Positions 1-64,000 of a DNA stretch of 64,000 nt are shown one piece after another. The translations under genes and the position numbers were made by a program. The notes beneath the pieces are model-generated. The model did not search any database. It saw nothing but the letters and a program-made list of their open reading frames with translations, and was not told where the DNA came from. This DNA comes from a virus. Positions within the stretch are counted from its first letter, which is position 1. Each line of letters starts with the position of its first letter. The stretch lies in the UHGV virus genome UHGV-0038492. The stretch is one strand, 5' to 3'.

Positions 1-284
1 TGCGCGGTCAAGCGTTTATCGACGCTTTTAACGTTTTCGTTGCTGCTGCGATTAAACACAAGCGTAGCATCTTCTATTACCCGAATGTGAACTACCACCT
101 GGATTGGTTCCACGATTCTGCTGAACGTGAAACTTACGTGGTGTTTATCAACATGCTGGTACGTTTTGCTAACTCTCAAGATAAAGCAAACTTCGCACAG
201 CGTGACAACGTTAACCGTCTGCTGCAACGCGTAACTGACCCAGAACTGCAACAGCTGCTGGCGTACTGCTTCAACGCGGCTTAA
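1..284 (+). CDS. hypothetical protein, C-terminal part (gene begins upstream of window)
   Basis: Frame is open from the window edge to TAA at 282-284; terminator hairpin follows immediately. Confidence 0.5.
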   Translation, partial: RGQAFIDAFNVFVAAAIKHKRSIFYYPNVNYHLDWFHDSAERETYVVFINMLVRFANSQDKANFAQRDNVNRLLQRVTDPELQQLLAYCFNAA

Positions 285-291
285 TAAGCAT

Positions 292-331
292 TACCCTACT
301 CCTCTCGGGAGTAGGGTAGCTTTTATTTTTT
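292..331 (+). terminator. Rho-independent terminator between convergent genes
   Basis: Stem taccctactcc / ggagtagggta with loop tctcg, then gcttttatttttt. Confidence 0.75.
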
Positions 332-332
332 C

Positions 333-2113
333 TTAGTGAGTGGTTTTGATGTATTCAAACGGATCGGTAACGGTTTCTCCCTGACGACGTAAGAATGCTT
401 CTAACACAACGTTCTTATCCGGCAGTAAGAAGAAGTCCGTTGCGATTTCCATTGCATTAACACGCCCTGCGGTAAGGTTAATCCCTACACGACGACGTAC
501 TTCTTCAGGAACACCATGAATACTCAGCAACTCGATTAACGTTGTTTCACGAGACTGGTTCATCATGTTCGTTGCAGAAGGATACGCCTGGGTTAAGTCC
601 GCATCTGCGGTTTGCCCACGGAAAGCAGTGTAGAAATCATCAAACTCTTTAATGATTCCTCGCAGACCGTTTTCTGCGTTCATACACGCAGTTAACGTAA
701 CAATCCAACCGTCCGTACCGATAACTTCTTCATCGAAATCATTACGCATTGCACTACCTACACAACCGATAACCAATCCTTGTTCATAAAGGTAATAGGT
801 GTAAGCAATACAAATACGTTTTGGTAACGAAGGGAAGATATCGTACATCGAATAACCTGCCAGTACGGAAATTGCCGAAGACAAGTCGTTCGTCTTTTTA
901 TCCAACAACACAATCATCAGGTTATCGAAGATGTTATAAACGCAGTATTCGAGCGGGAACTCTTTCTGTGCTTTTAAGTGCCATTCCAGTTTCTCCTCGT
1001 AAGGCAACTCTGGCAAGTCTAACTTGTTTAAGCCCAGTTCGGTTTCCAGAATAGCGTTAAGTTTGTAAGAAGGACGTTGGCCTTCGTGAACACGCAGTGA
1101 ACGAAATAGACACATTGCATCCACACAGTAGAACGATGCGGTACAATAAAGTACGTGCCACTGTTGTGAAGGTGCTTTGGTCAGTGATTTCGATTCCGTT
1201 TTCTTCGATGCTTCGTCTTTCTTGAAGTAAACACGACGGTATTGTTTCGGTACATCAGGATGGCAAAAGACGTCTTCTGGTGGAATCCCTGCGGCTTCCA
1301 GTGCTTCTAACATGCGTGAAATATCGAACTCGTGGTTCCATGCAACTAATAAGTCAGGTAGACGAGGGTGAATCTCTTCAAACATGCGTTGAATACAGCA
1401 GCCAGAGTTTAAGCATTCGTAAACGAAGATTTTATATCCGTCGATAACGTCTTTGATTTCAGTCTTAGGATTGCCTTCTTTGTCTTTGCCACGAAAAGCA
1501 ATTTTAGAAAGTAACTCCTTCGCACGTTTAATTAGTCGCGCTTCGAAGTTCTCACGGCCACAACGCGCAACGTAGTCTTTCGTTGCGAAGAAATGAATTT
1601 CGTCATCCAAAACAAAACTCATAATCCAAGGGTCTCGAGATTTGTCTTCTTCTCGAGTTTCCACGTCGTATACACAAATACGGTTAGGTGAAACGGCGTT
1701 AGGCCATTTCTTTACATACCTTTCTTTAATCCAGCTGGTGATAGGTAAGTCAGCCCAGTATACGTACGGAGAGGTACAGACTTGGCGTAATGAACGTTTT
1801 TTGTCAGGAAATCTTGCCCCTAGACCCATCTGGATAGTTTGTGACATCATCACATCCGTGGTCATGTATTCCTGACACTTACTGCGTTCTTCGTATTCTT
1901 TCTTTTCTTGATGGTTACGGTGTTGTGGTAAAGTAATGTAGATAGGCCGTTTCAGATTTTCACGCATGACGATACGCGGGATGAATCTGCCATCTTTAGT
2001 ATGGACGACCTCCTTTATGAGCACGAAGTCGTTTTCTTTCTGCTGATCGGTTGCGTACGAAACAAATTTGCACTCTTTGGCAATAACGTCTTCCGGTGCG
2101 TAATAGTTATTCA
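333..2113 (-). CDS. family-B DNA polymerase-like protein with 3'-5' exonuclease domain (possible fragment of a split polymerase)
   Basis: Translation shows ExoI-like VYDVETRE, ExoII-like AWNHEFDISRML and ExoIII-like YCVDAMCL in order; weak motif-A-like YDIFPSLP; no motif B/C seen. Start set at MNNYYAPE (ATG 2111-2113) rather than track start 2249, which would overlap the divergent gene. Confidence 0.5.
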
Positions 2114-2185
2114 TGTTTTCACTCTCAAATCTAGCGGCTGCTATACTGATTTGTGGGTAATGTAATTTCTCAAAAGGAAACACAA

Positions 2186-3520
2186 ATGGGATACTGGCAA
2201 AATCACATTGCATCAGTTGCGGATGCAAAGGTTGTAGCCGCAGAATCAATTAAATTCCAAGATAAAAAGAAACTCGCAGAACTGGCAGACATTATTGCTA
2301 AATTTCGTGCAGCCGGAGACTTCAGTCCGGCCGGTTACGAGAGTTCTGGCGTTTCTGATTGGGTATTTAAAACCAACGGCATTAGCATTAACTTTAAGAA
2401 CGGTAGCGAACTCGGATTATTCGACGTTGCCTTCGCAGGTGTAGAACCGCCTAAACTGGACGCGAACAGTCCGGTCATTGCGTCAATGGCGCGTGCACTG
2501 TACGCAGGCAATAAAGACCTGGATATGTACAGTAAGTTTATTAAAGAAAACGAACTGAACAGCACCATTGACGATTCCAGTGCGAAAATCAGCGGTGATT
2601 TAAGCAAAGTCGCTTCCCCGCTCTATCTGACTCCGGTGTTGTTAGAGAAGCTGGAGCTGACCGATTTGGAGGTTGCTGCGGTAATCCTTCACGAAGTCGG
2701 GCACGTTTATTATTACTTCCGTACGCTGATGCGAACCGTGGTAACGGATTTACTGGCAGACGCTGCGGCTAACCGTATCATGGAAAGCGAAGACCCAGCT
2801 GTTCGTTTACGTGTGGTTAAAGACGTTGAACGAATGCTGAACACGAAAGTGAATCAGCCTGAGACCATCTGCACTGAGTACAAGAAAGAAAACGTCTACA
2901 TGCATCTGGTAACAGATTTGCTGTTAGACCGTCCGTTCATTACCGGTAGTCAAGGCTTTGCAAACCGTACCTGGGAACGTGCTGCTGACGACTTCGCTGC
3001 CCGTTTTGGTGCGGCCCCGTACTTAGCTTCTGCGCTGTACAAAATGGAAACCAGCCCGTTCTATCTACTGCGTAACTCGTCGTATATGAACATGGGCGTC
3101 CACCTGACGATTGAGTTGTTCCGTGTGACTGCGCTGATTGCTCAAGCCGCCATTCCGATTCTTCCGGTTATCTCTGTTACGTTCGGGATGATTCTGAACG
3201 ACCCAGATAACACCATCTACGATCCGCCGCAGGAACGTTTTGAAGCGATGCGTCGTACGCTGGTAGAAGAACTGAATACCATCAAAGACAAAAACACGAA
3301 AGCGGCTAACGAGCAACGTAAACGTATTCTGGATGGTATCGCGGTAATTGACCGAATTCTCCTTACGGTTAAAGACAAAGATAACCTGTATCAGTTTATC
3401 TGGAAGACGCTGACACCGAAAGGGCGTCGTGACCGTGCTGCGGTGGATTATCAGCGCGCTATCGGGAAGTATATGTCGAATGACCTCCGTATCGCATCTG
3501 CCATGTTTAACGTCGATTAA
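2186..3520 (+). CDS. putative zinc metallopeptidase, M48/M56-like
   Basis: HEVGH (HExxH) followed ~90 aa later by ERAADDFAA (ExxAD-type third ligand motif), then a hydrophobic segment; RBS aaggaaa before ATG 2186 (track start 2153 rejected). Confidence 0.5.
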   Translation: MGYWQNHIASVADAKVVAAESIKFQDKKKLAELADIIAKFRAAGDFSPAGYESSGVSDWVFKTNGISINFKNGSELGLFDVAFAGVEPPKLDANSPVIASMARALYAGNKDLDMYSKFIKENELNSTIDDSSAKISGDLSKVASPLYLTPVLLEKLELTDLEVAAVILHEVGHVYYYFRTLMRTVVTDLLADAAANRIMESEDPAVRLRVVKDVERMLNTKVNQPETICTEYKKENVYMHLVTDLLLDRPFITGSQGFANRTWERAADDFAARFGAAPYLASALYKMETSPFYLLRNSSYMNMGVHLTIELFRVTALIAQAAIPILPVISVTFGMILNDPDNTIYDPPQERFEAMRRTLVEELNTIKDKNTKAANEQRKRILDGIAVIDRILLTVKDKDNLYQFIWKTLTPKGRRDRAAVDYQRAIGKYMSNDLRIASAMFNVD

Positions 3521-3534
3521 GTAAAGGTAAAACC

Positions 3535-3978
3535 ATGACGCATAAAGTTTCTCTGAATTCGTTAGTTCTGGATTTTAAACGTGCTAACGAAGGTAAAGGT
3601 GTTCAGGCGCAGCGTGCCCTGACTGGCCTGGTTGCATTCTCGCTGGCGTATAATGCCGATATGCCAGACAACGGACCGTATGGTTCTAACGAAGTTTCAC
3701 AAATCAAACTTCGTCCACTGATGAAAAACGTGGTATCCGACGTTAACGAGCTTTACTGCGTTGACTTAGGCACTATTGAAGACCTGACCGTTGCGTTGTT
3801 CTGTAACCGTTACGACAGCGCCTGGGGTGGACGTCGTGCAATTGAAAACTTCTCCGTACGTGAGATTTTCAACGAAGCCTTAGGTGATGATGTTTGGAAC
3901 ACCGTCAACCTGTGGCTGGAACGTTTTGTCGACGCAGTGAAATTCTACATGGATGAAACGCGAGGCAAATTATCATGA
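3535..3978 (+). CDS. hypothetical protein (147 aa)
   Basis: ORF with RBS aaaggtaaaacc; stop overlaps next start (ATGA at 3975). Confidence 0.6.
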   Translation: MTHKVSLNSLVLDFKRANEGKGVQAQRALTGLVAFSLAYNADMPDNGPYGSNEVSQIKLRPLMKNVVSDVNELYCVDLGTIEDLTVALFCNRYDSAWGGRRAIENFSVREIFNEALGDDVWNTVNLWLERFVDAVKFYMDETRGKLS

Positions 3979-5648
3979 GCATGGAAATGACAGCAAACAT
4001 TGCACAACCGCAATGGAAACTCGACGAACTTCCAACCATTATCGAACAGCGAATGGAAGAACGTATCGATTCTGTCAGCCAGCTCAACCTCTACATGCAG
4101 CGTAACGAAGCCGATTTGATTTACGGTTCACGTATTATCGCGCAGATTGAAGCGATTCTTCGTGAAGTTCGTAAAGCGGGTCTAAATCGTGACGTTGCCG
4201 TAGCGACGGAATCTTTGCGTCCAGGTACCATTCCAAAAGCAGTGCAAAGCATCCTGACGTCGAATTACAGCCGTACCCATCAGAAAGAAACCGTCATCGC
4301 GTTAGAGTCTTACGCAAACTTCGGTAAGATCAGTCTTATCGTGATGGTAATGATGGGGATTATGAAAATCCTGAACTGGATTATCAGTAACGCTGTACCG
4401 TTTGCAGGGGCTGCTGACGTGGATGGGGACGAGTATCGTGACAAGCTCTTAGAGAAGATCGATGCGGTTCCTTTCTTTGAACGTCTGAAAATTACCGCGC
4501 TGAAAGAAGCGTATATGGACGCATCGAAGGGACTGAAAGACGGCGAACTGAATAACCTGGAATTGGCTATTCTGATGGCGGATGAAGTCCTGACGAACAT
4601 GAACGCGGAAGACCTGCTGAACAAGCTCAGTGCGGCACTGGGTCGTTCTCCGTTCGTAGGGATGTTTAAAGACTACACGAAACGCCGTCAGAACGAACAG
4701 CAGGTTATCCACGATATCCTCGATACGTTGCTGCGTACCAATATCGGTTGTGCAGTATTCAGTCAGCAGGTTTGTGACGAAGTGTACAAAGGTTTACCGG
4801 CGGACGTTCGTAAAGCAGGTGTCAACATTCCTAACGAAGCGTTCTACCGCCAGATGGGAAGAAACCTGGAGAACTTCTCCGCAGGGTTAAAACGTTTAGA
4901 ACAGTCGTTAAAAGACCTCAAGACCTATTACTTCTCGGGTGACCGTAGGCTGGGTACGGATCAAGAAAACCGTATTAGCGCAACGGGCATCGTTCAAGCA
5001 CTGGCGTTGCTTAACGGTGAAATTGAAATAGGGTTAACTGATTTTGCATCGTGCCGTGGCGCACCCTTACCGACGATAATGGTGAAATCCGATCGTGACT
5101 TAATCGGCTATTCATCTCGTGAGTTCGGTAATGGTTTCATTATCGCTTCTGCGGGCGTTAACTCGTATTTCGGTTCTGCGGCTAACATGGAAATTATGCG
5201 CCAGGAGCTGAGCTTTACCAGCGGTGATTCTCGTGAACTGTTAGCGTGTCTGATTACGTTAGCTCGTAGCGGTATTACCAAAGGGCCAGCCGATACGTCT
5301 CTTGACCGTTTCAAAGTGGTAGAGAAACAGATCGAGAAAGTGGTTAGCCAGTTGAAAGACATGTCTCGCCAATCTCGCTCTGGTATGAACAGCAAAGCTT
5401 GGCAGATGATGGAACAAGCGTTCCGTGACGAAGCACAACGTTCAGAACTGTACGAATTGGACATTGGTCGTGAACTGACGACGATGACCGTGATGGACCC
5501 AGACCGAAACGTGTGGGATTCTGTTGCGTTTACAACGGAACTGATTAAGTCCTGGACAACTGCCGCCGGTGCGCTGGCGACGATTCTGAAACGGGCTAAG
5601 AACAACCCGCTGGTAAAAGGTGGGAAGTTTAATAAACTCGTCGACTAA
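3975..5648 (+). CDS. hypothetical protein (557 aa) with one internal hydrophobic segment
   Basis: Long ORF translationally coupled to upstream gene; ends at bidirectional terminator. Confidence 0.65.
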   Translation: MSMEMTANIAQPQWKLDELPTIIEQRMEERIDSVSQLNLYMQRNEADLIYGSRIIAQIEAILREVRKAGLNRDVAVATESLRPGTIPKAVQSILTSNYSRTHQKETVIALESYANFGKISLIVMVMMGIMKILNWIISNAVPFAGAADVDGDEYRDKLLEKIDAVPFFERLKITALKEAYMDASKGLKDGELNNLELAILMADEVLTNMNAEDLLNKLSAALGRSPFVGMFKDYTKRRQNEQQVIHDILDTLLRTNIGCAVFSQQVCDEVYKGLPADVRKAGVNIPNEAFYRQMGRNLENFSAGLKRLEQSLKDLKTYYFSGDRRLGTDQENRISATGIVQALALLNGEIEIGLTDFASCRGAPLPTIMVKSDRDLIGYSSREFGNGFIIASAGVNSYFGSAANMEIMRQELSFTSGDSRELLACLITLARSGITKGPADTSLDRFKVVEKQIEKVVSQLKDMSRQSRSGMNSKAWQMMEQAFRDEAQRSELYELDIGRELTTMTVMDPDRNVWDSVAFTTELIKSWTTAAGALATILKRAKNNPLVKGGKFNKLVD

Positions 5649-5699
5649 AAAAGAAGTACCCTACTCCCGAAAAGGAGTAGGGTAGCTTTTTATTTTTTT
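5646..5699. terminator. bidirectional Rho-independent terminator
   Basis: Stem taccctactcc / ggagtagggta flanked by an A-run upstream and T-run downstream; lies between convergent genes ending 5648 (+) and 5698 (-). Confidence 0.8.
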
Positions 5700-8652
5700 A
5701 GTCTGCGGTGGTGTCGTGACGGTTGTAAACGATAACAACGTCGTCTTTCAGACCGATGTCACCACTGGCTTCAATATCCAGTTTCTTACCAATCGTTGCG
5801 CGTGCAGCTTCGGATACCACAGTAAACAGACGCATGTCTTTGTCTGGACCCATCGCATCCAACTCAACCCCGATGATCGACGTGTCAAGCGTTTCGCTGA
5901 GCTCATTACCAATCTCTGTTGCCGAGATAGTAAGATGTGAACCCAAGTAGTCGTTGATAACTTGAGACGTTTTCTTACGAATCTGCGTTAACAGATCGCT
6001 GTTGCTACGGTTAGCCGCTGTGAGGTAATAACGAACGGTAAACTGGTTTTCAGCCGGTTTCGGCGTCACCACCCCGTCTTCGGTACGTGCATCGATATAA
6101 CCCATCGTGGTGATAGGAACGAAATACCCTTCCGTACGCTCTAACAACATCGGTTTTAACGTCGGTAGAACCACGGTCACGTAGTTAACGATATTCTCAA
6201 TAACTGCGTTCAGATAGGATTTCGCAGACGCTGTGGTAGCGAATTTATAACGTGCGTCGAAGACCGCCATTTCACTACGGAACTTAATAGAACGAGATTT
6301 CGCAATCTTAGGATTACCGTACTCGTCTTTTACTAAGTCCCCTTCGTGGTGCAGGATAATCTGCTGGCCGGTTTCGTCAAGCTTAGGATCGCCTTTACGG
6401 TGTTCGTAAGTGATTTGTAGCGGTGGTGTACGGCCTGCGTCATACGTGTAAACCGGAACCCCATTCTCATCACGTTTCACCACGTCAATTTCCCACGTCG
6501 CTAACACGTCTTTGTCGTAATACTCGTAGTTGATGCTGTCAGTAACAGCACGCGCTTTACGCCAATAGTACGTCATCGCTTTACCCAGTTCGATTTTGAA
6601 TATCTCGTGGGTAATACCGATAGCGTCACGAGAAGGCGCTGTGATTAACGTATCCATCTCTACACGTTCGTAGTTCCCAGGGTAATAACCTGTGCAACCG
6701 TAGAACAGGTTAAAATCTGTCAGCAGTGGAACAGGTGTTTCCGTTGGGTTACTTCCGTTAATGCGGGTGTTGGTCAGTACCAGTTCGTCGTTACGGTCAA
6801 CGTCCAGGTTAGTTTCCAGCAAGAACTCCCAAACACGTTCACTGCCCTGCTTACCGACTAACGTACCGTTAATGTACGCCAAGGTGTTATCGGAATTACG
6901 AGGACGGAAAGACAGCTGTGCAAAGACTTGGTCATCAGTCAGTGCCTGGTAAGGTGCTTCTGACTTCGTAATCGTACGCAACACATAACCTGCTTCCGTT
7001 TTCTCGATAGTGTAGTCAGCAGTAACGACGCTGAGCTCCGTCGAGACGTTGGTCGCAATAAAGCGTTTGGAGTTTAATAGCGGTTTATCCAACTGGTAAA
7101 TACGCACGTCAATCGCTTTGTTGTTAATGTCAACAACGTAATGGAACGGTGTAAACAAATAACGGTTCGTGTTTGCTGCGTTAATCAAGTCTTCCTTACG
7201 CATGGTCTTCGCCAATACCGTCATCTCGGCATCTACAGTCAGACTGGTATCCGTAAAGCGATAGAGTGTGTCAGGAAGAATGGTCAGGCGATTACCGTTG
7301 ACTTTCACTGTCGGAAGATTAACCAGCTCGTTCCAGGAGAAATAGAACGGCGCAGTAATCGTACCAATCGGTGAGCTGACGTTAGCAATCGTCGATTCCA
7401 ACATCGGTGCTGTCATGAAGTACGTACGACTGGTCACATAGTCGTTAGGTTTAGACAGCGTAAGACCGTAATCGGAAACCGTAGCTTCAAGCTGCTTTTC
7501 CGTCACAGGTAATTTACGTGCACCCACAGCGTTATTAACAACGCGAGTACGTAAGTCACTGAACGAGAGCTGACTGCGACCACCCGACAGCATCTTCCCA
7601 GCTTTTGCTGCAAGCTGTTTAATAGAGAATGCTTTAATCGGGTTGATATAGTTCGCGTCATACTCTTCGTTTAAGTCACGTAGACTGAAGCTATACTCAT
7701 CAGACGGGTATGCAGAGATGTCTAACTCCAACGGCCCTAAGGTCGTATAGACGTCCATCCTGATAGTCCCACTGACGAGATTCTTCGCCATGTAAATAGA
7801 TGGAATCGTACAACGGATGTTGCCGTTACCCACCTGAATCAATGCTGTTGGCGTGTTCGGGTCGTAAACATCCCGACTGTGGGTGTGCTGTATCTCTACC
7901 CACTTGTTGCTGCCCGTTGCCTTCATCCAAACACGAACGTAGAAGAACTTGTTAGTGTAAGCACGGGTCATGACGAAAGTGTTGTTACCTTCGACAGTGT
8001 TACTTTCTTCTTTCACCGCATACTGCATAACCGGGATATGAATAGCCAGCAGCTGTGACGACGTTGTGTTAGTGGACGTTAGTTCCCATTCCAGGGCGTT
8101 CGTGGAAACTGGTGAAATCGGCGATTGTGTTTCAGTAATCCACAGTACCTGGAATGCCGGGTTCTCGTTCGTTCCGTATGGAAGTACACGGATTTCGATT
8201 GGGTACTGAATAGCAAACGTGTAACCAGAAACCGTAAAAACAGTGTCACGTGGGATAACGACTTTACGAACCCCCGCGATTTGCAACGGATACGCTTTCG
8301 AGATTAAGCTGTCAACGTCAATTAACAGTAACAGTTCTGTAGTAGCAGGCTGCGCAAAGACGTCAACGTAATCCACGTCTGACATGTGTCGGAACAGGTC
8401 ATCGTAGGTCTGTGCCATTGACGGGAACGTTTTAGGAATAGATTCCTGGAGCCCCATCAACGTCGCGTGTCCCATCATCGTTCCCATTTCTGCCAAATAA
8501 ACGACAGGGTCGGTAGGGTCACGGAGATAAATTTGACCATCGGCATCTTCAACATCTTGAAGCTGGTTTAGCAGCATTGTCTGCATCGCCGCAGGGTTGT
8601 GTGCGAACAGCAGAAGTTTCTTTGCCAAAGTATCGTAAGTTGTTGAACTCAT
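5698..8652 (-). CDS. hypothetical large protein (984 aa)
   Basis: Long ORF; start overlaps stop of upstream minus-strand gene at 8652 (coupled pair); no catalytic motif recognised. Confidence 0.65.
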   Translation of the reverse strand: MSSTTYDTLAKKLLLFAHNPAAMQTMLLNQLQDVEDADGQIYLRDPTDPVVYLAEMGTMMGHATLMGLQESIPKTFPSMAQTYDDLFRHMSDVDYVDVFAQPATTELLLLIDVDSLISKAYPLQIAGVRKVVIPRDTVFTVSGYTFAIQYPIEIRVLPYGTNENPAFQVLWITETQSPISPVSTNALEWELTSTNTTSSQLLAIHIPVMQYAVKEESNTVEGNNTFVMTRAYTNKFFYVRVWMKATGSNKWVEIQHTHSRDVYDPNTPTALIQVGNGNIRCTIPSIYMAKNLVSGTIRMDVYTTLGPLELDISAYPSDEYSFSLRDLNEEYDANYINPIKAFSIKQLAAKAGKMLSGGRSQLSFSDLRTRVVNNAVGARKLPVTEKQLEATVSDYGLTLSKPNDYVTSRTYFMTAPMLESTIANVSSPIGTITAPFYFSWNELVNLPTVKVNGNRLTILPDTLYRFTDTSLTVDAEMTVLAKTMRKEDLINAANTNRYLFTPFHYVVDINNKAIDVRIYQLDKPLLNSKRFIATNVSTELSVVTADYTIEKTEAGYVLRTITKSEAPYQALTDDQVFAQLSFRPRNSDNTLAYINGTLVGKQGSERVWEFLLETNLDVDRNDELVLTNTRINGSNPTETPVPLLTDFNLFYGCTGYYPGNYERVEMDTLITAPSRDAIGITHEIFKIELGKAMTYYWRKARAVTDSINYEYYDKDVLATWEIDVVKRDENGVPVYTYDAGRTPPLQITYEHRKGDPKLDETGQQIILHHEGDLVKDEYGNPKIAKSRSIKFRSEMAVFDARYKFATTASAKSYLNAVIENIVNYVTVVLPTLKPMLLERTEGYFVPITTMGYIDARTEDGVVTPKPAENQFTVRYYLTAANRSNSDLLTQIRKKTSQVINDYLGSHLTISATEIGNELSETLDTSIIGVELDAMGPDKDMRLFTVVSEAARATIGKKLDIEASGDIGLKDDVVIVYNRHDTTAD

Positions 8653-9956
8653 CAGTTAGTACCTGCCTCTGTAACAAGACCATTGACGCTGTCAAGTAAT
8701 CCTGCTTTCTTGAGAATATATTGATAGTCTGCTTGGTAGACATACCAGGTAAGCTTGCGCCGTACGGAATCGATATGTGGATAGCCGTAATAGTTAAATA
8801 AAGGCAATAACTGTGGCGCGATAGGAACAAGTTGGCTGCTGGCCATCGGGATAAAATTCCCCGAAGCGACTGAGCCGGGTTGTGGGAGCATATCTGGGTT
8901 AAACATCCCAACGGTTTTATTGAACATCTCCATGTAAAGCGGATCGTTAAACCGTGCCCCGATTGCTTGCCAGTTGATGTTAATCGTTACATCGTCATTT
9001 AACTGTGGTTTTGAGTTATCGACGTTCGCCATTTGACCCGCGTTATCGTTCATCGGCCAGGCTACACAGATTGTCCAGAAACGGGTGATGTTCCCTAACG
9101 CATCGTAACGTAGACCGTAGATACGTGACTGGTAATCAATGCGTCGTTGGATGGAGTTGCGCATCTTCGGACGGAACTTACCCATCTTAACGCCCGCCAT
9201 ATACTCCAACCACACGCCCATCATTCGCATTAATGGGTCACCGTAAGGGTTGTTTAAGGACATTGACACAGAGAACGCGTTGTTGATTTCGTGCGTAGAA
9301 TCAACCATACCCCATTGTTCGCGCATCAACCCTTCACTGGCCATCCAGTTGTCGACGGACTGATCGGGTGTTCCGCTTAAACTGATCAGCTGTGTACTGA
9401 GTATTGGTATGAACGCTTGTAGATTATCGAATCTTACCTGCGGCATAAACGGAGTACCTAAGCGGTTTCTTCGTATCCCCGTTTTGCTCTCAACAGGTGA
9501 GTCCGAAAACCCTAATTCGAAATCAGGGTCGAGAGCAGCAAGTATCGAATAATCTAAAGAGTCCTTCGGCTGCAATGCCATGTTTGACATTTTACGCGAC
9601 TTGGCAATGTTGTCGTAGCACAGGTTGAAATCGGGCCGGGTAATAAATGTTAGACCGCCGTATTCTCGGTTGATTGGCGTGGGGTTAGACGCCATCATAT
9701 GGTTGAACCCCATGTAGGGGTTGGTCAAACGCTGCGCAGCAAGACCCAAACCTACAGTAAGGCGGATACGATCGTTCCATGCCGTAAGTTCGGTGTTTGC
9801 ATCGTAAGGTGTTGCCGGATTGTTGTTGCTGAGTCGGTTATTAAAATACCCGGCAACAGAAGGCACCGCGTCCGCGTTATTCGGATTGTGGAGAGAATCG
9901 TCGTAATCAGTATTCGGGTCATACCCCGGATCGTTCTTATCTGTCTCGTCACTCAT
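8652..9956 (-). CDS. hypothetical protein (434 aa)
   Basis: ORF with RBS ggag 7 nt before ATG (minus strand); first gene of a two-gene minus-strand operon. Confidence 0.65.
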   Translation of the reverse strand: MSDETDKNDPGYDPNTDYDDSLHNPNNADAVPSVAGYFNNRLSNNNPATPYDANTELTAWNDRIRLTVGLGLAAQRLTNPYMGFNHMMASNPTPINREYGGLTFITRPDFNLCYDNIAKSRKMSNMALQPKDSLDYSILAALDPDFELGFSDSPVESKTGIRRNRLGTPFMPQVRFDNLQAFIPILSTQLISLSGTPDQSVDNWMASEGLMREQWGMVDSTHEINNAFSVSMSLNNPYGDPLMRMMGVWLEYMAGVKMGKFRPKMRNSIQRRIDYQSRIYGLRYDALGNITRFWTICVAWPMNDNAGQMANVDNSKPQLNDDVTININWQAIGARFNDPLYMEMFNKTVGMFNPDMLPQPGSVASGNFIPMASSQLVPIAPQLLPLFNYYGYPHIDSVRRKLTWYVYQADYQYILKKAGLLDSVNGLVTEAGTN

Positions 9957-9982
9957 CTTTAACTCCGGAGTTCATTAGGAAA

Positions 9983-11089
9983 ATGTTAGAAAAAACGTTT
10001 GAGACAAGCGTTGTCTCTTTCCTCTCCAGACTTCCCATGCTATTTCGTTCGCGTGCGGAGTCGACGGAGGAATTTAACTCCGTGCTCTATAATGAGCACA
10101 TTACCTTAGTCGAACAAAGCCTGCTGGGTTTAGATTACCTTCCGGGAATTCTGGAGAAAATCCAAGTTTTGCTGGCAGGAAACCAACTTACTGCAATCTC
10201 ACTGTTAACGGGTGTGCCTGACGTTGATATTATCGGTACACTGGATCAAGTAAGTACCCGTCGTAGCGCACTCGATAACGCAGTGCGTAGCGGCTCACGC
10301 TTAGCAGCACTGGCAGTCGGCGAATCTTCCCGCCTAGGATTACCATCATACGATAAAATCGGCATTGCTGTGGGTGAATGCGCCCGCCGTGTCGCACAGG
10401 AATCCAAAGGTTCCGTTACCGGTGGTAAAGCAGACCCGATTAAACAACTGTTCGATCAGGAAGGGCTGTCTAACGGGAAAATGTTCTCTGTAACGTTTGA
10501 ACGTGACGGTAATAAAGTCGAACTTCCAATGCGTTTACGTTTGGACGTTAAGTCTCTTCCGACTGAGCAGATTGAAACCCTGATTGCATTCAGCGACCAG
10601 ACGAAAACGTTCTGGGAACGTTGGCTGCGTGCGCGTGTAGGTGCACTGAGCTATGTTAAAGACATTGCGTTCTGTAACGACCTGGTAGAAGAATACCGTA
10701 AGAACCGTTATCGCGATAAGTCAGGTTACTATCGTAAGATGATGGAGAAGAAAAACGGCAACTGGCTGTCTGGCTTGCTGACGCTGGCACCGTCTATTAA
10801 TAACGCTTCTTCTGTCATGGTGGTTTCTCAAGACACTATCGACGGTCTGACTGCCCAGCTAGGCGGTGAGTTTGACGATTTCAATATTCGTCAGCGTGTC
10901 TTCAAAGACACCTTAACCGTCTATTACGTGGTAGTGGACACCGCGTGGAACCGCGTTACTATTTATACTCGTGGTCAGAACGGTTCTCAGGAACTTGATA
11001 AATCCGATTTCAGCAAAGCGAAGTCCGGTAGCGCTGATGTGAACAAAATCATTGAAGCGTATCGCTCTGGCGCACAGCCAGTTCTTTAA
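9983..11089 (+). CDS. hypothetical protein (368 aa)
   Basis: ORF diverging from the minus-strand gene only 26 nt away; start uncertain because SD spacing is short. Confidence 0.6.
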   Translation: MLEKTFETSVVSFLSRLPMLFRSRAESTEEFNSVLYNEHITLVEQSLLGLDYLPGILEKIQVLLAGNQLTAISLLTGVPDVDIIGTLDQVSTRRSALDNAVRSGSRLAALAVGESSRLGLPSYDKIGIAVGECARRVAQESKGSVTGGKADPIKQLFDQEGLSNGKMFSVTFERDGNKVELPMRLRLDVKSLPTEQIETLIAFSDQTKTFWERWLRARVGALSYVKDIAFCNDLVEEYRKNRYRDKSGYYRKMMEKKNGNWLSGLLTLAPSINNASSVMVVSQDTIDGLTAQLGGEFDDFNIRQRVFKDTLTVYYVVVDTAWNRVTIYTRGQNGSQELDKSDFSKAKSGSADVNKIIEAYRSGAQPVL

Positions 11090-11099
11090 GGGGTAAGGC

Positions 11100-12035
11100 A
11101 TGGCATTCCCGAATATGCTCGCTATGTTGTTGCCGAGCTTTGAAGCAACAAACTTGAAAAACCAGCTTTCGTCCAACTGCGATGCAATTGGCGAACAACT
11201 TTTACCACGTTTCCAGTCTTTACAAGAACTGGTAGCGTCGAAAGAAGGCAAACCGTTTAAATCGAAAACGGTACAAGAAATATCCGATGAAGTGGTTAAC
11301 TACCTGCGGACTTCCGGTCTGGAAGCCAAAGGTCTCCGCAATCCATCGATGTTAGAGTACATCGTTTCCTCGATGGAAAACGTGTTGCAGTTGCGTTCTT
11401 TCTTAGACCAATGTATTGCGCGTGACATTGGTAAATCGTTAGTCACGTCTTCAATGACGTTTAATAAATTAACGGTGCTCAGACTGCTTGACCTGATTGA
11501 TTTCTTCACAGGTTACAGTGCTACGTTACTTAACTACGTTACCGCAGAAGAGATTGCCGCTGTTGAAGGCTCGAATATTGAAGTGAAGGGCATCGGTCCG
11601 AATGACCTTCAATACCTCAATACTCGTTCGGTCTCTTACTGCATCGCCATCCGTGTTTTGGCAACGCCGGTAAATAAACTGAAAGCGGATTATGCCGAAA
11701 TCCCAGAAGCGATTTTCAACGACGAAACTTACGGTGAGTTGGTTCAGCAGTTCGGTTCGGGCTCGACTGACCCGCTGGGAATGAGCAGTGTACCGTTCCC
11801 GATCTCACTGATACTTCGCGTTCGTTTGAATATTGCTGAAAGGCAGATGGATAAATACGACGAGTGTGTAGAAGCAGCGAAAGCTGCGGAGTTGCGTATC
11901 CTGCTTTACAAAAAGCAAGTAGCGGAAGGTAAGGGAGATGCGCATATCGAAAAACTCATCGAGCTAAGTGAAAAGCATCTGTTGGAACTCAAGCATAAGC
12001 GTGAGCGTCTTGAGAAGAAATACGGTTTAGTGTAA
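11100..12035 (+). CDS. hypothetical protein (311 aa)
   Basis: ORF with RBS aaggggtaagg before ATG 11100. Confidence 0.6.
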   Translation: MAFPNMLAMLLPSFEATNLKNQLSSNCDAIGEQLLPRFQSLQELVASKEGKPFKSKTVQEISDEVVNYLRTSGLEAKGLRNPSMLEYIVSSMENVLQLRSFLDQCIARDIGKSLVTSSMTFNKLTVLRLLDLIDFFTGYSATLLNYVTAEEIAAVEGSNIEVKGIGPNDLQYLNTRSVSYCIAIRVLATPVNKLKADYAEIPEAIFNDETYGELVQQFGSGSTDPLGMSSVPFPISLILRVRLNIAERQMDKYDECVEAAKAAELRILLYKKQVAEGKGDAHIEKLIELSEKHLLELKHKRERLEKKYGLV

Positions 12036-12052
12036 ACCGTTAGGAGAGCCTC

Positions 12053-12613
12053 ATGTTTGAGCACGATAGTCCCGATTTTAATGTGGCCGTAGAGCGCATT
12101 AAAACCTATATGTCGATTTTATCAAAAAACCCAATCGACACACACGATGACGAGCTTATTCACAAAACGCTGGAAGCGTGTGCGGTTATATTGCCGTATT
12201 TTCGTCTGTTCGCTGCTGACTCTGTGCAGCAGGTATTATATGACGAATATCCGCAGGTCGGATTTACCTTTAATACGTTTTATAACGAAAGCGTAGCCTT
12301 CCTGCTTGATGGTAAACGACGCACCGTGACGTTAGGACAGTGGTCCGTATTGCTGTCGTCGTACATGAATGATGTTCGCAATACGAAGAACGTTGAACAG
12401 ACGGGCTCATTGGGTGCACGTCTTCTTGCTGCTGCGTTTGGTCGCCGGGGTACTGTACGTAATATGGGTTCCGCTCACCAGTCTGTTGAGTGTAGCAAAC
12501 GTCTTTTATCTTATGCAGACCATGAACTGCTGGCACGCTGGATGACACGCCCGAACGGGTTGTCCGACATGATCTCGTCGTTAGCAGTGTTTTTGAAAAT
12601 CGCACGTCCCTAA
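12053..12613 (+). CDS. hypothetical protein (186 aa)
   Basis: ORF with RBS aggagag before ATG 12053. Confidence 0.6.
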   Translation: MFEHDSPDFNVAVERIKTYMSILSKNPIDTHDDELIHKTLEACAVILPYFRLFAADSVQQVLYDEYPQVGFTFNTFYNESVAFLLDGKRRTVTLGQWSVLLSSYMNDVRNTKNVEQTGSLGARLLAAAFGRRGTVRNMGSAHQSVECSKRLLSYADHELLARWMTRPNGLSDMISSLAVFLKIARP

Positions 12614-12672
12614 GGGGGCCCCTCATTCTAGGGGCGTGTAATTGGGTTATATAACCAAAGGAAATAAACGAA

Positions 12673-13944
12673 ATGGCAAATTTCGCAAAAACTCGCGCCG
12701 CTCGTGAATCAATGGAAGCGGCCGATGAAGTAATCGACGGTATCAGCAACGTTGAACCGGCAGAAGAGAACCTGGACGTCCAGCTTGCAGAAGTAGCCTC
12801 TATGGATGGTGAACTGGATCAGCTGGAAACTGACGGTGAAACTTTGGCCGCCGATACTGAGCGTACTGAAGACGCTATCGATCAGGCGGAAGAAGCCGTT
12901 GCTAACGGTGAAGAAATGCCGGAAGAAGCGGTTGCCCTGCACGAAGTGGCCCAGGAATCCATCGCACGTCGTTGGTGCCTGGAACGTACCAAACTGGCTC
13001 GTGAATCCTATCGCCGTGGCCGTGGCATGACTGCTGCTGCGCAGGAAGGCTGGAAAGAAACCCTGAAAGATCTTTACGATCGTTTCATTCAGTTCTGTAA
13101 AGAAGTGATTGCGAAGATCAAAGACCTGAAACTGAAATATTTCAACGTCGGTAAGACCGCACAGAAACGTGCGAAGAAATATCAGGAAATGCTGCGTAAG
13201 CTGGGCAAACAGAAGAAAGATGAAATCTCTGGTGGCTTTATCACCAAGCTGTCGATCGAAGGTAAATTCGATGCTGCTGGCTCTATCGCTATTGCGAAAG
13301 AAGTTACCGCTGGCAAAGCTAAAGGTTCCATCAGTGTTCTGGAAAAACAAGCTGGTGAAGCTGTGACCGCTGTGAGCAAAGGTGACGACGACGCATTCAA
13401 AGCAATGCGTGGCGATCAGCCGGTAGAACTGTTTGGTAAAGCGGCTTCTAAACTGCACACTCTGCCGAACTTTGAAAAAGGTGATGCGTCCAAACTGCTG
13501 GCTCTGCCGGGCAACGCATACGTTCAGGCTGGTACTAAAGAACTGGCTGGCGGTCACAAGTTCACTGCAATTGCATTCATGAGCACCGGTGACGCGTCTG
13601 AAGATAAAGACGTGAAAACTCCGTCCGTTTCTGAAATGGCTGGCGCTGCTTCTGCTCTGGAAGCAATCGGTAAAGGCTTCGAAGCTGTACTGAAAGATTT
13701 CCGTGCTTATGACGCTGAAATCGTGAAGCTGCAACAGGCTGCTGAGAAAGCTGCTACCGCACTGAATACCGAAAAAGACCAGAGCAAGTGGGATGGCCTG
13801 CGTAATGCACGTCAAGCTGCTGATTGGTCTGTGAAGAACTACCAGACCCTGAACCGCGCCGTTAGCTATGTTGCTAACACCGTTATTAGCGGTCTGAACG
13901 GCTACCTGGGTGCTGGTATCGGTGCTTACGAAAAATCTAAATAA
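12673..13944 (+). CDS. abundant protein, paralog A of tandem pair (putative high-copy virion/head internal protein with acidic N-terminal region)
   Basis: Strong RBS aaggaaa; codon usage strongly biased (ctg, cgt, ggt, aaa, gaa); shares N-terminus MANF.K..ARESME, core RKLGKQKKDEISGGFI and C-terminus GLNGY..AGI.AYEK with the next gene. Confidence 0.55.
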   Translation: MANFAKTRAARESMEAADEVIDGISNVEPAEENLDVQLAEVASMDGELDQLETDGETLAADTERTEDAIDQAEEAVANGEEMPEEAVALHEVAQESIARRWCLERTKLARESYRRGRGMTAAAQEGWKETLKDLYDRFIQFCKEVIAKIKDLKLKYFNVGKTAQKRAKKYQEMLRKLGKQKKDEISGGFITKLSIEGKFDAAGSIAIAKEVTAGKAKGSISVLEKQAGEAVTAVSKGDDDAFKAMRGDQPVELFGKAASKLHTLPNFEKGDASKLLALPGNAYVQAGTKELAGGHKFTAIAFMSTGDASEDKDVKTPSVSEMAGAASALEAIGKGFEAVLKDFRAYDAEIVKLQQAAEKAATALNTEKDQSKWDGLRNARQAADWSVKNYQTLNRAVSYVANTVISGLNGYLGAGIGAYEKSK

Positions 13945-14026
13945 TCATTTAGATTCGTAGTTCCGTACAGTTCTTGAAATAAATCATCAGGGGAACAACG
14001 CGTTCCCCTTAGAGGAAAAGCTTAAA

Positions 14027-15292
14027 ATGGCGAATTTCTACAAAAACAAAATTGCTCGTGAGTCTATGGAGTCTACTTCTACTGTAGTTCCAGACGGCAT
14101 CGAACTGCCAGCAGAATCTGTAGAAGGTACTCTGGCCGATATCGAGCATGACACCAAACCGATCGAAGCAATGGACGCAGACGCAGAGCTGCTGGCCGAA
14201 GACGGCGACGAAACCGATGCTCAGCTGGAAGTCCTGGACGAAGCTCAGGCTGCTGCTGACGGTGAAGGCGCTGAAGACGGCGAAGAGCCGATGGACGCTG
14301 AAGAAGACATGCCGGACGACGCTGCTAAAGCGCTGGACGTTGCTCAGGAATCCATCCGTTCTCGCTGGAACTTCGAACACCGTTCTTCTGTTGCTCACGA
14401 ATCCTACGGTTCTCGTAACCGCCGTCAGGTTGCTCGTGAATCCCTGTGGGAAGACATTAAAGCCTTCATGAAACGTATCCTTGATTGGCTGAAAGAACAG
14501 GGTCGTAAGATCAAAGATCGTTGGCTGAAATTCCACAACCAGGGTAAATCTATCCAGGCGCGTGCGAAGAAAAACGACGCAATTATCCGTAAGCTGGGCA
14601 AACAGAAGAAAGATGAAATCTCTGGTGGTTTCATTAAATCTCTGTCCATCGACGGTAAGTTCGTTGGTGACGACTCCACGAAACTGAAAGGTATTCTGAC
14701 CCAGGTTTCCAGCTTCTATAGCTCTAAAATGCCTTCTATGGCTGCTAAAGCCTCTGCCATGGTTGAAGATGTTACTAAAGGTAACGGCGCTAAGATTGAA
14801 AACCTGAAAGCCGAGTTCGGTGAACTGGCTAAACAAGATAATCTTAAGAACTTCAAGCTCGGTAACATGGCTGTTAAGTCTGAGTACGATAACGAAGGCG
14901 GTTTCTCCACTACCTTCGTTGAGTCTGAAAACACCGTTGAAACCAGCGTGAAAACTCCGTCTGTTGGCGATCTGGCTAAACTCAATGCCTTCTTCAACGA
15001 AGTGGGTAAACAGATTGAGAAGAACGTTCAGGATTATCGTAAAGTTGAAAGCGCACGTAAGTCTTTCGAAGACAGCATCGATAAGCTGCTGAAAGAAATC
15101 GACAAAGTTAAGATCGATGAAAAACCGGAACTGACCGAAAACGTGCGTCGCGCTCGTCGTTACGTTACCAGTGTTAACCAGGCTCTGTCTCTGGGTGAGA
15201 AAGTTATTGCTTCTACTCAGAAACATCTGGCTAACGGTCTGAACGGTTATATCTCAGCAGGTATTGCCGCTTACGAAAAGACTAAAGCTTAA
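14027..15292 (+). CDS. abundant protein, paralog B of tandem pair
   Basis: Same features as paralog A; 41 nt identical to 13195-13235 at 14588-14628; acidic N-terminal region; terminator follows. Confidence 0.55.
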   Translation: MANFYKNKIARESMESTSTVVPDGIELPAESVEGTLADIEHDTKPIEAMDADAELLAEDGDETDAQLEVLDEAQAAADGEGAEDGEEPMDAEEDMPDDAAKALDVAQESIRSRWNFEHRSSVAHESYGSRNRRQVARESLWEDIKAFMKRILDWLKEQGRKIKDRWLKFHNQGKSIQARAKKNDAIIRKLGKQKKDEISGGFIKSLSIDGKFVGDDSTKLKGILTQVSSFYSSKMPSMAAKASAMVEDVTKGNGAKIENLKAEFGELAKQDNLKNFKLGNMAVKSEYDNEGGFSTTFVESENTVETSVKTPSVGDLAKLNAFFNEVGKQIEKNVQDYRKVESARKSFEDSIDKLLKEIDKVKIDEKPELTENVRRARRYVTSVNQALSLGEKVIASTQKHLANGLNGYISAGIAAYEKTKA

Positions 15293-15307
15293 CTGAACAG
15301 TTAGGCA

Positions 15308-15355
15308 AGAGAACCACCCTGTAATGGGGTGGTTCTCCCTTTTCTTTTTTTTTCG
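15308..15355 (+). terminator. Rho-independent terminator
   Basis: Stem agagaaccaccc / ggggtggttctc followed by ccttttcttttttttt. Confidence 0.8.
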
Positions 15356-15366
15356 ATTAAAAATAA

Positions 15367-15408
15367 TCTCAGATAGATATTACCTTAGTGAGATTACGCT
15401 GTAATCTT
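15367..15408 (+). promoter_or_regulatory. conserved promoter-like element copy 1 (AT-rich box TATATTAC-like + palindrome)
   Basis: tctcAGATAGATATTACCTTAGTGAGATTACgctGTAATCt; one of five related copies, each 20-40 nt upstream of an ATG with SD. Confidence 0.5.
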
Positions 15409-15443
15409 TTAACGACCTGTTTATTACGTTTAGGAGAATTATC

Positions 15444-15620
15444 ATGAACCGCTTCCAATCCAAGAAAGAATTCCAGACAACCGAAGACATGGTGGTCACT
15501 GTGGAAACACCAACCACTGATGTCGTTTGCTTAGTGACACCCATCATAGCGCACAAGAGAAAAGAAGTTTCTCAGTGCCCAGAGGTTCGGGCAGTAAAAC
15601 GTTTTATTAAAGCGCTATAA
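15444..15620 (+). CDS. small hypothetical protein (58 aa)
   Basis: RBS taggaga 7 nt before ATG; first ORF after promoter-like element; weak terminator follows. Confidence 0.4.
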   Translation: MNRFQSKKEFQTTEDMVVTVETPTTDVVCLVTPIIAHKRKEVSQCPEVRAVKRFIKAL

Positions 15621-15625
15621 TTGCT

Positions 15626-15654
15626 AAGCCCTTCGTAGAGGGCATTATTTTTTC
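15626..15654 (+). terminator. weak terminator-like hairpin + T-run
   Basis: Short stem gccct / agggc then attattttttc. Confidence 0.4.
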
Positions 15655-15673
15655 GACCTTTAGGAGAATAGAA

Positions 15674-16225
15674 ATGAACAAATTTAATATCTTAGACGCT
15701 AAAATCGTATCCGAGTCTTCTATTCAGCAAGAAATCTTTCGTGTTCAGTTCGGTGAGAAAGTTCTGAATATTCCGCGCCCAGTTATGATTGGCTTAGCGA
15801 TATTCGTTAACAACAGTCATTGCAACGGTTCGGCGTTGTCAGTTCTTGAGTACGGTAACTATCAGTTCTATATTCCAGAACACCTCGAGTATAACCGTTT
15901 TATTGAACTTAAACCGTTCTATAAGTTCATGCTTGATGCAGGGTATTCGATTCTAACCAAAACGTATATTCGTGACTACTCGAAGTTAGAATCTTTCTAT
16001 CGTGCCCGTGGTTTTCGTGTCCCACAACCGTTTGACGGATACCAGACACGTGTTGTGTTAACTGCACCGTTAACGAAAGAACTGGCTTCCTACAAACTGG
16101 ATATCGAGCAGAAACTGCTGCGTGACGACTTACTGAAAATCTATAACCAGTTGTCCGTGGTTCCTTCTTCAACTATCTCGAACATTGAACCAGAATACGG
16201 AATAAGACAATACATGGAAGGTTAA
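15674..16225 (+). CDS. hypothetical protein (183 aa)
   Basis: RBS taggagaa before ATG 15674. Confidence 0.6.
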   Translation: MNKFNILDAKIVSESSIQQEIFRVQFGEKVLNIPRPVMIGLAIFVNNSHCNGSALSVLEYGNYQFYIPEHLEYNRFIELKPFYKFMLDAGYSILTKTYIRDYSKLESFYRARGFRVPQPFDGYQTRVVLTAPLTKELASYKLDIEQKLLRDDLLKIYNQLSVVPSSTISNIEPEYGIRQYMEG

Positions 16226-16226
16226 G

Positions 16227-16532
16227 ATGAATCCGAGAGCCGACAGAATAGACGTGATACGTTTTGAAGAGTGTGAAACCGAGTACCAGGTTAAACGTAT
16301 CGAATTACGTTTAGTTATCCCTAAGCTAAACGAGCCTGAGTGGAACGGTGAGCTGATGGTACCGCTCGCCGAACCAATTAAAACGGGGGCAGGTGAGATT
16401 AATTATCTTCATTTAGAGGCGGCGGGTCGAAAAGTAACCGTTTGGCATCTTGCCGACGGTTACAAAACCAGTCAGCTTACACGTAAAGCTTTTATTCGGA
16501 AATTAAGAGAGTCGATGGGAGTTGTGAAATGA
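16227..16532 (+). CDS. hypothetical protein (101 aa)
   Basis: ORF starting 2 nt after previous stop; RBS ggaagg. Confidence 0.55.
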   Translation: MNPRADRIDVIRFEECETEYQVKRIELRLVIPKLNEPEWNGELMVPLAEPIKTGAGEINYLHLEAAGRKVTVWHLADGYKTSQLTRKAFIRKLRESMGVVK

Positions 16533-17065
16533 CAGTTACTGTATCTTTGATTGCAGCAGCGGGACTTAATAATGAAATAGGGAAAGACAATAAACTCCCT
16601 TGGCATATTCCCGATGACTTGAAGAACTTCAAAGCACTTACGTCAGGTAGGGTCATCGTGATGGGACGCAAGACGTGGGAATCGTTGGGGTATAAGCCCT
16701 TACCGAACCGACACCATGTTATCTTAACACGAAAACAAGGCGGTGTTCCTGATATCGACGGTGTGTTGAACCTTAAAGGTGATATGGGGTCGGTTATCGA
16801 GTTTCTCAAGAAAGAAGTTGTGGAGAAAGATTACCCGAAAGAAATCTTTATTATTGGCGGTGCAGAGATTTACCAACAAGCGATGCCTTATGCGGATAAG
16901 ATTTACTTGTCTCGTGTTGAGGTTAAGGTAGAGGGTGCGGATGCGTTCTTCCCTGAAATCGATCGCGATGAGTTTAAATTGACTTATAACTTAACACACT
17001 GCTCGAAACCAGAAAGTGGTATTCCGCGTTGGCATTATCAGATTTGGAAAAGAGATGGAAACTGA
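16529..17065 (+). CDS. frd: dihydrofolate reductase
   Basis: Translation SLIAAAGLNNEIGKDNKLPWHIPDDLKNFK...VIVMGRKTWESLG...IFIIGGAEIYQQAMP matches DHFR core motifs (compare E. coli FolA LIAALA..MPW..AD..WF, VIMGRHTWESIG, VIGGGRVYEQ). Confidence 0.93.
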   Translation: MTVTVSLIAAAGLNNEIGKDNKLPWHIPDDLKNFKALTSGRVIVMGRKTWESLGYKPLPNRHHVILTRKQGGVPDIDGVLNLKGDMGSVIEFLKKEVVEKDYPKEIFIIGGAEIYQQAMPYADKIYLSRVEVKVEGADAFFPEIDRDEFKLTYNLTHCSKPESGIPRWHYQIWKRDGN

Positions 17066-17351
17066 GTTTGTAACCTTAGAAAAACTCTTTTTAGGCAGCG
17101 TCGCGAAAAGGAAGATAGTCAGTTTCACTTGGAGCCGCACTCCCGTAAAATACGCGTTTCTACGTCGTTTACACTACGAGAAAAGCATCAAGCTGGTCTT
17201 GGTCGTGTTGTTCGAAAACAAACGCGGATTGTTGATTAATAATCATCGTTTTGCGGCGGAGATCTGGGCGACCACATCTGGCGGTGAGGAAGCGTCTGTT
17301 GGCTTTGCTAACGATAAGGTTATCTTTGAGGATATACCTTATCTGTTATAG
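17055..17351 (+). CDS. hypothetical protein (98 aa)
   Basis: ORF overlapping DHFR stop by 11 nt, start at METEFV; followed by a strong terminator; weak RBS. Confidence 0.35.
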   Translation: METEFVTLEKLFLGSVAKRKIVSFTWSRTPVKYAFLRRLHYEKSIKLVLVVLFENKRGLLINNHRFAAEIWATTSGGEEASVGFANDKVIFEDIPYLL

Positions 17352-17363
17352 CACAGATAAACA

Positions 17364-17400
17364 TAAAAGGGGACTTCGGTTCCCTTTTATTTTTTTTTTC
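17364..17400 (+). terminator. Rho-independent terminator
   Basis: aaaaggggacttcggttccctttt then a run of T. Confidence 0.75.
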
Positions 17401-17441
17401 ATTTCGCGCCTGTGATATGACTATAACGAAGGAACAAGCCA

Positions 17442-18950
17442 ATGCAACAGTATTTTGAAATTCCGTCGTTAGACGCGACCATTCGCAAACCAATAATCGA
17501 TGGCGTTATACAACGTGTACTTAATGAATCAGGTATTGATAAAGCAGCGGTTGTTTTCCTTGATGAATTCAATAGCGCGCATCAACCCGATTCCACGTTA
17601 GGCGACGGTACAGAAGTTGAGTACAGCTCGCCTGAAAAGGTGTATGTTGAAGTAGAAGAAGAACGCGATGAGTGGGCCAGAATCAATCGTCAGGTTGGTC
17701 AGCAAGCCGAACCGTACTTCTTTGAAAACTCCGTCGATCAGGTGCGTGCCTGGCCCGTTAGAACGATGTATAACGTAACGGTAACGTTACGACGTACCAG
17801 TGCTTCTCGTGATGAGTTATTGCGCTGGACAAACCGTTTGGACTCGTTAGTGGACATGGGTCGTTATTCGACAATGACCGAGTCAGAAGCGTTTTATTAT
17901 ATTCCGAAACCGGCACTGAAGTTATTGAATGCCTGTTATGTCGCCGCAGGGACTCGTGTACCGACGTTTGATGATTTTAAAGCCTATCTCAAAGCGTACT
18001 TTACACCCGACGTGTTCCGCGCTGCTAACGTTGCCGGTGGTCAGGAATCTATTGCGGTACGCTATGCACCTACTCGCTTAGAGACTGTATACGACGTTCA
18101 GACACCTGCCTGGGATAAAGACGAGAACCACTGGGAAGCCACATTCGTTGTGCGTTTCTCTTATCAACGTCCCGAAGAGATTGTGGTTTCGTATCCGTAT
18201 ATCATCAACCAGACACCGCTTCCTGATGAATACTGGCCAGAGATAGATCCACCGTGGGTGTCTAACGAAGAACTGGTGTATCGTCATCCGCAACAAAAGA
18301 ATCTCGATTCAACGTGGTGGATTAACGAAACCCGTCAGTATATTCGTTTACCGTATCTACTGTCGCCGACAGAACAGTTCCACCGTACACATTCCCCGTT
18401 AAAAGATAAACTCCTGCACGTCTTCGGTACAGACGTTGTATTCGATGAAGACAACATGAGTTCACCGAAAGTGTTATCTGTCGAGGATTTACCGTACGAG
18501 TGGAATCCAGATTTGTTGCCGTATATCGAACACTGTCGAGCAATAGACCCTACCGGGCAGACGGGTGTCTTCCGTGTAGAGCTGTTCGAAGAAGGACAAA
18601 TCATCGAACCCCGTTTCTATCATTGGGAAGACAATACCTTCTTTTTGAAAGGACGTGATTTAAAAGTTAACAAGAGTTACTACCTAACCGAATCGGTGAT
18701 GTTCGATTGGCGAGGGATGAACCTGTGGCCACTCCAGCTTTATCCTAAAGCCGCGAAAGTGTTGATAGAATGGTTGTTCCCGAAATGGGATGTACCGGAC
18801 TGGTGGTGGGATAAACCCGTATTACCGCCGAGTGTTATCGACGACATTAATAAACTGATTCCTAACGTAGAAGCCCGCGTCTTGCTGACGGTGCTGAACT
18901 CGACCGTGATTACCATGCGAGGGACAGAGAATGCTCAAAGCGAAGCGTGA
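17442..18950 (+). CDS. hypothetical protein (502 aa)
   Basis: Long ORF with RBS aaggaac before ATG 17442. Confidence 0.65.
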   Translation: MQQYFEIPSLDATIRKPIIDGVIQRVLNESGIDKAAVVFLDEFNSAHQPDSTLGDGTEVEYSSPEKVYVEVEEERDEWARINRQVGQQAEPYFFENSVDQVRAWPVRTMYNVTVTLRRTSASRDELLRWTNRLDSLVDMGRYSTMTESEAFYYIPKPALKLLNACYVAAGTRVPTFDDFKAYLKAYFTPDVFRAANVAGGQESIAVRYAPTRLETVYDVQTPAWDKDENHWEATFVVRFSYQRPEEIVVSYPYIINQTPLPDEYWPEIDPPWVSNEELVYRHPQQKNLDSTWWINETRQYIRLPYLLSPTEQFHRTHSPLKDKLLHVFGTDVVFDEDNMSSPKVLSVEDLPYEWNPDLLPYIEHCRAIDPTGQTGVFRVELFEEGQIIEPRFYHWEDNTFFLKGRDLKVNKSYYLTESVMFDWRGMNLWPLQLYPKAAKVLIEWLFPKWDVPDWWWDKPVLPPSVIDDINKLIPNVEARVLLTVLNSTVITMRGTENAQSEA

Positions 18951-20301
18951 TAAGCCGTCAACATTTGAACCTGTAGACCGGCCTATCCCCGAATTAAACA
19001 AACCCCAGGACGGTGTAAAAGAAACCACCAACATCGTTACGCAACCCACACGTACAACCGTTACTGATTTAGACCGTATTCCAAAGCAATACCTAATGAA
19101 GTATCTGGAAGGGTCAGCATGGACGGTGGACTTCTTTAACTTCCTGAAAGGAAGAAACGACGCCAAGAAGTTTTTCGATTCGAAAGTGCTTACACCTGAC
19201 CAACAGGTAGAGAAAATCATCGGGTTGGAACTGCGTGTAACGACACCACTCGACCGTAGCCAAGACACCACGAACAAAACGTTCAGCATGTCAGGCGCTG
19301 CAACAATCGCAAACTCGATTATCCCTAACGAGGGTTGCTTTTTCATCGCCCCTATCGGTGACGGTCGTTTTGCGTTGTTTAACGTTACCAACGTTGTGCG
19401 TATGTCGAATAACAAAGTCGCGACGTACAACATCGAATACACGTTACTTTTCGAAGTTGACCCAGAAACCGCAGAAACGATTCGTCGTTGTACCGTACGT
19501 GAATACTACTACGTTGCAGAGCGTGCCTGGACAGGCGGTGATACACTTCTCACACCGAAAGAGTACCGCGCGTTCCTGGAAGTCGTTGACGCGATTGAAG
19601 ACATTGAGCAGACGTATGTAAAACGTTTCTACGACGGTGAAACGGCCACATTGTTGTTCCCACACGATCGGCACAGTGACGGTTTGCGTAGCCGTGCTTA
19701 CTACGATGTGTTCTTAGCGCTGTTTGTGCGCGCGCTGGGATTACGTACCGTAGGTAAGGATATTCAGATTTATCCGCACCCACCGATGAACGTGGAAGAC
19801 ATTGAAACGGTGTGGACAGCGCTGCTGCAACAGTCGCCAACGTTCTTAGCAGATTACAAACGTGACAGTTCGGTGTGGCAAACGAAAACTTTCCGTACGA
19901 TGCAACATCGTAATTCAGTAACGTGGTCGTTGATTTCTGACACCCGATTCTTTACGGAAGAGTTAAAGCCCGGTTACGGGATGGCACAACGTTTCCCCGG
20001 TCAGTGGCCAGAATGGAAACCGTTTGAACCGGTTGAAGTTGAAAACTATCGTGGGAACGAAGGAGAGTCTATTCCGGCCTTCCTACCGCTGTCCTTTAAA
20101 CCGTATTTGCTGAGCGAGACGTTCTACGACGGTTCTTACAGTTCGTTGTTGGAATACGGCTTGTACTTGTACCTGCATAAACGTCCGCTACCGTCGGTAA
20201 TTGCGTTAAAATTGTTTGAGGAGGTTTATAAACTTCCGAAAGACGCACAGTTCTATTACATTCCGATGGTGTATCTGCTTTTAAGATATTCGAGGGATTA
20301 A
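18931..20301 (+). CDS. hypothetical protein (456 aa)
   Basis: Long ORF overlapping upstream gene by 20 nt. Confidence 0.65.
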   Translation: MLKAKRDKPSTFEPVDRPIPELNKPQDGVKETTNIVTQPTRTTVTDLDRIPKQYLMKYLEGSAWTVDFFNFLKGRNDAKKFFDSKVLTPDQQVEKIIGLELRVTTPLDRSQDTTNKTFSMSGAATIANSIIPNEGCFFIAPIGDGRFALFNVTNVVRMSNNKVATYNIEYTLLFEVDPETAETIRRCTVREYYYVAERAWTGGDTLLTPKEYRAFLEVVDAIEDIEQTYVKRFYDGETATLLFPHDRHSDGLRSRAYYDVFLALFVRALGLRTVGKDIQIYPHPPMNVEDIETVWTALLQQSPTFLADYKRDSSVWQTKTFRTMQHRNSVTWSLISDTRFFTEELKPGYGMAQRFPGQWPEWKPFEPVEVENYRGNEGESIPAFLPLSFKPYLLSETFYDGSYSSLLEYGLYLYLHKRPLPSVIALKLFEEVYKLPKDAQFYYIPMVYLLLRYSRD

Positions 20302-20302
20302 T

Positions 20303-20842
20303 GTGTCAGTGAAACGTAGTGCAGCATTTATGCTGTTCCATAAGTGGGTAGCGTGGCGTGTTCCTGAATGGACAACCATCACCCAGTATATGTCGCAAGA
20401 ACACGGATTGTTCTTGCCGGATGACGAAAAGAAAGCACGAGCGATTTTGTTGAACAAGAAAACGGTGTATATGCGGCCATTTGAAGTGGCGGTGTATGCT
20501 GAGACCGGTGCTGCGTTAGATGTTCACGATCCGAATGACGGTATTATCGTTTACGGGTATATCATGGAACACCTGGCAGATTGGTTACATTACATGCAAG
20601 AACCTCATCTGACGACGCGCAAAGTGCCGATAGAAGGACTCCGGCAGTTCAACGCCTTAGCGTGTAAACTCTTTCCCGTTGCTAACCGATACGGTTACTT
20701 TAAGAAGCCGGAAGTGACGATGGCGACGTCGGTACAAGCGTTATTTGGAGAGGTGCGTTTAGAAGCGCAGCAACACCGTTTTAACGATACGATAATGCGA
20801 CGTATAGAAACGATTTATCGTAAAAGGGGAGGTATACTGTAA
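20303..20842 (+). CDS. hypothetical protein (179 aa), GTG start
   Basis: GTG at 20303 with RBS gaggg 6 nt upstream; alternative ATG at 20330. Confidence 0.55.
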   Translation: MSVKRSAAFMLFHKWVAWRVPEWTTITQYMSQEHGLFLPDDEKKARAILLNKKTVYMRPFEVAVYAETGAALDVHDPNDGIIVYGYIMEHLADWLHYMQEPHLTTRKVPIEGLRQFNALACKLFPVANRYGYFKKPEVTMATSVQALFGEVRLEAQQHRFNDTIMRRIETIYRKRGGIL

Positions 20843-22161
20843 TGTCGTTTGGTCGGTTACAGAACATAGCAAACGTGCATATCGCACAAGCGGCGGGATT
20901 ACCGGCCATCGAATACGTACCTATCATTACGGTACGTGGCACAGTTATCAGCGTGTTTAAAACGTTGTCGATAATCCATGCCAGTAACTTCGCGCAGGAC
21001 TTAACGACCATCACCCATCTTACCGTGATGATACCGTTAAGCCAACAGCGTGTGTTAACGTCTTCCGCAGACGGGGATTTGTCCGTGAAAATTCTAATGC
21101 GGACAATGAACAAGAAAACCGTTGCGAAACTCGACTATCGGGGTATCGTCGTAAACAACCACGATCCCGACATGGAATCACCCACGATGTTCTTAGGTGA
21201 GTCTGACCAGAAAGCGTTAGCGGTCGTCACCCTGGAGCTGATGGACGAGTCAATGTGGTTCTTACGTTGCCGACAAGTCGGTGGGATTTATCACGAGACA
21301 GACGGTCTTAGTGTTGTTCGTGCACTGCTGTCAGATACGTTACCTACTGGTGATGCGCCAGAAGGTCAGTTGGTGGGCGTGGAATACGAGGAAGAGGAGC
21401 AACAACCGTATCGGGATATTTTGATTCCTGACTCGGAAAGTTTCTTGTCTGTGTTCGATTACCTTCAGAATCGTTACGGGGTTTATAGCCAAGGGCTGGG
21501 GGTGTTCCTTTACAAACACCGCTGGTATATTTTCCAACCTTGGGATTCTAAGAAGTTTTCATCAGCGAAGAATAAGCTGGTGATTATAAATCTACCGAAA
21601 GAGAAAGCAGCGTATCTGAATAAGACTTGCCACATTGACGGTGACGTGATTTACCTGATTTGTGGGGGTGATGTACACACCTTCGAAGATAAAGACTCCT
21701 TAGCACTAAACCAAGGTACCGGTTATCGTGTGGGGTCTATCCGTGCGTTGGATGGTCGTGCGTCCTCGTTCTCGTCAGGTGATGTTTCTGCTACAACGTC
21801 TGATTCGTTCGTGTCAGCGGCTGACCCGACGCAATATCCGGGTGGGGTAGTTAACGCACCAATTGACCCGAACCAACACTTCTCGGACACAGATAAACCG
21901 CAACGGTCTAAGTTAGCGGCGGCGAAAGGAACGCTAACCGCAACAACCTGGAACGCATCAACGTATGGCCTACTCCGTCCGGGGATGGCAGTAAAATACA
22001 TTTATGCGAATAACTATGGTGTATACACGCGTTACGGAACATTGGTTGCAGAAGTTTTCCAAGGTGCAATTGATGGCGGTTCAGCGGCTTCACCACGGTT
22101 TAATACCATTAGTCAGTTGACGTTGTGGCTGACTAATGAAAATTTTACATCCACAACGTAA
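20842..22161 (+). CDS. hypothetical protein (439 aa)
   Basis: ATG overlapping previous stop (TAATG); RBS aaaggggagg. Confidence 0.65.
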   Translation: MSFGRLQNIANVHIAQAAGLPAIEYVPIITVRGTVISVFKTLSIIHASNFAQDLTTITHLTVMIPLSQQRVLTSSADGDLSVKILMRTMNKKTVAKLDYRGIVVNNHDPDMESPTMFLGESDQKALAVVTLELMDESMWFLRCRQVGGIYHETDGLSVVRALLSDTLPTGDAPEGQLVGVEYEEEEQQPYRDILIPDSESFLSVFDYLQNRYGVYSQGLGVFLYKHRWYIFQPWDSKKFSSAKNKLVIINLPKEKAAYLNKTCHIDGDVIYLICGGDVHTFEDKDSLALNQGTGYRVGSIRALDGRASSFSSGDVSATTSDSFVSAADPTQYPGGVVNAPIDPNQHFSDTDKPQRSKLAAAKGTLTATTWNASTYGLLRPGMAVKYIYANNYGVYTRYGTLVAEVFQGAIDGGSAASPRFNTISQLTLWLTNENFTSTT

Positions 22162-22193
22162 GTTATGTCGACAGCAACCTAAAGGATTTGTTA

Positions 22194-22994
22194 ATGAGCA
22201 ATTTACTTACTTTCCGCATGTCTGGTCAAACGTTAATGCAGATTGACGAGTACGAAAAAGAACATTTCGCTAAACCGTCTAAACTGTTAGAACGTTGCTT
22301 AAAGGTTATTCCAGGCGGCGAGCATTGTCAGCTAGATTTCGTCATGGCGTCTTCTGCTGACAAAACGGTCTCTGTTATCTACACGGTTGACGGAGTACAG
22401 GGCCATCGCTTATTACCGATTGAAGAAAAAGGTTCTTTGGGTAATTTGTTGTTCTTGCACGCAATCACGACAGCGGTAGTGACGGGTGCACTGGAAGCAC
22501 AGTACGGTTTCGCGTATTGCTATTTCTACGCACAGAAGCTGGCGAATGCGGTAGTTCCAGGAGAGCCGGAAACGTATCCGAAGTATATCGAACGTTTGCT
22601 TCCGACACACTTTGCTGAGTCTGACGACTATGAGTTCAATGCTTTCCGTTTCACGATGATTGGCGAAGCGCGCGATCCTGAAAACACCATTGCGTTACGT
22701 GCCGTTGTTCGTTACGCGGTAATTTCGTCTGACAGCGGAATGGCAAGCAACTTCAACGAAGTGTTCCCGGTTATGCAACTCGGTCCGTATATCACGTTTA
22801 ACGCGTACGTACCGTTTACTTGTCAGTTAATCGGCCCGCAGGATAACGATTCTATCCTCCCGATTACTGAAGAGAAAGGTCTGCATATTCGTGACGCCGT
22901 AGAAGTCATCAACGATAAACGTTTTACGATCTCATCGAAAAGCGGCATTGCTGATGAAGAACTTGCGGTCGTGAACAAAATGCAAGTGATGTAA
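22194..22994 (+). CDS. hypothetical protein (266 aa)
   Basis: ATG 22194 with RBS aaagga 7 nt upstream (track start 22188 is TTG). Confidence 0.6.
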   Translation: MSNLLTFRMSGQTLMQIDEYEKEHFAKPSKLLERCLKVIPGGEHCQLDFVMASSADKTVSVIYTVDGVQGHRLLPIEEKGSLGNLLFLHAITTAVVTGALEAQYGFAYCYFYAQKLANAVVPGEPETYPKYIERLLPTHFAESDDYEFNAFRFTMIGEARDPENTIALRAVVRYAVISSDSGMASNFNEVFPVMQLGPYITFNAYVPFTCQLIGPQDNDSILPITEEKGLHIRDAVEVINDKRFTISSKSGIADEELAVVNKMQVM

Positions 22995-22998
22995 AATT

Positions 22999-23040
22999 AT
23001 CCCGTTACCTTTGTGGGTAACGGGATGTCCTTTTATTTAC
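22999..23040 (+). terminator. Rho-independent terminator
   Basis: Stem tcccgttacc / ggtaacggga then tgtccttttatttac. Confidence 0.7.
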
Positions 23041-23158
23041 TCGTAAATGCGTCTTAGACGCTGTTTTACACCTTAAGACGATTAATGGTGTTTAAAAAAT
23101 AAAAGGTCGTCAGAATGCGATACAGCGCGTTTTAGAGGGTGTTTTAATTAAAATATTT

Positions 23159-23199
23159 TCAGATATATATTACTTAGGTGAGAGAATTACGTAATACTC
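23159..23199 (+). promoter_or_regulatory. conserved promoter-like element copy 2
   Basis: tttcAGATATATATTACTTAGGTGAGAGAATTACGTAATACtc with palindromic AATTACGTAATA. Confidence 0.5.
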
Positions 23200-23230
23200 A
23201 TTTATCGAATACCTAATTAGGAGCTATATC

Positions 23231-23374
23231 ATGATTTCTGTAAAACACAAAAAAGCTATCTTCGCTGTTGTTATCGCTGTTGTTCTGGGTTGCCTGTACC
23301 TGGATATCGACAAAGGCTACGACACTTGCATCGACAACGGTAATTCCGTTGCACAGTGCACTGGTCGTGGTTAA
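23231..23374 (+). CDS. small putative lipoprotein (47 aa precursor)
   Basis: RBS aggag 8 nt before ATG; hydrophobic N-terminus ending in lipobox-like VLGC; mature part has 3 Cys; highly biased codons; flanked by promoter-like element and terminator. Confidence 0.5.
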   Translation: MISVKHKKAIFAVVIAVVLGCLYLDIDKGYDTCIDNGNSVAQCTGRG

Positions 23375-23380
23375 TGTATA

Positions 23381-23410
23381 AGGCACCTTCGGGTGCCCTT
23401 AATTTTTTAT
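23381..23410 (+). terminator. Rho-independent terminator
   Basis: aggcaccttcgggtgccctt then aatttttta. Confidence 0.75.
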
Positions 23411-23428
23411 CTATTGGAGTATTTTTAA

Positions 23429-24244
23429 ATGAAAACTATCAAAGACTATTTTCCGACTGGCATCAGTAGCGACCATTTCGTACCAGCGGATTCGATGGAA
23501 ATTATCAGCAAGTCCAGTAGCGGTGAGTTTGTTATTTACCTAACTAATGTAGGAGGTAGACCGAGTTTCATTCTCCTCGAGCCTAAAGAAATAAGTGTCT
23601 GTACGGTTGCTGTAAATGTTTCTTGCGGCCTTAGCTGGTTGAAGTCCAGGCTGTTACGCTTGCTCGTGGTTAATACTGACCCAGCAGTACGCTTAGAGCG
23701 ATTAAAAGCAATGAATGAAGTTATCCTGGGTTTTCTGCTACATCCTATTTACGGTAACCCTAAAGTCGCAGAAGCAATACAAAACGTACAGTTAGTAGAG
23801 TGGAGTGATATTAACTACGAGCGTGCCTCCGAATTTGTATTACAGGCAGACGACAACACCGGTGTGTTCTCACAAACGTTGGATAACGTAACGGTAACCG
23901 CGCGTGTGTTGTTTGGTTTACAACGCGTAGAGTTTGAATTGAAACACGTCTACGTGAGCAATGAGCCAGAGATGGTGGAAACGTTGATTCGTGCGTTCGC
24001 ATATCCGTTAGACGGTGAATGGGAACAGCAGATTAACGGAGCGTTGGAAGCCATGCATTTCCTGGCTCAAACGTTAAGGAAGGATGAGAAATTGAAAGGT
24101 CGTGTTTATCCAGAACACGATTTTGTTTGTGAAGAATGTGGGGCACAGTATCAAATCCGTGTTCCTTTAACCGGCCTAACATTCCCGCAAGCCAACGTGC
24201 AATGTAAGGAATGTGGCCATGTTCAATACGTAGCGATTAAATAA
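23429..24244 (+). CDS. hypothetical protein (271 aa) with C-terminal CxxC...CxxC zinc-ribbon-like motif
   Basis: ORF with RBS ggag; C-terminus CEECGAQYQ...CKECGHVQY. Confidence 0.6.
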   Translation: MKTIKDYFPTGISSDHFVPADSMEIISKSSSGEFVIYLTNVGGRPSFILLEPKEISVCTVAVNVSCGLSWLKSRLLRLLVVNTDPAVRLERLKAMNEVILGFLLHPIYGNPKVAEAIQNVQLVEWSDINYERASEFVLQADDNTGVFSQTLDNVTVTARVLFGLQRVEFELKHVYVSNEPEMVETLIRAFAYPLDGEWEQQINGALEAMHFLAQTLRKDEKLKGRVYPEHDFVCEECGAQYQIRVPLTGLTFPQANVQCKECGHVQYVAIK

Positions 24245-24248
24245 AAGC

Positions 24249-24296
24249 AACCCCTAATCCCGAAAAGGATTAGGGGTACACTTTATTTATTTTCGC
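24249..24296 (+). terminator. Rho-independent terminator
   Basis: Stem acccctaatcc / ggattaggggt with loop cgaaaa, then T-rich tract. Confidence 0.8.
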
Positions 24297-24320
24297 AATT
24301 TCAACATAGGAGAAAAGTTC

Positions 24321-24479
24321 ATGAAACATGAACAGTTGTTTCAAAGGTTAAACGAGTTGTCCGTAAAACAGCTCGAATTTCAACGAAGGGTTAGTGAAAT
24401 AGCGCAACCAACGTTAACTCAGCCCAAAGTTGCTTATCCAAGAAACACCCAGTTGATAGTTGAAAGGAGAAGTAACTGA
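24321..24479 (+). CDS. small hypothetical protein (52 aa)
   Basis: RBS aggagaaaag before ATG; own downstream terminator hairpin. Confidence 0.35.
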   Translation: MKHEQLFQRLNELSVKQLEFQRRVSEIAQPTLTQPKVAYPRNTQLIVERRSN

Positions 24480-24485
24480 TAAAAA

Positions 24486-24516
24486 CAAGGGGGTGCTGCC
24501 ACACCCCTTTTTTACG
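24486..24516 (+). terminator. Rho-independent terminator
   Basis: aagggggtgctgccacaccccttttttac. Confidence 0.65.
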
Positions 24517-24633
24517 CTTTAACTTTTCCAAAGAGAAGTTAAAGCAGTAGGGGATGACCGACATCCCCTACTGTACGGTGCCAACGCATAAAGACGTTGG
24601 CGTTTCTTACAACGTTACTAAAGGTAATGAAAA

Positions 24634-24804
24634 ATGAACGATTATCAATTACAGATGTTTAATGCGGCGATGCGTAACCGTGAAAAACAAATTCAGTTCA
24701 ACCAACGCATGGATGAATATGTTCGCCTCGGTCTTGTTGCGGCACCTAAAACATCTAATAACCAGAATATACAGCAACCCTATGTAAGGAGAACTGGCTA
24801 CTAA
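24634..24804 (+). CDS. small hypothetical protein (56 aa)
   Basis: RBS aaaggtaatg before ATG 24634; followed by GC hairpin 24816-24837. Confidence 0.35.
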   Translation: MNDYQLQMFNAAMRNREKQIQFNQRMDEYVRLGLVAAPKTSNNQNIQQPYVRRTGY

Positions 24805-24941
24805 TTAACTAATACAGGGGGTGCACTACCACCCCCTACTTGGTTCAGTAGTTGACTTTCGTTCATAATTATTAGATGTCTTGTTTTTTTTGCTTTTCAG
24901 GACGCATAAGGGGTCGTAGGGGGAGCCGAAGCTCCCCAGAC

Positions 24942-26504
24942 TCAAAAGAGTTCGTCACCCATACCGCCTGTAAAGACGTTAATCGACGATGCAGTCACTG
25001 TTTCTTCTTTATCGCAATCCCAAGGCAGAATGCCAACTTCACGGAAAGGTATTACTGTATAATGGTAAGCTTCTTTAGTATCGATAATTGTACGGTGTTT
25101 ACCACGTTGTACTTCTAAGTAACTATGTCCATTGACAACACGTTTGTTAAAATACATCTCACCGTCAGCTTCGTTATCCAAGCTGGAGCAGTTATCGTAA
25201 AGACCGCGACCTGGTAAGTTCTTACAGAAACTTGCTGGGTCTAACGCTTTTAATTTTTTGCCTTCTGGTGAGATTTGGTGTGGTGCTAACAAGAAACCAC
25301 GGTTACGTACTACCTGGATGTTTCGAGCGATACGATAAATTTCTTTAATGTCGCTACCGGCAATCCCGTTACCGTGACCTGCTTTACTGATAGTCCCGAA
25401 ATAGTCTCCGCGAATCCCAGCTACATGATAACCTCGACGCTTTAAGTCCAGTATTAAGTCGTTTAAGTAGTGTATTTTAAAATCTGAGTTTGTGTGTTTC
25501 TGAAAGATGTATTCCCAACCGTTAGCCCGCATTTTACTACAGAGGTAGTCCGACATTTTTGTGTTGTGTAAAGCTTTCTCTTCGTCGGTAGCGTTTTCAG
25601 AAGCAACCATAACCGGTGCTTCACCTTCAAAATGACCGTAGAGCGCTTGGTACGCATACGCCAAGTTAACGTCCAGTTCGTTCTCTAAACTTAAATCGAG
25701 AATAACCGGCTGCAAATCCCCTTTAACATTTTCCATTACTTTTTCGGGTGTATTGAATACCGGAATACTGATAGACAACAACAGACTAAAAAGTGATTTA
25801 CAGTTAAAAGGCAGTGCAGGCATTAACCAAAGCTCTTCGGTAATCCCTTTGTTACAACCCAGCATCTGGTTAATGGCTTTCCATCCGGTACGTAAACCGT
25901 TACCCGCTGCTTTCTTACTGATGGAGTCGAACACATGCACGAACGGTGCACGGTTATCCGTAATAAGCTCGCCTACGAGTGAGGGAATCTTATTATGAGA
26001 GCGTTCACTGAACGTAGAGAGACTATCTCTGAGGTCGTTGAGCGCCGTTTGTAAATCAACGCGCGTTTCGGTTCCGTTCAGTGCGCCTAACGTACGACCT
26101 AATTTTTGTTTCAGTTGTACGCCTTGAATAGCTTGACGTAATTGGAAGTAGTATTGTGCTACTTGACGGTTAAGATGCTCGATGCGTGCTTCTGGTTCTT
26201 CTGGAATATCATCTTCCAGGAATTTGGTAATCGTATCGTATAGAGGACGTATTTGCGTAGTGGCCAACTTCAAACGTTTCATGACGTTTGTGTGGTCGTA
26301 AGGCATACCGCCGTCTATGATGGATGTGATGATATCCTTGATTTCGACGAGGGCGGCACGTTCGTCACCTTCCTCTACGTAATCAGGAAGCTTAGCCTCT
26401 AACAGCACTTTTCTTATGACCTCATGATCCTTCTCAGGGTCGGTCAACAGACTTTCAGTGTATAGTGTGGCTAATGCGGTTATCAACATCATTTTGTTAT
26501 TCAT
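24942..26504 (-). CDS. hypothetical protein (520 aa)
   Basis: Long minus-strand ORF; hairpin ggggagc/gctcccc just downstream of its stop; hydrophobic N-terminus. Confidence 0.6.
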   Translation of the reverse strand: MNNKMMLITALATLYTESLLTDPEKDHEVIRKVLLEAKLPDYVEEGDERAALVEIKDIITSIIDGGMPYDHTNVMKRLKLATTQIRPLYDTITKFLEDDIPEEPEARIEHLNRQVAQYYFQLRQAIQGVQLKQKLGRTLGALNGTETRVDLQTALNDLRDSLSTFSERSHNKIPSLVGELITDNRAPFVHVFDSISKKAAGNGLRTGWKAINQMLGCNKGITEELWLMPALPFNCKSLFSLLLSISIPVFNTPEKVMENVKGDLQPVILDLSLENELDVNLAYAYQALYGHFEGEAPVMVASENATDEEKALHNTKMSDYLCSKMRANGWEYIFQKHTNSDFKIHYLNDLILDLKRRGYHVAGIRGDYFGTISKAGHGNGIAGSDIKEIYRIARNIQVVRNRGFLLAPHQISPEGKKLKALDPASFCKNLPGRGLYDNCSSLDNEADGEMYFNKRVVNGHSYLEVQRGKHRTIIDTKEAYHYTVIPFREVGILPWDCDKEETVTASSINVFTGGMGDELF

Positions 26505-26517
26505 GGAGCATCCTTAA

Positions 26518-27042
26518 ATGCAAATTCGTTTTAGTCCACCGTGGGAAGTTCAGCCTAACATAGATAAAGGCGCTGCCGTTAAAAGTGTAGAATTGCTCCA
26601 GGCAGGGTTCTTTAACTGGTTATATGACTGTCCGAATGGTTTCAGTTCTATCATTATACCTGAAGTAAGTCGTTCTGCTATTTATAAAGCGTTAATGGCT
26701 CCGCCTGTACTTCCAGGTAAATATTATGATCAGGTGTTACGTCTGGTCGAATCAGGCGAAAAGGTTTCCCTTGACGATTTATATGGGGAAACAATTCCTT
26801 GTCGCTTACGCTGGGTCTTTACCCAACGTGGTGATACGATTGTGGCGTCATTTGCAGAAGCGAAGTCCGGTTCGGGTTTTTCTTCGGGTGAAGACCACGC
26901 TGCGAAAAAGATGTTCTGCGCAGAACTTTTTAAATATATGCGTACCAAGACTCGCGTCGTGGATGACTGCTTCAGTACCTCAACGCAGTTTGCCGCTAAC
27001 GAAGTGCTGACGCAATTATACGCATGTCATTTATCTCATTAA
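26518..27042 (+). CDS. hypothetical protein (174 aa), immediately upstream of capsid gene
   Basis: ORF starting 14 nt from the divergent minus-strand gene; ends 12 nt before capsid gene start. Confidence 0.6.
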   Translation: MQIRFSPPWEVQPNIDKGAAVKSVELLQAGFFNWLYDCPNGFSSIIIPEVSRSAIYKALMAPPVLPGKYYDQVLRLVESGEKVSLDDLYGETIPCRLRWVFTQRGDTIVASFAEAKSGSGFSSGEDHAAKKMFCAELFKYMRTKTRVVDDCFSTSTQFAANEVLTQLYACHLSH

Positions 27043-27054
27043 GGTATTAAACAA

Positions 27055-29340
27055 ATGAAAGATACCCGAATCTCTAATTTAGAGAAACTCGTAGAAGCCG
27101 GTACTAGTCTGGCCCAAAACGTCATCGGCAACAACACCGCCAGCGAAATGTGGAATACGATTGTTGCAGGCGAGTCCGTACGCAGCAACGCAAAAGTGTT
27201 TGGCGTTCTGCGTGACGAAGCATCACAGCACTATGCCAACGCTTTTGGTGGCAAGAAAATGTCTCATGCTGCGACTGTCGCCTCCGCAATGATTCTGGGT
27301 GCAGCTAACCACGGTAAAGACCTGCAAGAACGTGTTGCCCAGGAATACGCTAAGCCGGAATTCCACACCAAGTATAACCTGGATATTGGTATCCCTGGTG
27401 CGCAAGGTGGTGACTGGGGTCGTGAGCGCATGGTTGTTGCTCAGGAATATTACAGCAACAAAGACTACGACAAAAACCTGGGCCTGACCTGGACCCTGAA
27501 CGTACGTGCTCTGGAAACTCAGTCCAAGTTTGCTGAAACGCTGTTCCCGACCATTACCGTTGACACCAACGATGTTGGTATTACCGTACGTACTAAAGTG
27601 ACTACCGTTTCTCGCGGTATCATGAACGCGCTGCTGAGCAAAGACGTGGTTGAAGACCATCGTCGTCCGCTGCACAACGCACTGACTGACCACACCGTTC
27701 TCCAGGACGAAGCGATCAACATCGTTCCTTACGTAATGGAAACCGGTGAAAACCAGGAATACTTCGTAAGCGAAGAACTGGTTCCGAACGAAAAAGTTCG
27801 CCTGGGTCGTGTACCTCCGTACCCGACTAACTACCTGAGCTTTGCAAACGACACGCTGAACCTGTTCCAGCTGTCTGCGCATCCGGGTATCGTTCAGGAA
27901 GGTTACGATGAAACTGATGAAATCGCACCGGGTTGTGCTCTGGGCAGCCTGCTGATTTCTGTACGTAAACCTGCCGAAGAAGCGAAAGCAGGTAAATTCA
28001 TCAAACTACACGTTCGTGACATGCAGTTCGCAACCTTCCAGCGTCCTGCTGAAGGTGACGGCCGTGAACTGGTTCTGCAATTCCGTCGTACCGCGTTCTC
28101 TCTGAATGCGAAAACCACTGACTGGAAAGGCGACGCTATTCCGGCTCTGCAAGCACTGGGTCAGAACTCCTACACCCTGCGCTACGTTATCACCATCACC
28201 ATGTCCCTGTTCACCAGCGGCCAGTTCGGTGGTAAAGTAGACATTTCCGGCCACAAACTGGAAATCGAAGGTCTGTACGATGCAACTGGTAACAAAGTTG
28301 ATACCAAGTCTGGTACCGGTAAAGTTATCCTGGACGGCCTGAAACTCGAACTGATGGGCTGGCGCTTCGATGGTACTCGTACCAACGAAAACCGTCGTAC
28401 CCAGGGTCTGCTGCTTGACCCAATTTGGGAACAGGAAAACTACAAACTGCAATACGGTTCTCCGATTCTGACCAAGTCTCCGGTTGGTGTTGAATACGAC
28501 GACACTGAACGTCTGGACGACCTGATCTCTGCGGTGAACATCCGTAACGAACAGCTGGCTATTACTCAGACGCTGTCTTACACTGAAGCAGTACGTAACG
28601 CAGCCGCTGCGATGATCACTCCGTGGGACAAACCGGCTATCCGTGGTCTGGGCCGTCACTGGGTTGCTCCGTGGTTCAAAGAGTCTGACTACAAAGTCGA
28701 TGAAGTTGTTCAGTCTCTGGATACCAAAGAAGCGCTGATCAACGCTCGTCAGGGTCTGTTGCAGCGTATCGGTAGCCAGGTAACTCAGGCTATCCAGGAT
28801 TCTCGTTTCATTCCTGCACTGCGCCTGCTGACCGCTGATCCGGACATTCTGCCGAAAGTTATCATCGCAACTGACGAACCGACTGCATCTATGCTGCTGC
28901 TGGTTCAGGGCGACCAACGTCTGCTGGGCGACCGTTATGAATACGAAGTCGTTACCACCAACGATGACCGCTGGCGTATCTACAACGCAGCTGACGATTC
29001 CTGGACTCGTCGTCTGCAATGGTTCCTGAAAGTTCCGACTGCGGACGATGGTTCCTACTGCGTACTGAACTGGGGTAACCACTTCTGGTCTCCGATCATG
29101 GTTACCAACATCAACATCCAGCGTAACGGTTCTACTTCTAAAGAACTGGCTGTACAGCCGCGTAACGCGCATATCTGCCACTGCCCGATCACTGGTCTGA
29201 TTTGGGTTAAAGGCATCACCAAACTGGTTGAAGAAAAACTGGCTTACAACGTTTCTGTAGAACAGAACGGCCAGAAACAAACCGACGGTGGTGTAGCAGG
29301 TAATGTTGCTGGCGACGGTAAAGACAAAGCTGGTAAATAA
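27055..29340 (+). CDS. major capsid protein (phiKZ-like jumbo phage type), putative
   Basis: 761 aa (~83 kDa) ORF with RBS aagg, the strongest codon bias in the window, strong terminator after it; size and composition fit my recollection of phiKZ/SPN3US-type capsid proteins; no search run. Confidence 0.6.
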   Translation: MKDTRISNLEKLVEAGTSLAQNVIGNNTASEMWNTIVAGESVRSNAKVFGVLRDEASQHYANAFGGKKMSHAATVASAMILGAANHGKDLQERVAQEYAKPEFHTKYNLDIGIPGAQGGDWGRERMVVAQEYYSNKDYDKNLGLTWTLNVRALETQSKFAETLFPTITVDTNDVGITVRTKVTTVSRGIMNALLSKDVVEDHRRPLHNALTDHTVLQDEAINIVPYVMETGENQEYFVSEELVPNEKVRLGRVPPYPTNYLSFANDTLNLFQLSAHPGIVQEGYDETDEIAPGCALGSLLISVRKPAEEAKAGKFIKLHVRDMQFATFQRPAEGDGRELVLQFRRTAFSLNAKTTDWKGDAIPALQALGQNSYTLRYVITITMSLFTSGQFGGKVDISGHKLEIEGLYDATGNKVDTKSGTGKVILDGLKLELMGWRFDGTRTNENRRTQGLLLDPIWEQENYKLQYGSPILTKSPVGVEYDDTERLDDLISAVNIRNEQLAITQTLSYTEAVRNAAAAMITPWDKPAIRGLGRHWVAPWFKESDYKVDEVVQSLDTKEALINARQGLLQRIGSQVTQAIQDSRFIPALRLLTADPDILPKVIIATDEPTASMLLLVQGDQRLLGDRYEYEVVTTNDDRWRIYNAADDSWTRRLQWFLKVPTADDGSYCVLNWGNHFWSPIMVTNINIQRNGSTSKELAVQPRNAHICHCPITGLIWVKGITKLVEEKLAYNVSVEQNGQKQTDGGVAGNVAGDGKDKAGK

Positions 29341-29352
29341 TACCGAATAAAA

Positions 29353-29393
29353 AGTGTCTAAGCCCTTCGGGGCTTAGACCTTTTATTTTTTTC
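29353..29393 (+). terminator. Rho-independent terminator
   Basis: Stem gtctaagccc / gggcttagac with loop ttcg, then cttttatttttttc. Confidence 0.8.
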
Positions 29394-29406
29394 TTTCTAT
29401 TATTTT

Positions 29407-29438
29407 TTGGATAGATATTATCAAAGGGAGACTGTCAG
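29407..29438 (+). promoter_or_regulatory. conserved promoter-like element copy 3 (divergent variant)
   Basis: ttggATAGATATTATCAAAGGGAGActgtcag; shares the AT-rich box and GAGA half-site but the palindrome is degenerate. Confidence 0.35.
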
Positions 29439-29457
29439 TTGGTTTAAAGGAGACTTT

Positions 29458-29508
29458 ATGGAAAAATTACAGTTAAAACTAAAGATATGTACCATTATTA
29501 AAACTTAA
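29458..29508 (+). CDS. possible leader micro-ORF (16 aa)
   Basis: ATG with strong SD aaaggaga 6 nt upstream; ends 12 nt before the 29521 gene, which itself lacks an SD. Confidence 0.25.
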   Translation: MEKLQLKLKICTIIKT

Positions 29509-29520
29509 TCTGGCCCCTAC

Positions 29521-30531
29521 ATGAACCGTCTTGATATTGATGTGGTGCCCAGTATTACTGACCGCTCGTTGTATCAAAAGTCAGGACTGCAAAAACTCAT
29601 CACTTTTGAGAATAATACTGGTGTGCCAATTTACGTCACTGAAACCAGTGGCGGTAGCTTTATTTTAACTCCGTCCAAAAGCCCGGCTGATGAGCATGGG
29701 GTTGTTGTTTATGTAACGTATCAATCGTTCGGAAATCTGGTTAACCTGAACGGGTTTGCAGAAGTCTTACCAGAAAAACAATTCACTAAATTCTGTGCAG
29801 ATTTAAAGGAGAAAGGAGAGGTCACACTCCGATACGTGGTTGACGATATCGGTGCTTTATTACGTGGGGACTTGGTTGTATTGAAGCAGCTAGGATTCGC
29901 ATTTTCAATCACACCAGTTCGATTAGAAAGTACGCCACCGAGCGTAAGACCAGGAGGCGAGAGAACTGAATTTACATTAGGTGTTATTGTTGTGCAGCGT
30001 TACGACGATCCCGAACTATATCGATGGATTAGATTCTACGGAACGCGCATGGAAGTACAACCGATTCTATCTCGATATTACGAACCGGGTGTGTACATGG
30101 TAATCGGAGGAGGAGACAAAGTAGAAGGGAGTAGGATGATTCACTTCGAGTTCGATGACTTACTGTCACCGTTCCGTGTTTTTAAAGATAAAGAAACAGC
30201 CACTGCGTTTCGATGGCAAGAAACGTTACCGGATATTCACGAGATAAAGGAAAAGCTGGAAAGTCAATACAGAGAAAAATTAGAAAGTTTGGATTCGGCA
30301 AAAGACAAACTGGAAATAGAACACAAAAAACAACTACAGAATTTGGCTTTGGAAAAGGAGCGTTTGACTCTAGCGTATAAACAACAAGAACTAGAAGCAA
30401 AGTCTCGGGCAGAGGCACGAAAAGAATTCTACGAGACTCGTTCTTACATTCGTAAAGATGGGTCAGACCTATTTAAATCAGTCCCTGCGTATCTGGCGGC
30501 GGGTGTCGCATTTATAGGGATGCTAAAGTAA
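29521..30531 (+). CDS. hypothetical protein (336 aa) with coiled-coil-like region and C-terminal hydrophobic segment
   Basis: ORF; heptad-like charged repeats (KEKLESQYREKLESLDSAKDKLE...) and C-terminal AYLAAGVAFIGML. Confidence 0.55.
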   Translation: MNRLDIDVVPSITDRSLYQKSGLQKLITFENNTGVPIYVTETSGGSFILTPSKSPADEHGVVVYVTYQSFGNLVNLNGFAEVLPEKQFTKFCADLKEKGEVTLRYVVDDIGALLRGDLVVLKQLGFAFSITPVRLESTPPSVRPGGERTEFTLGVIVVQRYDDPELYRWIRFYGTRMEVQPILSRYYEPGVYMVIGGGDKVEGSRMIHFEFDDLLSPFRVFKDKETATAFRWQETLPDIHEIKEKLESQYREKLESLDSAKDKLEIEHKKQLQNLALEKERLTLAYKQQELEAKSRAEARKEFYETRSYIRKDGSDLFKSVPAYLAAGVAFIGMLK

Positions 30532-30541
30532 GGAGCGTGGC

Positions 30542-32317
30542 GTGTTTAAAGATGCAATCAGAAAGCTTAAAGAGGATGGCAAAATAGTACCCTTTAACCG
30601 AGCGATTGCGGAAGGTGTCGGTTATACACAGGCCAAAGACGGTATACACGAGCGTGTTCAGATTATCTTGAAACGTGAGCTGGATTATCATCCTGTTGAT
30701 AATCCGCGTGTTCCTGAAGGGCTGGCTGTATTAGGCGTACGGTTAATGTCACCGTTTGAAACGTTCATCTATAAGCTGTCTCGTTCTGAGAGCAGCAGAA
30801 TGGATAGACGTCGTGGTGTGATGTCCATTGCGAATACTGATGCGTATATGGTCATGTCAACATTCCGTATTCCAGGAGATTCTCGACCGATCTCAAGACC
30901 GATTAACTTACCCTTTATCCGTCGTGGTGGTTTAATGAACTACTACGGTACGACGTATCACGTTGCACCGGTTATTCACCAGCCAGGTATCTGTCGCGAA
31001 CACGGTGGGGTATTTGTTAACTTTGACTTTAAACGTAAAGCCTCGTTGAAATTCTGTAAGCAACCTGTCCGTGTGTTAGTCAACGGCAAGAAAGAGGAGC
31101 TATTCTTACCAGGCACCAAAAACCTGTTCAAAGCGAAGAACGCAACACATCCTGATACTGACGAGAAACCGTTAATGTATTGGTTGTTCGGACGTTACGG
31201 ATTTAAAGAAGCGATTAAACGCTATACTGGTGTTGACGTAGAAATTTATCCGTCGTTTAAGATCCCAGAACTCGATCTCAACGAGAAAGTTGTAATCAGT
31301 TCCGGTGAATCGAAATATAACCGTTCGATAATGTACGCGGTTGTCGTGCCCGCGGAAGCATTGCCGAACGTGGATAAAGTCGGTTGGGATCAAAACGAGC
31401 ATTTGTTGCTGGCCGCAATTGCCGCGTTCTTCAAAGCCGCTCATTACTATTGCAGTAAACAATCCATTAAGAACGGTAACGTCACGCCGCTCCCGCCGCT
31501 GTTTACCGCAATTAACGAGTTAGCGATGGAAGACGATATTGCTAACCTGAACTCTGCTCCGATTTGGCGTGAGATTCTGGGAAGAAGTATCGTAGGACTA
31601 AAACCTTCCGATATTGAGTTAGCACACAGTATGGCGAAACACTATACTGAATGCGATCGCTATGTTAACTCAACGTTCCGTGCAGAACTGAAGATGACCG
31701 ATCCCGACATTCCAGACGACATGGATATGTTCGATTTCTTCTGGTATGCAACGAAGCTGATGGTACGTACCCGTTTAACCAAACAGGGTGACATTCCGTC
31801 AATGTACGGAAAACGTTTAACCGTAACTGACTACTTACTGTTAGGTGACCGTGGCTTTACACCAACGGTAGCGGCTATTCGTTTCCACCTGGGACAAACG
31901 GAGAATCGTTCGCCAGAATCCTGCGCGAATATGATTCGTAGCGCACTCAATAAAGAAATTGTCACGAGTCTGGTGTTGCGTAATATCACTGGTAACGGTG
32001 GTGTAAGTTATTTCAATGCATCAACAGAGTCCATGGTACTAGGAGTATCCACACACGCAATCAGTCAAACTGAAACGGAATCTAAACGTAACAGCAAAGG
32101 CGGTAAAACGGTTAACCTTAACGACCGTACGAAGCACGCTTCTGCATCGCACCTCGAATGCGGTAACGTTTATTACATTCCGAAGTCGTCCCCATTCAAA
32201 TGGGGTGTCCTTAACCCGTATATGAAAACTAACCGTCAATTAGTGATGGTTCGTAATCCAAAACTTGACGAGTTAATCCAAGCAACCGAAGAAGACATTG
32301 CGAAGATTGGCCGTTAA
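30542..32317 (+). CDS. hypothetical protein (591 aa), GTG start
   Basis: GTG 30542 with RBS aggag 7 nt upstream; long ORF. Confidence 0.6.
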   Translation: MFKDAIRKLKEDGKIVPFNRAIAEGVGYTQAKDGIHERVQIILKRELDYHPVDNPRVPEGLAVLGVRLMSPFETFIYKLSRSESSRMDRRRGVMSIANTDAYMVMSTFRIPGDSRPISRPINLPFIRRGGLMNYYGTTYHVAPVIHQPGICREHGGVFVNFDFKRKASLKFCKQPVRVLVNGKKEELFLPGTKNLFKAKNATHPDTDEKPLMYWLFGRYGFKEAIKRYTGVDVEIYPSFKIPELDLNEKVVISSGESKYNRSIMYAVVVPAEALPNVDKVGWDQNEHLLLAAIAAFFKAAHYYCSKQSIKNGNVTPLPPLFTAINELAMEDDIANLNSAPIWREILGRSIVGLKPSDIELAHSMAKHYTECDRYVNSTFRAELKMTDPDIPDDMDMFDFFWYATKLMVRTRLTKQGDIPSMYGKRLTVTDYLLLGDRGFTPTVAAIRFHLGQTENRSPESCANMIRSALNKEIVTSLVLRNITGNGGVSYFNASTESMVLGVSTHAISQTETESKRNSKGGKTVNLNDRTKHASASHLECGNVYYIPKSSPFKWGVLNPYMKTNRQLVMVRNPKLDELIQATEEDIAKIGR

Positions 32318-32356
32318 CCACGAAAGACGTATTAAGACCTATTAGGAGAATTAAGA

Positions 32357-33967
32357 ATGGCAAGCTACAGCGAAACTCGTGAATTTATCTTGAAAGTTTT
32401 TATGGCTAAACAGGATCAGCTGTTGAACTATCTCGTCGACGCGATGAATGCGAAAGGGATAAAAGAAGATCCGTTTGTTAATGCAGCGTGTATTGTGGGT
32501 AACTGGTATCTGCAAAACCGTCGTCCTAGCGACCAGACTAACGTTGCGGTTATCGAAACCTTTAAGGCAACGCTCTATAGCCGTCTGTTAGGTTTAGGTC
32601 TGACCCCGTTGCAGCCGGACATTCATAGCGCGTTAGAGAAAGCGTTTGTGCTGGCGAATCAGCTTGCAGAAGAAGCTCGTCGTGCCGGGCAGGGTGGCTT
32701 CGGTGTACGTACTGAACCGGTTAACTTCGGTATTCAGAATTCGCAAAATGCGCAACCAACTGCACCGATTCAGGGTTCTTCTGTACCAATGGCCAGCTAT
32801 ACTCCGGCCGGTGTAACAGTGCAACCTGTACAACCCGCTCCGGTATTCGGTGGTACTCAGCAACCTCAACCTCAACCGCAAACACAGCCTGCTATTATTC
32901 AGCCGACTGTTCCGCAGGAAGTGATGAACAAAAGCAAGCCTGTGGATATGAATAAGGAAACGATGGATGATATCATTCAACGTGCTAACCGTCCTCACCA
33001 TGACATTTTGCGGGTAGAAATTGTGGAAGACTATTTAGATCACGAGCTGAAAGAAAAGATTCAGCAAAACGTTGTTTCGCCGAAAGAAGCCAACACACGC
33101 GTCAAGAATTCTGTGTATGCAGAACATCGTGACTGGGGTGATAAGGTTAGTGAACTGGTTGAAGATAACGACAAACAATATTGCTCGTATGACGATGCGG
33201 GTATCATGGTGAAAGTCGAAAGCGAATATCGTCTGTATCCGATGGCACAGACTGAAACTTCTGCGGTGTATCTCCAGGAGTTTTATAGTTCGGTTCGCCA
33301 GATTATCGACGATCTCGATACCGTACGTGATATTGACGATATTGAAAAGCTGATGGAGCGTGTTTCTAATGACGTCTTCAGACTGCGTGATCTTGCACAA
33401 CGTTTGTTAATGTACTTCCTCACCAAATCTGATGAGAATGAAACGTATCGTAGCGAATGTTCAGCGTTTACTCGTCGTTTCATTGCAACATTAACTGTGC
33501 TGGTTCACAACGCCATCTCCGTGGCATCTGCTTATGGTAAAGACGTTCCGGGTACGAAATTCGTACAGTTGGAATGCTGCCTGGATGACATGACCTACTT
33601 TAAAGAGACGGTGTACGGTCGTACCATCGGTGAAAACGGCGTGAGCAAGTCTGCGGATTATTTCCGTGAAATGTTCCTGCTGATCGCGCGTTCTCTGCGT
33701 AAGCTGCACATTCGACTGACCTGCGATAATAAAGCCATTGAACTGTCTCAGGTAACGTACACGATTTCTCTGCAAGCAGATTATCAATCCGCTAACGATC
33801 GCCACATCGTGGAAATCTCATCATTTGGTAATAGCTTCGAACCGATTGTTTCAATCTACGAAGTCATTAACCAGAAAGCACCAGAAGCGTTCATTAAACT
33901 TAAGACCCCGTCTCACGTTTATTCGCTACTGAGCACAGGTGACGTTACTGCACCGGTTCGTTATTAA
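32357..33967 (+). CDS. hypothetical protein (536 aa) with internal P/Q-rich linker
   Basis: RBS aggagaa before ATG; low-complexity QPQPQPQTQP segment. Confidence 0.6.
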   Translation: MASYSETREFILKVFMAKQDQLLNYLVDAMNAKGIKEDPFVNAACIVGNWYLQNRRPSDQTNVAVIETFKATLYSRLLGLGLTPLQPDIHSALEKAFVLANQLAEEARRAGQGGFGVRTEPVNFGIQNSQNAQPTAPIQGSSVPMASYTPAGVTVQPVQPAPVFGGTQQPQPQPQTQPAIIQPTVPQEVMNKSKPVDMNKETMDDIIQRANRPHHDILRVEIVEDYLDHELKEKIQQNVVSPKEANTRVKNSVYAEHRDWGDKVSELVEDNDKQYCSYDDAGIMVKVESEYRLYPMAQTETSAVYLQEFYSSVRQIIDDLDTVRDIDDIEKLMERVSNDVFRLRDLAQRLLMYFLTKSDENETYRSECSAFTRRFIATLTVLVHNAISVASAYGKDVPGTKFVQLECCLDDMTYFKETVYGRTIGENGVSKSADYFREMFLLIARSLRKLHIRLTCDNKAIELSQVTYTISLQADYQSANDRHIVEISSFGNSFEPIVSIYEVINQKAPEAFIKLKTPSHVYSLLSTGDVTAPVRY

Positions 33968-34005
33968 GTTTGGATTGGGGGTGGAAACATCCCCATTTTT
34001 AAGGA

Positions 34006-34260
34006 GTGCGTATGGCCGCTTATGTTGATTACAGTAAAGCCAAGATAGAGCTAAACGTAATTGATACCGTAGAGCGTTTAAAGCAACAACTTTCTTTGGA
34101 GTTATATCAACTTCGCGTCCGTATTCACGAGCGTGAACAACTTATTGAGAAACGTCCATTATTTATCGACGAGAAGCAGGTAAAACTTATCACTGCGGAG
34201 TTAGAAGTTATGGCCGCAGAGAAACTGTTACTCGAAGAACGTATCGCTGCTATTGGTTAA
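34006..34260 (+). CDS. hypothetical protein (84 aa), coiled-coil-like
   Basis: RBS aaggag before ATG 34012-region start; terminator follows. Confidence 0.5.
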   Translation: MRMAAYVDYSKAKIELNVIDTVERLKQQLSLELYQLRVRIHEREQLIEKRPLFIDEKQVKLITAELEVMAAEKLLLEERIAAIG

Positions 34261-34269
34261 TCACCACAC

Positions 34270-34305
34270 AAGGAGAGCCTAGGCTCTCCTCCTTTCTTTT
34301 TTATT
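34270..34305 (+). terminator. Rho-independent terminator
   Basis: Palindrome aggagagcctaggctctcct then cctttcttttttatt. Confidence 0.7.
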
Positions 34306-34344
34306 CCCAAATTTATTATAGTACCCACTCATTAGGGAATTAAG

Positions 34345-34644
34345 ATGATTAAGTATATTGCAATCAATGTAAACTACGAACGTAACCCACGTTTTCGTTT
34401 TGAGTTACCTGAAACCAAAGCAACCATGGAGTTTAATCGTTACCTGTTAGAACATTCAAACACCAAAATCAATCACGGTAGATACTGGCTTATCTACTAT
34501 AATGCCCGTAATGAGTTACTGAAAGCCGTCAAGAAATCAGGTCAGTCAGAACTGTTAGCGAAACTGATGGCGTTTGATGGCGATCCTTTAGCAATAGGAA
34601 TTATGTTAGACCTTGCTATCAATAAAGACGAAATAGCATGGTGA
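34345..34644 (+). CDS. hypothetical protein (99 aa)
   Basis: RBS agggaattaag before ATG 34345. Confidence 0.5.
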   Translation: MIKYIAINVNYERNPRFRFELPETKATMEFNRYLLEHSNTKINHGRYWLIYYNARNELLKAVKKSGQSELLAKLMAFDGDPLAIGIMLDLAINKDEIAW

Positions 34645-34705
34645 AAAAAAGAAAGCTACTCCGACCCCAGAAGGGTCGGAGTAAGCTCGAATTATTTTTT
34701 TTTTG
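34644..34705. terminator. bidirectional Rho-independent terminator
   Basis: Stem tactccgaccc / gggtcggagta flanked by an A-run (upstream) and T-run (downstream); between convergent genes. Confidence 0.8.
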
Positions 34706-34709
34706 CTAT

Positions 34710-37379
34710 TTAGAGAGTTTCATCGGTGTTGTCGTCTGTACCGGTATCCGTCTCGTCCGTGCCCTCAGTTGAAACTTCTTCTTCCGTTGTCGTATCGGTT
34801 TCCGTCGTTTCATCATCGGTCATGTCCAAGTCTTCATCACCGCCCAGATCGTCGCCACCAAAGTCGTTGCCCCCGCCGAAGTTATTGGCGTCTTCAGGAT
34901 TCAAATCAGCCGCTTTTGCTATCGTCTGAACTTTACCGGTCGCACGTTTTGCTAACTGAATCAGCGTCTTCGATGCTGCTGCAATTTCATCAGAAATCAT
35001 CTTGACGTTTTCACCACGTTTATCTTCATCGTAGATCAAATCAAACAGATCGGTTTCGATGCCCTGATTACGTAGCCAGTTGCGCGCGTAGAAGGTCTTA
35101 ACCATCGTCTTGAGGTCATCAGGTGACATTTCAATACCTTCGTTCTGAAGCATATTAGCAATGTCGTCCGTGACCACCAGATCTGCAAGTTTCTCGATAA
35201 ATTCATAGCGTTTATCGAAGAGATCAGCTTGAGATGCTGTTGCAGAAGTATCAGGCGGCGGCAAGGTGACCTTCATACCGTTTATAAACTTCGCCATATA
35301 CTCTGACGTTTGTTTTGTCATCTCTTCGCTAGTTACATTCGGATTCTGCTCACGGATATACTCAACGATAATACGGATGAGTTCTGCTTGCAGTTTCGGT
35401 GAAGCTTGCAGACTGTTTGTAACGTAGCGCGTAAGCGGGGTTGAGAGGATTTCCTGTTTCTTCACAATCTGTTGAGTAACCAACAGCGATTTAGAATAAA
35501 TCTGAGAAGCAAACTCCAGGTTCTCCGGGGTAAGTACAAGGTCAGGATCAACACACGCGATGTGACATGTACGGCGTAACAGGTTCTCGTCAATTTGTTG
35601 ATCAGGAACTTTATACTCCGGCGTGGTATCAGACACAGATACTTTGTGGCTGGCGTAGTAATCGTTACCCGTTACGTTAAAGGCAATCCCCGCGTTAGCC
35701 CCCATTGACCAGGCGTCGTTGATATCACCCCACATCGGCAGGCGACGATTGTAGGAATTAAGGATATCTGATTTAACTTGGTCAACAGTTTTTTGACCGT
35801 TTGCATCATCTGGTGACAGCTCAATGTCGTACTGCATGTGACGTGCCGAGTTCAGTACAGATGAGTTCATCGTTGCGAACAGCAGCGCCATCCTGACAGT
35901 AGAGATAATAAAGGAGCGCTCAGTAATAGAAACCCCGATACCGTCTTCGTTAAAGTCCGTTGCAAAATAGCACAAGTTATTAACCGGAATGTAAACCACC
36001 TGAGTATGACGTTTTGCGAGATGCCGCGCTAACAGAATACGACCGAATGTTTCGGTAATATTCATGCTGATTTCTGCGCCACCTAGTGCCTGACTTAATG
36101 CGCGTGCAAATTCGTTTTCAGCGATTTCACCACAACGTGTACTTAAACGGTTGGCGATTTCCGGGGTAATACGAGAAGTGTTCCCTAAGCCCAGATTAGA
36201 ACGGTTAATGATGCTGTCCGTCATCCCGTCGTTATTCAGGTAGTTCATAAAGTTCGCATCGCCGTACAGCGAGGAGCGAGCATTGATGAAGTTACCCATG
36301 TCATCTACGATGGTCAGATAACCGATAGGGTTACGAACGTCATCGCCAATTACCAGTGGCAGCGTTGACTCTGCGGGCAGTAAACGTTCGATGTATTCGA
36401 TTTTGTTATTCTCATCCATTGAGATAATAGGAATATCACCGTACGTTTGTGTTTTCGGTGTTGACTTATACGCCTCGTTTAAATCACCCAAGTTAATGAA
36501 CCCTTTTTCAGCAGCGTCACGCTGACGGTCATCGAAAGATTGATTAGGGTCGAACGGACTGCCACCGTTTGGTGTAGACGGCTTTTCATATGCGGCTTGC
36601 TCTAATTGCCCGTACAATCCCGTACGTGCGTTCTCATGCGCAATACGACGATACAAATCCGGCAGCATGGTAATGCGCGGGTTATCGGTAATCGTGATTT
36701 CCATCTGGAATTTATCCGAGAACATCGAATCGTGCTTACCGAAATCGATTTTCAATGTTTGTGGACCAGTAACGGCTCCGCGTAAACGGTTGAGAATTGA
36801 TTCTACACCAACTCGCTGCCCTTCTTTCGGCGCATTAATAGGCCCGAGGATACCAAGCTGTTGTTCGAAGAACGCCGTTTGAGAACGACGAATAGATTCA
36901 GTAGCGACCTTTGTATTCAGACCGAATAATTGGTCGAAGCCGGTATCCGAGATTATCATCACTGGACTTGCGCCTTTGGTTTTTAACGCATCGTAAATCC
37001 ACTGATATAATTTCTTAGGTAGCTGACGAATGTTATCGTGATAATCACGGGTCGGTGTCAGTAGCGCGTTACGCAGATCAATGGGGATGTCCGCGAAGTT
37101 GTCGTAAATCAACGTCGTGTTGATTAAGTCTTTTGTTGATAGCAGGCTCGAAGTTGCAATAGTAACGATTGTTTCGAGTTCAGGTAACGCATCAAAGATA
37201 CGTTCCGCATTTTTGATAGTACGAATACGTGAACTCGCAATTGCCGTGAGTTCTTGACGTGTTGGCGTAGAACCACCCTCGCTACGCGTACCGCGTTGTT
37301 GCTGAGGTGCTGGGCCCGTAGTTTTACGAAGAATTGCAGCTACGGCGGGGTCGCCCGTTAATTTACTAATATCGTCCAT
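34710..37379 (-). CDS. large virion protein, candidate portal protein (889 aa) with acidic C-terminal tail
   Basis: Long minus-strand ORF ~100 kDa with D/E/T-rich C-terminus; lies six genes from the capsid gene, as I recall for phiKZ-like phages; functional call is inference only. Confidence 0.4.
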   Translation of the reverse strand: MDDISKLTGDPAVAAILRKTTGPAPQQQRGTRSEGGSTPTRQELTAIASSRIRTIKNAERIFDALPELETIVTIATSSLLSTKDLINTTLIYDNFADIPIDLRNALLTPTRDYHDNIRQLPKKLYQWIYDALKTKGASPVMIISDTGFDQLFGLNTKVATESIRRSQTAFFEQQLGILGPINAPKEGQRVGVESILNRLRGAVTGPQTLKIDFGKHDSMFSDKFQMEITITDNPRITMLPDLYRRIAHENARTGLYGQLEQAAYEKPSTPNGGSPFDPNQSFDDRQRDAAEKGFINLGDLNEAYKSTPKTQTYGDIPIISMDENNKIEYIERLLPAESTLPLVIGDDVRNPIGYLTIVDDMGNFINARSSLYGDANFMNYLNNDGMTDSIINRSNLGLGNTSRITPEIANRLSTRCGEIAENEFARALSQALGGAEISMNITETFGRILLARHLAKRHTQVVYIPVNNLCYFATDFNEDGIGVSITERSFIISTVRMALLFATMNSSVLNSARHMQYDIELSPDDANGQKTVDQVKSDILNSYNRRLPMWGDINDAWSMGANAGIAFNVTGNDYYASHKVSVSDTTPEYKVPDQQIDENLLRRTCHIACVDPDLVLTPENLEFASQIYSKSLLVTQQIVKKQEILSTPLTRYVTNSLQASPKLQAELIRIIVEYIREQNPNVTSEEMTKQTSEYMAKFINGMKVTLPPPDTSATASQADLFDKRYEFIEKLADLVVTDDIANMLQNEGIEMSPDDLKTMVKTFYARNWLRNQGIETDLFDLIYDEDKRGENVKMISDEIAAASKTLIQLAKRATGKVQTIAKAADLNPEDANNFGGGNDFGGDDLGGDEDLDMTDDETTETDTTTEEEVSTEGTDETDTGTDDNTDETL

Positions 37380-39574
37380 TGGGGTCTCCGATGCAGAGAT
37401 TTAACATATTTCGTGAACAGAACATCGCGTTGGCGAAATCACTGATTATTAAATCAGAATCAATCGCACAACAGATGAATCTGGCAATAACCGAGAACGG
37501 CGGTTTCGTTTCCGATAACCGAAGTACGTGGCGATACTACCTGCATTTAGCAGGACAACGTCACGAATGGGATAAGCCCATTTACATAACGTCGCTCGAC
37601 ACGCAAGAGCAGATAGAATTAACGACAGCCAACCTGTCCCGTCATAAAAAGACCTCAAACGTATTTCGTTCGAACGGCGAGTACATTGAGGAGCTGATCA
37701 GAACGTATCCTGACTACGCGATTTATATCCGGGGTGTGTTTAATCCGGTGGATATAAACTACGCCATCCGTGTGGCTGACTGCTCTATCCTCTATTACGA
37801 CAGTTCATTAGTGGAGTCGCAAGAGACGTCGCTGATGTCGAGATTGGAAGACAGAATAAGGGCAGCTCACGTTCGCTATATGTCAGAAGGGTGGAAAGTT
37901 CACAACGATGCGTTCGTGTTAGCATTCTACTGTATTCTGTATCCGCAGCTACCCGGCATTATCGGCTATATCCGTTCTTCTTTACAGCATACCACGGAAA
38001 CACATTCTTTTTACGTGACCGAGTTCTTAGCATCACACCAAGAACTTCACGAGTTTATGCCTTATCTGACCCAGAAACAGAAATTCATTCTGTATCGGAA
38101 TATTCGTTACTGGGAGCGTAATTCAGGGAAAGAGGAGATTTTCGACTGGCAGATTGATGCGCTACTGACAGGTTGGGGGATGCCTGCGGTCGGGTATAAT
38201 GTTGCGCAGCAGATACACGAACCGAAGGATGATGACGATTCCACGTTAACACCGTTACCGATTGGTTATCAGCAATCGCTTAACTATACGGAAAAGGATT
38301 CTGGTCGAGACCTTGACATTGTAACGACGACGGACATTATCCAGAAGGAAGTCGCGTTAGCGTACAATAACCCGGCGTACGAACCGGAGTATCAAGAAGA
38401 CTTAGATACCCGTTTAAGTTTAACGCAATACCCTAACCTAAAAACCAAACTCATTGAAGTTACAGCAGTCGATCCAGAAGCGATTGAGCGCTTCGAGTAT
38501 CTGCATAACCTCTTTAACGAATGGGTACATCTCGTCGCGAAAGGGAAATACAACATTTACCACGAGATTCTTAACCCAACAAACGGGGATACCTTAAAGC
38601 TTAGCTCAAAAGAGTTATTGGCGCTGTTCTTGTACGCGGCGTATAAAGGGTATTCTGACGTTGCGTTAGAAGAGATTCCTGTGTTCAACGTATTCGGGGT
38701 GTTAATCAAACGCTGGGTTCCATTCGATGAAATGGAACAACATTTAATCCCGAGCTGGGAAAACCGTTTCGATGCGTTGATTAACTATTATACCGATACG
38801 CACACAGAAGTCGTCGGAACGATTCTTAGTGCTGATGAACTTTACGACACGGTTAATGAAATCATTACCCAGAAACGCCGTCGTTGGCGTTATAGCCAAA
38901 ACCGTCGGAAGATTCCTGACCGCGCTGCGGGCTTGATGCTGTTTAACTACCATTATCGTGATTATCGTTGCGATTTAAAACTGAACTACCGTAACTACGA
39001 TGAGTTCTTTAAAACGTTTGGGTTAGACTATACGTTGGTTTCGGCGGAGACGTGGCAAGACATTGCTATTGATGCGTTTAACACCGCAACTAACCTGGAA
39101 ACCCGCGCAACGATTTCACAGTCTGAGATTCAGCGTGCGATGGTACGACTGATGACGAAGCTGTCATCCTACACCGTACATTTTGCTGCACGAATGGGGT
39201 CAGATTCTTACGACGTTATGGACCCGCTCTGTCCTATCTTAGGGGATATCCCTATGAGTGGGGAGGGGACAATTACAATTATTGAACCCCTCTTAGGCGT
39301 ACAGCAAGTTACGCGTCACCAGTATATGTCCACCGACACTGTGTTACCGGCAGCGCCTGTTATTAAAGAACTGTCGATGCCACAGCACATCAAACTCAGG
39401 ATGAACATTTACATGGGTATCCGAGTGAAAGTAACACAGCAGGTTGTGGTGGATATTAACGAGCCGACTACCGGGGTTGTTAAAGTGAAATCTTCGCTTG
39501 ACGATTGGACGTTAAACGAACAGGTGAAAATTAACGATCTGGACGGCTTCACGCTTGACCAGCTACCTAAGTGA
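37379..39574 (+). CDS. hypothetical protein (731 aa)
   Basis: Long ORF diverging from the portal-candidate gene; start codons of the two genes abut. Confidence 0.65.
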   Translation: MGSPMQRFNIFREQNIALAKSLIIKSESIAQQMNLAITENGGFVSDNRSTWRYYLHLAGQRHEWDKPIYITSLDTQEQIELTTANLSRHKKTSNVFRSNGEYIEELIRTYPDYAIYIRGVFNPVDINYAIRVADCSILYYDSSLVESQETSLMSRLEDRIRAAHVRYMSEGWKVHNDAFVLAFYCILYPQLPGIIGYIRSSLQHTTETHSFYVTEFLASHQELHEFMPYLTQKQKFILYRNIRYWERNSGKEEIFDWQIDALLTGWGMPAVGYNVAQQIHEPKDDDDSTLTPLPIGYQQSLNYTEKDSGRDLDIVTTTDIIQKEVALAYNNPAYEPEYQEDLDTRLSLTQYPNLKTKLIEVTAVDPEAIERFEYLHNLFNEWVHLVAKGKYNIYHEILNPTNGDTLKLSSKELLALFLYAAYKGYSDVALEEIPVFNVFGVLIKRWVPFDEMEQHLIPSWENRFDALINYYTDTHTEVVGTILSADELYDTVNEIITQKRRRWRYSQNRRKIPDRAAGLMLFNYHYRDYRCDLKLNYRNYDEFFKTFGLDYTLVSAETWQDIAIDAFNTATNLETRATISQSEIQRAMVRLMTKLSSYTVHFAARMGSDSYDVMDPLCPILGDIPMSGEGTITIIEPLLGVQQVTRHQYMSTDTVLPAAPVIKELSMPQHIKLRMNIYMGIRVKVTQQVVVDINEPTTGVVKVKSSLDDWTLNEQVKINDLDGFTLDQLPK

Positions 39575-39581
39575 GAAAACC

Positions 39582-40109
39582 ATGGCATATCGCGTCGACT
39601 TAACGAAAACTCCGAAACAAATTCTGGTAGATCGTATTAACTACGTTTTCGGGGTATCCTATACCACTGATAACATCGATTTTAACGATAAAGGTGTGCA
39701 ACCACTGACGAAAGACGAAGCCCGTCGTTACGGACTGGAATCGAAAGTGGCCGCTGACTTTAAAAACGGTGTTACAGGGAACCAGGAATTCATCTTAACC
39801 CGTGTTGACCTGGCAACGTTCTTAGCTGACGAACCGGTTACGGTACCGAAAGGCGAAGTAACCAGCAGCCAAGAACTGGCAGACTATATCGTTGCCCAGA
39901 CCGGTATTGATTTGACCCAAGACGACATTATGATCGAGCCTATCAGTGAGGAACTCGATTCTTATGATGTTCGCTTAGTCCCGAATCACTTATCTTTTAA
40001 AGGAACGATTCCGGTCGTATTTACTGACCCCACACCACGCACGTTGGCGTCTCTCGTGACGAAACTTGCGCTGGACGGGTTCCGCCCTGGAGAATTAATC
40101 AATGTCTAA
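39582..40109 (+). CDS. hypothetical protein (175 aa)
   Basis: ATG 39582 after stop of upstream gene (track start 39555 is TTG and overlaps). Confidence 0.55.
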   Translation: MAYRVDLTKTPKQILVDRINYVFGVSYTTDNIDFNDKGVQPLTKDEARRYGLESKVAADFKNGVTGNQEFILTRVDLATFLADEPVTVPKGEVTSSQELADYIVAQTGIDLTQDDIMIEPISEELDSYDVRLVPNHLSFKGTIPVVFTDPTPRTLASLVTKLALDGFRPGELINV

Positions 40110-40989
40110 TGTCAAAGTTTACGACGGTAAACTCTCGACGGTAACACTTAATGCGATGCGTCTGGCTACCGCATTAATTACCGGTGCCGATGTGCAATAC
40201 CCACAGAAGTCCACACTGAATGAGTTTTATAAACTCATGCAAACCCCAGTGCCGGACGGTAAAGCACGTCCCCATTTGCAGTACATGGCGATTGGTAACC
40301 GTGGCCATATGGTCGACACATCAGACGTTGTTGCTGATGTTGTTCCTGTAGCTAAAGAACCTATCGCGTCCGGGATGTTTTCACGCGTTCCGTTTGTCCT
40401 GCGTACTAAAGACAACGATTTGTCTGATGAACAGCGTAAGAACTACGCTTTCCGTACTCTGGAAACCATCAACAAACGTGAGTATTGGGCGTACTACTTA
40501 AAACGCATTGACATGCGTGCAGTAAAAACTACCGACTACGACATTAAGCGTGAGAACGGTGTTGAAACTGTAGAAGACTTTGTCTATACGGATACTGAAC
40601 TGAACCCGGTACCGAAAGTGTTGCCGGACTACGATTACGATGATGACGGTACCGTTGCAATTCCTGACGGCCGTTATGTGGAATCAGGTGCAGACCTGGT
40701 TATTCCGTGGACGGACTTTGACGTTCAGGAGTACATGAACGTGACCAGCATTATGCGCGGTAGCCCTCGTAGTTCGATTATCTCTGAACTGGCACTGTGC
40801 TCTGGCTTAGACCAGGTAACGTCCGGTGACTCTGCTACAGGTTCGAAGTTCAGCTACACTGAAGCTATCGGTGTACAAGCCCTGTATTACATTTCGATGT
40901 TTACTAACCTGGCGCAGACGAACGATAAACTGTCACTGACAATCCGTATCGGTCAACCTGCACCGTTCTTCTTAGGGACAGCGAATTAA
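40102..40989 (+). CDS. hypothetical protein (295 aa)
   Basis: ORF overlapping the upstream gene by 8 nt. Confidence 0.6.
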   Translation: MSNVKVYDGKLSTVTLNAMRLATALITGADVQYPQKSTLNEFYKLMQTPVPDGKARPHLQYMAIGNRGHMVDTSDVVADVVPVAKEPIASGMFSRVPFVLRTKDNDLSDEQRKNYAFRTLETINKREYWAYYLKRIDMRAVKTTDYDIKRENGVETVEDFVYTDTELNPVPKVLPDYDYDDDGTVAIPDGRYVESGADLVIPWTDFDVQEYMNVTSIMRGSPRSSIISELALCSGLDQVTSGDSATGSKFSYTEAIGVQALYYISMFTNLAQTNDKLSLTIRIGQPAPFFLGTAN

Positions 40990-41633
40990 TGTTGATTCCT
41001 GAGCCGAGACTTCCCGATAAAATGGTCAGGATCGCGGCGATAGACCCCGGTACGAGCCATCTCGGGATGGCGGTGCTGGATTGGGAATATGGCAGCGACC
41101 AAGCCGAAGTGGTGTGGGCTGATACCATGCACGTATTAGACCCAACACATCCAAGTGCGTTTGCAGAGTGTGTCGGTAAACGCGACGATCGCTTAGTAAA
41201 ACTCGAAGCGTGCTACCGTGAGTTTCTTCGGATTGCGCGTCCGACGTTTGTTGCAACAGAAACGCCGTTTATGCGGCGGGCAAAACTCTCCGCGTATGAG
41301 TCTGGTGTAGAGTTACAGCTGATGTTAAGACGGGCGTTATGGGACGTGTTTCCAGAGAAAGTGTTACACGGGTTCAATCCGATTATTGTAAAATCATTCG
41401 TCGGTGTGGAAGCGAAAGGAACGGACAAAACAGATATGTTTCGTGCCGTAACGAAGTTGTATCGCGACCACGCGTTGTTTGACATTACAACGTTGGATGA
41501 GCACAGTATCGATGCCGTGGCGGTGGGGAATATCTTTGTCAGGGTAAACCTGTTAAACTTGAATAGTCTCCTACCGCCAAAACAAAAGTCTGCTAAGACA
41601 GCAAAACGGCGGAGAAGACGTCGGAGGAAATAG
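40989..41633 (+). CDS. RuvC-like Holliday junction resolvase with poly-Arg C-terminal tail
   Basis: IAAIDPGTSHLGMAVLD (first catalytic Asp), VATETPF (Glu), HSIDAVAVGN (Asp cluster) in RuvC order; C-terminus KRRRRRRRK; start may instead be ATG 41022. Confidence 0.65.
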   Translation: MLIPEPRLPDKMVRIAAIDPGTSHLGMAVLDWEYGSDQAEVVWADTMHVLDPTHPSAFAECVGKRDDRLVKLEACYREFLRIARPTFVATETPFMRRAKLSAYESGVELQLMLRRALWDVFPEKVLHGFNPIIVKSFVGVEAKGTDKTDMFRAVTKLYRDHALFDITTLDEHSIDAVAVGNIFVRVNLLNLNSLLPPKQKSAKTAKRRRRRRRK

Positions 41634-41635
41634 CG

Positions 41636-42214
41636 ATGTCGCAACCAACACAAGACGTGTCAGCCGCAATTCTTGACATTCTTATCCAAGCAGGGAACAG
41701 AAAGTTAAGTAAAGAGCAGTCCGAAGAACTGTCTAAGATTCTCAAAGACAACTTCGGTGATGATGTCTCTGTAGACGTAACGCGGTCGGGTACAAAGATT
41801 CTGTCGGAGCTACGCCCAACGCTTCTTGAGAACATTGGAAAGATGGCGGAAAACTTTCAGCAGCAAGCCACAAATGCTGTAGAGAGTTTAGGTGACGAAG
41901 TAAGCAAAGAAACGATGTTGACACTGTGGCCGAAACTTGCCGGTGCACAGAAGTTCATTATTGTTCTGCTTGCACTCGCCACTGTGGTCGTGACAGGCTT
42001 CTTAGCGTACGACACGCATCAGAACTATCCAACAGACAGTATGGAAGTGTTGTTTGTATCCTTACTTCCGCTGTTCGGACTGGTAGTATTTGCAACGTGG
42101 CCGATTAAAACGTTGGCTTACAAGTCGTTGGAGATTGCTACCAAAGTTGTCGAGAAGAAACTTGAGAAATCAGGTCAGGTCGTCGCGAAGACGGAAACAA
42201 AGACAACGAAATAA
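41636..42214 (+). CDS. membrane protein (192 aa), two predicted transmembrane helices
   Basis: RBS ggagg; hydrophobic segments FIIVLLALATVVVTGFLAY and VLFVSLLPLFGLVVFATW. Confidence 0.55.
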   Translation: MSQPTQDVSAAILDILIQAGNRKLSKEQSEELSKILKDNFGDDVSVDVTRSGTKILSELRPTLLENIGKMAENFQQQATNAVESLGDEVSKETMLTLWPKLAGAQKFIIVLLALATVVVTGFLAYDTHQNYPTDSMEVLFVSLLPLFGLVVFATWPIKTLAYKSLEIATKVVEKKLEKSGQVVAKTETKTTK

Positions 42215-42216
42215 AA

Positions 42217-42258
42217 CCAACCTCTACCTTCGGGTAGAGGTTTTCTTCTTTTTATTTT
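42217..42258 (+). terminator. Rho-independent terminator
   Basis: Stem cctctacc / ggtagagg with loop ttcg, then ttttcttctttttatttt. Confidence 0.8.
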
Positions 42259-42302
42259 ACAATTTTTGATCATACTGTGAGACTTGAACAAGGAGACTTA
42301 TC

Positions 42303-42956
42303 ATGGAACCACTACGTTTAATGACCAGAACGCTACTGATTCCTATCTGGGAATTGAAGCTTGCCCCATTGTCTGCCTCTAATGGGGAGGTCATTGATTT
42401 TATTAAAGACGAAGAATTTGTGTTGACGGCTTTCCAGGAGACGCTGCATCGTTATTATAATGCAGTGCCTTTATCTGGCGGATTAGATTGCCCTGGTGTA
42501 GAAGGGAGTACGTCTGCGTTAATCGCAGAGTATTTAGAACAGAAAGGAATCGGGGTTGGGAAAGGCCGGGTTTATGTGGACGCCGATAAACTGAGGAGTT
42601 ACCAGATTGAGCTGACGTTTCAGATAAGAAAATTACTTACCCGCTACGGTCTTTTCTCGATTAACTGTAAGGTTGATGACGTACGGATGTTAGACCACGG
42701 TTTTACCACTGTCCTCAAAACCTGTCGCGGTAAAAGATTCGTACAGTTTGCGTGGTGGGTACCAGTATTGCGTGGTGAGAGAAAAACGGTGGAGGGGTTG
42801 TACGGCTGGGCGCTATGGAGCGAAGTTCCAGTAAATAAACTCGATGCAGTTATTCCAAAGCACCGAAACGTTCCGCTTAGCAGTTTATTTACTTCCGGCG
42901 AGAACACTACGTGGGCTGAATTCGTTAATAACGTTATGTCAATTGGGGAACAATAA
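42303..42956 (+). CDS. hypothetical protein (217 aa)
   Basis: RBS aaggagac before ATG 42303. Confidence 0.6.
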   Translation: MEPLRLMTRTLLIPIWELKLAPLSASNGEVIDFIKDEEFVLTAFQETLHRYYNAVPLSGGLDCPGVEGSTSALIAEYLEQKGIGVGKGRVYVDADKLRSYQIELTFQIRKLLTRYGLFSINCKVDDVRMLDHGFTTVLKTCRGKRFVQFAWWVPVLRGERKTVEGLYGWALWSEVPVNKLDAVIPKHRNVPLSSLFTSGENTTWAEFVNNVMSIGEQ

Positions 42957-43432
42957 TGCAGCAATTAGATATTACCGAAGACAAAATCTCCGCTAAATTT
43001 CCACAATTACGTGAATACATCAAAGACTTAAATTCGATACGCGAAACACCGGTCCGCATTACCTTAGCGGTAGAAGATGACATTACACACGGTATTGCGA
43101 TTTGGGAACCGGGCAATCTTATCTATTTGGTGGTGGCGGAAGGTTCTCGACGTTTCGGTGTGGGTTCGTTCTTATTGCAGTACGTTCAGTTGAATTCCGA
43201 TCGTCAAATGGTGACGTGTCGTGTCCACCCTTCGAACATTGACGGCCTGTGTTTCTTTTCGAAAAAAGGCTACCAGATTGACCGTTGGTATATCGCCAGC
43301 GACTCTCGTCGGTATTTTCGTATGACGAACGGTAACGTTGTTTCGTCATACGCCCCGCCGGAAGAAGGATATTTGGTGGATTTTATCGAAAACACGCCCA
43401 TCTTTCTCTCTGTTGCGGATAAAATTTATTAA
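42956..43432 (+). CDS. GNAT-family N-acetyltransferase (158 aa)
   Basis: Acetyl-CoA-binding-like motif VVAEGSRRFGVGSFLLQYV, then a GNAT-like C-terminal region; coupled start (TAATG). Confidence 0.6.
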   Translation: MQQLDITEDKISAKFPQLREYIKDLNSIRETPVRITLAVEDDITHGIAIWEPGNLIYLVVAEGSRRFGVGSFLLQYVQLNSDRQMVTCRVHPSNIDGLCFFSKKGYQIDRWYIASDSRRYFRMTNGNVVSSYAPPEEGYLVDFIENTPIFLSVADKIY

Positions 43433-43448
43433 CCGTTGAGAGTCTAAA

Positions 43449-43925
43449 ATGATACGTGTCGAATATGAGACGCGGTGCTTAGAAGACAATCGAGCAAAAG
43501 CATTACGTTGTGTTGAAATCGTCCCCGAGCACGAACTGGATATCCAAGCTGGTAAGGTTCGGGGCGTTCCGGTTAAGATCGTACAACATAGCCATTGTTC
43601 GCAATATAAAGAGAAAGCTGTCCCAGTAGTACGTTCCAGTAAACGAGAAGACTTTTCAGAACTCCGTAAGTGTTTTCAACGACACTACCGTCGGAGTAAA
43701 TGGAAAGTGTTGGTATTAATGTTAGTCGACGATTTCATTAAAGACCTGGTTTGGGAAGAAGTGCTTAAAGAGCGTGGTTTTCAACCCAAACCGTTCTCGT
43801 ATCACTGGGAACGTTTCAAAAAGAAATACCACGAGTCATTGCGTTGGTCTCCGAACACCCGGAATATGATGCCACGTTTGGAATCAATGCCTTGGCTTCG
43901 TGTTTATCTCGATGAGGTAAACTGA
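43449..43925 (+). CDS. hypothetical protein (158 aa), basic
   Basis: RBS gagag before ATG; stop overlaps next start. Confidence 0.55.
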   Translation: MIRVEYETRCLEDNRAKALRCVEIVPEHELDIQAGKVRGVPVKIVQHSHCSQYKEKAVPVVRSSKREDFSELRKCFQRHYRRSKWKVLVLMLVDDFIKDLVWEEVLKERGFQPKPFSYHWERFKKKYHESLRWSPNTRNMMPRLESMPWLRVYLDEVN

Positions 43926-44314
43926 TGAAACGTTTTATTACTCCATTTCTAATGTTACTTTCGTTTTCTGTATTAGCTGATTTTAAACCTTACGATATCA
44001 GTCGTTACGAACCCGCTGTCCCTGGCGATAAACCGGTTGTGTTTAAAGCAGACGACCAACCCGTCACTGCGGTTCAAAACGATGAGTTTGCAGTGGTGAA
44101 TTACGGCAAAACGGACTTATGTCCTGCGGGTGGATTTTATCTGGTGAACATCAAACGTCGGACTTACCAGTTTGTTGATCCGGGTAGCTGCTCTGCAATG
44201 GTTAAGGTGACGTTAGAAACCGTACCTTACACGAATAAAAACATTAATATACAACGTTTAACCTTTTATGCGGGTGATGAAATCACAGCACGTTATCCGT
44301 TATACGGGTATTAG
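43925..44314 (+). CDS. secreted or periplasmic protein with N-terminal signal peptide (129 aa)
   Basis: N-terminus MKRFITPFLMLLSFSVLADF resembles a Sec signal peptide; RBS gaggtaa. Confidence 0.55.
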   Translation: MKRFITPFLMLLSFSVLADFKPYDISRYEPAVPGDKPVVFKADDQPVTAVQNDEFAVVNYGKTDLCPAGGFYLVNIKRRTYQFVDPGSCSAMVKVTLETVPYTNKNINIQRLTFYAGDEITARYPLYGY

Positions 44315-44337
44315 TGATTAGCCCCCACGGAGTTCGT

Positions 44338-44976
44338 ATGTCTTTTGTAATTGATTTCGACGTTGGCCACAGACAGAACTTACTTAATCTCGTTAGTTAT
44401 TGTAACAGTGACAGTGTACGGAAAAAGCTTTCGGCTGAAAAGGTAGACGTTACGCTCGTCGGTGCCCCAACACCGGAAGGACGCTATAAGGTAAAGTTAA
44501 CGAACCGTAACGACATAAACGATGCGGTACTGATTACCTACACAAAGCTTCAACTGAACGACTTCCTTGAGATTCCTGCCAAGTATCTGGATTGGTTTGA
44601 TTTCGAAAACGGTCAACCTAAGAACTACGATACGTGGGCAGCTTCCGCTAAAGTCGCTGTAGAGAAAATGTGCCAAGACCGAGGTATGGTGATATCTCGC
44701 GCTTGGGACACCGGTTCACAGTGTCACATTGAGTTTGACGAGTCTATCGAACGGTATGTGGTTGTCTACGAGTGCGACTCTTTTATTTATAGTGCGAGAA
44801 ACCGATTCATCTTACCTCTACACTTAGGGCAGGTGATCAACGACACGACATTAGACGGTCTTGATTACAATAACGAACTGAACAAGAAACCATTGGCGGA
44901 TTTGGACGGTGAGTTAGAAGTGTGGATGGGTCAGGCGTTGGTTGAGACAGTCGTCTTAAGCGGCCTGGAAGTATAA
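44338..44976 (+). CDS. hypothetical protein (212 aa)
   Basis: ATG 44338 with RBS ggag 6 nt upstream (track start 44314 is GTG). Confidence 0.55.
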   Translation: MSFVIDFDVGHRQNLLNLVSYCNSDSVRKKLSAEKVDVTLVGAPTPEGRYKVKLTNRNDINDAVLITYTKLQLNDFLEIPAKYLDWFDFENGQPKNYDTWAASAKVAVEKMCQDRGMVISRAWDTGSQCHIEFDESIERYVVVYECDSFIYSARNRFILPLHLGQVINDTTLDGLDYNNELNKKPLADLDGELEVWMGQALVETVVLSGLEV

Positions 44977-44985
44977 TAGTAACGG

Positions 44986-45030
44986 CGGGTAGAGAGAGCT
45001 TTCGGGCTCTCTCTACTTTTCTTTTTTTTC
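44986..45030 (+). terminator. Rho-independent terminator
   Basis: Stem gtagagagagc / gctctctctac with loop tttcg, then ttttcttttttttc. Confidence 0.8.
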
Positions 45031-45059
45031 CATTATCGACGGTCTTTATGGAGGTGACC

Positions 45060-45614
45060 ATGAAAGACTATAGAATTGCAATCATCGGGTCTCGAGAAAC
45101 ACCGGAAGACGTTATGCAGGAAATGTTAGACACGTTACGGGAAGGGTTTCGAATCTTACGAAAGAAAGGCTACACGATTACCACCCGTTCTGGCGGGTGT
45201 TATAAAGGCCCAGACCAGCTTCAGTTTATGATAGCACGTACCGAGGACGTTAAGAGCGTTTGTTATCTGCCGGATGAAAAGAAAATGTGGTTAGGGAAAA
45301 TACACCCTAAGGTAGAGTTTCGTTATATCCCACAAGACGTTCAGTACCGAGCGATAGTTGCTTCACTTCACCCAAATCCAGATAAGCTCTCACCGATTGC
45401 CTGGGCGCTACACGGCCGTAATCTGAATATCATCGCAGGTGACTGCTTAGACGAACCGGTAGACGCAGTCTATTACTTTAGCGACCACGACAAACACGGA
45501 AACGCAAAAGGTGGTACTGCGATGGGTGTAAAATACGCGAAGTCAATCGACGTTCCTTGTTACTACCATACCGTCGATCGGGATAAGTGGTTGGAAAGTC
45601 TTCGTTTATTATGA
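45060..45614 (+). CDS. SLOG/DprA-like Rossmann-fold protein, putative (184 aa)
   Basis: N-terminal strand motif RIAIIGSRE and C-terminal glycine motif KGGTAMGV resemble the SMF/DprA-LOG superfamily pattern; RBS ggagg 5 nt before ATG 45060. Confidence 0.35.
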   Translation: MKDYRIAIIGSRETPEDVMQEMLDTLREGFRILRKKGYTITTRSGGCYKGPDQLQFMIARTEDVKSVCYLPDEKKMWLGKIHPKVEFRYIPQDVQYRAIVASLHPNPDKLSPIAWALHGRNLNIIAGDCLDEPVDAVYYFSDHDKHGNAKGGTAMGVKYAKSIDVPCYYHTVDRDKWLESLRLL

Positions 45615-45737
45615 ACTTGACTTTAACCGCGTAGTTGAGTTCAGCGATTCACCGTGCGATGGGAACAGAAGTTACTGTGTATCCGTTAGCAGGGTGAACT
45701 GGGTAAAAGTAAGATCAAAGCAAACGAGTAAATTATC

Positions 45738-46871
45738 ATGTCAACGTTAGATAGCGACTTAGAAGTGCTTTGTGACGATTACGACCGACTCGTAGCGTTA
45801 GAATCCATTGGAGTAAAAGACAATTATCCGGCTATCGTTGCTATCCGTAAACGTTGGCTTTTGGATGATGTGGTTGTTGCGTCAGAGTCTGCGGCCATGA
45901 TGCACCGTGCACAGTTTTTGTCAGACACGGAACCTGATAAAGGGATAGGCAAAGCGGCGGCACGACTCACCGGACGTGCGGTTCGTGGCGTAAGTCGGGT
46001 AGCAGGACGTGCTGCCAGTGCAGGTGCAAAAGCATCGGCGAACTTCGCAGGTAAACATTCCAAACAACTTGCTTTACGTTTTGTGGATTTTGCTGAGGCT
46101 GCGGGTAAAGAAGTCATTAAGGAATTAAAAGAAGCGACGTCTAAAGCGACGACCTTAGAGCGCAAACTGCAAAAGTTAAATGCACGTCTAAATTTAATCG
46201 GTGACAAAGACACCTTAAAACCGGTTGACTGCGACACGGGAAGCTGGACGACCAAAGTTTGTTTAGAAGACAAACCTAACGTAAAAGCGTGTATTGAGTT
46301 CAGTAAGAACCTGAACGCAATGGATGCGATGGTCAACGAGTATACCGTTAAAACGCGCACCATTATCGGTAAGAGCAAGAAAGTTACTGAGAGTGGCTTG
46401 GAGAAAGTAGGTCGCTCAACGAACTGGGCGATTAAACGTAGTGCAGGGCTGTTCGGTATTATCGATCCGTTTAAAACGGTGAAAGCGTATCCGTGGCCAG
46501 GTAACGTGGTGGTCGTTGAACACGACAACGGTAAGATTGAGTGGGCGATTGCCCGTGATGGTGATTTTGGCCACTCAATCAAATCTCTGAACTTACACGA
46601 AATCGGTTCGGCTCTCGAAGCCGTTGAAAAAATTATCCGAGCTTTACGTCAGCGTGGTACGAAGCGACGTAGCGTTGGTTATACCGGTATTTACGATGAA
46701 GTTCAGCGAATGAAAAAAGAGCTGAAGTCGTTAGACGGTCGTGAGTTACGCGATGCTACCGTTCGGTATAAGAACGCACTGCGTTTAGAAGATGCGTTTA
46801 CTACCTCGTTAGTGCGTGTTGCGGAAGGCTTACTGGAATGGTGCAGGTTGTCGCTGATTGAGGTTAAATAA
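45738..46871 (+). CDS. hypothetical protein (377 aa)
   Basis: Long ORF; Ala/Arg-rich low-complexity stretch near residue 80. Confidence 0.6.
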   Translation: MSTLDSDLEVLCDDYDRLVALESIGVKDNYPAIVAIRKRWLLDDVVVASESAAMMHRAQFLSDTEPDKGIGKAAARLTGRAVRGVSRVAGRAASAGAKASANFAGKHSKQLALRFVDFAEAAGKEVIKELKEATSKATTLERKLQKLNARLNLIGDKDTLKPVDCDTGSWTTKVCLEDKPNVKACIEFSKNLNAMDAMVNEYTVKTRTIIGKSKKVTESGLEKVGRSTNWAIKRSAGLFGIIDPFKTVKAYPWPGNVVVVEHDNGKIEWAIARDGDFGHSIKSLNLHEIGSALEAVEKIIRALRQRGTKRRSVGYTGIYDEVQRMKKELKSLDGRELRDATVRYKNALRLEDAFTTSLVRVAEGLLEWCRLSLIEVK

Positions 46872-47338
46872 TGCGTATTACTATTATTCTCAAACCCGAC
46901 AGTAAATACGGAAAGTTATACGGCGACCAGGTACTCAAACTGCACAACATGTTGTTCGCAGAAGAGAAAGTGCGTATTAGTCAGTTAACTGGACGTGACA
47001 CGTTCAACCCCATCGAACGTTTAGAAGAGATTTGGCCTCAAGACTATCTCTGTGCGTGTGCGGTGGGTGACAACGAACAGCTTCTGGGATTTATGACGTT
47101 CTCATTGGGTTCTTGCTCAAAAGACACGTTTGTTTACATCGGGAATTACTATGTGATTCCTGAAGCACGTTCTCAAGGGGTAGGGCGTGCGCTTATGGAC
47201 AAAGTCCGTGAATACGGAAAGTCCAAAGGTTGTGGTTGGATGAGTCTGGATGTGTTAGACAACAACGTTAAAGCTATCTCCTTGTATGAGAAAATGGGAT
47301 TCCGTACCGAATGCAGGGAAATGATAAAGGAAATCTAA
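46871..47338 (+). CDS. GNAT-family N-acetyltransferase (155 aa)
   Basis: Classic motif A IPEARSQGVGRALMDKV and C-terminal LYEKMGF; coupled start (TAATG). Confidence 0.75.
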   Translation: MRITIILKPDSKYGKLYGDQVLKLHNMLFAEEKVRISQLTGRDTFNPIERLEEIWPQDYLCACAVGDNEQLLGFMTFSLGSCSKDTFVYIGNYYVIPEARSQGVGRALMDKVREYGKSKGCGWMSLDVLDNNVKAISLYEKMGFRTECREMIKEI

Positions 47339-47339
47339 A

Positions 47340-47972
47340 ATGGCTGCAAGATTCGTACCGTTTCATGACGGGTCTAGATATACTTTTGGTGTAGAGCGTT
47401 ACGCTGTGGGTTTTCGTCCTGGTTGGAGAGTGGTACGAATCGATAAAGCGTGTTGGTGTTTACCGACCGGCATTTTTGATTACTTTACGCCTGAAGCTTT
47501 AACGCGGTTTGTTTCTCTGGGTTCTCCCACGCAACGTGCTGCGTGGGAAAAGAATATTCGTTGCCGTTATTTGGGTAAAACACGAAACGCGACGGTACGT
47601 GGTGTTTATCACGTAGGGAGTCGTTGGTTACACGTTGAGCCAACACATCCCCGTTGTGCCGTCACACCCTTTAACGGTGAATATCGCGGTCAGGTGTACA
47701 CGGGGTTACATTTTGCGTTCCCGGATAACCCTGACCTTAATTATTTTCTGGCTACCCCGAAAGACGTTACATTAGCCACGTTCTATAAATACCTTTTGTT
47801 CTATCCTGCCTACGTCGTTGCAGAATACGAACACAAAGCATTTCCTCTGCCTTACGGTAGAGACAGGAGATTAGCAGGATGTTCTATCGAGAACTTCAGC
47901 AATACACCGACGCTCTCCGAAAAGCGACCATTGATGCTCACAACAACCTCAGAGATGTCGTTAGCGTTATAG
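47340..47972 (+). CDS. hypothetical protein (210 aa)
   Basis: ORF starting 2 nt after previous stop; 3' end overlaps the next ORF by 94 nt. Confidence 0.5.
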   Translation: MAARFVPFHDGSRYTFGVERYAVGFRPGWRVVRIDKACWCLPTGIFDYFTPEALTRFVSLGSPTQRAAWEKNIRCRYLGKTRNATVRGVYHVGSRWLHVEPTHPRCAVTPFNGEYRGQVYTGLHFAFPDNPDLNYFLATPKDVTLATFYKYLLFYPAYVVAEYEHKAFPLPYGRDRRLAGCSIENFSNTPTLSEKRPLMLTTTSEMSLAL

Positions 47973-48250
47973 AACAGTGTTCGGATGTATTGTATGCGGA
48001 AACGATTGAAACGCCAACCCACGACGGTGTGAAATCGCTCCAGCTACACGTTTGTAGTAAACACGGCAGTCTGTCGTTAAACTTCCGTGTAGGTTTAGAT
48101 TATTACATGGTTCGTAAGAGCTATTTAAGTTGTGACGGTGACCTTTATCCGGTTGTCTGGAACAACGATTATTCTAAGTTTGTTTATCCACTTGAAGAAC
48201 ACCGACGCACGGTTTATGAATTTGTGAAAGCTGTTCTCGAGGGGTTCTAA
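47879..48250 (+). CDS. hypothetical protein (123 aa)
   Basis: ATG with RBS aggag ~10 nt upstream; unusual 94 nt overlap with upstream ORF. Confidence 0.4.
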   Translation: MFYRELQQYTDALRKATIDAHNNLRDVVSVIEQCSDVLYAETIETPTHDGVKSLQLHVCSKHGSLSLNFRVGLDYYMVRKSYLSCDGDLYPVVWNNDYSKFVYPLEEHRRTVYEFVKAVLEGF

Positions 48251-48263
48251 AGAGGGTATTGTG

Positions 48264-48869
48264 ATGTCAGAGATGATTCTCGACTCATTACTGCTGATTA
48301 CGGTGGCGTATATCAACAAAACCGGTAAGCTACCAAAGCGTGGGGTGACGATTGAACGGGAGGGGTTTAAGCACCGCTACCCGTTAACGAAAGTTCTCGA
48401 TTTGGCAGCGCGGTTAGCGAAGATGCGTAGACCGACGTCAGACGCAGCACCGAAGTACGTCTTAGTGGTACTCCAACGTGCGATTTCTGAAGTCCGTCGT
48501 GCGCGTCGTCGTGCCTCGTTTCGCTTTTATCCAAACTCTACGCAGCAGGTTGTGGGGGTCTATAACGAAATGGTTGTTGATTTACGTACCGAACACTGTA
48601 ACGTTACAGGACTTGCGTATAACCGCCTCAAACGCATTCTGGACGACTCAGACGCGTTTACCACACCGCAAGAAGGTCAAGCGGCTTTAGCGCTTCTACG
48701 AGGCGCTGAGCTCGTTATTGTGGACACCGCAGTACAGGCCGCAAGAATGCAGCACTATCTTGCTAAGCAAGGATTAGTTTTACTGTGTGTTCCGTCTGCA
48801 CAGGCTGCTAATCTTACCGCACCGGAAACGTCAGAAGTGTGGAGTGGTCCGATTGTTGACCATCAATAA
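48264..48869 (+). CDS. hypothetical protein (201 aa)
   Basis: ATG 48264 with RBS agaggg 7 nt upstream; terminator follows. Confidence 0.55.
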   Translation: MSEMILDSLLLITVAYINKTGKLPKRGVTIEREGFKHRYPLTKVLDLAARLAKMRRPTSDAAPKYVLVVLQRAISEVRRARRRASFRFYPNSTQQVVGVYNEMVVDLRTEHCNVTGLAYNRLKRILDDSDAFTTPQEGQAALALLRGAELVIVDTAVQAARMQHYLAKQGLVLLCVPSAQAANLTAPETSEVWSGPIVDHQ

Positions 48870-48872
48870 AAC

Positions 48873-48912
48873 CTTACCCCTACCTATCGGTAGGGGCGGG
48901 TTTCTTTTTTTA
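48873..48912 (+). terminator. Rho-independent terminator
   Basis: Stem cccctacc / ggtagggg with loop tatc, then cgggtttcttttttt. Confidence 0.8.
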
Positions 48913-49008
48913 TCCTAAAATTTATTACAACCAATAGCTATTATGTGAACGCCGGTATGGAATAAAGAAGTATCGGTTTAAATTTTTGTGCGTAAAGGTA
49001 AAACGATA

Positions 49009-49632
49009 ATGCTTAAGACAGTGTCTATTGATGGCCCTGACTTTTCTGGGAAATCGACGTTGTGCAAAATAGTAAAAGGTATGCTGGAATCTGCGGGGTT
49101 AAAGGTCTGCATCCGTAATCACCCTACGACGGAGACCGAAGCGGGTATCCGCGCACGCAGTTTAGTCGTTCAGTCCGCAGCAAAAGCAAAAATTGCCGAA
49201 GCGATGTGCGACGATTTCCTTCACACGTTAGACCATGTTGTTGACGATTACGATGTTGTTATTTTCGACAGGTTCTGTCCCTCTACAATCGTTTACCAGG
49301 GTGTCGACGGTAAAGACGAAGTTTTCCGACGTAAGCTAACGCGTCATTTCCACGCACCAGATTTGTACGTTTGGACGGACGTGGATTACGACGGCGCAGT
49401 AGCACGCTTTAAGAAACGGGTAGAAGAACAAGGTAAGAATTGGGACGACGAGGTTCTTACCGTTAAGTATTTAAAAGACAACCAAAGTTGGGAAGCGTTA
49501 CGTGACCACTACCGCTTTGCCCACCACATCCTCACTGAAGGCGGTTGTCTGCACCATTTATTACCCGTGAAGCAAGACGACGATTACCGTTTGAAAGCGG
49601 CTGAAATCGTTGCTTGTATTTTAGAGAATTAA
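49009..49632 (+). CDS. tmk: thymidylate kinase-like nucleoside monophosphate kinase
   Basis: P-loop IDGPDFSGKST and DR...YQG motif (VIFDRFCPSTIVYQG) in Tmk order; start set at ATG 49009 with RBS aaagg. Confidence 0.75.
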   Translation: MLKTVSIDGPDFSGKSTLCKIVKGMLESAGLKVCIRNHPTTETEAGIRARSLVVQSAAKAKIAEAMCDDFLHTLDHVVDDYDVVIFDRFCPSTIVYQGVDGKDEVFRRKLTRHFHAPDLYVWTDVDYDGAVARFKKRVEEQGKNWDDEVLTVKYLKDNQSWEALRDHYRFAHHILTEGGCLHHLLPVKQDDDYRLKAAEIVACILEN

Positions 49633-49637
49633 TCACA

Positions 49638-49676
49638 TACCCCTACCTTCGGGTAGGGGATTATTTAATTTTTTCT
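49638..49676 (+). terminator. Rho-independent terminator
   Basis: Stem acccctacc / ggtagggg with loop ttcg, then attatttaatttttt. Confidence 0.8.
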
Positions 49677-49717
49677 CAGATATATATTACCTTAGTGAGA
49701 TTACACAGTAATCTCTT
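49677..49717 (+). promoter_or_regulatory. conserved promoter-like element copy 4
   Basis: tcAGATATATATTACCTTAGTGAGATTACacaGTAATCTC with perfect 8 bp inverted repeat GAGATTAC/GTAATCTC. Confidence 0.5.
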
Positions 49718-49750
49718 TACGACTTGTTCTACAGATTAGGATTAAATATC

Positions 49751-50110
49751 ATGGCTTACAATCACAACTCTATTGTTTTAGCAAAACGTAAATTCGGTCT
49801 TCATCTTTCTTACGTGATTCGTCATTTGACAGCGAAAGACATTACACAGCGTGAACTTGCCCAGCTTGCGAAAGTTTCACAGCCGGTTATTTCATCTATT
49901 AAGAACGATCATAGCGAACGCCTGAGTCTACCAATAATGATGAAGGTTGCTGATGCAATTCGTCTGAAATATCAGATTACGTTTAATTCTGTTAAAGGGC
50001 GTTGCTCAGTAACGGTTCACGTAGAGTCTGCGTTGGACTACGTTGCAAATACGTCCCTTAAACGTACAGCGAAAAATATTCGTTTTGTTACTAACAGCGC
50101 AACACACTAA
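49751..50110 (+). CDS. XRE-family helix-turn-helix DNA-binding protein, putative regulator (119 aa)
   Basis: HTH-like segment ITQRELAQLAKVSQPVISSIKN; RBS agga before ATG 49751; directly downstream of promoter-like element copy 4. Confidence 0.55.
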   Translation: MAYNHNSIVLAKRKFGLHLSYVIRHLTAKDITQRELAQLAKVSQPVISSIKNDHSERLSLPIMMKVADAIRLKYQITFNSVKGRCSVTVHVESALDYVANTSLKRTAKNIRFVTNSATH

Positions 50111-50131
50111 TCAACCTAAAGGAGTATTATC

Positions 50132-50815
50132 ATGGCACCGAAAACTAAGAAAACTGAAGTTAAAGAAACTGTAGAAAAGCCGACTGATACTAAGGAAGCG
50201 GAAGTTAAGCAGACTGGGCCTAGCAAGAAGCTTGCGCTTATGCCACCCACCACAGAAATACACGGGGATAAAATCTTAAGTTACACTCCGCGCGCGAGTT
50301 TAACGATGGATATTTACCATTACCCGGTATTCGACCTGTACACGCTTGTCTGTCGACTCGACGATGAGATACTGGCAGTCGTTCCAGGTATCCACAAAGA
50401 AAAACTGCTTACGGGTTCAGTCATTAGCGAGATTTTCCTGCGCTTGATGTTTAAATCAGACGATAAGATGATCAGCCAGATTGCTAGTAAATTGACTGAC
50501 TTCTTTGTTGAGGCTTCAACGTGGTTAGGCTTTCACCCAACGGCTTATTTCATTTTCGACACCAAAATGTTGTATGCTGAAATGGGCGATAGCGTTAAGT
50601 ATCCTATCTTGCTTAATGAAGAAGTCGTTCCGTTTTCCCTTACCAGTCCTAACAAACATCTTCGCTTTCATCCTGCGTTAGAAAACCTGATTGAATACAA
50701 TCGGTTGGAAAAATATTACGCTTATCATCGCATGTTCTTTGAACTTCTGCGTGATAAATTAAGAGGCAAAGTTCCAGATTCTAGTGCAGCATTCACTAGT
50801 TCTAAGCTTTGGTAG
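50132..50815 (+). CDS. hypothetical protein (227 aa) with Lys/Thr/Glu-rich N-terminus
   Basis: RBS aaaggag before ATG; terminator follows. Confidence 0.6.
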   Translation: MAPKTKKTEVKETVEKPTDTKEAEVKQTGPSKKLALMPPTTEIHGDKILSYTPRASLTMDIYHYPVFDLYTLVCRLDDEILAVVPGIHKEKLLTGSVISEIFLRLMFKSDDKMISQIASKLTDFFVEASTWLGFHPTAYFIFDTKMLYAEMGDSVKYPILLNEEVVPFSLTSPNKHLRFHPALENLIEYNRLEKYYAYHRMFFELLRDKLRGKVPDSSAAFTSSKLW

Positions 50816-50825
50816 TTTGTAACAA

Positions 50826-50857
50826 ACAGGGAGCTTCGGCTCCCTTTTTCTTTTTAC
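50826..50857 (+). terminator. Rho-independent terminator
   Basis: Stem agggagc / gctccct with loop ttcg, then ttttctttttt. Confidence 0.75.
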
Positions 50858-50901
50858 AACTTTTTCTTTTGTTGTGAGGAAAGCCGATAAGGAGTATTAA
50901 A

Positions 50902-51888
50902 ATGGTATATCGTAAAACGATAGAAAGAACCTCTTCTGATTTAACCGTAGGACGCTTAACCCGTAGAGATATTCGCAATCCTCAGCTTCAGGCATGTTTA
51001 ACGGGGCCTAACGGTGCGGTGATTCGAGAAGCACTGTGTAATACCGAGCTGAATACGTTCTCTTTACAAAAAGGAAAAACAATCCAAGGGTTTATCATCA
51101 CAAAACACATTTACGGCGACCCAACGTTACACTGCTTGTATATGCACGAAATTGTACCTGGGTGTTTGAACAAACTGAGCCTTCTATTGGTACTTGACTA
51201 TACGGGTTTTACGTACCTTAACCGAATTGCCAGAGGTGTGGAAGAAATCGCCGAGCTTAACGATTTAGGGTTTAGACATACCCACACAGCATATCGTTTA
51301 GGTACACGTAAGTTACTGGATGTCACTTTACCGACGAACGTGAAGAACGTCTCCGACGACTTCTATAAAGACTTAACCGGAGCACAACGTGAACAGCTTA
51401 TGATGTTGCTTGGCACTAGCGTCGTTGAAAACATCAATGCTGACCCTGTAACGCGTTCTCGACAAATAATGCCACAAGTTGAAACATTGGTGGAATTAGT
51501 GCGGCACGTCAATCACTACACTTACGTTTGGATGGACGGTAATGACGTTGTGGGTGTGGTGCAAGTTAAATCACGCAATCTTAGCGAGTGCGAACTAAAA
51601 GCCATTGCGGTAAGTGAAACACACCGGGGCCGTGGGATTGGGCGTGCGTTGTTGTACCGTGCTTTACAGATTGCATCGACAACAGCGGCACCATTAGAAA
51701 TAGGGTGTTACAATAACAACCCAGCATTTAGACACCTGGCCGTAGATTTGTTTAAATTCCGTCCCTACGAGTACGAATTTGTTTTAGTGCGCGACGACGA
51801 TGTCGTCAGTTGGGAGCGTCGGAAAAACCGCGTCGAGTTAGTGTTAGGCGACGAAATGTCATCGTTACAAGGCGGAATTAATGCATAA
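50902..51888 (+). CDS. GNAT-domain protein (328 aa; acetyltransferase fold in C-terminal half)
   Basis: RBS aaggag before ATG; C-terminal half carries VGVVQV...IAVSETHRGRGIGRALLYRA motif; N-terminal half unassigned. Confidence 0.55.
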   Translation: MVYRKTIERTSSDLTVGRLTRRDIRNPQLQACLTGPNGAVIREALCNTELNTFSLQKGKTIQGFIITKHIYGDPTLHCLYMHEIVPGCLNKLSLLLVLDYTGFTYLNRIARGVEEIAELNDLGFRHTHTAYRLGTRKLLDVTLPTNVKNVSDDFYKDLTGAQREQLMMLLGTSVVENINADPVTRSRQIMPQVETLVELVRHVNHYTYVWMDGNDVVGVVQVKSRNLSECELKAIAVSETHRGRGIGRALLYRALQIASTTAAPLEIGCYNNNPAFRHLAVDLFKFRPYEYEFVLVRDDDVVSWERRKNRVELVLGDEMSSLQGGINA

Positions 51889-52696
51889 ACCAATTATAAA
51901 GTGGATGGGTGGCAAATCGCGGATTATCGACACCTTACTACAAGTCTTACCTGAACGTACCACTTTCGTTGAACCGTTTGTTGGCGCAGGGTCAGTGTTT
52001 TTGAACACACGTTATAAACGTTACATTCTTGCTGACTCTAACCCTGACTTAATCCAGTTGCTGAATGTAGCGAAAGACCAACCTGAAGAACTTATCTTGA
52101 AGTCGAAACCGCTATTCGAAGACGGTAACGATTGTATTAAGTATATGGAGAGACGAGAACTGTTTAATCGCGAAACGGATATGGCTCCGTTAGACCGGGC
52201 AGCAATGTTTCTGTACTTAATGCGTCACGGTTTTAACGGGATGTGTCGTTACAACGGCAGCGGGGGTTTTAACGTTCCGTTTGGTCGCTATCCTAACGGT
52301 GTGTATTACCCGTTAGAAGAGATTCGTGGTTGGGCTAAACGTTGTCAAGAACCGGAATACTTAGAAATTGTTTGTGAAGATTTCCGAACAGTTTTAGAGC
52401 GTACGCCGGAAGACAGTGTGATTTACGCAGACCCACCGTATATACCGCTCTCAGAGACCGCTAAACACGCGCAATACCATCGGAAGGAGTTTTCCCAGGC
52501 CGACCATCGGGAACTCGCCAGAGCGCTGTTTAAGCAGGTTGAGAAGGGGAATAGCGTTGTGTTGTCCAATGCGGATACGTTACTAACGCGTGAGATTTAT
52601 TACGGGTTCGAATGGCGTTCTGTGGAAGTTGGCCGATACATGGGTGCGTCAGGTGCTGCTCGTAAAACGGTAACGGAATTGTTAGGAGTGCTCTAA
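51881..52696 (+). CDS. dam: DNA adenine methyltransferase (Dam-like, N6-adenine)
   Basis: WMGGKSR, VEPFVGAGSVFLNT, YILADSNPDLI and catalytic DPPY motifs in Dam order; closely parallels E. coli Dam. Confidence 0.93.
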   Translation: MHKPIIKWMGGKSRIIDTLLQVLPERTTFVEPFVGAGSVFLNTRYKRYILADSNPDLIQLLNVAKDQPEELILKSKPLFEDGNDCIKYMERRELFNRETDMAPLDRAAMFLYLMRHGFNGMCRYNGSGGFNVPFGRYPNGVYYPLEEIRGWAKRCQEPEYLEIVCEDFRTVLERTPEDSVIYADPPYIPLSETAKHAQYHRKEFSQADHRELARALFKQVEKGNSVVLSNADTLLTREIYYGFEWRSVEVGRYMGASGAARKTVTELLGVL

Positions 52697-53469
52697 TGCG
52701 TATAGTGGATATCCACGATTATCGTAATGACCATTTAGCGATTGGTGTAGAAGGTAAGATGGTTTCGTTAACCCGTGTACGCAAAGGGTTAATGGAAAAG
52801 GAGATCATTCGGGAGTCCGAAGACCCTACCTTTATCATCCTTTCGAACACTAATCAGTTACAGGGCATCTTTTCAGGGCGTGCTGACGGTAAGATTTTCT
52901 ATATGTCCGCAATCGTTGTGTTTGCGAAGAAGAACATCAACTTTGCCCAACTCAAACGTTTGTTAAACGTGAAGATGTTTGATGTCACCTACCCTGCTAA
53001 TGACCTAAAACGTCGTGATCAGTTAATGGCGTTTTTGGGTATGCAGCCAACGTCAATCGATTATGACCTTACGATTACTGAAAAGCCGGAAGTACGTACT
53101 GACTTACCTGACGTGGTCGACGTTGAATCCCTAACGTTAGAAGAGACGTTTACGATTCCTAAGGTTGTTAATGTCAACCTGGACACGCACTGTTTAGGGT
53201 TGTTAGCCGTAGGTGCAGCAGAAGGGTTGTGTTGTCGTAAAGACGGTAAGGTTGAAGGAATCTTAGTCTATTCGAAAATCAACGAAAAGACGTTTGCCAC
53301 CGAAGGCTTTTTCTATAACGACTGTACTTACGGAAACGCACTACTAACCACGTATTTCCGTATTGCTTATCTGAAAGGCGCAACTGTACGCCTCACGTTT
53401 CCATACACAGCTCCACCGTCTATGGGTGGAGTTGAGGTAGAACCATTAACCGGCCACTTTATCTTTTAA
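52696..53469 (+). CDS. hypothetical protein (257 aa)
   Basis: Coupled start (TAATG) directly after dam. Confidence 0.6.
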   Translation: MRIVDIHDYRNDHLAIGVEGKMVSLTRVRKGLMEKEIIRESEDPTFIILSNTNQLQGIFSGRADGKIFYMSAIVVFAKKNINFAQLKRLLNVKMFDVTYPANDLKRRDQLMAFLGMQPTSIDYDLTITEKPEVRTDLPDVVDVESLTLEETFTIPKVVNVNLDTHCLGLLAVGAAEGLCCRKDGKVEGILVYSKINEKTFATEGFFYNDCTYGNALLTTYFRIAYLKGATVRLTFPYTAPPSMGGVEVEPLTGHFIF

Positions 53470-53478
53470 GGATGATGA

Positions 53479-53706
53479 ATGGAAATCAAACGTATTGTAA
53501 CCAAAAACAAACAGATTGTTTACGTCGCAGGTGATAACGAATTCTCGGCGGTAATCAACAGCGAAAATGTGCTCGTTATCGGTTATCCGGGTAAAGTTAT
53601 TACGCGCAGTCACCAACGTGTGATTGACAAACTTATCGCAAAAGCGAAAGCGCGTGACGGTGTTGGTTCAGTACAAACCCACACGGGGTTAACGCTGGCC
53701 CTCTAG
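53479..53706 (+). CDS. hypothetical protein (75 aa)
   Basis: RBS aaggatg before ATG 53479. Confidence 0.5.
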   Translation: MEIKRIVTKNKQIVYVAGDNEFSAVINSENVLVIGYPGKVITRSHQRVIDKLIAKAKARDGVGSVQTHTGLTLAL

Positions 53707-53745
53707 TCAGCAGGTAATATGACCTCTTAACTGGAGACTTTAATA

Positions 53746-54252
53746 ATGAGTGAGACTCTGGATTTTAATCAGCTCGAACAACACGATTTCGACCTCGGTG
53801 TTCGTGATATCGATGCTGATCATGAAACACGTTGTAAAGAGCTGTTTAACCGTTACGGTCAGCTCATCACCGGTGCCTCTGATGACACCGAATTCAGTTT
53901 AGATGAGTTTGAAAAAGTTCTGTCGTGTTTTATCACTGACTGTCTGGCGAAGAAAGCGTTGCTGGTCGAACTGAACTTAGACTCCGTCGAACCTACTGAT
54001 GCCCATGCGGTGTTGAAAGAATCCATTATCCCAACTGATGAGATTATGGACACTGTCGCAGGTATTCGCGGTACGTTTGAAACTGCCGTAGAAGAATACA
54101 CGGAACAGCTTCGTGAATCAGGACTGACGTTGTGTGCGCCAGCAGGTGAGCCTTTACCGTCCGACGAAGAAACTGAAGAAGCGCGTAGTCGCTTAGCGCG
54201 TTATGTTATTACGTCTATCTTGGTAGATGATCGCGAAGAGAATCTGCTATAA
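53746..54252 (+). CDS. highly acidic hypothetical protein (168 aa)
   Basis: RBS tggagac; composition rich in Asp/Glu (net charge roughly -20 by eye); terminator follows. Confidence 0.6.
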   Translation: MSETLDFNQLEQHDFDLGVRDIDADHETRCKELFNRYGQLITGASDDTEFSLDEFEKVLSCFITDCLAKKALLVELNLDSVEPTDAHAVLKESIIPTDEIMDTVAGIRGTFETAVEEYTEQLRESGLTLCAPAGEPLPSDEETEEARSRLARYVITSILVDDREENLL

Positions 54253-54254
54253 GC

Positions 54255-54295
54255 TGCCCCTCTCTCCGTTTGGAGAGAGGGTGTATTTATTTTTA
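54255..54295 (+). terminator. Rho-independent terminator
   Basis: Stem cccctctctcc / ggagagaggg with loop gttt, then gtatttattttt. Confidence 0.8.
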
Positions 54296-54350
54296 CGCGT
54301 ATAGCCGTAGTTATGCACAAGTAAACAAAATTAATTGAGGAAACAATCTG

Positions 54351-54668
54351 ATGTGGTTAAGTGCTATTCACCGTGATTTGCCAAAACGTGAAGTGTCGTT
54401 TACTGTTGAGGACGCACCGATTGAGGTAGGCGTCGCGAAATTCGAAAGAATCGAAGAAGGGCAGTTTGTTGTAATGGATGACAACGACAACGAATTTATG
54501 TTGTTCCATCCGGAAGTTGACACGTCTGAAATTTGTGACGGTGTTCTTTTGTTGTCTTGGCAAAACCCTGAAACCAAAGAATGGATGTGGTGTGTTGCTA
54601 AACCGACAAATGAAGCCGAAACTGCATACGTGTTTGGGGAAATTTATGTCGAGCCAGAACCGCACTAA
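54351..54668 (+). CDS. hypothetical protein (105 aa)
   Basis: RBS gaggaaa before ATG 54351. Confidence 0.55.
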   Translation: MWLSAIHRDLPKREVSFTVEDAPIEVGVAKFERIEEGQFVVMDDNDNEFMLFHPEVDTSEICDGVLLLSWQNPETKEWMWCVAKPTNEAETAYVFGEIYVEPEPH

Positions 54669-54957
54669 TACTGATGAGTCCAATATACAGCGCTTGCAAC
54701 GGGCACTAACTGCGCCTCTAGGCGGCGAGATTCACGATCGTTGGGTAATTGCGAGGGTGGTAGAGATTGATTATTCTCAGGGACAGTTAATGTTAAATAA
54801 CTGCTCGACGAACGTGCCTTTCACGTTACCGCGCGATATATTCCGTCTTACGCCCAACGTTGATGAAATACTGACAATTGACAGGAAACTTCTATCGATA
54901 GAACTTCAGCATTTCCCCCTGCCTGGTAAGTCGGTTAACATTGCTTTGTCCAGTTAA
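54655..54957 (+). CDS. hypothetical protein (100 aa)
   Basis: ATG 54655 with RBS gggga 5 nt upstream, overlapping upstream gene by 14 nt (track start 54478 rejected). Confidence 0.45.
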   Translation, partial: QNRTNTDESNIQRLQRALTAPLGGEIHDRWVIARVVEIDYSQGQLMLNNCSTNVPFTLPRDIFRLTPNVDEILTIDRKLLSIELQHFPLPGKSVNIALSS

Positions 54958-54970
54958 CGGTCTAAAAAAT

Positions 54971-55004
54971 TTAAGATATATTTCATCTATGTGAGAATTC
55001 TCAC
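54971..55004 (+). promoter_or_regulatory. conserved promoter-like element copy 5 (variant)
   Basis: ttaAGATATATTTCATCTATGTGAGAATTCTCAC with perfect palindrome GTGAGAATTCTCAC. Confidence 0.4.
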
Positions 55005-55027
55005 TTAACTAAATGGAGTAATCTAAA

Positions 55028-55297
55028 ATGGCTAAGATTTACATTGTTGAAAAACGTTCAGGTAATGTTATTTCTTATCACGAAGAAGGTAAACCTGAAA
55101 AAGTTAAAACACTCAAGCTTGAAGGTTTTGATGTGAAAAGCCTGCGTAAAGGCGTGAAGATTACTTTCAAAGGTTTGATTCGTGCAGGTAACTTACACAT
55201 CATCAAAACAGATGGAACGATGGTTGCGTTAGCACCGGCTACCGCTGCGAAAACGACAGCCGGTCGTGGTTGCTACGGCAGCAGTCGTAAGTTTTAA
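55028..55297 (+). CDS. hypothetical small basic protein (89 aa)
   Basis: RBS tggag before ATG; between promoter-like element and terminator. Confidence 0.55.
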   Translation: MAKIYIVEKRSGNVISYHEEGKPEKVKTLKLEGFDVKSLRKGVKITFKGLIRAGNLHIIKTDGTMVALAPATAAKTTAGRGCYGSSRKF

Positions 55298-55301
55298 GCA
55301 G

Positions 55302-55342
55302 TGCCCCTCTCTCCGCTAGGAGAGAGGGTACTTTTATTTTTC
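55302..55342 (+). terminator. Rho-independent terminator (near-duplicate of 54255-54295)
   Basis: Stem cccctctctcc / ggagagaggg with loop gcta, then tacttttattttt. Confidence 0.8.
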
Positions 55343-55355
55343 TTCGAGGTGTGTG

Positions 55356-55844
55356 ATGACAACGGTATTAGTAACAAAGGATTACATTTTAGCCGATCGG
55401 TTGGTTGATTACGGCGGTACAGTTAAAGAGCTTCCTAAATTACACAAATACAAAAACAAATTCGTTGTTTACACTGGGGAACGTGTATTGGACTCTGATC
55501 TCTGGAAAACGATGATAATGTCCGCAGCAGAAAAATATTTAATTGAAGAAAAGCGAACTAAGGTTGAAGGGATATTTAAAGATCTTATCGAAAAAGAACG
55601 ACTTTTCGATCAGGTTATTATTTTTACAGCTAAGGAAACGTTTTGGCTAGGGTTGGTAGCAGATAAATTTGAAGCCCACACATTGAATAAAAACACGGTT
55701 TGGACAACGGGTTCAGGTCAAGGTTTTGCTCGAGCAGCATGGGCATCAGGCATAGCCGAAAAGAATATCGTCCCCTTAGTAGGTTCGATCGATACAGCGA
55801 CATCACAGTCTTACGACTTGTTTTACAGGAAGCATTTACGATGA
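55356..55844 (+). CDS. hypothetical protein (162 aa)
   Basis: ATG 55356 with RBS gaggt 5 nt upstream. Confidence 0.55.
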   Translation: MTTVLVTKDYILADRLVDYGGTVKELPKLHKYKNKFVVYTGERVLDSDLWKTMIMSAAEKYLIEEKRTKVEGIFKDLIEKERLFDQVIIFTAKETFWLGLVADKFEAHTLNKNTVWTTGSGQGFARAAWASGIAEKNIVPLVGSIDTATSQSYDLFYRKHLR

Positions 55845-56362
55845 AAATAAATGCGGTTTTAATTGGCGAAGAAATATTCGTGAATACAAAAACACAATAC
55901 TTGTGCTACGAAGGCATTACTGTAATAGATGACTATTACGGTAAGTACGGTTGGTGGATTCCGTCACCTAACTCTTTGCGATTAGAAGAAGCAATAACTG
56001 CCGAAGAAAACAAACTGGATGATGAATGGACTTATATCAGCTCCGTAATTGACGTTAGCGGACGAATTAAAGACGTCTTCTGGGCTAAAGGTATAGGGTG
56101 GCGTGTTACGCTACATCAAGCCACACCGGTAAGATTGTTGTACGACCACACTGACACTTCGGAGTTAGCGTTTACCATTGAGACGCTCTCAGTGCGTAAA
56201 GATTTAGATAACGTAGGTAAAGGGAAGTGGTCGATTGAACGTATAGAGGAAATTCTCAGTCACTTTAAAGCCAACAACCAATTTAAACGTTGGTGTACGC
56301 TACCTGAGTTAGTAGAAGAGTTGAAAAAGCGGGATTGCAAGCCGCTACCTTTTAATCCGTAA
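55841..56362 (+). CDS. hypothetical protein (173 aa)
   Basis: ATGA start/stop overlap with upstream gene (track start 55700 rejected as too overlapping). Confidence 0.5.
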   Translation: MKINAVLIGEEIFVNTKTQYLCYEGITVIDDYYGKYGWWIPSPNSLRLEEAITAEENKLDDEWTYISSVIDVSGRIKDVFWAKGIGWRVTLHQATPVRLLYDHTDTSELAFTIETLSVRKDLDNVGKGKWSIERIEEILSHFKANNQFKRWCTLPELVEELKKRDCKPLPFNP

Positions 56363-56406
56363 CTTTTTACGAATGCAGCTATTTTAATGATTAGGAGAAT
56401 ATAGAG

Positions 56407-56802
56407 ATGACAGCAATACTAGGTGTAATGGCAAGAAAAGCCGACATCATTGAAACGTTTATTGAGCAATACAACAACTCGCCGTATACGCGTTTTAGAT
56501 TACATAAACCGAAGAATAGTACAGAATGGGTTCGCTGGTTCAGGATTTGGGATAAAACAATAAGTAAAATTGATCCGTTATTTAGAATAACGGTTGAACC
56601 TGCTTATTGGATTGTAATGGAAATTTCGCTATTACGTATTATCGAAAAACGTCCGATTGACACTATGACGATGTTTGGGAAAGATACGTATAAAATGTTG
56701 ACCAATGGTTTTGTGGGTAATGGGGAACACACGTTGTATCAGGCGATGCTGGAAATGTGTTTGTTCGATTTAGTTACTTACGAATTGGGGATTTCAAAAT
56801 GA
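56407..56802 (+). CDS. hypothetical protein (131 aa)
   Basis: RBS aggagaatatagag before ATG 56407. Confidence 0.55.
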   Translation: MTAILGVMARKADIIETFIEQYNNSPYTRFRLHKPKNSTEWVRWFRIWDKTISKIDPLFRITVEPAYWIVMEISLLRIIEKRPIDTMTMFGKDTYKMLTNGFVGNGEHTLYQAMLEMCLFDLVTYELGISK

Positions 56803-57263
56803 ATTGCTTCGAATCTAAAGAAATTGTTGAGTTGTTTAAGCAACGTGAGAAAACAACATTCCGTGACCTGTACGATTCCGATTACCGTCCTCTGTTTGCG
56901 GTATTGTTGAAACTGGATAAAGAACCCGAAATCGCACTAGCAGAAGTTCAGCATCATCACATCAGTTTCGTGTTAACTGAAAACAAGGAACGTTGGGTAG
57001 ATGACATACTGGGTCGTATTGCGCTTTTGGAAACGCCGCATCGCTGGGAAGTGGTTATTCAGAAATCGTTGTTCCCGCGTGAAGACATTTTCAACAATTA
57101 TCGTCCGAAACAGTATTACAACCACGACGGGTCACCAAAACGTGCTTTTCTGGCACCCCAGCATTTCGTAACCTACGTAACGTTGCGTTACAAAGACACC
57201 GTGGTACCGTTTGACACCTACCTGGAAATGCGTGAGATAATTTTAGGGAAGAATCCAACATGA
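56799..57263 (+). CDS. hypothetical protein (154 aa)
   Basis: ATGA overlap with upstream gene; start at MNCFES. Confidence 0.5.
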   Translation: MNCFESKEIVELFKQREKTTFRDLYDSDYRPLFAVLLKLDKEPEIALAEVQHHHISFVLTENKERWVDDILGRIALLETPHRWEVVIQKSLFPREDIFNNYRPKQYYNHDGSPKRAFLAPQHFVTYVTLRYKDTVVPFDTYLEMREIILGKNPT

Positions 57264-57742
57264 TTCAATTTTCTGTTGACGCAGAAAGACTGGCGTCGTT
57301 TAAAGAACGTGCTCAGTCTGCAACTAAAAACGGCTATATCGAGAAAGGTGTTCGTGATACCTGTAAACTAATTAACGACCATCCGCACCTGGCGACAATG
57401 TGGAGCTGTGAAGGTCACGGTATGTATTCTAAGTCACCTGGAAATCTGCATATCGTTTTTGCAACAGACGCTATTGGAAGTCAGATTCCAATGCAGGTTA
57501 TGTCCGAACTTGCAAAATCGGATTTACCTAATTTTTGGAATCTTAGTTTGTGTCGTCTTTATATACCAGATTCATACACGGATTTGGTATATCTTGAACC
57601 TGACTATGGGCTAAACACCGACGACACGTCTTACTGGGCTTGGAAAATCGGATACATGTGCTTGATTAATCGGCCAGCATTAATTGAGACACGTCAAGCT
57701 CTTTACAAAGCATTTCACACAGTATTAGTTGAGAATAAATAA
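57260..57742 (+). CDS. hypothetical protein (160 aa)
   Basis: ATGA overlap with upstream gene. Confidence 0.55.
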   Translation: MIQFSVDAERLASFKERAQSATKNGYIEKGVRDTCKLINDHPHLATMWSCEGHGMYSKSPGNLHIVFATDAIGSQIPMQVMSELAKSDLPNFWNLSLCRLYIPDSYTDLVYLEPDYGLNTDDTSYWAWKIGYMCLINRPALIETRQALYKAFHTVLVENK

Positions 57743-58434
57743 TGGCTACCAAACAAAAGAAACCTCGTAACAAAAAGTATAACCCGAAAGCGGCTGCTAA
57801 CCGTACTGCGCACACCATTGCTGAAAATGCGCTAAACCGTATTACTTTCGTCGGTAGCTCTATTCGTCCTATTGGTCCGTACGCAGGCCGTGGTTTCCAG
57901 TTCACAACGTCACCGCGTATGCGCATGGCAGCGACTGATATGTTAATCGGTGGTTTGTTTGACGAACCACGTAACTGGAAACTCTGGGTTGCGCATCTGT
58001 ACGAAACGGATAATGGTGTACAAGCAGAAACCGTCGTGGCAACGCTTGACGACTACACGTTAAGTGACTTCTGTCAACACGGCGACAAAATCATCAAGTC
58101 GTTACGTGAGACAGAAGAAAACTACTTCGGTTACGCTTTCGTTGCTGCACCTAACGAACGCTATGATTTCGACCAGGGAGAAGAACGCTTACTGGAAAAC
58201 TTCATGCATTCTGGACTGTTAGACAAATCCTTACACTTACCTGAAGAAGAACTGATGGTTTCGCGTAAGGATATGGTAACGTTGCTGTTAGCCGACCGTG
58301 GTCGTTTTGATATCACCGAGCCACATGTACGTAAGGTACAGAAACTCGTGGATAAGGTAGACGAAACTGACCTGGACACTAATGAAGTCGCAACGCGTAT
58401 TCAAAGTGTAGTAAACCAGATTGAGGATTACTAA
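57742..58434 (+). CDS. hypothetical protein (230 aa) with basic N-terminus
   Basis: TAATG overlap with upstream gene; N-terminal KQKKPRNKKYNPK. Confidence 0.6.
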   Translation: MATKQKKPRNKKYNPKAAANRTAHTIAENALNRITFVGSSIRPIGPYAGRGFQFTTSPRMRMAATDMLIGGLFDEPRNWKLWVAHLYETDNGVQAETVVATLDDYTLSDFCQHGDKIIKSLRETEENYFGYAFVAAPNERYDFDQGEERLLENFMHSGLLDKSLHLPEEELMVSRKDMVTLLLADRGRFDITEPHVRKVQKLVDKVDETDLDTNEVATRIQSVVNQIEDY

Positions 58435-58436
58435 AC

Positions 58437-58967
58437 GTGATAGCACGACTTGTGGGTTGGTTTAAGCAACGTCGTGCAAAGGCGGTCGAATGGCCGCCTA
58501 TTACGCATGACGAGAAAGTGGCTCTTTTTTTGGGGTATAACAAAGACTTGGGGAGATTAGGCGAGTTAATGCACTTAACGGAACGCCAGGTTTTTGCTAA
58601 GATTTCGAGCAGCGAGTTGCGTAAAGAAGTAATTCCCCACCTATCCTTTTTAGGGCAGGTTTATGCAAAGACGACAGAGGAATTTTTATCAACCCAAGGT
58701 AGCGAACGGCCACATATTCGGTTTTCCGTCGTAGGTGAACCTGATACGGTAGGTGAAATCGATTTTAAGATGCTGTATCGCAGAATAAAAGATGATGGGT
58801 TTATACATGTTAAACGATTATCAGAAACTTCTGTGGTGATTTATCATCGCACTGATCAGGATTTGTTAGGGTGTGTTATAAAGCTATCAAATTTACATAG
58901 TTTTTACGTTGATTTACTTACGGACTTTTATCCAGAACCTTGGTGCTTTATAGATGAAAATAAATGA
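58437..58967 (+). CDS. hypothetical protein (176 aa), GTG start
   Basis: GTG 58437 with RBS gagga 9 nt upstream. Confidence 0.5.
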   Translation: MIARLVGWFKQRRAKAVEWPPITHDEKVALFLGYNKDLGRLGELMHLTERQVFAKISSSELRKEVIPHLSFLGQVYAKTTEEFLSTQGSERPHIRFSVVGEPDTVGEIDFKMLYRRIKDDGFIHVKRLSETSVVIYHRTDQDLLGCVIKLSNLHSFYVDLLTDFYPEPWCFIDENK

Positions 58968-59166
58968 CGGATATATCATTTCAGCAATCGTTTCAACTGC
59001 GTTGATTGTAGCGATGTTGATGTTCTACGTTAAGACGTCTGACGAATCACGTAGAGACTCCCTTTATCGTGAATGTATGTCAGGCACTACTGTAGATAGC
59101 CCACGTTACGCTGAATTAGTAATGGCGTGTACGGAATACGCTAATCGAATGGGAGGAGGGAAATGA
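58954..59166 (+). CDS. small membrane/secreted protein (70 aa)
   Basis: N-terminal hydrophobic segment IISAIVSTALIVAMLMFYV, then LYRECM...ACTEY; sequence-related to the next ORF. Confidence 0.45.
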   Translation: MKINDGYIISAIVSTALIVAMLMFYVKTSDESRRDSLYRECMSGTTVDSPRYAELVMACTEYANRMGGGK

Positions 59167-59360
59167 AAATTTGGTTGCCGATTGTAGTTTTTATCGTTAT
59201 TGCAGGGGCTTTAGCGAATGCCGAGTACGACTCTCGTACTTTAGAAACGAAACGTGAATTGTACCAGGACTGTATAAAGGATTATACACCGGGCACAGAA
59301 CTTCATGCGCAAGCTGTAAAAAGCTGTGCGCTGATGGCTGAATCGCAGACTCGTTCCTAA
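59163..59360 (+). CDS. small secreted protein with signal peptide (65 aa)
   Basis: Strong RBS ggaggagg; N-terminus MKIWLPIVVFIVIAGALANA (AxA cleavage-like), then LYQDCI...SCALM; related to previous ORF. Confidence 0.5.
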   Translation: MKIWLPIVVFIVIAGALANAEYDSRTLETKRELYQDCIKDYTPGTELHAQAVKSCALMAESQTRS

Positions 59361-59734
59361 TGCGTATCTGGACGCTACAACTCGCTAAGTGGCGGTTAGC
59401 TAAGCAGAAAGGATTTCACGCAGTGGATATCACTGTGAAGTCAGGGCGGAAGGAACTCGCCCCCGACTGGGATTTCCTAATGGCGTATAAAAACTCTGCC
59501 CAAGACGCCGCCGCTGAGCGTGAATACACGATAAAGTATTTGTACAAGCTCGAACGACTGTTAGATGCCGATGCCGAAACGTTGGTCTCGTTGCTTAGAC
59601 ACGAAGATTTGGTTTTGATGTGTTATTGTCCCGCAGGTAAGTTTTGTCATCGTCACCTACTGGCGAGCAAACTTCAAGAAGTAGGAATGATGTTCGGTAT
59701 CGATGTTGAGTTGTGTGGCGAATTAACCGAATGA
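59360..59734 (+). CDS. DUF488-like protein (124 aa), putative
   Basis: C-terminal LVLMCYCPAGKFCHRHLLA resembles the Cys-x-Cys...CHR signature I associate with DUF488; coupled TAATG start. Confidence 0.45.
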   Translation: MRIWTLQLAKWRLAKQKGFHAVDITVKSGRKELAPDWDFLMAYKNSAQDAAAEREYTIKYLYKLERLLDADAETLVSLLRHEDLVLMCYCPAGKFCHRHLLASKLQEVGMMFGIDVELCGELTE

Positions 59735-59796
59735 AAAACTTTATCAAAACCTTCCGAAAATCACCAATCGTTCTTGATTTTTAAGTACAGAATAGT

Positions 59797-59842
59797 CTCC
59801 TACCGCCCGATTCTATGGGCGGTAGGTGTTTTATTTTTTTTT
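59797..59842 (+). terminator. Rho-independent terminator
   Basis: Stem cctaccgccc / gggcggtagg with loop gattctat, then tgttttattttttttt. Confidence 0.8.
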
Positions 59843-59859
59843 CGATCTTGGAGGGTTAA

Positions 59860-60423
59860 GTGGCCACATCTTACGTACCTGATTTGAGTCTGACCTCAGC
59901 AGAGCTAGTGGTCGCTTTAATCAATCATGATAACGGGTTACAGCTTACACTAAACGAAATCCGTATTAGCGGAACTGTAACAAACCCATCCCCAACAACT
60001 TCGCGACGTAACACTATCACCGAAATCAGTAAAATCAGAAAACCAGATGGTGCGTCTGTTGTGGTTTACTACGACAGACTTGACGCCGATGAGGTATTAA
60101 CGTCCGAACCTATTTTGATTTCGTTAGACGGTACCGAAGCGAACATTCGTGATGTGCTTAGTGTTGTAAATGAATACTGCGGTACGAATTTACAACCTGA
60201 GGACTTACGTGCCTCAGATATTACTTCAGGTAATGATCCTATTGCTATTAACGTTGCTGACGATTCTCCTGCCTGGATGAATGCGTTTATGGTGACGTTG
60301 TTTGATAAAACCGAACGTGCGTTAGCGAACGAAGAAGATGAAATCTTCTGCATCGGTGACGATAGCGTTCTTACATTCGAGGTTACAGATGGCGACAGCA
60401 CTGAAGAAGACGAGACTCCATGA
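59860..60423 (+). CDS. hypothetical protein (187 aa), acidic C-terminus
   Basis: RBS ggaggg before ATG 59860. Confidence 0.55.
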   Translation: MATSYVPDLSLTSAELVVALINHDNGLQLTLNEIRISGTVTNPSPTTSRRNTITEISKIRKPDGASVVVYYDRLDADEVLTSEPILISLDGTEANIRDVLSVVNEYCGTNLQPEDLRASDITSGNDPIAINVADDSPAWMNAFMVTLFDKTERALANEEDEIFCIGDDSVLTFEVTDGDSTEEDETP

Positions 60424-60850
60424 GCTCGAAAGCTACGCAGGCACACCCCAAGGCGGGGTACTGCTGTATAGCAAAGACAATAAAGAATATAAAATTGATG
60501 TTGATAAGTTAGCCCCGGTTGCGACAGTCACCACGGTTAACGGTTCGAATAATGCCGCCACGTTGGATTTCAATACCAGCACTGACATTATTCTGGTGTT
60601 AAACGATCCTAACACTACAGTGACGTTCGCAGCCCTTACCAACGTTGCAGAAAATACCCGTTTCGAAGTAATGCTAACGATTAAGCAAGGAACAGGGGCG
60701 AATAAAGTAACCTGGCCTGAAAACGTTAAATGGCCTCACGGTGCACAACCGGTTTTATCCTACGCGGCAAATGCGGAAGACACTCTGTCGCTTTATACCC
60801 TTGATGGGGGTGCCACCTGGAAAGGTTCTCTTCTTGCAGCGGGTTACTAA
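60389..60850 (+). CDS. hypothetical protein (153 aa)
   Basis: ATG 60389 with RBS gagg 6 nt upstream (track start 60338 rejected); stop abuts next start. Confidence 0.5.
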   Translation: MATALKKTRLHELESYAGTPQGGVLLYSKDNKEYKIDVDKLAPVATVTTVNGSNNAATLDFNTSTDIILVLNDPNTTVTFAALTNVAENTRFEVMLTIKQGTGANKVTWPENVKWPHGAQPVLSYAANAEDTLSLYTLDGGATWKGSLLAAGY

Positions 60851-63800
60851 ATGAGAAAACATTTTCAGCGTCACGCGATTAGCTACGCGTTATCGTTAGC
60901 TTACGGACACCAATCCTTCGTTACCCGGAATACGGGAACGACTCACGACGCGCACAACGAACACTATATTCAAAACGAAGAAGGTGTTCTGTCGAATAAC
61001 CGTCATTTCATTGCTGACACTATGGCGGAATACCAACCGAACGGGGATGCGACGACCGAGGGTCAGTCGTTACACGTTATTGGTTACTGCCACATGTATA
61101 TCGCGACGAAAGACGAAAGATGGTTAGATGCGGCGAAACGTGCCTGGGATGCGTACAACACGTACTTCTACGTCGGACAACCTATTCCGACCACACCCCA
61201 GCGTCGTATTTGTAACTGGTTGGTAAACGGGAAAGAACCGGTATTAGCACATTATCCAATACATCCTACAGAACCTACCCAAGGTGGGTATAAAAGCGTT
61301 CCTGTAAGGTTTACAAACGGACAGTGTAAAATACCGCATGGTGCACCGTTCTGGGGAGAGTATTTGGATACCTTTACGTTTGCGCATCGTGGTCACCCTG
61401 CCTGGGAAGCCATTAACGCAGACGTACAGATTATCAAGGAAGACAAAGAAGGGTCAATTAATTGGGAAGATGTTTTAACTCACGTTATTACCAATCCTGA
61501 TAAACCCTACGAGGCCAAAGCGTGGGTTGATTGGCCTACGTTATTAAACAACGCTACAGGGTACACCCCGCTTTGGGGTGGGAGCGCAACAAAAGCCCCT
61601 AAACACGACGTTGACTGGATAATTGCCTGGACAGGTAACAAAATCCAGGACAGTGAGATTATTGAAACAGGATTAGCAGATGCTGATAAAGGTACCGTAC
61701 AGTTAAAAGACACGCAGTTAAACGGTGTCTATTTGATTAACTACGCGGTAAAACTGCCTGTCGAACACGGTGGTTACGAGTTTAAACGTAACGAACCGTG
61801 GCACAACCGTCCAGTTCACACGCCGTTCTTAGGATCGAAAAACCAATACGGTAACGCCGCTGATGCTGAACTGTGGTTTATTGACGCCTGTTATTTGCTG
61901 TGGCGAATCACGGGTGAAGAGAAATACAAACAAGCATTAGACTGTACTTTCTACACAGCACACGAGTACACGTATATTGATGCGGTAGATAAATTCTTCC
62001 GTCGTTCTACCGCTGCGGAAACACCGTTTACGGACGGCATTTCGTACGACTTCAATTACCCGGACACCGTAAGTGCTACATACGGCCGTGATGAGAATGG
62101 GGATATTACCATCCATGTGCCTGAAGCGGCACAACACTTTATGGAGCAGAAAGCGGTTCGATTCAGGATTAACAAAGACTCCAAACTACGTGTCACGTAC
62201 GGCGGGGTTTGTAAGAACGGCGATCCTGTCTACTGTAAAGCAATGGTAAACATTAACCCTGTGAAAGCTGATACCGAGGAAGTAAACTGGTACGGTTTAA
62301 CTTTACCTCGGTCTACGGTAAATACCGTTAAGCAGTACGATGTTGACTTAGGCCAACTTGCCCGTATTAGCACCCCAGAAGGGGAAGATTACCTGATAGC
62401 TGATGACCGTGCGTGTTCGGACTATGGTGGTTGTACGTGGGAAGAACGTTTTGAGGACAGCATTTACGACGGTCGCGCGGGTACCGTTATAGAAGCTGAA
62501 TTTCCTGATGACGGTGCCGGGTTTATTATCGGGTTCTGGTTAACCGCTGAAGAGAAGGTAAAACCGGTTTCTATTGTCTACCGTGCGGACGCAGATTTTA
62601 ACCTGCGTTTAGCTGACAGCGATAAGTGGCGTTGGTGGTGGATGTTACCCAACACAAACAACGAATGGCGTCAGGTAACGTTAAATCCGGATGATGCCAC
62701 ACTTTCCAGTTATCAGCCGGACCACACAGACGACGACCCTAAACCGGCAGCGCCGAATTTCGATAAGGTGGATCAGGTCACGATTCTCCCTGACTCTACG
62801 GTTGACCATGCGCACTTTGCTTACTATTGTGTTAACGATGTTCCACCGCTCTTTAATAAAGACGACGGTTATATTCTCACCTTCCGTATTGGGTTACGCG
62901 GCGGTGGAGAGTTTGATGCGAAGGTCGGCGACTGTACGATCAAAGATTACCGTTTGGATTCGTTAGCGTATTGTCCGGGTACGATACCGTTCTCGAACAA
63001 CTATTCAGAAGGTTCAGAACAGTTAGGTGCTTGGCACGGGATGCCTTATCCGGGTTATCAGTATCCGTTTATGTACACTATCCACAAAGACGACCGGTAT
63101 AAGCTGTGGTTAGATAACCAGATTCAATTCATGTACGATTCGCAGTTGGCTTACCAACGGCAGCTCGGTGAATTAGGGCCTGGTTGTGCAGCTTATATTT
63201 GGAACCGTTGGGACAACTACACCTACGGAGAAGCGGATACCTGGACAACGTTCCATTGGAGCGACGACCATCCGTGGCCAGGGTATCAACCTCGTGCGTT
63301 TCATGCTGCGTGTCGTTGCTGGTACGAACTGAAACTAAGAGGTAAAGAGGTTCCTGAAGCGTTAACAAGCTATATTGAAAACTGGGTGAATTGGCTAGGT
63401 GGGTTTGTGGATCGGTTTAACGGACACACCCCTAACGAGTTTCCTACAGCACCGAATAAACCCGTTTGGGTGGAAGATGACTTCAACGCACATATGTGTG
63501 CGTTGTGGTTAGCAGGCTGTTGTTGGGCATTACTCGCTGGTGCAACGAATCCGAACTACGATAAGGTAGTTAATGCGGCAATTAAGGAGTTAGGTGAAGG
63601 GTTTACGATTACCTCAATTCCGAATAAGCCGATTAACGGGGCGTGGTCTCCAGCCGCTCGAGAGTCTTCCGATAACGGTATGGCTTTTGGGTTCTACAGT
63701 GGGGAAGCGTTCCGTGCGTTAGGTCTCTACGTTACTTACAAAACTTACGGAGCCAACGCTAATATTTATCGTGACTTAGCGATTACTGACCACAGTCAAG

Positions 63801-63856
63801 CGGTTTTAGACGTTACGTTAACGATAGAAGACGATGCATTAAAACCAGAGCAATAA
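60851..63856 (+). CDS. large hypothetical protein (1001 aa), Trp/Tyr-rich, possibly a carbohydrate-active or receptor-binding virion protein
   Basis: Very long ORF directly after the two small genes; aromatic-rich segments (GYCHMYIATKDERWLDAAKRAWDAY) suggest an alpha-helical-toroid sugar-binding fold; weak inference. Confidence 0.6.
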   Translation: MRKHFQRHAISYALSLAYGHQSFVTRNTGTTHDAHNEHYIQNEEGVLSNNRHFIADTMAEYQPNGDATTEGQSLHVIGYCHMYIATKDERWLDAAKRAWDAYNTYFYVGQPIPTTPQRRICNWLVNGKEPVLAHYPIHPTEPTQGGYKSVPVRFTNGQCKIPHGAPFWGEYLDTFTFAHRGHPAWEAINADVQIIKEDKEGSINWEDVLTHVITNPDKPYEAKAWVDWPTLLNNATGYTPLWGGSATKAPKHDVDWIIAWTGNKIQDSEIIETGLADADKGTVQLKDTQLNGVYLINYAVKLPVEHGGYEFKRNEPWHNRPVHTPFLGSKNQYGNAADAELWFIDACYLLWRITGEEKYKQALDCTFYTAHEYTYIDAVDKFFRRSTAAETPFTDGISYDFNYPDTVSATYGRDENGDITIHVPEAAQHFMEQKAVRFRINKDSKLRVTYGGVCKNGDPVYCKAMVNINPVKADTEEVNWYGLTLPRSTVNTVKQYDVDLGQLARISTPEGEDYLIADDRACSDYGGCTWEERFEDSIYDGRAGTVIEAEFPDDGAGFIIGFWLTAEEKVKPVSIVYRADADFNLRLADSDKWRWWWMLPNTNNEWRQVTLNPDDATLSSYQPDHTDDDPKPAAPNFDKVDQVTILPDSTVDHAHFAYYCVNDVPPLFNKDDGYILTFRIGLRGGGEFDAKVGDCTIKDYRLDSLAYCPGTIPFSNNYSEGSEQLGAWHGMPYPGYQYPFMYTIHKDDRYKLWLDNQIQFMYDSQLAYQRQLGELGPGCAAYIWNRWDNYTYGEADTWTTFHWSDDHPWPGYQPRAFHAACRCWYELKLRGKEVPEALTSYIENWVNWLGGFVDRFNGHTPNEFPTAPNKPVWVEDDFNAHMCALWLAGCCWALLAGATNPNYDKVVNAAIKELGEGFTITSIPNKPINGAWSPAARESSDNGMAFGFYSGEAFRALGLYVTYKTYGANANIYRDLAITDHSQAVLDVTLTIEDDALKPEQ

Positions 63857-63936
63857 TAACCCGCTTATAAAAAAAATATTGGGGGGGGGGTAAGCTACTC
63901 CCCCCGATCTTTAGCTCCCGATAGAGAACTTAATAT

Positions 63937-64000
63937 CATGGCAAAAGCGGTAAAGAAAATACGATTACATAATCTTAGACCATATACCGGTGATATCGGT
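63937..64000 (+). CDS. hypothetical protein, N-terminal fragment (runs off window)
   Basis: ATG 63937 opens a frame to the window end (MAKAVKKIRLHNLRPYTGDIG); weak RBS. Confidence 0.3.

Follow-up and report, generated by a model that had tools for sequence, protein, structure and literature searches.

The three genes at 59860-63856 of the window, the 64,000 nucleotides of viral DNA that were analysed, are probably an accessory module, directed at carbohydrates, that an SPN3US-like chimallivirus bears on its tail. The window itself is from an SPN3US/Asesino-like chimallivirus, a jumbo phage. The product of the third and largest gene is predicted to have a glycoside-hydrolase-like fold, and its likely task in adsorption is to bind and cut a conserved host glycan, of the envelope or of exopolysaccharide. 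Taken alone, the block is largely ordinary, being a routine orthologue of genes annotated as 'tail protein' or 'glycosyl hydrolase', and it merely opens a larger host-recognition locus, the rest of which lies past the end of the window.

Three ORFs were identified on the + strand, at 59860-60423, 60338-60850 and 60851-63856 (187, 170 and 1001 aa), in agreement with the original prediction of a three-gene block ending in an aromatic-rich protein of 1001 aa. Homology indicates that these are real genes rather than chance ORFs, since homologues of gene 3 are found in 536 phage records and homologues of gene 2 in 523. The strong terminator that had been proposed ahead of the block is present on the + strand at 59799..59848, where it closes the upstream unit and isolates the three genes. 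Its stem-loop (59799-59826) has 11 pairs, 8 of them G-C, with a T-run after it, and folds at -23.3 kcal/mol (z = -5.55); none of 200 shuffles was equally stable. This intrinsic terminator is also kept in near-identical contigs. Gene 1 (59860..60423) has a GTG start, 4 nt 5' of which a ribosome-binding site, GGAGGG (59850..59855, + strand), can be read. Gene 2 most likely starts at the ATG at 60389 (60389..60850, 153 aa), because a GAGG precedes it by 6 nt, the match to the PHROG profile sets in at this point, and the near-identical contigs were given the same start by an independent gene caller. The alternative in-frame upstream ATG at 60338 gives the 170 aa ORF. Gene 2 shares 35 nt with the end of gene 1, and no nucleotide separates its TAA stop from the ATG of gene 3. 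Beyond gene 3 are hairpin-capable intergenic tracts of A8, G10 and C6 (63869..63905, + strand), which are a weak candidate terminator. The tract lengths vary among near-identical contigs (A8/G10, A6/G10 and A5/G9), and a strong terminator at the G10/C6 hairpin was rejected, having a z of -0.52, no greater stability than shuffles and no U-tract.

Gene 3 (60851..63856) encodes a protein of 113.9 kDa with 3.6% W and 6.0% Y, against 1.4% and 4.2% in the other long ORFs of the window, as expected from its first description as a Trp/Tyr-rich protein of ~110 kDa. It is homologous over its full length to phrog_2871 (E 0, 1455 bits, residues 6-983) and belongs to the phi92 gp141/SPN3US gp124/S144 ORF17 family, with 72% identity to SPN3US gp124 over 998 aa and 44% to S144 ORF17. 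The predicted structure is globular (pTM 0.88) and contains an (alpha/alpha)6 barrel, the fold of GH8/GH126-like glycoside hydrolases (clan GH-M), which bears out the earlier remark that segments of the protein recall alpha-helical-toroid carbohydrate-active enzymes. For the suggestion of a tail fibre or depolymerase there is a caveat. The fold is glycoside-hydrolase-like, but it is neither that of a fibre, the protein being globular and without fibre Pfam domains, nor the parallel beta-helix catalytic domain of a classical trimeric depolymerase tailspike.

The predicted barrel is broken by two insertions. Residues 2-106 (60854..61168, + strand, as are all parts of the gene) form the first three barrel helices, where the near-universal E70 and Q72 start the helix at 69-86. 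These are followed by the first beta-rich insertion, residues 107-336 (61169..61858), within which relatives have extra insertions at ~210-240, and by the second helical hairpin of the barrel, residues 337-372 (61859..61966), with the conserved NAADAELWF (D338, W342, D345). The second insertion, residues 373-738 (61967..63064), is mostly beta strands in the model, probably arranged as domains of beta-sandwich or jelly-roll type; the conserved D589 is in this part, which also matches phrog_23426. In relatives there is either an RCC1 propeller inserted at ~residue 423 or a duplication of residues 511-675. Y736 and Q737 are at the end of this insertion, just upstream of the remaining barrel helices, residues 739-966 (63065..63748), which carry the conserved Q765, W784, W809, Y812, R815, H881 and E952.

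Across 87 further homologues, 64 of them distant, ten residues are retained (E70, D338, E952, D589, W342, Y736, Q737, Q765, W809 and R815). Most of these stand at the N-termini of barrel helices or immediately ahead of them, including the near-universal E70, D338 and E952, which are candidate catalytic residues. From the topology of the barrel, the conserved carboxylates would cluster in one pocket. No search connected gene 3 by sequence to a known glycoside hydrolase or cellular family. Among the glycoside-hydrolase families of Pfam, the one hit was GH47, at an E of 0.5 that falls short of the cutoff; NCBIfam gave no match, and a PDB phmmer search and a PDB profile search found nothing relevant. 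A profile search of 1.84 billion representatives returned 376 clusters, and none was outside the gene 3 family among the 150 matches listed. The literature searched contained no enzymatic activity or substrate for any member of the family.

The lack of sequence membership in any GH family could mean that gene 3 encodes a structural or lectin-like component of the tail with no catalytic function, in which the barrel is only a scaffold or a glycan-binding site and nothing is cut. Such a protein would serve baseplate architecture or reversible binding. Its very high conservation across phages of different hosts, as in structural proteins, would fit with this, as would the tolerance of the scaffold for inserted binding domains (RCC1, Big_2). 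It is nevertheless considered rather unlikely, as three carboxylates together with a set of aromatic, Arg and His residues are kept at helix N-termini even in relatives at E ~1e-40, which makes the set look like a maintained active site. In addition, a GDSL esterase, of the kind that typically accompanies glycan-processing enzymes, is fused to one distant homologue.

The association with the tail comes from orthologues. In SPN3US, gp124 was represented by 79, 72 and 64 spectra in tailed particles and by none in the tailless 64_112(am27), and gp123 by 5 spectra in one sample (PMC5105663 Table S4). Both ORF17 and ORF16 of phage S144 were identified in virions (PMC7432712). By analogy with SPN3US gp124 and S144 gp17, for which the location has been demonstrated, the product of gene 3 would be tail-associated. 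Nothing on SPN3US gp122-124 was found in the main texts of the literature, the data being in supplementary Table S4 (PMC5105663). The original prediction depended upon a glycoside-hydrolase-like or fibre-like fold and upon presence in virions; the first of these folds is predicted, and the SPN3US orthologue gp124 is a virion protein. The loss of gp124 from tailless particles likewise supports what had been put forward cautiously as a possible host-recognition or polysaccharide-degrading module.

It was also remarked that such proteins in phages often set host range. A tail-associated family with a glycosidase-like fold, adjoining a long fibre and gp38-like adhesins, could be a classical depolymerase tailspike directed at one capsule or O-antigen, and so determine host range at the level of the strain. 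This is improbable. Gene 3 is the most conserved gene nearby, with 70-77% identity to Salmonella/Erwinia phages versus 26-68% for its neighbours, and 40-60% identity persists in phages of Vibrio, Aeromonas, Pseudomonas and Enterobacter. Conservation of this kind between phages of different host genera would not usually be seen in a receptor-specific depolymerase, and gene 3 is thus unlikely to decide fine host range. Nor does it have the fold of a trimeric beta-helix. Specificity is better sought in the adjacent fibre with its gp38-like adhesins, which come just past the window end. The 5' end of this next gene (MAKAVKKIRLHNLRPYTGDIG..., 63938..64000, + strand) is cut by the window end, and in near-identical contigs it encodes a long tail fibre of 1517-1540 aa with Phage_fiber_2 and Peptidase_S74 domains.

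About 520 phage genomes contain genes 2 and 3 as a mobile cassette. The two abut in all four loci examined, stop to start here and with 1-nt overlaps in UPF_BP2, GAP31 and G1, and natural fusions of the two were not found among 131 homologues. The product of gene 2 belongs to the phi92 gp140 family (phrog_9017, E 5.6e-39), and records of SPFM phages name its orthologue 'Phi92_gp140'. Its first 44 residues are disordered, and residues 45-153 are a beta-sandwich that resembles, with moderate and purely structural similarity, the branching and adaptor domains of tailspikes. Invariant columns of the family alignment are in this C-terminal domain of ~100 aa (QGTGANKVTWP...PVLSY...DGGxTWxG). That it might be a detached C-terminal domain of the DUF7941 family was rejected, as hhalign gave a probability of 0.1% against full-length Goslar DUF7941 proteins. 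Which N-terminal domain a gene 2 homologue has depends on the lineage: a T7 fibre N-domain in the Autographiviridae, a TSP1/gp66 N-domain in the Vequintavirinae and a ~43-residue peptide here. This suggests that gene 2 would be an adaptor, its C-terminal beta-sandwich going with the large protein, possibly as a complex, and its N-terminus being exchanged to fit the attachment site of each lineage. The cassette has probably spread among many unrelated phage lineages.

Homologues of gene 3 are also found fused to the P2 gpI baseplate protein, to lambda J-like, Prophage_tail and N4-type sheath proteins, and to Big_2, RCC1 and GDSL esterase domains. Those distant homologues joined to Prophage_tail and J-like tail-tip proteins, and a spread through phages of the Gammaproteobacteria that points to a conserved substrate, would be in keeping with a virion-associated hydrolase of peptidoglycan or periplasmic glucan that helps penetration rather than adsorption. 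[quoted passage not shown] Furthermore, the Autographiviridae homologue is at the tail-fibre position through its T7 fibre N-domain adaptor, and a separate transglycosylase is encoded nearby. The unusually strong conservation of the family suggests that the target is a common bacterial surface glycan, which would be relevant to the engineering of broad-host-range phages. The analysis also gives a tail protein family of >500 sequenced phages a confident fold and a short list of candidates for catalysis (E70, D338, E952).

Gene 1 is the part of the block specific to chimalliviruses, and would most likely tie the cassette into a DUF7941 network at the peripheral baseplate. Its product (187 aa, pI 4.05) matches Pfam PF25613 (DUF7941; E 1.6e-20, 74.2 bits against a cutoff of 27) and phrog_2935 (E 3.7e-28), its homologues are confined to 64 jumbo-phage records, and SPN3US gp122 and Asesino gp139 are its orthologues. 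PF25613 is also annotated on the near-identical contigs in precomputed Pfam results. Only profile positions 3-154 of 276 are covered, by residues 8-150, so that of the full architecture of N-terminal domain, linker and C-terminal domain the last is missing; the protein ends instead in an acidic tail of ~35 residues with a conserved IGDDxVLTF motif. DUF7941 is a chimallivirus family reported to build baseplate-anchored filaments, with head-to-tail filaments and peripheral-baseplate attachment described for Goslar gp22 and phiKZ gp126/gp127 (bioRxiv 10.64898/2026.04.21.720040). Goslar DUF7941 proteins have been placed at the peripheral baseplate, and some carry a glycoside-hydrolase, carbohydrate-binding or LRR domain in direct fusion (bioRxiv 10.64898/2026.04.21.720040). 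SPN3US gp122 was not detected by virion mass spectrometry (PMC5105663 Table S4), which either weakens the anchoring role or reflects a low copy number, whereas Goslar gp22 and gp23 are present in hundreds to thousands of copies.

The lineage-specific ~43-residue motif at the N-terminus of gene 2 (MATALKKTRLHELESYAGTPQGGVLLYSKDNKEYKIDVDKL, 60389..60517, + strand) is proposed to be a docking peptide. Its consensus in a six-sequence alignment is MAxxVKKxRLHEL...GVLLxSKDxKEYxLPV. The motif is also on two other distal tail proteins, the 1517-aa fibre encoded by the next gene and a 206-aa protein in L010. The copy at 63938 is the only match in the window in a search for further copies of the three genes, none of which was found. 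In 24 records of SPN3US/Asesino-like phages the motif occurs once per genome, at the gene 2 orthologue where coordinates were compared. A second short DUF7941 gene is located 2 nt upstream of another motif-bearing protein in L010; the 1517-aa fibre has the motif but no DUF7941 gene directly upstream. Mimicry of the DUF7941 linker by the motif was not supported, the six-sequence HMM giving noise on nine DUF7941 proteins and no linker match.

The pairing of short DUF7941 genes with proteins that share the motif is a possible link from DUF7941 filaments to receptor-binding and glycan-processing proteins. It may tentatively be suggested, as a joint reading, that the motif is a plug-in docking peptide for which the short upstream DUF7941 proteins are the sockets, and that the gp141-type protein is the founder of an unclassified glycoside hydrolase family. 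SPN3US-like chimalliviruses would then use a DUF7941 network of the peripheral baseplate to carry exchangeable distal modules, those here being the glycosidase-like complex, the 1517-aa fibre with gp38-type adhesins and the third protein, and the founder family would act on a glycan conserved across the Gammaproteobacteria. The gp141-type protein could also be the 'fibre II' component of phi92.

The same three genes are found in the same order in SPN3US (gp122-124), Asesino (gp139-141) and pEa_SNUABM_29 (gp28-26), and in SPN3US and Asesino also in the same orientation and neighbourhood, with a DUF488 gene upstream. Identities for genes 1, 2 and 3 are 44%, 46% and 72% to SPN3US and 45%, 45% and 77% to Asesino. 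This lineage differs in what comes after the block: a long fibre is added, along with two gp38-like genes and another DUF7941 pair, where SPN3US, Asesino and pEa_SNUABM_29 have a small unrelated gene.

Genes 2 and 3 alone correspond to the two-gene cassettes phi92 gp140/gp141, S144 ORF16/ORF17, GAP31 gp221/gp222, UPF_BP2 gp47/gp46 and Vibrio phage G1 gp22/gp21. These consist of a small protein with a conserved C-terminal beta-sandwich immediately followed by a protein of ~930-1000 aa with 27-46% identity to gene 3, and lack a DUF7941 gene. At the N-terminus the small protein varies from lineage to lineage, with a T7 fibre N-domain, Tail_spike_N or a coiled coil. Phi92 gp141 is listed as a 'glycosidase' in a review citing Schwarzer 2012 (PMC5380687), and S144 ORF17 is annotated as a homologue of it. 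The similarity of gene 2 to the N-terminal XD domains of CBA120 TSP4 and to the K1-5/SP6 adaptor and tailspike is moderate and structural only, and the cargo of branched tailspikes is a trimeric beta-helix, whereas that of gene 2 would be an alpha-helical barrel. Clan GH-M-type and other (alpha/alpha)6 hydrolases (CPF_2247/3REN, GH8, GH105, GH76, GH88) share ~10% identity with gene 3 and no HMM-level relationship, and unlike these enzymes its barrel is broken by ~600 residues of beta-rich insertions and it would be virion-borne. The Goslar DUF7941 proteins (gp22 and gp23, and the fused gp86, gp92 and gp161) have the N-terminal module in common with gene 1. Of these, gp23 is truncated in the same way (profile 4-174), while gp22, gp31, gp33 and gp34 are full length. 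In contrast to the Goslar fusions, the DUF7941 module and the enzyme-like protein are here separate polypeptides, with the adaptor gene between them.

The block consists of three plus-strand open reading frames, at 59860-60423 (gene 1; 187 aa, with a GTG start and GGAGGG ribosome-binding site upstream), 60338-60850 (the longest frame for gene 2; 170 aa) and 60851-63856 (gene 3; 1001 aa). The most likely start of gene 2 is the ATG at 60389, giving 153 aa, because it has a GAGG 6 nt upstream, the PHROG match starts there, and the gene calls in public, near-identical contigs begin at the same ATG. With this start, the first 35 nt of gene 2 lie within the end of gene 1. No nucleotide separates the TAA stop of gene 2 from the ATG of gene 3. 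A GC-rich hairpin followed by a T-run is just 5' of the block (59799-59826; -23.3 kcal/mol, z = -5.55 against shuffled sequences). Trp and Tyr make up 3.6% and 6.0% of the 113.9-kDa gene 3 protein, compared with 1.4% and 4.2% in the other long open reading frames of the window. The original prediction of two small genes and a large aromatic-rich protein behind a strong terminator is therefore an accurate description.

By megablast, the block matches a single phage, pEa_SNUABM_29 of Erwinia (Seoulvirus; 72%). The gene 3 protein shares 77% identity with gp141 of Erwinia phage Asesino and approximately 72% with gp124 of Salmonella phage SPN3US and of related phages. The order of the three genes after a DUF488 gene is shared with SPN3US (SPN3US_0122-0124), Asesino (gp139-141) and pEa_SNUABM_29, which places the window in an SPN3US-like jumbo phage (chimallivirus). 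The DUF488-family gene itself (PF22751, DUF488-N3a; 59360-59734) is directly 5' of the terminator, a position kept in SPN3US-like phages, with 58% identity. Elsewhere in the window (50902-52696), a GNAT acetyltransferase (328 aa) adjoins a Dam-type DNA methyltransferase (MethyltransfD12, 271 aa) with an overlap of 8 nt; the latter is 67.5% identical to that of SPN3US. As judged by homology, the block is orthologous to tail genes that are already known and annotated but lack functional characterisation, and belongs to the phi92 gp140 and gp141 families and, for its N-terminal module only, to DUF7941.

No significant match to gene 3 was found in Pfam, NCBIfam or PDB; phrog_2871, annotated 'tail protein', matches it end to end. 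An AF2 model from a 71-homologue alignment (pLDDT 90.8, pTM 0.88) has twelve helices (residues 2-106, 337-372 and 739-966) with two beta-rich insertions between them (residues 107-336 and 373-738). At the level of the fold, the model bears out the earlier impression of an alpha-helical toroid. A beta-helix tailspike and a fibre were each considered for gene 3 and rejected. Conservation was assessed in the 71 aligned sequences and in another 87 homologues (E values from 1e-200 to about 1e-40), of which 64 are distant. Nearly invariant are E70, Q72, D338, W342, D589, Y736 and Q737, together with Q765, W784, W809, R815, H881 and E952, most of which are located where barrel helices begin, at the N-terminal end or immediately ahead of it. 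In (alpha/alpha)6 enzymes, the active site is formed at these helix ends. The conservation of residues there makes it more likely, on the modelled fold, that gene 3 encodes an active glycosidase than a dead scaffold. Membership of any CAZy family was not demonstrable. In a review table, phi92 gp141 is entered as 'glycosidase', citing Schwarzer 2012 (PMC5380687).

Orthologues of gene 3 are found in virions. In three preparations of tailed SPN3US particles, gp124 (113.7 kDa) was represented by 79, 72 and 64 spectra, and tailless 64_112(am27) particles from a non-permissive host yielded zero; for gp123, 5 spectra came from a single sample, and there were none for gp122 (PMC5105663 Table S4). In virions of the small myovirus S144, 25 peptides of ORF17, which is 44% identical to gene 3, and 3 of ORF16, the gene 2 homologue, were found (PMC7432712). 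The authors of that study noted a hydrolase signal in HHpred and a predicted structure unlike a spike or fibre (PMC7432712).

Identity to SPN3US, Asesino and pEa_SNUABM_29 is 70-77% for gene 3, but 42-46% for genes 1 and 2 and 26-68% for the neighbouring genes. Since gene 3 is this conserved across Salmonella, Erwinia, Proteus and E. coli phages, the protein probably addresses a conserved glycan, or is structurally constrained. A serotype-specific capsule or O-antigen is an unlikely target and, on this pattern of conservation, gene 3 would not be a typical specificity determinant.

Homologues of gene 3 are present in 536 phage records and of gene 2 in 523. These include SPN3US-like jumbo phages, Asteriusvirus-size (~350 kb) phages, phi92-like and rV5-like Vequintavirinae, 84-kb Erwinia/Salmonella myoviruses, Rosemountvirus, Loughboroughvirus, Autographiviridae and other podoviruses, as well as phages of Vibrio, Aeromonas, Pseudomonas and Enterobacter. 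In UPF_BP2, GAP31 and G1, the two homologues are adjacent with a 1-nt overlap. Genes 2 and 3 are a mobile two-gene cassette. When 1.84 billion representative proteins were searched with a gene 3 profile, only 376 clusters matched, and the tblastn hits of gene 3 were to phages only, which suggests that the family is essentially phage-restricted.

Longer homologues of gene 3 are fused to, or interrupted by, a P2 gpI baseplate domain, lambda J-like Phage-tail_3, Prophage_tail with Gp58, N4-type non-contractile sheath domains, Big_2, an RCC1 propeller or a GDSL esterase, all of which fit a tail-borne, glycan-directed module. In two ENA metagenome proteins (P0082 and P0092), the (alpha/alpha)6 protein is joined to an N-terminal P2 gpI domain (Tail_P2_I, residues 6-142), which accounts for the label 'tail formation protein GpI' in some phage records. 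In two other homologues (P0153 and P0178), distant gp141-type domains are fused to an N4 gp65-type non-contractile sheath TIM-barrel or a GDSL esterase. These fusions hint at a family that works together with glycan-deacylating or N4-glycan-receptor-type recognition modules.

Gene 2 is a member of phrog_9017, annotated 'tail fiber protein' (E 5.6e-39), and its orthologue is named 'Phi92_gp140' in some SPFM-phage records. In an alignment of homologues from five phage lineages, a C-terminal domain of ~100 residues is conserved (QGTGANKVTWP...PVLSY...DGGxTWxG) and the N-terminal parts are entirely different. The N-terminus is a T7 tail-fibre N-terminal domain in Vibrio phage G1 (Autographiviridae) and a Tail_spike_N (TSP1/gp66) domain in Cronobacter phage GAP31 (Vequintavirinae). 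The Pa223 match of gene 2 is consistent with the account of gp140 in the 2026 phi92 cryo-EM study, where 'fibre II' was left without assignment, gp140 was among the candidates and gp141 was never mentioned (PMC13450770).

The first residues of gene 2 recur in the open reading frame from 63938 (MAKAVKKIRLHNLRPYTGDIG...). This gene is cut by the window end (63938-64000), and the near-identical contigs L009-L011 show it to encode a fibre of 1517-1540 aa with Phage_fiber_2 and Peptidase_S74 domains. The island in L010 (13548-20462) contains the fibre (1517 aa), two gp38-like adhesin genes, a second short DUF7941 gene (170 aa) and, starting 2 nt after it, a gene for a 206-aa protein. Where this phage has the fibre/adhesin host-recognition island, SPN3US, Asesino and pEa_SNUABM_29 instead have a small unrelated gene. 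Between gene 3 and the fibre gene, intergenic A8 and G10 tracts with a C6 partner (63869-63905) vary among near-identical contigs (A8/G10, A6/G10 and A5/G9); these differences could be real homopolymer variation or sequencing/assembly noise.

An N-terminal motif of ~43 residues is common to gene 2, the fibre and the 206-aa protein. It occurs once in each of 24 deposited SPN3US/Asesino-like records, in the gene 2 orthologue among those whose coordinates were compared. The motif may serve this lineage as its own attachment peptide, in the role that T7-N or Tail_spike_N domains have in other lineages. Its partners would be the short DUF7941 proteins, as suggested by the gene order and by fusions in phage Goslar.

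Gene 1 matches the Pfam family DUF7941 (E 1.6e-20), at profile positions 3-154 of 276 only, and phrog_2935, 'virion structural protein'. Its homologues, in 64 records, are all from jumbo phages, and its acidic tail has an IGDDxVLT[FYI] motif conserved among orthologues. Goslar gp23 is similar in having the N-terminal domain and tail, both proteins being without the C-terminal domain. Gene 2 was ruled out as a relative of that C-terminal domain; no relationship was found. DUF7941 has been described as chimallivirus-specific, with gp22 and gp23 at hundreds to thousands of copies per Goslar virion and purified gp22 forming filaments (bioRxiv 10.64898/2026.04.21.720040). The same preprint predicts head-to-tail assembly, the linker docking on the N-terminal domain of the next protomer, fits PhiKZ gp126/gp127 to the outer peripheral baseplate density, and describes three Goslar members with glycoside-hydrolase, carbohydrate-binding or LRR domains behind the DUF7941 module. 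A sequence test for mimicry of this linker by the motif was negative. The partnership is also opposed by SPN3US gp122, the gene 1 orthologue (L002 8994-9527), which went undetected in virion mass spectrometry although gp124 is abundant (PMC5105663 Table S4), whereas the short DUF7941 proteins of Goslar are among its most abundant virion proteins.

The interest of the block is modest. Gene 3 is of value for the fold assignment and candidate catalytic residues it provides for a very widespread family, and the proposed pairing of the motif with DUF7941 offers a testable connection to the filament system newly described in chimalliviruses. Going by the model, the block would work like a predicted (alpha/alpha)6-type glycoside hydrolase borne on an adaptor.
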